Source of the DNA: Bigelowiella natans CCMP2755
Taxonomy: Eukaryota; Protista; Cercozoa
DNA length: 37,965 nt
Assembly (NCBI GenBank): GCA_000320545.1
Contig: ADNK01000420.1
Span: 1-37,965 of the forward strand
Direction: 5' to 3'
The first letter of the stretch is position 1; the number at the start of each line of letters is the position of its first letter. The notes below the pieces were generated by a model that saw nothing but the letters and a program-made list of their open reading frames with translations, was not told the origin of the DNA and ran no database searches. Made by a program: the position numbers and the translations under genes. Below are positions 1 through 37,965 of the stretch, one piece after another.

Positions 1-12401: not shown

Positions 12402-13085
12402 CTATTCTCCAACTTGTACTTCTTCCATCACCAGCGCTGGTGCTGATTCTTCTTTGCCGTTGTTCTCATCTGCGGTCTTCCTCTCTTTTATCTTGCTGGC
12501 ATCGTTTGTCTGTTAAAAATAATACGAATGAATGTGAATAATATCGTTCAGAGACACCAACCACAGAGACCCTCTCCCCCCCCTCACTTCTCTCCATCAT
12601 CGCTCTATTATTCTCTTCTATTAATGCTCCCCTACCGACCGACCTTTGTTGTAGACGCGAGTTCTGATTCAGCGCCCTCGTTATCCCCGTCCTGATCATC
12701 CTCAGGTATCATTGACATTCTGCTCTTTGTCCTTCCTCGACTTATTCTCTCCTTGTCGCGGTCGTTCGTAGCGCCTCCTCTCCCTCCACGTCTCTCAGTG
12801 AGATCTGACGTATTGTTTCATCAATCGTGAGTTGTGTATTGGGAGGAAGGCCCGACGGATGGATTCGGCCAGAAAAGTTAGAAACAAAAGACCTAAATGA
12901 CCTTCTAGACGGACATGCTTATGTGAGTAGAGGTAGGAGGAGGAGGAGGAGGAGGAAGCTGAAAGATGCTAACCCACCACTAGCAGCAGCAGCGATCTTC
13001 TCTCCCTTCTGAGCGGAAACTTCGATGTTATCTCCATCTCCTTGGTCTACTTTTATGAAAAACAAACGAAAGCACCGAAGAGTGT

Positions 13086-13126
<41 letters not shown>

Positions 13127-13364
13127 CATTTACGTATATCATGTATCTCACCAAAAATGGCAGATGTATTCGCTCATCATCATCTTCTTCATCATCATCA
13201 TCATCATCATCATCCGCCCTCTCGTCGTCATCATCGCAGAGAACATAGAGATAGAGAGAGGTAGCGTCATGAATCATTCGCACATCGTTCTTGAGTTGTC
13301 CGAAACTTACTACCAGAAGCAGAAGAGGAGGAGGAGGAAGGAGAAGTATCAGTTGAAGAAGAAG

Positions 13365-13396
<32 letters not shown>

Positions 13397-13976
13397 GTAG
13401 TTGCAGAGGCATCGCCGTTGTGAGCTTTCTTTTGGAAATTCTCCATATTCTTTGAGATATCCTTCGCTGACAACGATGTGCCGGTGGATGATGCCTCTAC
13501 TGCTGCTGGTGCTGCTGCTGCTGATAGTGTCACTTTCTGTGCTATACCCCCCTCTATTCCTACTGTTGCATCATCAGTCTCCTGTTTCCCCGAAGACACA
13601 TCATCGGTGTGCTCAAAGTTGTCATTGGAAGAAGAAGAAGAAGAAGAAGAAGAAGAAGAAGAAGAAGAAAGCTTCGAGTTCGTCGTCACTTTGTTTTCCG
13701 TGACTGTAGTTGTCTTGCGGGCAGATTCCCCTGCTTTTTGTATTGATACAGCAGACACACGACGCACTCACGCACTCACACAAATATACAATTTGAATAA
13801 ATATCGAATTCGAAACCCATATTATGATTTCATCCATAGCCTGCATTTGATCAACTAGGCTGACAATCTTCCTCCCCCCCCCTCAACGATATACCTCTAT
13901 CACCAGCTCTATCACCCTGATGGATGGGGGTGTTGAAGACAATTCGGAAACAGCAATAACCAACAAACACTCAAGT

Positions 13977-14016
<40 letters not shown>

Positions 14017-15259
14017 CATGTATATTATCATATTGATAGAAAATGATGAAACATCGCTGATATACTACTACAAAAGAAAGGGTTGTCATTGCAAATGTTG
14101 TGATGTTATGTACACACAGTGTTACGAGAGACTTTTGCGGATGATCCACCCTCTGCCTTCCCCTCTTTTTCCATTCCCTTCGCCCCCACGTCCCCATCCT
14201 CGTTTATCTCAGTCTTAGTTTTCTTCTTCCTCGACGTCTCAGGGGGGGGAACGCTCTCTATTCCCTGATACAAATGATGTGGCAAAGCGTGGTTTTTAGC
14301 GAAAATCTCCTCTGCTTTATCTCACTGATCTCGAAACAATCGATGGGAAGCATCTGGAACCCTGCACGGCACGGCGCGCGTAAACCATGCAAGAACCATT
14401 CAGCATTCGCATCCATCTTCAAGTCGAGAGAACACCGACAATTGCTTTCTATACAATCATTCACCATACCGAACAGTCGTCCCGACTGTCACGCATAGAT
14501 TGCATGCCACGATATATGATATATGCACGCACTGAGCAGCAGTACCCCGGACAACTTGAACCCTTCGCCGTACGCCTTTCCGTTTGATAGATCATTCCAG
14601 TACCTAGCAGCAATTATTCCACGTCAGAGATGTTGCTTTTCAGTTGAACGATGTGCCATCGGAACGGAGGAGCTCCTTTACGCAGAAGGATCTAGGTTTG
14701 GATTCGTCATCGCTGAGAATGAGAACTAGACCGCGACGCATTTGCGCTGTGCCGCCGCCGCCGTACCAATGGCCACTTTTTGAGCAACTTGCGGTGTTTT
14801 CAGTGCTGCTGCTACATCTCAGGAGAGATCCTCTAGTTTGGCGTGATTTGGAAGGGGTAGGCCAAAGCATCATATCGAGGAGGAGGAGGAGGAGGAGGAG
14901 GAGGAGGAGGAGGAGGGAGAACAATAATACCCGTGAGTTTGTTTGATGACATCTGCTGCCTTGGAAGGTGGCTCGAGTTCTGTTGTTAATGCAGGAGAGT
15001 AGTCAAGAACCACAACACCATCAGTATTGTGTAGCACGGAAGTCAAAGATCTACTTGCATGCATGTGTGTGCATGTGTGCATGTGTGCGTGTGTTTGTGT
15101 GTGTTTTCAGGAGGTCGGTGTTGATCCCAGAGGCACTGCTGCTCGCACTACGAAATAGAAAGTTGCCGAAGAATGTATTAGGATATTATTTGTCCAGGAC
15201 TACAACTACTTACGTTTCTTCTCCAACTCATTCCTTTTCTTCCCCTCTGGAATCTGAAA

Positions 15260-15303
<44 letters not shown>

Positions 15304-15630
15304 ACATACGATATAGCAATTATCCAAGAAATTCTTCCATACAGAGAATACCATTGCCTCTGGAAGATTGCTTCGCTGGAGGATAATCATCATCATCGAT
15401 GCGTTTTCGAAATTCAATGTTCAGGACAATGCATCGGTTTTTTAGTACTAGTTTGTTCATTATCATCATCATCATCATCATCATTATTATCGGTTGCAGC
15501 AGAAGCAGCAATAGTAAAGGCAATTGTTCGTAGAACTTTGTAATTTATGAGCCAATCCATGAGTTTCGCTATGAGCCCCGGTCGGTGTTTTTCGAGGCTG
15601 TTTTAGTAGTAGCAGGAACAGATCAGTCAA

Positions 15631-15682
<52 letters not shown>

Positions 15683-16092
15683 GAACAAGTGATGACATAT
15701 CTCCCTCCTCCTACTCCACCTCCTCCTACTCCACCTCCTCCTCCTCCTCCTCATCCAACCTGTTCGCATCGTGGATGTTCTCCGCATCAGGAGCAGTCTT
15801 ATCGATGGCCACCAGCTTGTAGTCAAGCTGTGTGCCGCGACATATTTAGTTAGTTAGTGTGTATGTGTGAGTGTGTGTGTGTGTGTGTGTGTGTCTGCCT
15901 TGGGGGGAGGTGGAGGGGGAGGGGGAAGGGGGGGCATACTCAAAATTCGTATTGTTCTATTTGAAGAGTGATACGCAACGAAAACGATACAAACACTTGA
16001 TGATGTTGTTGCTGTTCTTGAACAAATTATCGAGGTGTATTATCAACGCATATCATCCACATGATTACCATTTCCACCACGCCACCGACGTT

Positions 16093-16124
<32 letters not shown>

Positions 16125-16554
16125 TATCTTCACCATTACCTCTCCTTGATCTATCACAGAAATCATTCCTATTATCTTCACTGCCACTACAGCACCCGTA
16201 CCGAGGACATGCCCTCTATTTACCCACAATCGCGGAGAACAACAAATAGAGTTATCGGAATCGAGAAAAACAACGAGAAGAAACAGAATATGGCAGACTC
16301 CGTTCCCTCTCTCTTTACAATCGATGTTTTCAACGCTTAAACATCAGATTTTTTTGACGCAGCTCACAAAGAATCGCTATTATATAGTAGTAGTACCCAA
16401 TCTCCAATACGTCGAGGGGATCTCCATCTCCAAAGCGACCCTTATCGTCTTGTAGGTCATCTGCCTCCCATGTTTGAGGCAAGAAACCATAGTTGAAAAA
16501 GGGAATGCCGTACCTGTGCGTGGAAATGATGTAAGTGAAAGGGAAAGGAACATT

Positions 16555-16610
<56 letters not shown>

Positions 16611-16672
16611 AGACATCGACTATTCGTGGTCATTTGCAACCGATAATCGAATGGTTCTGTGAGCGACGGCGG

Positions 16673-16703
<31 letters not shown>

Positions 16704-16981
16704 AATGACGATGACGATGACGATAATGCTAGTGGTGGAGGTGATAGCTATGGAAGAAGTGAGTTAAACGTACAGGTAATTCCTGGGGAGATTGTGCTTC
16801 TGATCATGAGCAATCGGGTTGAATGCCTGTGATTATTGTTGCTGCTGATGATGATGATGATGATGCATAGGAGGAGGAGAAGAGAGGAAAACATCGGTCG
16901 TATCCATCAAATGGCCGACATTGCAAAACATATTATCTGTATATATAATTCCTCCGTTGTTGGAGAAGGAAAAGAGCAATG

Positions 16982-17022
<41 letters not shown>

Positions 17023-17598
17023 GAGAATAATACTATACCAAATCCACGTGCTACATTTAGTATGTATATATATAGGCTGAATATATTGTTTTCACGTACG
17101 ATTTTCTTCTGCATCTCAAGCTTATCCGTACGGCCCATCGGTATCTTTGCACCAAGTAACGACAACAACAACAACAACAACAACAATTACAAACACTCTC
17201 AAATGAAATAGAATAAAGAGGGGGGGGGGCAGGGGGAAACAAGAAAAACATGAATGGTCGGTTGGTTACGATTAGTTGCAGGAATGGGTACTTTGTTGAT
17301 TATGGCCTCTTTCTTCTTCTTCTTCTTCTTCTTCTTCTTCTTCTTCTTTTATCACTACTACTACTACTACTACTACCACCATTACCACCAGATGTTAAAT
17401 TGTCCTCAAACAGCAAGCAACACACCTCTACCAACATATTGCACGAAATGATAGTGCCGCCATCTTCTTCGGAGCCTGCTCCTCCACTGCTGCCTCGTCT
17501 CTCTTCTTTGAGGTTGAGAGGAATATCGTGCCATGGGGATATCTTGTTACCGCTGATGATAAAGTCATTCGTTAATCAAGGGGCAAGGACAGATATAT

Positions 17599-17640
<42 letters not shown>

Positions 17641-18530
17641 AAGTATACGAATGCAAAAGATGACAGGTTTTTACAATAATGCTCATAATATCTTCTGTAT
17701 ATTTAATTTCAAAAAAACCGGAGGAGTAGCAGCAGCTTCCTTTTCATGTATTGCAATAGTACTACTGGTACTTGCATTTCTTCTTCGTCTTCCTCTTCTT
17801 CTTCTTCTTCCTCTTTTCCTCCTTCTTCTTTCTTATTCAATACCTTCGGTCGTTGAAATGTAACATCCAATCTGTTGTTGTTCAGTGTGATGACGTCCAA
17901 GGTAATGCAATCAAATAGTCAGTACTGCTGATGGTGACGATTGTGTACTACGAAAACGATTATGATAACGATGACACTGGCACGTTCAGTTTTTCCAATA
18001 AATTTCGAAATGATAAATTCAGTAACCGAAGATCTAAATCTATATGCTTCTTGCACCAAACATCTGATCTACTCATCAACTAATCACTTGCATCCATAAA
18101 AAGTGAGGAATGATGGAAAGACGATGCACTTCATTATCCTCCTCCTCCTCCTCCTTCTTCTTCTTTCACTCATCATAGTTGTTGTGCATTCTCTATTTGG
18201 TCAGTGTCAGCATGGCATCATAAAGCAAGTGATGATATAACAATCGTACTATGTTCATAAATAACCATACCCAGCTTGCCGAACGTGCCACTTTCCTCTA
18301 TATTGCTCGTAGCAGCAGCTAGCTTGGGAGCCCCGAGCATGCGGGAGAATGGTACCCATTCTGGTAAGTTCTGAGCAAGAAAGCAAACTATCAATACGAG
18401 GAAGAAGAAGAAGACAAAGGAGTAGTGGTAGTAGTTGATTTAAATTCAGTACGAATGCATACTTAATATAATGAGCTACAGGATATTTAAATAAATGTAC
18501 ATGGATTCTATACATATAATACATGTGCAC

Positions 18531-18574
<44 letters not shown>

Positions 18575-20040
18575 AACCGGATTCTGATAATACGCTATCA
18601 TGATGTTCCAGCCTTCCTCAACCATAAAACTGCAGCATTGCATGTATGTGGCGGATGTTGGGAGGAGGAGGAGGAGGAGGAGGAGGAGGAGGAGGAGGAG
18701 GAGGAGGAAACGACAACACATAAGTACAACAACAAAAACAATAATAATATTATTATTATTAATGATAATAATAATAATGATAACGAGACTAATTACTGTT
18801 GATTCTTTCTTGCCTGTGACATTACCATCAATACTCCATCTACCACTATTTATCACCTCCGAAATTATCTTCAACCATCATCGTCATCATCATCATCACC
18901 TTCGCATCATTATCCTCTTTAACTAGCGGCAGCTATTTTTTTTTTTCTTCTTCTTCTTCTTCTTCTTATTATTATTATCATCATCATTACTATCCCAATC
19001 ATCGTTGCTGCATTGATTCTCACCCAGATGGGACGCATGAAAGCGTATCCTCCCAATCATTCGGAATTCCTCCAACACACTCCTGAGAATAGAGAATCGA
19101 TAATCGTGATCAACAAACCGCACAAAGAGCACACAAAAGCAGCACTGGCAATAACTGTTAAGTCCAACCTTCACCCCCTTCCGAGCCATCGCTCGCATTT
19201 TTGAGCCGGATATTGACAAGAAATCCTTCAAATACAAAACAAACACACACACACACACACACGCGTGTACATATATTAGTAAACATTTTACAATGCGTTT
19301 TGTAGGCAGGTTGTACGATGTGCATTGGAAAAACAAATGCAAAGAGCAGAACGGATGATGCATCATCCACGAGCAGTACCTTTTTCCGTGAAGAGTCTCT
19401 CTTCTTCATTTTCATATCTTTCGTATCATAATACACCTGCGGTGAAGAATCAAAGGCTCATGTTCATCCGCACATGCTTGTGATAAGGCACATCATCGAC
19501 CGACAGGGCTGGTGACATCGGCAGCAGCAACAATGTAATAATATCGAGGACACCTTGCCAAAGGACAGAATTTGCATGTCACCCATGCCAGGACTTGTTT
19601 GCAGCACGTATCTAAGAAGAAGAAGAAGAAGAAGAAGAAAAGAGGAGATAACACCAAAAACAAAGTAAGGAAGAGTAAGATGATTCCAGAAGAAGAAAAA
19701 AGATGAAAAGGAGATAAAAGGGAGGAGAAACCCTGCATTCAAGATCAGAATCGGATTTAAGTAAGAGCCCCCCCCCCCCCCCCCCCTTCCCTTTTCATCA
19801 CCCGATCGGGGCCTGGTCATATAAATTTGGGTGCCCCAAAACCAACTCTACAGGATAACACAAGCGAGCTATGATTCTAGTTGACGTGTCTGTCATCTGA
19901 CGTTGCTCCAGCATTCCTCCTCGACTTGGCATGCCACTGTACTTCTGTGGGACCTGCATACATCATCGGCGAAGGCCATATTGCCAGCACCGTTGAGGCC
20001 GGTAGCATCCCCTTTTCTATCACCTAACGATACCCGGTAG

Positions 20041-20090
<50 letters not shown>

Positions 20091-20286
20091 GGTTTGATAC
20101 AGTGACTCTACTACTTTTACTACTACTGCTACTACCTGCACATGTTGTTTAATTCTCACATCCAAGGGCACATCGTCAGCCTTGCTCCAACCCCCCAAGG
20201 GTGATAGCCATAGCGTTGGTTTTCGGAATCCTTGCTTCTTTAGCCGATTTCCGGCCTCTTGCATCAAGTGGGCATGTCTGAATATG

Positions 20287-20318
<32 letters not shown>

Positions 20319-20339
20319 GGGGGGGGGGGGGGGGGATGC

Positions 20340-20374
<35 letters not shown>

Positions 20375-21526
20375 TGTTGTTGTTGTTGTAGCAGTATTAG
20401 TAGCAGTATATTCGTAAGAACGTGCCTGTATGCTCGGCAGATACTAAAAACACATTTTAGAAAATGAAGTTAGGCTGTAAGTACCCCGCATGAGTAGGAT
20501 TTCGAGTTTGGAATGCATATACAGCATCAGCGTTTCGTTGTTTGAATTTGCCTCGTAGCTCTTCCGGCGTGAGACGATATTTATCAAGCCCATCGTCATA
20601 CCTATTAGCAGTAGTAGTAGTAAGTAGTAGTAGTAAGTAGTAGTAGAAGTAGTAGTAGTAAGTAGTAGTAGTAGTGTGGTAGTAGTAATAGCACGTTACA
20701 TCCAAGAACAATTTAAAATAAAACAGTGATTTTCGAAACCAATCCGAAAGCACCGACGAGACTCCCAAGAGTAAACTATCGTCACGTTTTGATTTGTAGC
20801 TTAGTAGCCGTAGTATTTTGAGTAACATCCCGCCTCTCCCACCCTGACCTTATTCGTTCGAGCAGCTCGATTTCTCCTCCAAGAAGCCAATTGCCAGCAT
20901 GCACCCACTTCTGCATGTATCTGTCAAAGAGGAGGAAAAAGAAGAAGAAGGGAGAAGGGGGGTACAATGTCAAAGTTGGATGCACACGAAGCGTAGGCCA
21001 TCGAAGTTGTAGTATCACGATGATGATATACCGACAAGCATGATAATGATGATGATGATGATGATAATGATTACGATTCTTACTGTTATTGTTATTGTTA
21101 ATGTTAATGTTATTGTTATTACGGATGATTCTTGTCCCATCCCCCGAACACACGCGCAATCATTTCGTCCTTTCGAAATCTAATGAATCAATAAATCCTT
21201 TGTGTCACCGAGGGCATTGGGGGAAATGTGTGTGTGTGTGTGGTGCTTTTGTTGATGATAATGATCATGGAGTGATATGATGTGTCTATTCGAAATAACA
21301 CAAAGGAATTAAGAATATCGTTTCTCTCGTTTGTATATGTTGAAATACTCGTAGATTTCAGGATCTGTAAGTACAGCGATGACCTTTCCTGATAATTGGC
21401 CAATGATCGATGACACATAATAACAATAATAACATCGTGAAAGGTGAATTGCCCTGCTACTCTATATCACCATCGTCTTCGTCGTCATCATCATCATGAT
21501 TATTTTCAACAAAAGAGAAAGGCACA

Positions 21527-21563
<37 letters not shown>

Positions 21564-23122
21564 GTCGGCGCGACAAGGGCGATTTTCTTCTCCTTCGATT
21601 TGATTATTGCATCTTTTGTGTTGTCATTGATTGGGAGAACGATAGGAATCGGCATGTTCACTCGCAGTCCCATTTGCAGCTCAGTAGAGTAGTCATCAAA
21701 ATTGGTCTGTTGAAGAAAGAGAAGAAGAAGAAGAAGAAGAAGAAGAAGAAGAAGAAGATGATGATGAAAAGGAAATATAAATATCAGAAAACAAGGAAGA
21801 ATGAAATGCCTCCTAGCACATTCCAAGGGGAGAACATCCCACAGTACTGAGCACACTGAAATGTTTGTTTTCTATGAATTTCACGCGAGGTAGCCATTGC
21901 TCCCTACTCAGCCGTTGTTCCACAGCATTGCATATGCTAGTAACAATGGATTAACCACCACCATCATCATATTTCTAAAGTCTCCAGATCCTCTACACCG
22001 CACCTGCGTGGTGAGGGCGTTCTTATTGCCCGTCAAGTCGTTTGGATCTAATAGCAGAGAGTTGAAATGCAGAGTCTGTAACAAGGCCCCCTCGCGCATA
22101 AACCCTGTCAGCGGGGACGCCCACCCCTCACCTTATCACCACATCAAGAGAAAGGAGAGAGAGAAGACAGAGAAGACCAGAAAGACAAAAGGCGAGGACG
22201 AGAGCAGAACCAACATTGTATTTGTATTAGAGATGTAACGAATGAACTTGATTGGCATCGTATCTGAAAAGAAGACCCCCACTTGCAATCTACAGGAGAC
22301 CACAACTTACGGAATACACCGATGTATCTCGCTTCTACAACAAGCAGGACAGTTTGCCGTGCCGACGAGGCGCTTAACGTCGGTGTGTAGGGAACTATCA
22401 TTCGTCGTCTCCTTGCTACATGTGCACGATGAGCAAATCTCCATATTTTCAAAGATAGAGGTCAAGAAGAAGAGGTACTGCTAATACGGCTCGTTCTGAC
22501 ACCACAGCGCGTACTCAAAAGACTACACTAGCAGATACAATGCTACTACCGATGCACTGAACCCAGTTGACATCCACATTCGTAAGCAGCACTTTGGGGA
22601 ACTTCGCAGCTGCGGCTCGTGAGTAGGTTGAAAACTGCGGGGTTTTCCAGTTGAAGCCGCCGTCTGGAGGGCTCTGCAGCGGATACCACGATGGGACCTT
22701 TGCACGCCGCGGAACAACACGACAATATGACGATATCAAGCAACAATGACAAAGTCGTCATAAGAGGATGCTGGTAGTGGTGATATGGTTGCAGGTTACG
22801 GTGTATTTTTTGTCTCAAGACATCAGCAATCACAGGGTGGGGAGAGACTGCCAACGGTGCCAAATCATCCCCATCAGGACTTTTGGAACTACACGGTTCT
22901 ACTGCATGATACAGTGCCCATATGTTGTTGTTGTGAGAAGTTGCTTACGTTATAACCAACAGATACCCCACGGCTGAGAAGCGCCTGGTTACATGCAAAA
23001 GCATCACAGAAAGCCGCAACTTTATCATCGCCATTATCATCATCTATCATGATCATCGTCGTCATATCAACGGCTCTGGTGCTAGTCTTTAACTGCCCCG
23101 CAGGGTATGTTTGTGTGTTTGC

Positions 23123-23161
<39 letters not shown>

Positions 23162-23299
23162 GGTGATTACAAAGATGGTGGTGGTGGTGATGATGATAAT
23201 ACATAAAGGACGTCATCATGATCATCATATATTCCAAACCTTTCCTATCTGTATTGCAGCCTGCTCTGCTGCCTTATCATCCTACAACAGTGGTGGTGA

Positions 23300-23337
<38 letters not shown>

Positions 23338-23674
23338 CTATATCAGTGGTAGTAGCAGTAGAAGCAGTAGTAGTGGTAGTAGCAGCCGTGTTGTCTTATT
23401 TATATAATTTAACGTTCATCTGTGACACATCCTCCTCCTCCGCCGCCTCCCCCAAGATCCACGGGTTAGTTAGTGTCGACGGGATTATTGGGCATAACCT
23501 TGGCAGTGAGCATGATTGATATTTCTGGATGTGTTGGGGATTCGTATGGCTCTATCTCACCGCTACCAGTGTTTCCGATGATACCGAGTGATGACGACGA
23601 CGATGGTGATGATGATGATGATGGTACAGGACCCAAATCTACTTGAACCTTAAAAAATTAATAGAAACAGTGCG

Positions 23675-23712
<38 letters not shown>

Positions 23713-23841
23713 GAGGATGTGGCGTTATCCGTACTATACACACGGCTTGCTTGTCGCCATCGTACCTACCTCGAGAAAAGGAAGGCCTCTAACGTTGTGC
23801 GACCTGCCAAAATCCAAGCCAAGATTATTCGTTAAAAAGAG

Positions 23842-23876
<35 letters not shown>

Positions 23877-26038
23877 AGCACTCGGGCGATACGATACACA
23901 GTCGAGAGGCATTGCAATGTTGAGAAGTGTGGGAATAACACGCAGTATATTCTATCAGAACAAACAGGATCATCAACTCCCAATCTGACATGAAGAATTC
24001 ACATCTATCTCGTGCAACAACTCTGCTGCTGCTGCTATATACTGATTACCTTCGAATCCAATCCCTTGCAGCTTGCTTTGGGATGTTGAGGTTGGCGAGT
24101 ACAACTGTACCCGCATCAGTTAATACTGCGCAAAGCTCACCAGCTAAAGGAACCAAAAAACAACGAAACCGTCAAGGACTTGCGGGGGATTCATTCTGAG
24201 CATCAGGAATGAAGCGCGAACAACACCGATGACTTCTGGTACATCATTTGCCATGCTCGCGCGACGATAAATAGCCACCAAAAACAGGGAACGATGAGGA
24301 AGCCAAATAGCATATTATGGGAGGAAGGATAAGGAAAGGGGTGGAGGAATGAGTATTAGTGGTAGTAGCAGCAGCAGCAGTAATAGTAGTAGTATTAGGA
24401 GGCAGGGGCACAGTTGTAAGCACAACCTCTCCTCGTCTTCTCATTGATGGTTGATGGCGAAGATCCCAAATCAGAGTTGATGCCCTGTGATAGTAGAGAG
24501 TGCTCCAGGCGGTAGACGTTCAACCGATGCTTGCTCAGAATCCATTCCTCCAGCGCTAAAGTAATAAACAAATGTAGAAGAAGAAGAAGAAGAAGAAGAA
24601 GAGGACAGTGCCAGAAGGGTTTGACAAGATCATAGACATAAGCTAGTAATAGAAATATATACAGGGTGATACATATGATTTATGTTTGAATTATAAATTA
24701 CCTAACCCAACTTTATGCGCGAAGGCTTCATCGGAGGATACTATCATCACGGTAATGCCTGATACAACATTTGTAACCATTTTCACGTGGAAAATAGAAG
24801 AAGCGAAATGTCCAATCTATTGTCCTTCTTCGCGGCAAAATCTCGGCCATATCCTGTTACTCTCTCAGCGAGTCAAGGATGTGAGGAATTTCATATCACT
24901 ATTACGATTACTCAAGGTAATCACTTTATTCGTAACAAAACGGTGAAAATGACTAAAAATATTTTCTTAAATATCATAGAAGTATCGATGATTTTGGTGA
25001 ATGGAATCGTCATCATCGTTGTTCTCCACTCCTCGTTGCGGGAAAAGAACTAAATACTTGAACATCTTACTCAGTCATTCACCTTTCTGGGCTATGTACG
25101 CAAATCTTTTTTCACGTGACACACCGTCGTTGTGCCCGATTGCCACCTGCTCCACAAAGACGTGATGATGACGAAAACACAATAGTGACGTCATCATAAT
25201 CACACGGTGCTAATGCACGTAAGATTGTCGCAAGAGGGGAGAAAGCAGAGTAGCACGGTGCAAAGGGAGTGGGATCAATGATAAAGGGAAAGAGGATGAG
25301 CTCGAAAAGAGAATCTGCTTCTTTTGCCAGTCATACCGGTGTTGGCAGCGGTCGTTCCTGATTCTCCTTTGCGAATTCGTACAGGTAGTTTTCCGCTTTA
25401 TGAATACTATTACTGATAGCGTTTCTTAGGCTGTGCGCATCGAAGGACCCGATTCGGCTAACAACTGAGTGATCGGTTAAAGTCACTCCCCCACCCGTCC
25501 CACCGGTATCACTGCTTTCCGTCTTTGTCGTAGATGTGCGCACAAGCGGGGAGGGGGAGGAGGAGGAGGGCGCGTCGCCATCGCTGTTGGAATTGTCATC
25601 GCCATGGAGAGCATGGTTTTGTGATTTGTGGGTGGTGATGGATGATATAGCATCGAAGAGACCAGTACTCTTGCCTCCTACTCCTTCTCCTCCCTGAGCA
25701 TCATCTTCTTTCTTCGCAGTGAAGAGGAGGTAGCACAACACCCCGCATATGGCAAGTGCCAGGAGTAGCTTTGTAAGAAAAGAGAAGCCTAAAGATTGAG
25801 AGCAAGGGAAGGGGGGGAGGGAATTCTCATTGGAAGCAGTAAGACGCCTAATTCTCAAAAATACCTGATCTTCTCGCTTTGCCCCCATGAGATTTAGCCT
25901 TAGCGGGAAGAAGAGGGAGGAGGAGGGGGGAGCTTAGATTTGTAGCCACGGGAATAGTGAGAAGTATATAATACGTACCTCGCCCTCTTCCATCGAGCGC
26001 AGACTGGCAACATCGACAGATCTGAGAAAGAGACTCAT
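12402..26038 (-). CDS. Signal-anchored fusion: degenerate APS kinase + ATP sulfurylase + inorganic pyrophosphatase + acidic/Ser-rich tail (43 exons, ~1384 aa)
   Basis: 43 GT-AG exons with mutually consistent phases sum to 4155 nt (ATG 26038, stop TAG 12404-12402). ATPS motifs: [68 protein letters not shown]. PPase motifs: [60 protein letters not shown]. The APSK-like region aligns with PAPS synthase kinase domains. Tail exons (14264-12402) are less certain than the catalytic ones. Confidence 0.9.
13311..13730 (-). repeat. Coding (TCT)n microsatellites giving poly-Ser tracts in the C-terminal tail exon
   Basis: (GAA)n at ~13354-13393 and ~13628-13669 on + strand lie inside the 420-nt exon 13730-13311. 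Confidence 0.7.
14546..17871 (-). other. Family I soluble inorganic pyrophosphatase domain (eukaryotic type)
   Basis: The conserved active-site positions are present: E..K.E in [13 protein letters not shown] in PRNY, YG, DxDPxD, D....D.K, YK. Confidence 0.95.
18271..22697 (-). other. ATP sulfurylase domain (PAPSS/plant-type lineage)
   Basis: QTRN and HAGH catalytic motifs lie in exons 20601-20485 and 20277-20136. The exon expected to carry the GRD motif is not recognisable in 19612-19901. Confidence 0.95.
19768..19786. repeat. 19-nt poly-C run within the unresolved ATPS interval
   Basis: Read directly; a similar 18-nt poly-G run is at 20318-20335. Confidence 0.9.
22949..25146 (-). other. 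Degenerate (pseudo) APS kinase domain, exons 4-11
   Basis: [140 protein letters not shown]...[12 protein letters not shown]. It is colinear with APSK but lacks the P-loop, DGD and lid motifs. Confidence 0.85.
25715..25768 (-). other. Signal anchor / signal peptide h-region (residues 39-56) of the fusion protein
   Basis: [18 protein letters not shown] is preceded by basic GKARRS..TK and followed by acidic [11 protein letters not shown]. Exons 26038-25979, 25898-25865 and 25788-25337 join in phase. Confidence 0.8.
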
Positions 26039-26765
26039 TGTGAATTGTTTGCCATCAAGTGTAGCATTCCCGCGATGGACGTCAATACTTGTTTTTCGGG
26101 GGACTAGAAAGGCTTCATTGGTTTGGAGTAATTACTCTCTCTCTCTACCACCTCTTCTTCTGCGAGGCTCTCTGCATTGAATGGCCTGGAGCAGCTCCAA
26201 GGAGCGTGTTTCTTCACTGCTGGGTTTTGAGGCCTACAGGCAGGCGACGGGGTCGATCGAGCAGCAGCAGCCACTGAAATGGAAACCGGCGGTCACTTTC
26301 GAAGAGAATACGTTTTACGTCTATTTTTTGTGCGGAATATATCTAAGATATCACTGACCAACCTCACTTGTGTGATGATCAAAACAGTAGCGCGGAAGAG
26401 CGACGGGAGGCTGTGGATCAGTGACCAACTTCTTCTCGAGCAGGACACTGATAAAAAATGAACAGGCGATTTTTGTCATATATGGTGTTGGTTTTCGTAT
26501 GACGACAATAAAATTTCGTGTCGTCATATAAATTAGAACGGAGTTCGCATTCTTCGTACACCACATCCAATCCGCGGGAAATGGCGGAGAGCAGCCGCGG
26601 TGAGCCTGATCTTGAATCAATCCCTAGGCTTTTCAAATCTTGCATGCTTTCGCCCCTCGTCGCGTTCCCATGTCATTTTTGTGCCTCCTGGCCTAGGCAA
26701 CGTGGGACAGATTTCAGTATCAACATCCACCTAGAAATCAATCTCAACGGCATCCTAACAAAAAA
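26039..26765. promoter_or_regulatory. Divergent promoter region between the ATPS fusion gene and NUP85
   Basis: Head-to-head ATGs at 26038 (-) and 26766 (+), 727 bp apart. Confidence 0.6.
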
Positions 26766-29217
26766 ATGTCTGCAATTGTTATGGTATCAGTAGACCAAAA
26801 GGAGGAGTTGGAGGAGGGGCAAATAAATGACCAAAGGAGAGATCCCGAAATTTTCAAAACAAGCGCTCCCTTACACGCAACTTGGGGCTATGGAAACGAG
26901 ATTTTGTTGCATGGTAAGATACAGGACCGCAGCAATTCGAGAAGAAGGAAGGCGCGCGGAAACGGCAGCATATATCCCAGAAAACTAGAACGTGAGGTTG
27001 GTCAGAGTTGTAAAGTTGAAGGACTTCGGCCACTTCTCCTCGGATGGCACAGCATATTTTCAGACACCCAGAAAAGTCGTAGGCATGCAGACCAAAAGAA
27101 AATGGGCTTGAATAGCATCGCTGAGAGCAGTAGAAATTATCGTTCTGAACTTCAGAGCTTCATCGAGAAACGTTGCAGATTAGATAATAGGCCGGGTGGT
27201 GACGAAGAAAAGGCTCAAATAATCTTGGCGAATATACACATAATATGGCATCTCATCGAAATTTTCTATCTCGATGTGCATAGCAACGTCACTGGCCAAA
27301 TGCTGGGCTGGTTGCATCAGTCATCACCTGAGCAAGATGACGACTTTGATGGTGATATGAAAGAAGGCGACGCTAACTGGTGGCGGCGGGTCGGAGAAAA
27401 GGTTCTTCAAGGGAGAATACCAGCTGCAGTTGACATGCTGATGAATTATGCAGCTTTAGAGAGCATGATGGAAGAGAGGGACGAGCTCATTCAGCTCTTA
27501 GAGAGTAACCCGTGTATGGTAGGTGATAATAGAGACACTGCCGATTTCATCGAGGATTATAATGCATGGAAAAAGGCTGTTGAATCATGGATGAGGAAGC
27601 AGGCCGAACACCTAGATGGCGGGATCTTAGAAAAGATGGTGGACATCGCTGAAATCCTTCTTGGAGACCCGCATACCCTTTACTCTTACTCTACAAACGA
27701 TCACGAATTCTTCGTCGCTCACTTATTATATCAAACGCCGGAAATTGGGCGTGATGACTTACAGGTGGTGGCCAGCAACTGCTATTCTGTGGAGTACAAG
27801 CGGACATACGGGGAGGAGGGAAACCAGGAAGAGCAGGGGCTGCTACAGAAATGCATCATCGAGATCATCCGAGGAAACCTGTACGACGCAATAATGATTT
27901 GCTTGCAGATCTTTGACTCGCCATGGTTCATCGCCCACCTCGTAGATTTATTGCATCATGCAGGCTGCTTAAGGGAGACGCTTCCATTCGATGATGATAA
28001 GAGCATCAGGCAGTTTTGCCTCTTGGAGTATGGCAGGGGACTGATCAGCGATCCTTCTATTTGGCACCTGAGCCTTGCATACTTCTCCGAGTGTGGGGTA
28101 AGAGGCCGCGCACACGTGAGAGGGCTGCTAGAGTCCCAGCCGATCCCGTCCATTCGTGTGGCGAATAAGCTCATGAACCTCTGTCGCAAGTACAAGATCC
28201 CCCAGGATCTCATGACCATTATCATCAACCGTATGGGGTTCAGGGCAATGAAGCAAGGGAGGTTGGGAGAGGCGATTATGTGGTTCGCCAGGTCAGAGGA
28301 GGAGGAGCTACTATTGAGGCTTGCAACTCGCTCAGCCGTGCAGATGTTAAGGAGGAGGGAGGCCGGAGATGAGGGTCTTTATAATTCTCCAATATCGATT
28401 GCCATGCCGTCTGATGAGAAAAGCCCTGTTGGATCTGCTGTCGTGCTCGTGGAGACCGTGCGCGATTTCAGTAAACTCCGAGCTTCGATTGAAACACTGG
28501 TGGAAACATTGCTGCAGAAGGAAGCTAAGGACAAGATTCAGATGGGCAACAAGAACAATTCCCAACCTAGGAGTGATAGTGAGCAGAGAGGTGCAATCGT
28601 TAAGAAACTTGCAAAATTACAGGCAGAGGCTATATCTTCTACGTTGAAGCTACTCAAAAAGGGGGTTGGCAGCAATGAATGCCAACTTCTAATTCTATTC
28701 GAGTGTGCGCGCATCGTTGACTATGGGAAGTTCCATAACATAAGCATTGTATCTTCTCCAAAGGATATCATGACTCTCATGTCGCACCTGGAAGGGCTCT
28801 CCTCAAAGCCTAATGTGAATGCCAAAAACGGCAAATGTGAAGATGATAAGGTCGTTGGATCATCATCAATCTGACCTAGTGTTTTACCTTGCATCGTTGA
28901 TTCCTCCTTACTTCATTCAGCAGTCATACTTCACCCTTACAATCTGATCGTTGGTTCCTCTGTATCTTAGAAATTTGCGGCCATGAGAATGGCCTTATCC
29001 AAAGGAGTTGCCAGGGCTGTTGTTCTGGACGCGAAGAGGCGCAGAAACGAGCCCGGTGGAGAGGAGAATCATCAGGTAAGGCGCAAACTGGCTGCCGCCA
29101 AAATGTTCGTTTTCCCGAAATCAAAGTAACCTCTCATGACTCTTGTCTTTTCTACAGCCACGAAGAATCATCATGGCACCAGACTTGCAAAAGTTTGCAA
29201 ATTTAGATCGGATATGA
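26766..29217 (+). CDS. NUP85: Nucleoporin Nup85 (Y-complex); exons 26766-28850, 28971-29075, 29158-29217
   Basis: Family-typical motifs IIWHLIEIFYL, NWWRRVGEKVLQGRIPAAVDML, EILLGD, FFVAHLLYQTP, PWFIAHLVDLLHHAG, RQFCLLEYGRGLISDPSIWHLSLAYFSECG. The spliced exon 2 supplies the terminal MRMALSKGVARA helix. Confidence 0.9.
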
Positions 29218-29559
29218 TCGTTCACGTACGAATTTGTAGTTTGCAGTATCAGCTATGGGGTAGCAGCATCGCTGACAATACCTGCAGTAGTGTGTGTAGA
29301 TATTTGGGGACGAGAGGATCAGCAAGTTTCTCTGCTCAATATCACGGGCCTTGTGACCCCATTTGCACAAAGTGATGCTCCCTGCTGCTTCTTGCTTTCT
29401 GGGAAAAAATCTTATCCAAAAATAGAGATTACAAAAAATTATAATAATCAGTGAGTTGGATCATATACGTAGTTGCTGAAATTGGCTTATTTCGTACGTC
29501 GTATGAGCCTCCATGATGACAATTGCTTGCGCAAAAATACATTCCACTGGGGAGCTTCA

Positions 29560-30060
29560 TTTTTCAATTTTAGCGCGCACAACGCCCAACTGCTTTATAC
29601 CTTGCTAGCTTGGTAAGCGACAATAACAGCGCAAGATCTACTGCGACTGCTTCACTCATGACCATGCGTAGCTAGGTAGGGATATCATTGCGCATGTCAC
29701 GTGCGTCTGCTAGAATGTCTCACACATTCTAGACATAGCAAGCATGCGCGCACGTCTGCATTGTCTAGTCGTTGTGTGCATGCACAGCTATACGTACGAC
29801 ACTGCTAGAACACATGATGAGGATTGGCCGCCATTGAACAAATTTAATTAATTTGCATTGATCGATTGCATCCGTCATATACGTCTAGATGTATCGTGTC
29901 GCGTTGTCTCTAGATGGTGCTCGCTGCGATGCGGAGTCTGAACTTCATCACACATACACATGTGTGAAGTTGGCAGTTGCCGGGAGCGCTAGCTAGAGCG
30001 TACACGTACATCGTAGTAGTGTACGTAGTGGCAATTTAGTGCTTGCATGCAATTCATTGC
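29560..30060. other. Intergenic CTAG/CATG palindrome-rich island
   Basis: About 10 CTAG in 29600-30000; stem-loop CTAGAATGT-ctcac-ACATTCTAG at 29710-29732; AGCATGCGCGCACGT and TGTGCATGCACA runs. Confidence 0.65.
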
Positions 30061-30136
30061 TCTAATTTTGCACACACATAATATGCATATATAATTTATA
30101 TGTATTCTATGCACTGATGTGTACATATGCGTATAT

Positions 30137-30140
<4 letters not shown>

Positions 30141-30173
<33 letters not shown>

Positions 30174-30432
30174 AGTATGTGTGTGTATGTTTGTGTGTGT
30201 ATCATGGCCACACGCCAGGTGAATAAATCGCCCGAATGCCCAACGATACAATGTACATTATAATTGTTTAATTATGTTGGTGTTAGCTAGAACTAAAAGA
30301 CCAAGTAATTCTTAAAAATACCATTTTGTATAATATCGTGTTCATCGTCACACTGTGTATCTATATGAGTGTTCTTTTATTAATTTGATGACCTCATGGA
30401 AATTAATCCCCCTTCCCCTTCCACAGAGAAAT

Positions 30433-30486
<54 letters not shown>

Positions 30487-30588
30487 TAAATATATATATA
30501 TATATATATATATATTCATGATGAAGGCGATGCACGTTTTTGAAATAATAACACGTGTTGTGCGTGTGAATGTGTGTAAACGTGTGTA

Positions 30589-30633
<45 letters not shown>
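30141..30633. repeat. Intergenic microsatellite cluster (TA)n, (TG)n, (GA)n
   Basis: Direct tandem dinucleotide runs at ~30141-30200, 30433-30481, 30491-30515 and 30592-30633. Confidence 0.9.
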
Positions 30634-30634
<1 letters not shown>

Positions 30635-31759
30635 ATATGCAGTTACATGTAATTTCTGAATTTCTGGGTTTTACAGTGACCATGATAACCACCAACTTTA
30701 CATCATGCGTGATAACTACATGTCACAAATGATGCCAGAATCATCTTCATTGACTAATAGATGTCTTAGTTATGCTATACTTGCCCTCATTTCAAAGTGA
30801 TAAGCTCTAAGAATTAACCCACACACCAATCTAAAAAGGTGTGTACGCACTATATCTTTCTTTAAACAGAATGAAGAATAAGCATAGCATACGGTACTGA
30901 CTCCACCGCAAGAATTTTAAAGGCCAAGCTTCGTGCGGCGCCAGTGACGACGTTTAGCATTGTACCTGATATCACACACTATAAACACCACAATCTCTGC
31001 TAGCATGTAAAAATCGACTATACCTGATTGTGTTTCCGGTACGGAGACGAATCCATTGCGGGATAGGTCTGTTCTGTTTTTGCTTCTTCGCTAAAATGCG
31101 TTTAACTCTGAGTGTCTTTTGGGAAGGCTGCCAAAAAAAGTAGGGTTAGAGGGTTGTACAAATCAAGATCGTGGGGGTGGACAACCATGGCAGGCGCGCA
31201 ACAATTCTCCTTTTCTCCGAAGAATCGAAGCTTATAATTTGTCGGCGAATTCGTCATTCGTTTCTCTCCAGAGATCATCCAGATATCCAGCCAAACCGGC
31301 CTAATTTCCACCGAAACCCTGGCGCCCCCTACGACTGCGACATCACCTTCAACTACAATTAAAATTCTCCATATATGAAGACGCCGGTAATAAATAGCCT
31401 TCTATTTTGATTTGATTTTGAAGAAACACACTTCAGATCTTATTTGTGCTTCCTTCAAGAACTTTCCATCTGTGAGCAAACTTTTCATACAAATGTACGA
31501 TATTATTATGATAAATAATTTCCCCACTGTCATTTCTGTGCGCCTTTGTTAACCGGGTCCTTCAATTGTTCAAAAATTATTGCAATAATATATCGGGAAT
31601 ACTTCTATTTAGAATTGTCAGGATACCTAAAGCAAGGAAGGAAGCGAAAAGAAGAAGAACCGATTTTGTCGAAGAAGCTGCAACTGTTAAATCTGCCCCC
31701 TCCACCCCCTCTCGAAGCAACAAACGAGGTAATTCCTGGGAAACGTCAGGATCTTCACC

Positions 31760-33143
31760 ATGTCAAATAAGCGCGAGAGATATGTCGTTCGGCTACTGAT
31801 GCTGGGGGACTCTGGTGCCGGCAAGTCGACGTTGTTGCTGCGGTATGTTCAGGTATGGTTCATCAGGCCCATTGCTATCGTTATTTTCCTGTGTAGAATT
31901 ATTTATCATGCATTCTTTCACAAACAGGATGGGTTTGAGAGCGAACACATGCCCACAATTGGCATAGATTTTCGGCTTAAAAATATCGAATTGGACGGAA
32001 AGAAGATCAAAGTGCAGGTGTGGGACACAGCCGGGCAGGAACGCTTCCGGTAAAGCTTTGCTACAAGTCAAAAGAACTATTCTGGATGATCTTATGTACT
32101 CATGTGTTGATACCGGCACTTTGTTCGTGCTGTATGTATTTATCTAGAGATAACCAATCTAAAATCAAATCATTTACATATGTTCTTCCCTGGGCTCCTC
32201 CATTCTCTGCAAAATGACTCTCCTGTCACATAGAACCATCACACACAGTAAGTAAAATGAGTAAAGAAATCGCCCCACTTTTATTTGCATTTAGTTGAAA
32301 TATTGAATAATTGTTACGTGGTGTTCTAATTGTTCTTCAGACTACTACAGAGGGGCACATGGAATACTGCTACTTTATGACGTGACAAAGCAGCCAACAT
32401 TTCTCAGTAAGCACACAACAACTTCACAAATCTCTCAATACTCAATTGCTTTGATACTGCTACGCACTCATTCACTCACCAATAACTCCATCCAACACTT
32501 CGCTGAGAGAGTATTACCGTCGGCATTCCATTGATGCGTATGAGTGACCTCGCCAGAAGTGGTTGAATTAGTTGCAAAATCATTGATCCTCAGATATTCG
32601 AAAATGGATCCAAGATGTCAGAGCATACGCGGAGCAGAACGTAATATAACCGGAAGAATACAATACTGCCAATGATTATATGGGAGGGAATAGAATATGC
32701 TCGTAACATTCTCAAGGATTTATGATGATAATTATTGTGTCGCGAGCACTCGCCCATTGGCATTGTTACAGGACAAAATTATCAGTATTTTCGTTTTCCT
32801 TGAGGAGTGCAGGATCAAGATTCTACACTTATATTTCACCATTCTGTACACATTGCAACGATGAGGAAGAAGTTATGGACGGCCATGACAAAACTCGTTG
32901 GCGTTCAGTAGACTGTTATGTTACATGATACAAAACGACGATTTAAATCGTCTCTTTGTTGGGAGAATATCTAATGTTGTTGTCTTTCAACCTTAGGTCA
33001 ATCTTGTGCTGATAGGGAACAAGTGTGACTTAATTCAGAAGAAGGTTGTAATTGTAGCAGTGGTAGTAATATTGGCCTCAAAGCCCGACCTTCTCTATAT
33101 TAGTTATATAAATAATATATAAATGATGTATAAATAATATATG

Positions 33144-33195
<52 letters not shown>

Positions 33196-33251
33196 TAAAG
33201 GCATGTATTATTATGTAAAAATTTTATATTAAATTCTATATTTAATATATA

Positions 33252-33299
<48 letters not shown>

Positions 33300-33315
33300 A
33301 TATTATTTAGACATA

Positions 33316-33354
<39 letters not shown>

Positions 33355-33955
33355 AAAGGTTGTATCCACGGAGCAAGCTGAGGAGTTAGCAAACGAGTAA
33401 ATTCTCCTTATCATCTATCATCATAATAATGTCGAAAGAGTGGGCAAAAAATCCACACAGCTCAATCTAAAACTCATTTTGTTCTCTCGATGTTTGGTGT
33501 TGTGTAAATCCCCTTTAGATACGGGATCCAATTCTTTGAAACCTCGGCTAAGGTCTTTCGAGTGAAGATGACTCATAAAATAACTCATAGAGAATACTAC
33601 CACCAACGATTGATAATCTACTTTGGGAGTGATTGATTCCTACCCTCTCCCTCCACCACTTTCAACCTAAAAAACCACCATGCAGCGCTGATTCTGCTCG
33701 ATATCGATTCTCAGGAAGACACGAATGTGACGAAGGCATTTGATTCTCTCATTAAGACTATATGCAATCGAAAGTTTAAAGGTAGTTACGATATTTCGGA
33801 AGAGGATACGCTTGGAATAGCACCAAAAACGACAAAACTGAATTACGTTTGTGTTCTCCACTTGTTTTGTAGACAAGGCTATGTTGGAGTCAAAAAATGG
33901 CGGAAGCGCACCCCTCTCGAAACCACGGGGCATGAAGGAAAAAAAGTGTTGCTGA
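31760..33955 (+). CDS. RAB8: Rab8/RabE/Sec4-like small GTPase, 10 exons
   Basis: [55 protein letters not shown] and C-terminal KKCC prenylation motif (stop 33953-33955). Includes a 14-nt microexon at 32234-32247. Assignment within the Rab1/Rab8 group rests on TIGIDF. Confidence 0.88.
33095..33350. repeat. AT-rich (TA)n and (GT)n intron tract in RAB8 intron 6
   Basis: Direct tandem repeats between donor ~33045 and acceptor ~33358. Confidence 0.9.
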
Positions 33956-34379
33956 AAAATACGGCAGTTTTTCAGCTTCTCTGATTGCCACTTACGTCCT
34001 TACACTATGATTGCGTCGGATGCGGAGAATTGTTTCATATCCAAGCGCGATTGCATATGTTCTGTGCGTGCTGTGGTCCCAAACAAATATCAGCGTGCAA
34101 ATTATTCTCATTTGCTCTTCTGAATTAACAAGAGCTAATTCCGATACCTTGTGGTTATGTTATTCATCTGCAACAATAAATTTACACACACATGCTGTTA
34201 CGGGCTAGAGCACCCCGCGGTGTCAAGTGATGCAGTGTATACGCATTGCAAATTATTGCAGCTTTCAATAATTACAGAGAAAACAACGACCGCTGACACT
34301 TTCTGATCGACGTTATGATTATTGGGCGGACTGCCGTTAGTAAGGCTAAATAAATGGCTACATGGACGTACATCTACAG

Positions 34380-35050
34380 ACAAACCTGCAAGCATGCATG
34401 CTGGCACTCTAGCACTGGCATGCTAGCATGGCGCATCTGAGTGTTATGGCATGTATGTACGGCACAAACGCCTCATGCTAGCATGCTTTGTGGCCTACCT
34501 GCCTGCGCTAATCGATCGATCTAGCAATCATGCTAGCATGCTCAGCGTGACTAGATGAGGCATATCTAGCAGCTATACAGCAAGAAACAACGAGTTGACT
34601 CATGCTCAAAAGAAGATCGATGGTTAGAAGCCACATGCTTCTTATATAGTTATTCTAGTTCTTTTAATTTAGCTGCATTAGCGCGGCGGCGCGGCATTTC
34701 TCTTATATTATCATGTGTTACATGACCACGCCATCGCCTATGCTAGACCATGATGATCGACGCATATATAGCTAACGCTTACTAGCTTACGATCTAGCGA
34801 TAGCTGCTGACCATCAGCATATGTGCAGCTTATACATTCATAATGTATATATATATATTTATATATCCAGATGCGACAAAGGAAACAAATAGTTACAATT
34901 TAAGCGCTGTAGCCGCTGCATTGCATAGCTAGATAGCTACATTAGGATGACAATTGAAAAAATTCAAACATTTCATTACATCCGTCTTATATATCCAGAT
35001 GCTATGGCTGCGAAAGCGGGGCCTACTAGCCTAGTATCGCATCATCTTGC
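34380..35050. other. Intergenic CTAG/CATG palindrome-rich island between convergent RAB8 and EMC7
   Basis: At least 14 CTAG in ~660 bp; three copies of CATGCTAGCATG at 34419, 34474 and 34529. Confidence 0.7.
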
Positions 35051-35165
35051 ACTGTGCCATTAGACATTTAAAGTAATAATGATATTAAACACATATCTCC
35101 ATAATTAAAAAAGATATTGTCGTTGACATTGTTGCTGCTCTGACCGAGCTGCTTTTGTCATTTGA

Positions 35166-36212
35166 TTATGAGCTCGTTCTCACATTTCCAGGCCGTGCAG
35201 CTGCATGGTTCACTCTACCTCCACCTGCCCCTCTGCCATTGGCTTCCTGTTGAGCAGCTGCTTGCATCTTCTTTAGTTCCTCAGGGTCTAGAAAATATAA
35301 GGGTTTGCGTGATTATACAGACGATATAGTGCAGGAAGTGTGATGTTTTGAGGAAGAATAACAAAAATAACATATATCATACCAATAAATCTTGTGAGCA
35401 GCATCACCAACATCATAGCCCCCATCATCAACGCCATTGGGTTTTTGAGTAAGTTCAAAGGATTGAAGGCCTTATGCACCTGTACAATGTTGATAAATTA
35501 TATTAGCACAAACGTATGGTTTGCGAGAATTTGAGAGACAAAATGAATAGTACCTCAAAATACTGAGTTTTCCCTATTGGTCGAAGGCTAAGCGGATATT
35601 GGATACGTTCTTTCCTCTTCATGGGATCTGCAGTCATTGCGCGCACCTAATTGTCAGTCCCAATTTACTGAGAATGTTACTTAACCGTTGCATGATTTTA
35701 TTCTTCCCAAATTACTCCAACTTACTACCTTTCCTTTGTCACGACCGCTTATATCTACTCGCACCTGGATAAATTCCAATCAGAACACATCACCCGCATA
35801 ATCTTTACGGAAATTACTACCGGCGAAAACTCATAGTCCGTGCTTTGAATCTCCATGTAATATGTCCCAGGGCTAAGACCGGAACTGCATGGCAATTCAA
35901 ACATTTGTTACGTGTGTCATTTCAGCAGGATGGGTACAAGTTTTATTGCTTATCTGTCAATTTACATGATGAATTTTCCATTTGACTGGGGGATTCCCAC
36001 GTATTTTCCGCCATTCAGCGTGAGACGCACGTTGTTGGGCTTCGAATTCCCTGAAATAAAGTCACATTTGATGACGACTGCGGCACTTGGCAATCAATCT
36101 TGAATGAAGAATTACTTGGAAGTAGAATTGTTCCTTTTATCGAATACACATCAGCATTCGGCGAGGCCGTCCAGGAGAGCAGCGCCAGAGTTAAAAGGCT
36201 GCCCAGAACCAT
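35166..36212 (-). CDS. EMC7: ER membrane protein complex subunit 7, 7 exons
   Basis: Signal peptide MVLGSLLTLALLSWTA; beta-sandwich VRLTLNGGKYVGIPQSNGKFIISGLSPGTYYMEIQSTDYEFSPVRVDIS; YPLSLRPIGKTQYFEVHKAFNPLNLLKNPMALMMGAMMLVMLL...DPEELKKMQ; stop TAA 35168-35166. Confidence 0.93.
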
Positions 36213-36442
36213 TTGTATGTATGATGTTCTAAACGAAGAAGAGGGGGAGAGGAGCTGGGAGAGAGTCTGGCCGCCGACAACACTCGCAACAACTTTACAA
36301 CAACTCCGTACTGATCCCGTCGTCATTTTGCAAAAGGCCTGCATTCATGACCTACGATTTGGAAAATACCGGTAAAATCATCAAAAAACACCAGTACTAC
36401 AACAACAACTCCAAGCGCTTTACCTATCTGGCAGCCGTCGGA
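36213..36442. promoter_or_regulatory. Short bidirectional promoter between EMC7 and the NAD(P)-binding gene
   Basis: Head-to-head ATGs at 36212 (-) and 36443 (+), 230 bp apart. Confidence 0.55.
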
Positions 36443-37649
36443 ATGAGGTCGTTGCATCGTCGCTCGACTCCCCATCGTCGAGCCCGGGTAGGCACGTGTG
36501 TCTCCCTGACCGCAGTTGGAATTATCGTGTGGTTTGCATCCTTGCAACCCCTCACCGAGCCTGTACAATCCTCTGTTTCGAGCTCTCTCACGCGAGTAAA
36601 CGGTGTCAGCCCCTCCCTGGCTCCTCTGCACAGGTTGACCTGGAACGAGAGATGAAGTCCAAATTGCGTATTACAGACATGTGTGAAAATATGTACGGCA
36701 GATTCAGACGAGTTGGTCCTCTTTCTCCTTCCACTATAGTCGTCGTACATGCTCTCTCCGATGACGTGCAGAAGCAGGTACGATGATGCCCCGTAGACAC
36801 TTCAAAGCTACGCTCGAGAAAATCGTATTTTCCGAATTAACCCCCCCCCCCCCCCTCCAACCCCCTGAAAATCATAAAGATGCGTGGCTTGTCCAAAGGA
36901 AAGAAACGAAAAGGGAGGAAAGCAGGAAAACGTTCTTCGGCTGACTCGCAAGAAGGAGAAAAGGAGATGTCTTCGGCGGAGAAAGAAGCCTCTTCCTCGA
37001 CTACGAGTCTCGCACCCGACGAAAAAATAGTAAAACTAGAAACTTCTGCACAAGGTGTAATGAATGTCATCTAATTTGGTGAAACACGAACAGCTGGCGA
37101 TACTCTCTCAAGTAGCACATACATTACACCACGAAGTATTTTGCTGACAGTCTTATGACACCGATGATGCTTTTTGTCTGCTATGGCACTGTCGCAGGAT
37201 ATGTTTTGTTGATGACTTCGCTTTAGTTTTTGAACCCAATAGTTTTAGACTGTATTCTAATTGTTTGTGTGTCTTTATTACCTCGCCGCTCTGTAGAACC
37301 TTCTCTCAAAGAGAGTGCGAAGAATGATGAAATTGTTCAGGCAATAAGCGGTAAACAGTTACATAGCTTGATTAGGCTAATTCGCAACATTAAATATAAA
37401 TATGATATATTTTCAATCTTTCTCGATTAAAATCTCTGGGTACATGACGACGTGAATGCGTCAATCAGATCCTGTTTCTCCTCCTCCTGTTGTGACGGTC
37501 ATCGGAGCCACTGGAGGAGTTGGTAAAGAATGTGTTAGGTAATATACGTCGTTGTTCACTCCTTTAACACTACACGTCTAACCGTTTATCAAGTGATATG
37601 TTGTCTATTTTACCTTGTGGCAAGGCTAATGGCCTTCATATAAGAGAGG

Positions 37650-37687
<38 letters not shown>

Positions 37688-37913
37688 CAATCGCGCAATG
37701 GTTATTTATTTTAAAAAGAACCATCAAAGCTGTTTTGTGAAATAATAATAACTTCTTTTCGTCGTCCTCCTCCTCCTCCTCTTCCTCTCCCGGTAGATTG
37801 TTGAAGGGATCCCCAGGCAAGTTTAGGGTCAAGGCCATCGTCCGAAACAAATTCGGTTAGATATGAAATATGACAACCCATGGGCAATGTACACACACAC
37901 ACACACCACACAC

Positions 37914-37960
<47 letters not shown>

Positions 37961-37965
37961 TTGTG
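36443..37965 (+). CDS. NAD(P)-binding Rossmann-fold protein (atypical SDR / Tic62-NmrA-like) with bipartite plastid-type leader; truncated by the window end
   Basis: Leader MRSLHRRSTPHRRARVGTCVSLTAVGIIVWFASLQPLTEPVQSSVSSSLTRVNGVSPSLAPLHRFRRVG. Later exons give PVVTVIGATGGVGKECVRRLLKGSPGKFRVKAIVRNK (GATGxxG motif followed by VxAxVR). Confidence 0.8.

Follow-up and report, generated by a model that had tools for sequence, protein, structure and literature searches.

A genuine, intron-rich gene of Bigelowiella natans lies on the minus strand of the window (the whole 37,965-nucleotide stretch of contig ADNK01000420.1), and its product belongs to the family of proteins in which APS kinase (APSK), ATP sulfurylase (ATPS) and pyrophosphatase (PPase) are fused. 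The fusion family is known from stramenopiles and haptophytes (Patron et al. 2008, PMC2275785; reportedly also Bradley et al. 2009); what is new is a pseudoenzyme variant in which the kinase is dead and a key loop of the sulfurylase is scrambled. Our leading reading, to which we give about an even chance, is that of a chlorarachniophyte-specific pseudoenzyme paralogue, serving as a membrane-tethered PPase and structural partner of the kinase-intact paralogues.

Gene structure

Curated, protein-guided spliced alignment yielded a minus-strand model running from 26177 to 14106, with 39 exons, 3576 nt, 1191 amino acids and introns that are all GT-AG. The core exons were identical with three different guide proteins, and the aligner is validated by the Amorphochlora gene, from which it reproduced the annotated protein completely (1112/1112, 49 exons). 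One open frame encodes, in this order, an N-terminal tail, a transmembrane (TM) helix, a 126-residue stem, an APSK-like domain, PUA_2/ATPS, PPase and a short tail. An earlier note on this DNA had linked 43 exons (4155 nt) in a single frame; the linkage stands, but the exon count and length do not. That all of this makes one polypeptide, as the note proposed, is borne out by a full-length orthologous MMETSP transcript (P0043), which carries TM helix, pseudo-APSK, ATPS and PPase in one chain, and by the Amorphochlora gene (P0026) with the same domain order. Pfam searches of single exons and of the six-frame translation matched ATP-sulfurylase, PUA_2 and Pyrophosphatase at the positions that the note had named.

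The start had been placed at 26038. An ATG at 26177 is probably the start codon, because the 23 amino acids of exons 1 and 2 match the N-terminus of P0026 at 22 of 23 positions. Exon 1 (26177-26152) holds this ATG (26177-26175) and comprises the first 8.7 codons (MQRASQKK-; 9/9 identity to P0026), followed by a GT donor at 26151; it sits 589 bp from a divergently oriented Nup85 gene. Exons 2 (26021-25979) and 3 (25898-25865) supply the remainder of a 37-residue, K/R-rich tail of cytosolic type. Exon 3 is less certain, its placement following from splice sites, phase and a spacing that resembles the orthologues. Exon 11 (23092-22949) encodes the linker that joins the kinase-like part to the sulfurylase; its acceptor is possibly at 23086 instead, these being the sole in-frame acceptors that open the frame into exon 12. 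Exon 39 (14264-14106) encodes a K/E-rich tail and the TAA stop (14108-14106). Introns 37 and 38 agree in position and phase with those of the Amorphochlora gene, where the stop likewise lies in the homologous last exon.

The long tail that had been proposed beyond this stop (12402-14105, minus strand) is putative and unverified. It showed no significant match to the tail of P0043, and codon usage pointed both ways: a 166-residue Ser-rich ORF (13767-13270) is intron-like, and ORF pieces at 12817-12635 and 12512-12405 are exon-like. To judge from codon usage, these pieces could be tail exons or a separate gene.

Membrane anchor and topology

Exon 4 (25788-25337) encodes a signal-anchor TM helix (residues 38-59; 25780-25715) with a Kyte-Doolittle 19-residue mean of 2.33 and a net charge of +3 on its N-terminal and -2 on its C-terminal flank. 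The stem that follows (residues 60-185; 25714-25337) is rich in Ser/Thr and acidic residues (17 D+E, 11 K+R and 32 S+T over 126 residues) and has no Pfam match; near its end lies a segment (residues 150-173; 25444-25373) whose conservation is specific to this clade, with P0043 and P0026 as the only proteins that align to it. By heuristic rules this is a type II (N-in) signal anchor, with a single helix of about 20 residues, a more positive N-terminal side and no cleavable signal peptide at the N-terminus. The short basic tail, the anchor and the low-complexity stem would thus give a type II protein with its enzyme body in a secretory or endosomal lumen.

The anchor is not peculiar to this protein. 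An N-terminal TM anchor is present in 84 of the 112 M-start family members (oomycetes, ochrophytes, haptophytes), and both kinase-intact B. natans paralogues have their own. It is an ancestral, overlooked trait of the whole family and was not acquired by the pseudoenzyme copy, contrary to the proposal that this copy had gained a secretory leader. K+R is higher on the N-terminal flank of the helix in 64 of 79 informative members, and a YxxPhi motif occurs within the first 20 residues of 65 of 77 members, compared to 8.3 expected from shuffles. The lumenal orientation proposed earlier is plausible on the basis of this charge bias and motif, and the enzyme body probably faces the lumen.

Alternatively, the leader might hold the body on the cytosolic side of a membrane, or form the signal part of a bipartite periplastidial or plastid leader. 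The cytosol is rich in ATP and sulfate, and the stem is acidic; moreover, published reviews place the fusion in the cytosol (PMC4220642), and the T. pseudonana fusion has been proposed to carry a leader resembling a signal plus transit peptide (PMC2275785). However, plastid-less oomycetes carry the same anchor, and the helix begins only at residue 38, behind a tail conserved between the genera at 22/23 positions, which by the heuristic rules is not the layout of a bipartite plastid/PPC leader. At about 22 residues the helix is also anchor-like rather than signal-peptide-like, and the positive-inside bias together with the conserved YxxPhi motif puts the N-terminus in the cytosol. We consider either arrangement distinctly improbable.

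Kinase-like domain

The degenerate APSK domain (25146-23499) is encoded by exons 5-10 (25146-25083, 24758-24702, 24555-24427, 24143-24050, 23803-23770 and 23648-23499). Pfam APS_kinase (PF01583), alone among the four Pfam models that the earlier note had named, found no match either in single exons or in the six-frame translation, and homology was therefore established with a local family HMM built from 114 canonical APSK domains. It scored 85 bits (E 2.6e-28) on this region, with scoring shuffles at or below 3.5 bits. The Pfam model gave 29-37 bits for the orthologues P0043 and P0026, as against 216 for the canonical paralogue.

Only 5 of the 29 scored sites match the canonical consensus; at the majority of the 29, conservation among 114-118 canonical members is 97-100%. 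The Walker A P-loop GxxGxGK[ST] (relic at 24741-24712), the DGDN Mg/catalytic motif (relic at 24508-24491), the lid KGLYK and FTG are all replaced, the replaced motifs including the stretch LEHSL and a Ser-rich lid. This agrees with the dead kinase proposed earlier. Since the residues that contact APS/PAPS are mostly replaced as well, a role as nucleotide sensor is unlikely. Most likely, PAPS synthesis is beyond this protein, and the kinase module would already have been a pseudokinase when the three known orthologues last shared an ancestor.

ATP sulfurylase domain

Exons 12-17 (22697-22550, 22131-22004, 21706-21562, 21388-21349, 21179-21123 and 20920-20849) encode the PUA_2-like N-domain (22697-20849), identified by PUA_2 matches and 54-83% identical per exon to the orthologues and the paralogue. 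The catalytic domain (20601-18578) occupies exons 18-26 (20601-20485, 20277-20136, 20023-19902, 19845-19732, 19611-19554, 19436-19380, 19225-19169, 19082-19024 and 18629-18578), with PF01747 matching exons 18-20. QTRNP/HxxH (20510-20274) and GxxKxxD (20192-20172) are intact and identical to the family consensus, as are the PPi-site motifs. Fifteen of 19 sites invariant in 114-118 canonical members are kept, and all four losses fall within the GRDPAG loop.

This loop belongs to exon 21 (E21; 19845-19732), which contains a 19-nt poly-G run (19786-19768) and whose translation includes (G)n followed by SY. Its identity to the orthologues is 19%, compared to 89-92% in the adjoining exons, and TRPRSG stands in this genome where 118 relatives have an invariant or near-invariant GRDPAG. 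The exon carries a compensated frameshift, the frame being restored inside the same exon. As judged by pairwise alignment and codon reading, the frame that best preserves ancestral codons is interrupted by a TGA stop and gives G-P-D, and correcting the frameshift by eye still leaves Pro in place of the Arg of the loop. A GRDP/GRDxAG motif occurs in none of this gene's reading frames, exon 21 has no Pfam match, and the genome yielded no second haplotype or further copy of the exon. Intron 20 is common to Amorphochlora; because both junctions of exon 21 are in phase 2, skipping it would also keep the frame.

The GRD loop of ATP sulfurylase contacts the ribose and sulfate of APS and has been described as strictly conserved (PMC3779200). 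Its scrambling makes APS synthesis doubtful; with a dead kinase and a lost GRD loop, this protein most likely makes no PAPS and probably no APS. An active ATPS and PPase on a membrane anchor, yielding APS but not PAPS in a lumen, was the function originally proposed. The domain order and the dead kinase of that proposal are confirmed, the RNP, HxxH, GxxKxxD and PPi-site motifs are intact, as are all 13 PPase catalytic residues, and the ancestor of the clade, whose two other members hold ATPS at 19/19, probably worked in this way. Nevertheless, the loop motif is encoded in no frame of exon 21 or of the gene region, the Arg reads Pro even with the frameshift discounted, and the loop is the part that touches APS itself; we therefore regard APS production by this copy as quite unlikely. 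The B. natans lineage would, in our leading reading of a pseudoenzyme partner, have additionally lost the substrate-binding loop through the compensated frameshift. Counting against this reading, the remaining ATPS active-site motifs are perfectly conserved, which would be odd if the sulfurylase were long dead. The lesion may be a recent one, may be confined to this strain, or may be tolerated.

Pyrophosphatase domain

A linker and a family I PPase (18370-14546; PF00719 matches, 32.5 bits on exon 32) are encoded by exons 27-38 (18370-18271, 17871-17844, 17552-17426, 17144-17100, 16826-16774, 16513-16397, 16215-16140, 15827-15760, 15597-15537, 15253-15214, 14979-14931 and 14603-14546), of which exons 36-37 are supported by the paralogue guide only. 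All 13 catalytic residues, which are 100% invariant in 116-118 canonical members, are intact (13/13). They were mapped via solved eukaryotic PPases onto the catalytic and metal-binding residues of the yeast enzyme (E48, K56, E58, R78, Y93, D115, D117, D120, D147, D152, K154, Y192 and K193), and D117 is the general base (PMC11210485).

The protein may thus act as a membrane-tethered pyrophosphatase and structural partner. It would work beside the anchored paralogues on contigs C2974 and C3717, or in mixed oligomers with them, pulling their sulfurylase reaction. We infer its topology, activity states and partnership from sequence. On the other hand, the canonical paralogues already have a PPase domain of their own, and the need for an extra one is unexplained.

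Phylogeny and paralogues

P0001, P0043 and P0026 each align with the joined model along its full length. In the tree, the window protein, P0043 and P0026 form a clade (SH-aLRT 100) inside the family, their sister group being the canonical clade of chlorarachniophytes (100). The protein is a family member but not a functional PAPS synthase-PPase (APSK 5/29, ATPS 15/19, PPase 13/13). The two orthologues show the reverse of its pattern, with ATPS at 19/19 and PPase at 4/13. An APS-making function suits the ATPS of these orthologues better, though their PPase active site is lost. With region 120-400 of P0043 as the query, the matches were limited to the two orthologues, to canonical relatives (three copies from chlorarachniophytes, the B. 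natans paralogue pair among them) and to P0121, which matched weakly.

The anchored, kinase-intact fusions on C2974 and C3717 are the only APS_kinase loci detected genome-wide; P0001, the B. natans protein Bigna1/51478, is 100% identical to the C3717 product. The earlier note had asked whether the genome holds a kinase-intact, cytosolic paralogue: two kinase-intact copies exist, but both are anchored. The genome also holds at least 14 sulfotransferase loci, i.e., users of PAPS.

Expression and constraint

The gene apparently has no full-length model in the protein collections searched, which is relevant to genome annotation. The N-terminal exon, searched against 1.84 billion representative proteins, gave only two low-complexity chance matches; P0043:560-800, searched against protein fragments of 133-422 residues, gave identities of at most 68% and no B. 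natans protein of the locus; and no stored protein matched the window above 92.5%. Two 32-33-mers, taken from exons 20 and 4, had no exact match in the JGI contigs, a weak negative as records of the window's own or a very near genome may be omitted from that collection.

These searches bear on whether the B. natans gene is turning into a unitary pseudogene: a recently inactivated relic with little or no expression, whose function is kept only in other chlorarachniophytes. The frameshift within a catalytic exon is what such a relic might show, and the locus has no protein among about 15 billion and no transcript contig at JGI, whereas a full-length transcript of the canonical paralogue is present. 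However, all 38 GT-AG introns are intact and the 1191-codon frame is uninterrupted, having been recovered inside exon 21 itself. The PPase keeps its catalytic residues although they decayed in the sister lineage, the exons flanking exon 21 retain their high identity to the orthologues, the terminal branch (0.44) is shorter than theirs, and the collections may omit records of this genome. A relic is, in our view, unlikely.

Wider implications

To our knowledge, the triple fusion is a textbook pathway fusion that has never been biochemically characterised and is assumed to be cytosolic. In most family members, kinase-intact ones included, the signal anchor is conserved and accompanied by a sorting motif of the tyrosine type. 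We tentatively suggest, as a possibility short of an even chance, that: the whole family is type II, sorted by a YxxPhi-acidic tail, with its enzyme body in a secretory or endosomal lumen; PPase would have been fused because this lumen lacks a soluble PPase; and the chlorarachniophyte pseudoenzyme is a partner with lineage-complementary module decay, the kinase being dead everywhere, the PPase in two genera and the ATPS loop in B. natans. If so, stramenopiles, haptophytes and chlorarachniophytes would activate sulfate where sulfotransferases act, rather than importing PAPS. A lumenal enzyme body would change the compartment of PAPS synthesis for major algal and oomycete groups, and it would explain the PPase fusion. 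The chlorarachniophyte pseudokinase paralogue is under clear constraint, with different catalytic modules lost per genus, and these losses offer a natural experiment on why multi-domain pseudoenzymes are kept.

Comparison with known systems

The closest known system is the stramenopile/haptophyte triple fusion (PMC2275785), including the B. natans copies P0001 and Bigna1/36346 (P0002), which shares the order of domains, the anchor at the N-terminus, PUA_2/ATPS and the family I PPase, with about 60% identity over ATPS. The window gene differs in its degenerate kinase, scrambled GRD loop, longer stem with a clade-specific segment and K/E-rich tail, and it has 39 exons compared to 2-3 in the B. 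natans paralogues. Human PAPSS1 (PDB 1X6V) has the same APSK-then-ATPS order, and the canonical paralogue aligns with it over both domains, GRDPAG included (535 bits). Metazoan PAPSS, however, is soluble (cytosol/nucleus), lacks a PPase domain and has both domains active.

Among solved relatives, Penicillium chrysogenum ATPS (PDB 1I2D/1M8P) provides a precedent for a dead APSK-like module beside ATPS. In the soluble fungal enzyme this domain is regulatory (see the references in PMC3734648), binding PAPS as allosteric effector, and it is C-terminal to ATPS, not N-terminal as here. Type II Golgi enzymes have a short basic cytosolic tail, a single signal-anchor helix, a low-complexity stem and a globular body. 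At the level of sequence, the layout of the window protein is like that of such sulfotransferases and glycosyltransferases (e.g., TPST1), with no homology between them.

A multi-exon gene encodes the fusion in a single frame

When the minus strand of the window was translated from stop to stop, the sulfurylase and pyrophosphatase peptides were visible in short pieces, and a six-frame Pfam search of the genome matched ATP-sulfurylase, PUA_2 and Pyrophosphatase at 22132-19901 and 16503-16387. B. natans, a chlorarachniophyte alga, has many small introns. The gene model was built using a purpose-written protein-guided spliced aligner, which, as a control, recovered the annotated Amorphochlora amoebiformis orthologue, P0026, exactly (1112 of 1112 residues, 49 exons). 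The core exons from 25146 to 16140 were identical with three guides: P0026, the second orthologue P0043 (an MMETSP transcript product) and the kinase-intact B. natans paralogue P0001; manual curation followed at the 5' end and at a few junctions. The curated model comprises 39 exons, 3576 nt and 1191 codons, with all introns GT-AG and a TAA stop at 14108-14106 (-).

On the minus strand, exons 1 to 5 lie at 26177-26152, 26021-25979, 25898-25865, 25788-25337 and 25146-25083; exons 6 to 10 at 24758-24702, 24555-24427, 24143-24050, 23803-23770 and 23648-23499; exons 11 to 15 at 23092-22949, 22697-22550, 22131-22004, 21706-21562 and 21388-21349; exons 16 to 20 at 21179-21123, 20920-20849, 20601-20485, 20277-20136 and 20023-19902; exons 21 to 25 at 19845-19732, 19611-19554, 19436-19380, 19225-19169 and 19082-19024; exons 26 to 30 at 18629-18578, 18370-18271, 17871-17844, 17552-17426 and 17144-17100; exons 31 to 35 at 16826-16774, 16513-16397, 16215-16140, 15827-15760 and 15597-15537; and exons 36 to 39 at 15253-15214, 14979-14931, 14603-14546 and 14264-14106. 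Position and phase agree with the Amorphochlora gene at 14 of the 38 introns, among them intron 20 and the final two.

The multi-domain architecture in one frame described in the earlier note is therefore real, as the 39-exon model is open and the three guides agree on its core, although that note had counted 43 exons. Its start at 26038 gives way to a probable ATG at 26177, since exons 1 and 2 encode 22 of the 23 N-terminal residues of the Amorphochlora protein. For its long tail to 12402 there is no support: codon usage in the downstream ORF pieces is mixed, and exon 39 corresponds by homology to the last Amorphochlora exon, with a stop codon in both. Two of these pieces (12817-12635 and 12512-12405, minus strand) have exon-like codon usage and belong either to the tail of this gene or to a neighbouring gene that has no model, while a Ser-rich 166-aa ORF (13767-13270) looks intron-like. 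The introns are rich in microsatellites ((CA)n, (TC)n, (TA)n and triplet runs, for example at 23200-23100, 21560-21520, 18600-18560 and 17000-16940), from which long, spurious ORFs arise on both strands.

No transcript of the locus was found in the protein collections or the JGI transcript contigs, contig sets that may omit this genome's records. The orthologues lend indirect support to a single polypeptide. The 4062-nt transcript contig of P0043 holds a complete ORF of 1285 aa, whose single frame runs through N-terminal tail, TM helix, stem, APS_kinase (weak, 29 bits), PUA_2, ATP-sulfurylase and Pyrophosphatase (weak); P0026 has the same domain order. The 5' end is bounded by a divergent Nup85 nucleoporin gene, a single-exon ORF of 702 aa at 26766-28874 (+) (PF07575, 257 bits), which starts 589 bp upstream of the ATG. 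Because the two genes are arranged head to head at this distance, they probably share a promoter region.

Loss of the kinase motifs and probable loss of the sulfurylase substrate loop

Pfam gave no match to the kinase-like domain, whether single exons or the six-frame translation were searched. However, a local family HMM built from 114 canonical kinase domains scored 85 bits against the joined residues 203-359, compared to 3.5 bits for the best shuffle, so the domain is a true APSK homologue. We scored 29 APSK sites; among 114-118 canonical members, conservation at most of these is 97-100%. The canonical consensus is kept at only 5 of these sites in the window protein, 5 in P0043 and 7 in P0026. 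In the window protein, other residues replace the P-loop, the DGDN motif, the Arg, Phe and Asp-Arg positions that contact APS, and also the lid. By its residues, then, the protein fails the active-site test for an APS kinase, in line with the dead kinase proposed earlier, and this state is common to the whole clade of three.

In the sulfurylase domain, identity to the two orthologues is 63-100% for exons 18-20 and 22-24, but exon 21 (19845-19732) reaches only 19% and has no Pfam match. Its family counterpart encodes a strand and loop, FFITGRDPAG, of which the six loop positions (GRDPAG) are 100% conserved in 118 relatives, except for Pro at 98%; the window gene has T-R-P-R-S-G. The exon opens in the ancestral frame (WF for FF, MT for IT), one additional base turns GRDP into RPRS, and the ancestral frame is regained by SY (FY in the family) downstream of a 19-nt poly-G run. 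This run (19786-19768) lies within the coding exon, just 3' of the frameshift, and such a slippage-prone tract may have restored the frame. We read exon 21 as a compensated frameshift, in which the substrate-binding loop would have been lost while selection held the frame open.

This GRD loop touches the ribose and sulfate of APS, and has been described as strictly conserved (PMC3779200). The protein could still be an active APS-forming enzyme, as the earlier note had supposed, if the lesion were tolerated or artefactual, and the remaining ATPS motifs (QTRNP, HxxH, GxxKxxD and SGxxMR) are indeed intact. However, neither GRDP nor GRDxAG is encoded in any frame of the gene region, the frame with the most ancestral codons reads G-P-D and contains a TGA stop, and a second copy of the stretch was not found in the B. 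natans genome. As several changes are involved, not one, the lesion is very probably real rather than an assembly error. Skipping exon 21 would keep the frame, since both junctions are of phase 2. At the GRD loop, the gene fails the active-site test for an ATP sulfurylase.

Complementary decay among the orthologues

The pyrophosphatase (18370-14546) shows the opposite pattern. The window protein keeps all 13 catalytic and metal residues, which are invariant in 116-118 canonical members, whereas P0043 and P0026 keep 4 of 13 each, and P0026 lacks the general base Asp117. Conversely, both orthologues keep the GRD loop that the window gene has lost. These opposite motif states amount to complementary decay: judged by its motifs, the kinase is dead in all three proteins, the pyrophosphatase in P0043 and P0026, and the ATPS loop in B. 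natans. This pattern is open to direct testing.

A tree of 32 proteins, for which exon 21 was masked (991 columns), groups the three pseudokinase proteins with support of 100 on a long stem. Their sister group is the canonical chlorarachniophyte clade (support 100), a position indicating that they arose by duplication within the chlorarachniophytes. The B. natans copy might alternatively be a recent pseudogene. Its end branch, however, is the shortest of the three (0.44, against 0.54 and 0.61 in the orthologues, which have a further 0.20 in common), and this counts against long neutral decay.

An ancestral anchor

Only two APS_kinase loci were found in the B. natans genome by six-frame Pfam search: L028, on contig G000:C3717 (3563-6814, 3 exons), whose product is 100% identical to P0001 (EP00466_Bigelowiella_natans, jgi/Bigna1/51478), and L027, on G000:C2974 (6107-3111, 2 exons). 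Both encode an N-terminal tail and TM helix. Thus, of the kinase-intact cytosolic paralogue considered in the earlier note, the intact kinase was found, twice, but no soluble copy, as both loci are anchored. The contrast in intron density is striking: 3 and 2 exons in these paralogues versus 39 in the pseudokinase copy and 49 in its Amorphochlora orthologue. A third, intron-rich ATP sulfurylase locus, L029 (G000:C2978:5467-8310), has PUA_2 and ATPS with no kinase or PPase matches, and is probably an assimilatory, plastid-type ATP sulfurylase. The genome also contains at least 14 sulfotransferase loci, which would use PAPS.

A hydrophobic window of at least 1.8 occurs upstream of the P-loop in 84 of 112 Met-start family proteins (median position 39), including those of plastid-less oomycetes; anywhere in the enzyme body of about 900 residues, such hydropathy is reached in only 12 of 115. 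As both kinase-intact paralogues and most family members carry it, the anchor is ancestral, and was not gained by this copy as a secretory leader, as had been proposed. The triple fusion has been called cytosolic, with only a possible signal peptide noted in T. pseudonana (PMC2275785, PMC4220642), and no published description of a membrane-anchored form was found in a literature search that did not cover Bradley et al. 2009. The family-wide anchor is open to direct testing.

K+R is higher on the N-flank than on the C-flank of the anchor in 64 of 79 informative members, and such sequence rules favour a cytosolic N-terminus with the enzyme body toward the lumen. A YxxPhi motif, usually followed by acidic residues, is present in the first 20 residues of 65 of 77 family proteins (8.3 expected from shuffles), and this tail and anchor pattern spans oomycetes, ochrophytes and haptophytes. 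The cytosolic tail of the window protein may bear a conserved sorting or regulatory signal. Its first 23 residues (26177-25979) are 22/23 identical to Amorphochlora, while the stem after them is only about 16-20% identical. The 1191-residue model has no N-x-S/T sequons, versus 7.5 expected (0 of 300 shuffles as low); canonical chlorarachniophyte copies are sequon-poor too (0-1 versus 3-4 expected), and across the whole family the count is 0.73 of that expected. The depletion may reflect exposure to the glycosylation machinery. The rival to the favoured lumenal orientation is a protein that faces the cytosol or is directed to the plastid.

Proposed role and comparison with known systems

Beyond the observed gene, its homology, motif states, clade and family-wide anchors, we infer that the window protein would be a type II membrane protein, in which the pyrophosphatase would be the only competent catalytic module, with a scaffold role for the kinase-like and sulfurylase-like modules. 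It might work alongside the two anchored PAPS-synthase paralogues, or join them in mixed oligomers.

No known relative is closer than the APSK-ATPS-PPase triple fusion, to which the window gene belongs by descent and domain order. Its active sites fall short of those of an APS kinase and, at the GRD loop, of an ATP sulfurylase. What is new is a pseudoenzyme form of an already known fusion family. Among solved structures, human PAPSS1 and eukaryotic family I PPases come closest, and for the dead kinase module there is a functional precedent in the fungal sulfurylase with its dead kinase-like regulatory domain.

Follow-up and report, generated by a model that had tools for sequence, protein, structure and literature searches.

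A triple-fusion ATP sulfurylase of Bigelowiella natans carries an N-terminal APS kinase domain that has almost certainly lost catalysis

We asked whether the APS kinase (APSK) domain encoded in the window, by which we mean the whole 37,965-nucleotide stretch analysed (Bigelowiella natans CCMP2755, contig ADNK01000420.1), can still make PAPS and, if not, how it arose and why it is kept. The gene is an APSK–ATP sulfurylase (ATPS)–pyrophosphatase triple fusion, with the three domains in that order on a single chlorarachniophyte chain. The full order reads signal anchor, stem, pseudo-APSK, PUA/ATP sulfurylase, pyrophosphatase and low-complexity tail (Table 1).

Exons from 26177 to 22550 were placed by joints in RNA contigs, and the 3' half of the model solely by GT-AG ends and homology to three related proteins, P0001, P0002 and P0008. 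The frame is open and every intron has GT..AG ends. RNA support comes from three assembled runs (X1, X2 and X5); a run of raw reads, X21, gave 2 reads on the gene and was uninformative. One X5 contig of 3661 nt holds the gene start, the kinase and the first sulfurylase exons together. RNA contigs set the start at 26177, and the ATG at 26038 was rejected as a start because they place it within an intron. X2 also splices to a different acceptor, at 24235, and so runs out of frame into a stop. Pfam run on single exons matched one sulfurylase exon and none of the four kinase exons tried, and a homology search with a single kinase exon as query gave seven candidates, none of them scored.

Table 1. 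Features of the triple-fusion gene, in coordinates of the window.
Feature	Coordinates	Strand	Basis or remark
Whole gene	13267..26177	-	40-exon model, 1279 aa as assembled
N-terminal tail, 41 aa, likely cytosolic	25769..26177	-	22 of first 23 residues identical to P0002
Hydrophobic signal-anchor helix, predicted type II, N-terminus cytosolic	25721..25768	-	hydropathy, charges
GEGVGGKS, Walker-A look-alike in stem	25667..25690	-	chance match, not the missing P-loop
Helix ending (L/I)HKA	25382..25444	-	helix 125-147 in AF2 model of P0002
Pseudo-APS-kinase domain	22949..25146	-	RNA joints, profile, alignment
Pseudo-APSK exons	25146-25083, 24758-24702, 24555-24427, 24143-24050, 23803-23770, 23648-23499, 23281-23240, 22984-22949	-	
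Replaced P-loop	24712..24738	-	SSDEAFAHK where GxSGxGK[ST]T expected; in exon 24758-24702
Replaced LDGDN and lost APS-binding Arg, Phe (Mtb D480, R483, F492 equivalents)	24458..24508	-	alignment
LEHSL	24508-24494		
Helix alpha-2 (EKTRRAGE), conserved, core of predicted dimer face	24136..24442	-	alignment, model
NLNIP	24093-24079		
Lid replaced by Ser/Gly low-complexity segment (R559, K562, F576 equivalents lost)	23547..23636	-	alignment; P0002 pLDDT <50 at residues 290-306
YESPTHPE	23546-23523		
PUA and ATP sulfurylase domains	18578..22697	-	QTRNP, HAGH intact
Intron with poly-G run	19612..19901	-	about 29 codons including GRDPAG absent from window
Family I inorganic pyrophosphatase domain	14546..17552	-	40 of 42 conserved positions retained
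Ser/Thr/Glu/Lys-rich C-terminal tail	13267..14264	-	exons 14264-14126 and 13730-13267; similar tail in P0001

The homology of the domain to APSK far exceeds what chance would give: a profile built from 74 active APSK domains scores it at 85.7 bits (E 1e-22). Active domains, themselves in the training set of that profile, reach 275-307 bits. Pfam PF01583 scores its orthologues at 29-42 bits (cut-off 21.1) and an active sister at 218. The initial annotation had called the domain a pseudokinase with P-loop, DGD and lid all replaced, LDGDN reading LEHSL and ISP reading NIP; we find these motifs where it had placed them, and the APS-binding residues are lost as well. It had located the domain correctly but ended it too early (23499..25146), since the domain continues to about 22949. 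The same kinase loss is seen in three further proteins, P0001, P0002 (Amorphochlora amoebiformis) and P0008, and more such copies may exist. All four lack the P-loop GxSGxGK[ST] and have the lid (R-D-x-K-G-x-Y, G-F-T-G) replaced or deleted; the LDGD(N) position reads LEHSL, IESGH, LELGH or VDDST. Fifteen of the 51 positions that are at least 90% conserved in the 74 active domains are lost in all four copies, including the P-loop G/G/G/K/T, the G-D-N of LDGDN and both phosphosulfate arginines. Seventeen of the 51 are retained in all four, and these are scaffold residues. Singly, the window's protein, P0002, P0001 and P0008 retain 20, 25, 20 and 24 of 46 conserved kinase positions. Judged from these residues, the kinase domain is almost certainly catalytically dead.

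That the kinase works after all, by way of an alternative exon or by some non-canonical mechanism, is extremely improbable. An exon between 25083 and 24555 encoding GxxGxGK, which had been named as a possible source of a working P-loop, does not appear in the contigs of any of the three assembled runs: the joints 25083/24758 and 24702/24555 occur in contigs from all three, leaving no room for a hidden P-loop exon. Moreover, the loss spans four separate exons and four proteins. What speaks for activity is a single Walker-A-like string in the stem, GEGVGGKS, the sole G-x4-GK[ST] match in a six-frame scan of 26100-23300. This string lies in low-complexity sequence about 140 residues ahead of the domain and is absent from P0001 and P0002. 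We rejected it as a P-loop and attribute it to chance, because such a match arises in 36 of 300 codon shuffles.

We then placed the dead copies among their relatives. The four dead copies and seven fully active chlorarachniophyte paralogues form one clade with 99% support, in a tree from which six of the 40 chosen rows (P0012, P0015, P0017, P0021, P0025 and P0055) were left out. Active sisters include B. natans Bigna1/36346 and 51478 and proteins of Lotharella globosa, Partenskyella and others. P0008 joins the other three dead copies weakly (support 78 in one analysis, 33 in another). The sulfurylase is of the animal/plant/stramenopile type and matches PAPSS1 at 396 bits, versus 87 bits for Penicillium 1i2d. 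Fungal ATPS is described as only distantly related, with its APSK-like domain at the C-terminus (passages of PMC2275785 and PMC4220642). Since the dead copies group with active chlorarachniophyte paralogues, the dead domain is, on the evidence of sequence, a product of duplication whose origin is separate from the fungal one, and the independent N-terminal origin proposed initially is upheld. The (L/I)HKA motif is found in the window's protein, P0001 and P0002 only among the stored proteins compared, that is, in three kinase-dead copies. Complementary decay, with dead sulfurylases in the active sisters, was rejected, as the sister sulfurylase motifs are intact. A metagenome scan with P0002 gave 147 pattern matches and no relatives. 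A scan with three dead copies gave 80 loci, 25 of them with a kinase domain and none with both P-loop and DGD replaced; most of the 25 have a canonical P-loop, 3 have a GLSCxGK variant and 2 end before the P-loop.

Why would a dead domain be kept? We took residue roles from section 12 of PMC4373884 and mapped them onto the copies by offset from LDGD. None of the four copies has the equivalents of D480, R483, R497, R559 and F576, and at least three lack those of F492 and K562. In the window's domain both phosphosulfate arginines and the adenine-stacking phenylalanines are gone. Allosteric sensing of PAPS or APS has a precedent in the ATP sulfurylase of Penicillium chrysogenum (PMC3734648, section 9), and a fold kept in the P0002 model and a basic RR pair left in helix alpha-2 speak for it. 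However, the pair corresponds to R502/R503 and not to the sulfate-binding arginines, and sensing is very improbable because the APS site has decayed no less completely than the ATP site. Likewise, an active-APSK query matches the Penicillium domain at 114 bits whereas the dead domain of P0002 matches active APSK at 60 bits, so the latter is the more decayed. The Penicillium allosteric domain keeps its APS-site residues, consistent with its score.

Structural prediction points to a different role. The AF2 model of P0002 has a five-strand core (pLDDT mostly 75-90) with a disordered lid, and matches P. chrysogenum APSK 1d6j at E 8e-16. A homodimer of residues 120-346, modelled on this Amorphochlora orthologue rather than on the window's protein, scored 0.83 against 0.00 for the best of three controls. 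Of microbial homodimers 21 of 30 pass the mark applied to this score, and of eukaryotic ones 17 of 29; among 23 and 30 monomers, respectively, none does. At least 77% of contacts agree between runs, with a partner pLDDT of at least 73. APSK dimers have already been solved structurally, and the predictor may simply be reproducing them. Positions identical in all four dead copies make up 9 of 26 at the interface versus 19 of 152 elsewhere (P 0.008), a test inflated by buried positions, which are conserved anyway. A canonical homodimer through helix alpha-2 is thus predicted. A structural APSK-like domain of the yeast type would lack its ligand sites and join subunits; here the ligand sites are gone, and the dimer is a prediction that may echo the solved ones. 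It is quite likely that the dead domain is structural rather than ligand-sensing. Of the reasons for retention first put forward, oligomerisation or folding survives, by prediction only, and allosteric sensing does not.

That the domain is a slowly decaying relic, under no selection except to fold between stem and sulfurylase, is rather unlikely. Dead copies are 33-46% identical to one another versus 67-85% among active sisters, and the pyrophosphatase of P0002 and P0001 is likewise decaying (25 and 27 of 42 conserved positions), as a relic would suggest. Yet the entire domain is in frame in all four copies, its conservation is skewed toward the predicted dimer face, and the three closest copies have novel residues in common. 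Furthermore, plant sulfurylases of the same class work without the domain (a passage of PMC4220642); deletion was possible, yet did not happen.

Hydropathy and charge counts find a short basic N-terminal tail, one hydrophobic helix and a low-complexity stem ahead of the kinase. The helix has a Kyte-Doolittle value of 2.61 over 17 residues, with five K/R before it and three after, and corresponds to helix 41-58 of P0002 as modelled by AF2. Of 58 Met-initiated long fusions, 50 have such an anchor ahead of the kinase, and of eight animal PAPS synthases none does; the P0008 model is without one. N-x-S/T sequons are scarce in the window's protein (1 vs 9.6 expected, with none of 200 shuffles as low) and in six active sisters (3 vs 21.8), and strongly depleted also in diatoms, whereas seven animal enzymes carry 20 vs 15.8 expected. 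The other three dead copies show no significant depletion (5 vs 6.2, 3 vs 6.0 and 3 vs 2.5), nor do haptophytes (8 vs 11.0). The reversed motif shows no depletion in the window's group or the active sisters. D-x-S/T likewise runs somewhat low in several groups, and the sequences compared are related to one another. Together, signal anchor and depleted sequons make the secretory lumen a probable location. In the full-text literature searched, neither a dead N-terminal kinase nor the anchor and lumen points were found in print; Bradley 2009 and Bromke 2013 lie outside its scope and may touch on them. PMC11468063 does not mention PAPS or sulfurylase.

The sulfurylase is well kept: the window's protein, P0002, P0001 and P0008 retain 98, 106, 107 and 103 of 108 conserved positions, and nine of the ten missed in the window fall in a segment absent from the assembly. 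No GRDP occurs in the six frames of the window, and GRDPAG is present in all three orthologues. RNA contigs are about 90-130 nt longer than the model, by an indirect estimate that takes them to end at a (TTC)n repeat. The missing GRDPAG segment is likely an assembly gap; were its absence real, the sulfurylase of this copy would be crippled too. The pyrophosphatase is degenerate in P0002 and P0001 and intact in P0008. The active sisters, the N-terminal membrane anchor and the pyrophosphatase decay in two orthologues had gone unmentioned in the initial annotation.

These domains bear on the fate of APS. It might serve something other than PAPS: APS reductase or some APS-using acceptor might draw on it or, in copies with a dead pyrophosphatase, it might react back with PPi to give ATP. 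We regard this as improbable. In P0002 and P0001 both forward-pulling domains are degenerate beside a nearly complete sulfurylase (106 and 107 of 108), and the reverse sulfurylase reaction is the favoured one (a passage of PMC3734648). On the other hand, the window's copy and P0008 have an intact pyrophosphatase, a signal anchor is no plastid presequence, and separate plastid ATPS and APR are listed for B. natans (PMC2275785, Table 1).

We favour, at a probability of about 0.55, a kinase-dead duplicate that has lost both substrate sites, is likely a maker of APS and not of PAPS, and holds its dead domain as a predicted dimerisation scaffold. The protein would be anchored in the membrane in type II orientation, which would place its enzymes in the ER/Golgi lumen, where the sulfurylase would turn ATP and sulfate into APS and, in this species, its own pyrophosphatase would clear PPi. 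An active sister paralogue sharing that compartment would carry out the PAPS step, such sisters being known from related algae, and APS would probably pass to the sister's kinase. The dead copy would thereby add capacity to a thermodynamically uphill first step.

The dead domain might instead pair with an active sister's kinase domain, the mixed dimer channelling additional APS to a single working kinase site or tuning PAPS output by its inherent asymmetry. Interface residues common with active enzymes are retained (P0002 E200, G222, E234, R237, R238 and E241), both paralogue types have the anchor, and in humans PAPSS1/PAPSS2 heterodimers are reported that APS inhibits less (a passage of PMC3734648). 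But the fold prediction covered a homodimer only, and the N-terminal tails of dead and active types are unrelated and may put them in different compartments; mixed pairing is unlikely. Equally doubtful is a lumenal ER/Golgi sulfate activation by membrane-anchored enzymes of chlorarachniophytes, split by duplication between a full PAPS synthase and an APS-only copy pared down one domain after another, which would dock its dead kinase on the sister's live one while the conserved cytosolic tail set where or when. If true, PAPS would be supplied in the lumen under the control of a pseudoenzyme, whereas animals and plants rely on cytosolic synthesis and a transporter.

The favoured reading, an APS maker with a dead scaffold domain, offers a natural experiment on the non-catalytic role of the kinase domain in a PAPS synthase, with live sisters in the group and graded decay of a second domain. 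Dead copies pass Pfam and are auto-annotated as PAPS synthases, which leads metabolic reconstructions to overestimate PAPS capacity. The anchor and sequon pattern challenge the label 'cytosolic or plastid' given in passages of PMC2275785 and PMC4220642, and bear on the sulfate supply for sulfated glycans of marine algae.

Triple fusions of this kind occur in diatoms, haptophytes and oomycetes (PMC2275785; PMC4220642, Fig. 3C). The window's protein resembles these in domain order, sulfurylase class, Pfam content (PF01583, PF14306, PF01747 and PF00719) and N-terminal anchor. Their kinase, however, is described as functional and they are called cytosolic or plastidial, whereas here the kinase is dead in a paralogue beside active copies of the same algal group, with a degenerate pyrophosphatase too in two orthologues. 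Human PAPSS1/2 (1x6v) give the best sequence and fold match, with an N-terminal APSK fold and the same sulfurylase class, but have an active kinase and neither anchor nor pyrophosphatase, and are located in the cytosol and the nucleus. Entamoeba histolytica and Thiobacillus denitrificans APS kinases likewise have one non-catalytic ATPS/APSK half with an oligomerising or regulatory role; they are the mirror case, a dead sulfurylase with an active kinase (bioRxiv 10.64898/2026.04.02.716029). Penicillium chrysogenum ATP sulfurylase (1i2d, 1m8p) also joins a kinase-dead APSK fold to an active sulfurylase, such activity being predicted for the window's protein. The Penicillium domain binds PAPS and regulates the enzyme (a passage of PMC3734648), and sits at the C-terminus of a fungal-type hexameric sulfurylase, whereas the window's domain is N-terminal and has lost its APS-site residues. 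Saccharomyces cerevisiae Met3 has a non-catalytic APSK-like domain that probably holds subunits together (a passage of PMC4220642); it is C-terminal, hexameric, of a distant sulfurylase class and missed by an active-APSK query at E 10, whereas the window type is N-terminal, predicted dimeric and membrane-anchored, and P0002 still gives E 8e-16. Kinase-dead APSK domains have so far been described from fungal sulfurylases, at the C-terminus; the one described here has a separate, N-terminal origin on an enzyme of the PAPS-synthase type.

The protein encoded on the minus strand of the window begins with a tail of 41 residues, followed by a hydrophobic helix and a stem of low complexity; then come an APS kinase-like (APSK) domain, PUA and ATP sulfurylase domains, a pyrophosphatase of family I and a low-complexity C-terminal tail. 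Pfam matched all four families in three orthologues: P0002 from Amorphochlora amoebiformis, the transcriptome protein P0001, and P0008. Amorphochlora is the closest named relative (85% identity over one sulfurylase exon), which places the source among the chlorarachniophytes. PMC2275785 and PMC4220642 describe the same triple fusion in diatoms, haptophytes and oomycetes. Exon joints are known from the start exon to 22550 in contigs of three assembled public runs, presumed to be RNA and spliced at GT-AG ends; the 3' half of the gene model is based on homology. Joints 25083/24758 and 24702/24555 occur in all three runs, which excludes an alternative P-loop exon between 25083 and 24555, a case the initial annotation had allowed for. 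A low-depth piece in run X1 keeps part of the intron in which run X2 uses another acceptor; splicing there is possibly unproductive. The neighboring Nup85 gene lies head to head with the fusion gene, ~590 bp away, with an RNA piece at 26291-26400 between them.

Features located in the window
Feature	Position	Strand	Basis or remarks
Multi-exon eukaryotic gene (triple fusion)	26177 to 13267	-	Model; GT..AG ends at all introns, frame open over 1279 codons
Helix ending (L/I)HKA, then P-x-P-V motif	25444-25382	-	Only in three kinase-dead copies
Alternative acceptor at 24235	24235-24144	-	Run X2; adds 92 nt, frameshift, premature stop
Nup85 nucleoporin gene, intron-free	26766-28874	+	PF07575, 257 bits
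Presumed Rab-type GTPase gene, multi-exon	~31780-34000	+	Identified by motifs
322-codon open frame	7712-8680	+	Two hydrophobic segments, coiled-coil-like stretch, PDZ-like end (by eye); nothing in Pfam at E 0.01

By every sequence test the kinase domain is almost certainly dead. It scores 85.7 bits against a profile of 74 active domains and keeps 23 of the 51 positions that are at least 90% conserved in them. The same losses, with other replacement residues, are seen in P0001, P0002 and P0008, and 15 of the 51 positions are gone from all four dead copies; kinase loss is thus a shared feature rather than a quirk of one assembly. PMC4373884 names the P-loop, LDGD and lid, and lists D480, R483, F492, R497, K562 and F576 as APS ligands. 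We placed these ligands by their offsets from LDGD and the lid arginine; the mapping is valid because in the active sisters, chlorarachniophyte triple-fusion paralogues with intact kinase motifs, the positions fall on matching residues. Equivalents of D480, R483, R497, R559 and F576 are missing in 4/4 dead copies, and at least three also lack those of F492 and K562, so the APS/PAPS pocket has been lost along with the ATP site. The reading of the domain as a pseudokinase is therefore borne out and extended to the APS ligands, while the fold family is still recognized (E 8e-16 for P0002 against P. chrysogenum APSK). The one Walker-A-like string nearby is at chance level and was rejected as a P-loop. 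Three PAPS synthase loci (L028, L032, L037) carry a P-loop variant, GLSCxGK, with Cys for Gly.

A second homology search recovered a set of triple fusions from chlorarachniophytes in which all motifs are intact, among them Bigna1/36346 and 51478 of Bigelowiella natans and proteins of Lotharella globosa and Partenskyella. P0052 and P0053 are two active triple-fusion paralogues of B. natans, with 85-91% identity in kinase and sulfurylase. A quick IQ-TREE analysis restricted to the sulfurylase domain (34 rows, 421 columns) unites the four dead with the seven active copies at 99% and, within that clade, sets the active copies apart in a 99% clade of their own; the dead copies group at 78 only. A second tree groups three dead copies at 91 and adds P0008 at 33. 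The simplest reading of these sequences is a duplication before the split of these genera, then kinase loss; P0008 may have lost kinase function separately. Fungal sulfurylases score 87-113 bits versus 396 for PAPSS1 and are a distant class. Together with the clade shared with active chlorarachniophyte fusions, this upholds the earlier proposal of an N-terminal origin independent of the fungal case. Full-text literature searches turned up neither the present paralogue nor any N-terminal APSK described as kinase-dead, and PMC11468063 mentions neither PAPS nor sulfurylase; the supplements of PMC2275785 may list chlorarachniophyte sequences.

The sulfurylase is largely intact: 98 of 108 conserved positions are kept in the window's protein, 106 in P0002, 107 in P0001 and 103 in P0008. 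Nine of the window's ten misses fall in one absent segment that includes GRDPAG; the exons on either side stay in frame when joined without it. Indirect evidence makes an assembly gap likely: all three orthologues have the segment, the intron there has a stretch of poly-G, and two RNA contigs, reaching 2256 nt beyond 22550, are ~98-128 nt longer than the model if they end at most 30 nt from the start of a (TTC)n repeat. Of 42 pyrophosphatase positions the window's protein keeps 40, P0008 39, P0001 27 and P0002 25. In the last two this is a second pseudoenzyme domain, having lost acidic and basic residues that we take to be catalytic. With kinase lost, pyrophosphatase decayed in two copies and sulfurylase kept, this paralogue would therefore be in the course of being pared down to a sulfurylase. 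Two Logan contigs (P0105, P0106; 929-931 aa) encode an MFS transporter (PF07690) fused to PUA/ATP sulfurylase of the same class and lack both kinase and pyrophosphatase; their sulfurylase branches with haptophyte-group sulfurylases, and such a fusion could link activation to the transport of sulfate or APS.

Of 58 Met-initiated fusions above 850 aa, counting near-duplicates, 50 have a hydrophobic helix ahead of the kinase domain, versus 0/8 animal enzymes. K/R are commoner before the helix than after in 37/52 which, by the positive-inside rule, predicts a type II anchor. N-glycosylation sequons number 1 versus 9.6 expected in the window's protein (0/200 shuffles as low), 3 versus 21.8 in active sisters and 7 versus 27.1 in six diatom-group proteins, groups being labeled by source names where given and otherwise by the tree. 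Animal enzymes show no depletion (20 versus 15.8), nor does the reversed motif in these groups; clear depletion is absent in the other three dead copies and in haptophytes. The pattern suggests that these proteins face the ER lumen. Of the first 23 residues, 22 are identical between the window's protein and Amorphochlora, and this stretch is unlike the sisters' tails, which points to a putative paralogue-specific sorting or regulatory signal. Diplonemid-group proteins P0017, P0018 and P0025 carry a cysteine-rich insertion within APSK, and stems of diatom and haptophyte fusions carry conserved cysteine pairs; both would fit an oxidizing lumen.

We favor, at a probability of roughly 0.55, an anchored dimeric ATP sulfurylase that would make APS in the secretory pathway, the dead domain serving as dimer scaffold and the kinase step falling to an active sister. 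That the APS would instead have another fate seems improbable. The AlphaFold2 model of P0002 has a five-strand APSK core (pLDDT mostly 75-90) with a disordered lid, and human PAPSS1 gives the best Foldseek matches to the whole model. Two copies of P0002 residues 120-346 yield a predicted dimer scoring 0.83 (best of three controls 0.00), with at least 77% of contacts agreeing between runs and partner pLDDT of at least 73. The dimer mark was reached by 21/30 microbial and 17/29 eukaryotic homodimers and by 0/23 and 0/30 monomers. Pairing of the dead domain with an active sister, as a heterodimer, is unlikely. The (L/I)HKA helix is absent from the confident contacts of the predicted homodimer. 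Identity across the four dead copies is 9/26 at interface positions versus 19/152 elsewhere (P 0.008), with buried positions conserved anyway; slow neutral decay of the domain is doubtful.

Because APSK dimers have been solved, the predicted dimer shows likeness to them and may reflect structures already known to the predictor; its interface centers on helix alpha-2, as does that of CysC. The initial annotation had the domain kept for oligomerization, folding or allosteric sensing. The dimer model favors the first two by prediction; sensing, now very improbable, is opposed by the loss of the APS/PAPS pocket residues with the ATP site in all four dead copies. An active APSK query finds the Penicillium allosteric domain at 114 bits and misses the yeast domain; the window's domain is more decayed than the former and less than the latter. 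This intermediate decay, together with the predicted dimer, argues for a structural role: the dead domain is predicted to act like the yeast structural domain, unlike the Penicillium sensor, while being a member of neither.

What the first reader, a model, noticed from the sequence alone, without database searches (positions are those of the whole stretch)
25337..26038. Leader of the fusion: Golgi-style type II anchor or periplastid-targeting signal
Seen: 38-aa N-tail ending in basic residues, an 18-aa hydrophobic helix, then an acidic Gly/Ser/Thr-rich stretch ([11 protein letters not shown]...[20 protein letters not shown]). The gene at 36443 differs, with a Ser/Arg-rich, nearly non-acidic post-signal segment. 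Established: Golgi enzymes have short-tail/TM/stem topology, and chlorarachniophyte periplastid-compartment proteins are reported to have negatively charged transit-like peptides. Either reading places the catalytic domains outside the host cytosol.
Basis: partly seen in the sequence, partly recalled or inferred. Interest (0 to 1): 0.7.

Follow-up and report, generated by a model that had tools for sequence, protein, structure and literature searches.

The report
Membrane-anchored sulfate-activating enzyme, dead kinase
This algal gene encodes a three-part sulfate-activating enzyme whose kinase part has lost its catalytic motifs and whose front end carries a membrane anchor shared with relatives in plastid-less microbes, so the family, usually called cytosolic, likely activates sulfate inside the secretory pathway (probably the Golgi) rather than in the plastid.

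Summary
Spliced contigs put its ATG (26038) inside a 130-nt intron; the start is 26177 and the tail is 41 aa, 22 of its first 23 residues identical to the Amorphochlora orthologue. The gene is a chlorarachniophyte APS kinase–ATP sulfurylase–pyrophosphatase fusion. The tail/helix/stem leader is family-wide (94 of 103 complete homologues; 17 of 17 complete models from plastid-less oomycetes), so it did not arise as a plastid or periplastid signal. Flank charges and a family-specific cysteine pair (186/187 against 0/88 in plant and animal enzymes) favour lumen-facing catalytic domains. The acidic stem is only weakly conserved. New here: this copy belongs to a chlorarachniophyte paralogue whose kinase domain has lost its P-loop, so it would make APS, not PAPS. 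Best reading (0.6): an uncleaved type II anchor with lumenal, probably Golgi, sulfate activation feeding a kinase-active sister paralogue. No localisation data confirm this; one diplonemid proteomics entry is inconclusive. One sulfurylase exon is missing or garbled in this sequence. The papers I read call the fusion cytosolic or plastidial.

The parts
26152..26279 (-). Exon 1: 5' UTR and true start codon (ATG at 26177), first 9 codons
   Evidence: Contig pieces and joint 26021/26152 in X1, X2, X12; only ATG in the exon, in-frame stop upstream
26022..26151 (-).
25769..26177 (-). N-terminal tail, 41 aa, net +5, over exons 26177-26152, 26021-25979, 25898-25865 and the start of 25788-25337; predicted cytosolic
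   Evidence: Splicing; translation; 22/23 identity to P0002; charge
25715..25768 (-). Hydrophobic helix, residues 42-59; predicted uncleaved signal anchor
   Evidence: KD19 2.33, flank charge +3 / -2; single helix 42-58 in the AlphaFold model of orthologue P0002
25337..25714 (-). Stem, residues 60-185, Ser/Thr/Gly-rich and acidic, ending in a short helix-like block conserved in the three clade-B sequences
   Evidence: pLDDT <50 over 58-155 in the P0002 model
22949..25146 (-). APS-kinase-like domain (exons 5-12) lacking the P-loop, the LDGD motif, the ISP motif and the RDPKG lid
   Evidence: Joints down to 23770 by contigs, rest by homology; motif alignment; Pfam APS_kinase 37 bits in P0002 against 216 in the active paralogue P0051
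18271..22697 (-). ATP sulfurylase (PUA-like plus catalytic domain), QTRNP and HAGH intact; modelled by homology, not checked against RNA
   Evidence: 78% identical to P0002
19612..19901 (-). Interval where the ~29-codon segment with the GRDPAG motif should lie; no clean exon, only a garbled look-alike at about 19830-19750 over a 19-G run
19024..19082 (-). Exon carrying the family-specific Cys-bracketed insert (predicted disulfide)
14546..17552 (-). Family I inorganic pyrophosphatase domain, catalytic residues intact; modelled by homology
   Evidence: Pfam PF00719 E 3.6e-08 on one exon
13267..14264 (-). Low-complexity charged C-terminal tail (exon 14264-14133 plus a probable last exon within ORF 13767-13267; boundaries unsure)
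   Evidence: no RNA check

Best explanation
The stretch encodes a 41-residue basic tail, one hydrophobic helix and a long acidic stem in front of an APS kinase-like/ATP sulfurylase/pyrophosphatase fusion whose kinase motifs are lost, and the helix likely acts as an uncleaved type II anchor that would hold the enzyme inside the secretory pathway, most likely the Golgi. Shown: splicing and start, helix, family-wide leader, loss of the kinase motifs, intact pyrophosphatase motifs, and sister position to a kinase-active chlorarachniophyte paralogue that has the same kind of leader. Inferred: the tail stays in the cytosol and carries sorting information. The sulfurylase makes APS from lumenal ATP and sulfate, and the fused pyrophosphatase pulls this unfavourable reaction in a compartment without the cytosol's pyrophosphatases. 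The APS is phosphorylated to PAPS by the kinase-active paralogue, possibly in a mixed dimer through the kinase-like domain, for lumenal sulfotransferases. The dead kinase domain would be a structural or regulatory module, as in fungal ATP sulfurylase.
For: Leader helix (KD19 >= 1.6) in 94 of 103 Met-starting fusions with a leader >= 75 aa, out of 132 fusions examined (28 dropped as 5'-short or without Met, 1 without a kinase region). Most of the 9 misses begin inside the helix; control 2.2% of 539 chunks. 17 of 17 complete named oomycete models and 2 of 3 named diplonemids pass (third 1.37). Positive-inside pattern here: +3 before, -2 after. First 23 residues 22/23 identical to P0002, against 35% (kinase-like), 78% (sulfurylase) and 40% (pyrophosphatase). 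65 of 84 family tails carry Y-x-x-hydrophobic near the start, resembling adaptor sorting signals (recalled). Two Cys bracket an insert in 186 of 187 QTRNP-type sequences and 0 of 88 plant/animal-type enzymes; both are invariant in the 106-row alignment. At one sulfurylase site 84 of the 85 sequences with Asn form N-x-S/T. The P0002 model shows one helix, a disordered stem and the PAPS-synthase plus pyrophosphatase folds. Tree: window + P0001 + P0002 99/94, sister to the active paralogues 100/99.
Against: No direct localisation. In the Paradiplonema proteomics table the homologue DIPPA_32343 is 'unknown' (top class glycosome membrane-enriched, score 0.35; DeepTMHMM no TM; DeepLoc ER/Golgi), while a sulfotransferase in the same table is ER/Golgi. 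The only 'glycosite' listed for the Phaeodactylum fusion is N-S-D, not a sequon, 1 spectrum, and no peptide for the conserved sequon site turned up in my text search of that table. Chlorarachniophytes have Asp at that site, so it may be a structural Asx turn. The window protein lacks the Tyr motif. The family charge bias is mild (median -1; <= 0 in 71% of 84). Cleavage cannot be excluded without SignalP or N-terminal data. The family counts are of related sequences, not independent events. Paralogues A and B were not shown in one genome (no genome held). The GRDPAG-coding segment is absent or garbled in the window.
Confidence: 0.6

Rival explanations
1. Same lumen-side topology but not a Golgi resident: the helix is cleaved, or the tail sorts the enzyme to the ER, a vacuole or lysosome-like organelle, or the cell surface.
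For: Tyr-based motifs in 65 of 84 family tails are also used for endosomal and vacuolar sorting (recalled). Small residues after the helix allow a cleavage site in P0001 and P0002 (by eye). The diplonemid homologue did not classify with ER/Golgi.
Against: The strong conservation of the tail argues against a discarded peptide. Sulfotransferases that use PAPS are mostly Golgi-localised in mammals (passage, PMC4659905), and one is ER/Golgi in Paradiplonema.
Confidence: 0.17
2. After duplication this paralogue was retargeted: the helix serves as a signal peptide and the acidic stem as a transit-like peptide for the periplastid compartment (or plastid), where an APS-only enzyme could feed APS reductase or the endosymbiont cytosol.
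For: Kinase loss fits a switch from PAPS to APS. Stems of the dead-kinase paralogue are net acidic (-6, -3, -3), whereas the first 50 post-helix residues of active paralogues are +1 to +5. The window model has 0 sequons against 6.2 expected. Acidic transit-like peptides for this compartment are recalled from Hirakawa and colleagues; those papers were not held.
Against: The leader predates plastids in these lineages. The 41-aa tail is 22/23 conserved. The Cys pair is kept in all four dead-kinase sequences, which suits an oxidising lumen. C-tails differ in charge (-39, +9, -4). Sequon depletion is shared with the active paralogue and absent from P0001 and P0002. B. natans is already listed with a plastid ATP sulfurylase (table passage, PMC2275785).
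Confidence: 0.12
3. The helix anchors the enzyme with its catalytic domains facing the cytosol, on the ER or Golgi surface next to a PAPS transporter.
For: It fits the literature label 'cytosolic' (PMC4220642 passages) and needs no lumenal ATP or sulfate supply. The family-wide flank-charge bias is mild.
Against: It needs a 41-aa tail of net +5 to cross the membrane against flank charges of +3 / -2. It leaves the invariant Cys pair and the conserved N-x-T site unexplained.
Confidence: 0.08
4. Independent of location: in this species the sulfurylase is also dead because the GRDPAG-coding exon has decayed and is skipped in frame, leaving an anchored pyrophosphatase on a scaffold.
For: No clean exon is found anywhere in the window (best local score 36 of 168). 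Both flanking junctions are phase 2, so skipping keeps the frame.
Against: The rest of the sulfurylase is 78% identical to P0002, keeps its motifs and has no long branch. A garbled look-alike lies exactly there, over a 19-G run (best of 37 introns; 1-3 of 100 shuffles reach it), as base-calling errors would produce.
Confidence: 0.15

Closest known systems
APS kinase-ATP sulfurylase-pyrophosphatase triple fusion of diatoms, oomycetes and haptophytes (Patron et al. 2008, PMC2275785; Prioretti et al. 2014, PMC4220642; Bradley et al. 2009 seen only as a citation)
   Same: Domain order, QTRNP-type sulfurylase, Cys-bracketed insert, N-terminal leader; 58-61% sulfurylase identity to the three stramenopile copies compared
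   Different: The kinase motifs are lost. Those papers call the fusion cytosolic, or read the T. pseudonana leader as signal plus transit peptide for the plastid; here the leader is family-wide and read as a signal anchor.
Chlorarachniophyte kinase-active paralogue (B. natans Bigna1 51478 and 36346, Lotharella globosa, Partenskyella; P0047-P0054)
   Same: Sister clade (100/99); basic tail plus helix; 65-68% sulfurylase identity
   Different: P-loop intact, a different conserved tail, a shorter basic stem and no long C-tail
Animal PAPS synthases (PAPSS1/2; PDB 1xnj, 1x6v)
   Same: Kinase-sulfurylase order and fold
   Different: No anchor, no pyrophosphatase and no Cys insert; they are cytosolic or nuclear (passage)
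Fungal ATP sulfurylase with an inactive APS-kinase-like domain (yeast Met3, Penicillium chrysogenum)
   Same: A kinase domain kept without activity, with a structural or PAPS-sensing role (passages)
   Different: There the domain is C-terminal and the enzyme is soluble and of another sulfurylase lineage; an independent loss
Golgi type II membrane enzymes (glycosyl- and sulfotransferases)
   Same: Tail / single helix / stem / catalytic domain architecture (recalled definition)
   Different: The cargo is a nucleotide-sulfate-activating enzyme, not a transferase; localisation is untested

Membership tests
APK-ATPS-PPase triple fusion lineage | Domain order kinase(-like), PUA, sulfurylase, pyrophosphatase in one frame | tested here: met
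   39-exon model, all GT-AG, open frame apart from one missing segment; Pfam on the orthologue; tree
APK-ATPS-PPase triple fusion lineage | Sulfurylase motifs QTRNP, HxxH, ISGS | tested here: met
APK-ATPS-PPase triple fusion lineage | Sulfurylase GRD motif | tested here: inconclusive
   Segment missing or garbled in the window; present in the three other dead-kinase sequences
APK-ATPS-PPase triple fusion lineage | Family I pyrophosphatase catalytic residues | tested here: met
   Intact in the window model and largely in P0008; degraded in P0001 and P0002
Functional PAPS synthase | APS kinase P-loop, LDGD, ISP and lid motifs | tested here: not met
   All lost in the window, P0001, P0002 and P0008; intact in the 11 other sequences of the alignment. 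Among 132 fusions only these four and one truncated model lack the P-loop
Type II (signal-anchor) secretory-pathway enzyme | Single N-terminal hydrophobic helix followed by a disordered stem | tested here: met
Type II (signal-anchor) secretory-pathway enzyme | More positive charge on the N-terminal flank | tested here: met
   +3 against -2
Type II (signal-anchor) secretory-pathway enzyme | Lumenal modification of the catalytic part (disulfide, N-glycan) | tested here: inconclusive
   Cys pair and sequon conservation are indirect; the glycoproteome tables gave no valid site
Type II (signal-anchor) secretory-pathway enzyme | Helix not cleaved; Golgi residence | not testable with these tools
   No SignalP or localisation tool; homologue unassigned in the Paradiplonema proteomics table
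Chlorarachniophyte periplastid-targeted protein | Cleavable signal peptide followed by a transit-like peptide | not testable with these tools
   A hydrophobic stretch is present; cleavage is unknown; definition from passages
Chlorarachniophyte periplastid-targeted protein | Acidic transit-like peptide and charged C-tail (recalled from papers not held) | tested here: inconclusive
   Post-helix net -5, -1, -1; C-tails -39, +9, -4, and 0 for the modelled part of the window tail
Chlorarachniophyte periplastid-targeted protein | Leader acquired with, and limited to, plastid-bearing lineages | tested here: not met
   Same architecture in 17 of 17 complete oomycete models and in diplonemids
Chlorarachniophyte stroma-targeted protein | Basic Ser/Arg-rich transit-like peptide (recalled), as in the gene at 36443 | tested here: not met
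   Window post-helix net -5 against +1 to +2 for the comparator

The most novel reading that the evidence does not exclude
Stramenopiles, chlorarachniophytes and diplonemids make activated sulfate inside the Golgi lumen with a membrane-anchored, disulfide-stabilised kinase-sulfurylase-pyrophosphatase, instead of importing PAPS as animals and plants do; the pyrophosphatase is fused because the lumen has none. Chlorarachniophytes split the job between an active copy and a pseudo-kinase copy (this gene) that supplies extra APS or regulates its partner.
Probability: 0.5. Interest if true: 0.78.

Novelty: new variant of a known kind. Interest (0 to 1): 0.62.

Why it matters
The triple fusion has been filed as cytosolic, or as a puzzling plastid 'reversal' in T. 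pseudonana, and a 2014 review asked for that leader to be re-examined. A family-wide signal anchor with a lumenal catalytic side would resolve this, explain the pyrophosphatase fusion, and place the supply of PAPS for the sulfated polysaccharides of diatoms and related algae inside the Golgi. It is directly testable by GFP tagging and protease protection in Phaeodactylum, Nannochloropsis or Amorphochlora. The dead-kinase paralogue adds a case of subfunctionalisation in which the flanking domains decay differently by species.

Tried and rejected
A start downstream of the helix: rejected, the next Met is residue 211. No run was on record as an RNA holder; the rows used are the tool's RNA guesses, and the one raw-read RNA run gave 1 read. 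The 3' half of the gene could not be checked against RNA, and no genome was held. An exact 32-nt search of metagenome contigs found nothing. The search for related loci returned 80 loci at 33-60% best-segment identity; I did not analyse them further. A search for shorter homologues gave no close dead-kinase relative among the best 120 of 1794 (top identity 60%). P0008 was first grouped with this paralogue by its dead kinase; it was left out of the tree by my pattern and fell outside, as sister to A+B (84), in a simpler 35-row tree, so its place is open. Phaeodactylum site N721 rejected as evidence (non-sequon). Supplement searches in PMC7864949 and PMC9826595 were blank. Overall sequon density in the fusions is at expectation (0.94) and above it in plant enzymes (1.55), so density gives no support. 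Earlier findings of the scan: none. The protein atlas did not answer, and the representative-protein search never left the queue. No complex prediction was run: a kinase/pseudo-kinase pair from different species would tend to pass by likeness to solved homodimers. Literature: 10 searches listed no paper placing this fusion in the Golgi or describing the dead-kinase paralogue; subscription journals are mostly not covered. Supplements of PMC3542566 (B. natans plastid proteome) and of the Cafeteria preprint were not seen and may bear on localisation.

Full report
Observation. The finding covers the 5' coding exons of a minus-strand gene. Its ATG at 26038 lies in that intron. Exon 1 reaches at least 26279, contains one ATG (26177) and has an in-frame stop before it. 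The corrected tail is 41 residues, net +5. The helix (residues 42-59) and the acidic Ser/Thr/Gly stem are as described. Methionines lie at 1, 19 and 211, so no start skips the helix and keeps the first domain whole.

What the gene is. A conserved exon hit proteins with Pfam APS kinase, PUA, ATP sulfurylase and pyrophosphatase domains; the best two were an MMETSP protein (P0001, 89%) and Amorphochlora amoebiformis (P0002, 85%). The organism is therefore a chlorarachniophyte; I did not determine the species. A 39-exon model reads in frame with GT-AG at every junction. Joints are contig-supported down to 23770; the rest rests on homology. One segment of about 29 codons containing the GRDPAG motif has no clean exon. 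A garbled look-alike lies where it should, over a 19-G run: best of 37 introns, reached by 1-3 of 100 shuffles. I take this as a probable sequence error, untested.

The leader is family-wide. Of 132 triple fusions examined (the window model plus those), 103 start with Met and have at least 75 residues before the kinase domain; 94 of these carry a 19-residue window with mean hydropathy of 1.6 or more. Most of the nine misses begin inside the helix, and 2.2% of 539 control chunks pass. All 17 complete named oomycete models pass, as do two of three named diplonemids. Both groups lack plastids (own knowledge), so the leader cannot have arisen as a plastid or periplastid signal. These are related sequences, so the counts show conservation, not independent events.

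Which side do the catalytic domains face? The flanks are +3 before and -2 after the helix; the family bias is milder (median -1). The first 23 residues are 22/23 identical to P0002, more than any domain (35%, 78%, 40%), which suits a retained cytosolic tail. 65 of 84 family tails carry Y-x-x-hydrophobic near the start, although this one does not. Two cysteines bracket an insert in 186 of 187 QTRNP-type sequences and in 0 of 88 plant- or animal-type enzymes. The exception, P0226, is a stand-alone sulfurylase that also has a tail and helix. At one sulfurylase position 84 of 85 sequences with Asn form N-x-S/T, but chlorarachniophytes have Asp there. The AlphaFold model of P0002 (mean pLDDT 79.5) has one helix at 42-58, a low-confidence stem and confident catalytic domains matching human PAPSS1 and pyrophosphatases. 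All of this is indirect. The experimental datasets I could reach do not settle it: the Paradiplonema homologue is unassigned (top class glycosome membrane-enriched, 0.35; DeepTMHMM no helix; DeepLoc ER/Golgi) (supplement row, PMC12697944), and the single Phaeodactylum site is a non-sequon (supplement rows and methods passages, PMC8678454).

A dead-kinase paralogue. The P-loop, LDGD, ISP and lid motifs are all gone in the window protein, P0001, P0002 and P0008, and intact in the other 11 sequences aligned. On the sulfurylase domain (37 rows; P0008 dropped by my pattern) the window, P0001 and P0002 form a clade (99/94), sister to seven kinase-active chlorarachniophyte-type sequences (100/100; joint 100/99). 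A simpler tree puts P0008 outside both. The active paralogues also have a basic tail and helix. Pyrophosphatase residues are intact in the window model but degraded in P0001 and P0002. I did not show both paralogues in one genome.

Mechanism. Most likely (0.6) the helix is an uncleaved type II anchor and the enzyme works in the Golgi lumen. The sulfurylase would form APS, the fused pyrophosphatase would remove PPi where no cytosolic pyrophosphatase is available, and the active paralogue would turn APS into PAPS for sulfotransferases. The kinase-like domain would be structural or regulatory, as reported for fungal enzymes (passages, PMC4220642 and PMC3734648). Topology, compartment, partner and substrate supply are inferred. 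Rivals are another lumen or cleavage (0.17), periplastid or plastid retargeting of this paralogue (0.12) and a cytosol-facing anchor (0.08). Separately, the sulfurylase may be dead in this species (0.15). The periplastid reading keeps some weight because kinase loss suits an APS-only role and the stems are mildly acidic, but the acidity is strong only in this species and the C-tails vary from -39 to +9.

Comparison with what is known. The fusion is known. Patron et al. read the T. pseudonana leader as signal plus transit peptide and list other copies as cytosolic (passages and section 8, PMC2275785). Prioretti et al. call the fusion cytosolic and say the leader could not be classified (passages). 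Ten searches listed no paper with a Golgi or signal-anchor reading or with the dead-kinase paralogue. Bradley 2009 and Bromke 2013 were seen only as citations; the Hirakawa targeting papers were not held and are recalled. Of PMC3542566, PMC4641359, PMC4659905, PMC6105332, PMC11350084 and the Cafeteria preprint I saw passages only; supplements of the first and the last were not seen.

Verdict. The feature is real, with a corrected start. The gene is a member of the triple-fusion lineage by descent but not a functional PAPS synthase. It has the architecture of a type II Golgi enzyme, with membership untested. New variant of a known kind; interest 0.62.

Noticed in passing
window 26697-28874 (+): Long ORF with a Nup85 nucleoporin domain (Pfam E 6e-76), head-to-head with the fusion gene; contig ends at 26279 (-) and 26585 (+) leave about 305 bp, a possible bidirectional promoter.
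   Followed up: partly
window 24235-24144 (-): Run X12 uses an upstream acceptor that lengthens exon 8 by 92 nt; the frame then stops after 298 residues, giving an anchored fragment or a decay substrate.
   Followed up: partly
window 19830-19750 (-): Garbled look-alike of the missing sulfurylase exon over a 19-G run; sequence error or decay.
   Followed up: partly
protein P0226 (unnamed, 461 aa): Stand-alone ATP sulfurylase of the same type with a basic tail and hydrophobic helix, but no kinase, pyrophosphatase or Cys insert.
   Followed up: no
proteins P0001 and P0002: In these orthologues the pyrophosphatase motifs are also degraded, leaving only the sulfurylase intact, whereas the window copy keeps them.
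   Followed up: partly
proteins P0024 and P0027 (unnamed): Deep-branching kinase-sulfurylase proteins that keep the Cys insert and remnants of a hydrophobic leader.
   Followed up: no
window 36443-36777 (+): Leader with a 15-residue basic n-region, a hydrophobic stretch and a Ser/Arg-rich segment: looks like a stroma-type bipartite signal; the gene runs off the window and was not identified.
   Followed up: partly
window 31762-33985 (+): Multi-exon Rab-family GTPase (Pfam Ras E 2.8e-19 on the first ORF); Rab8/RabE-like by eye.
   Followed up: no
window 35288-36344 (-): Spliced gene with a signal-peptide-like start and a Met-rich hydrophobic segment; resembles EMC7 by recall, no Pfam hit on two exons.
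   Followed up: partly
window 7712-11016 (+): ORF pieces with a two-helix membrane segment, a coiled coil and PDZ-like repeats by eye; no Pfam hit on the exons tried.
   Followed up: no
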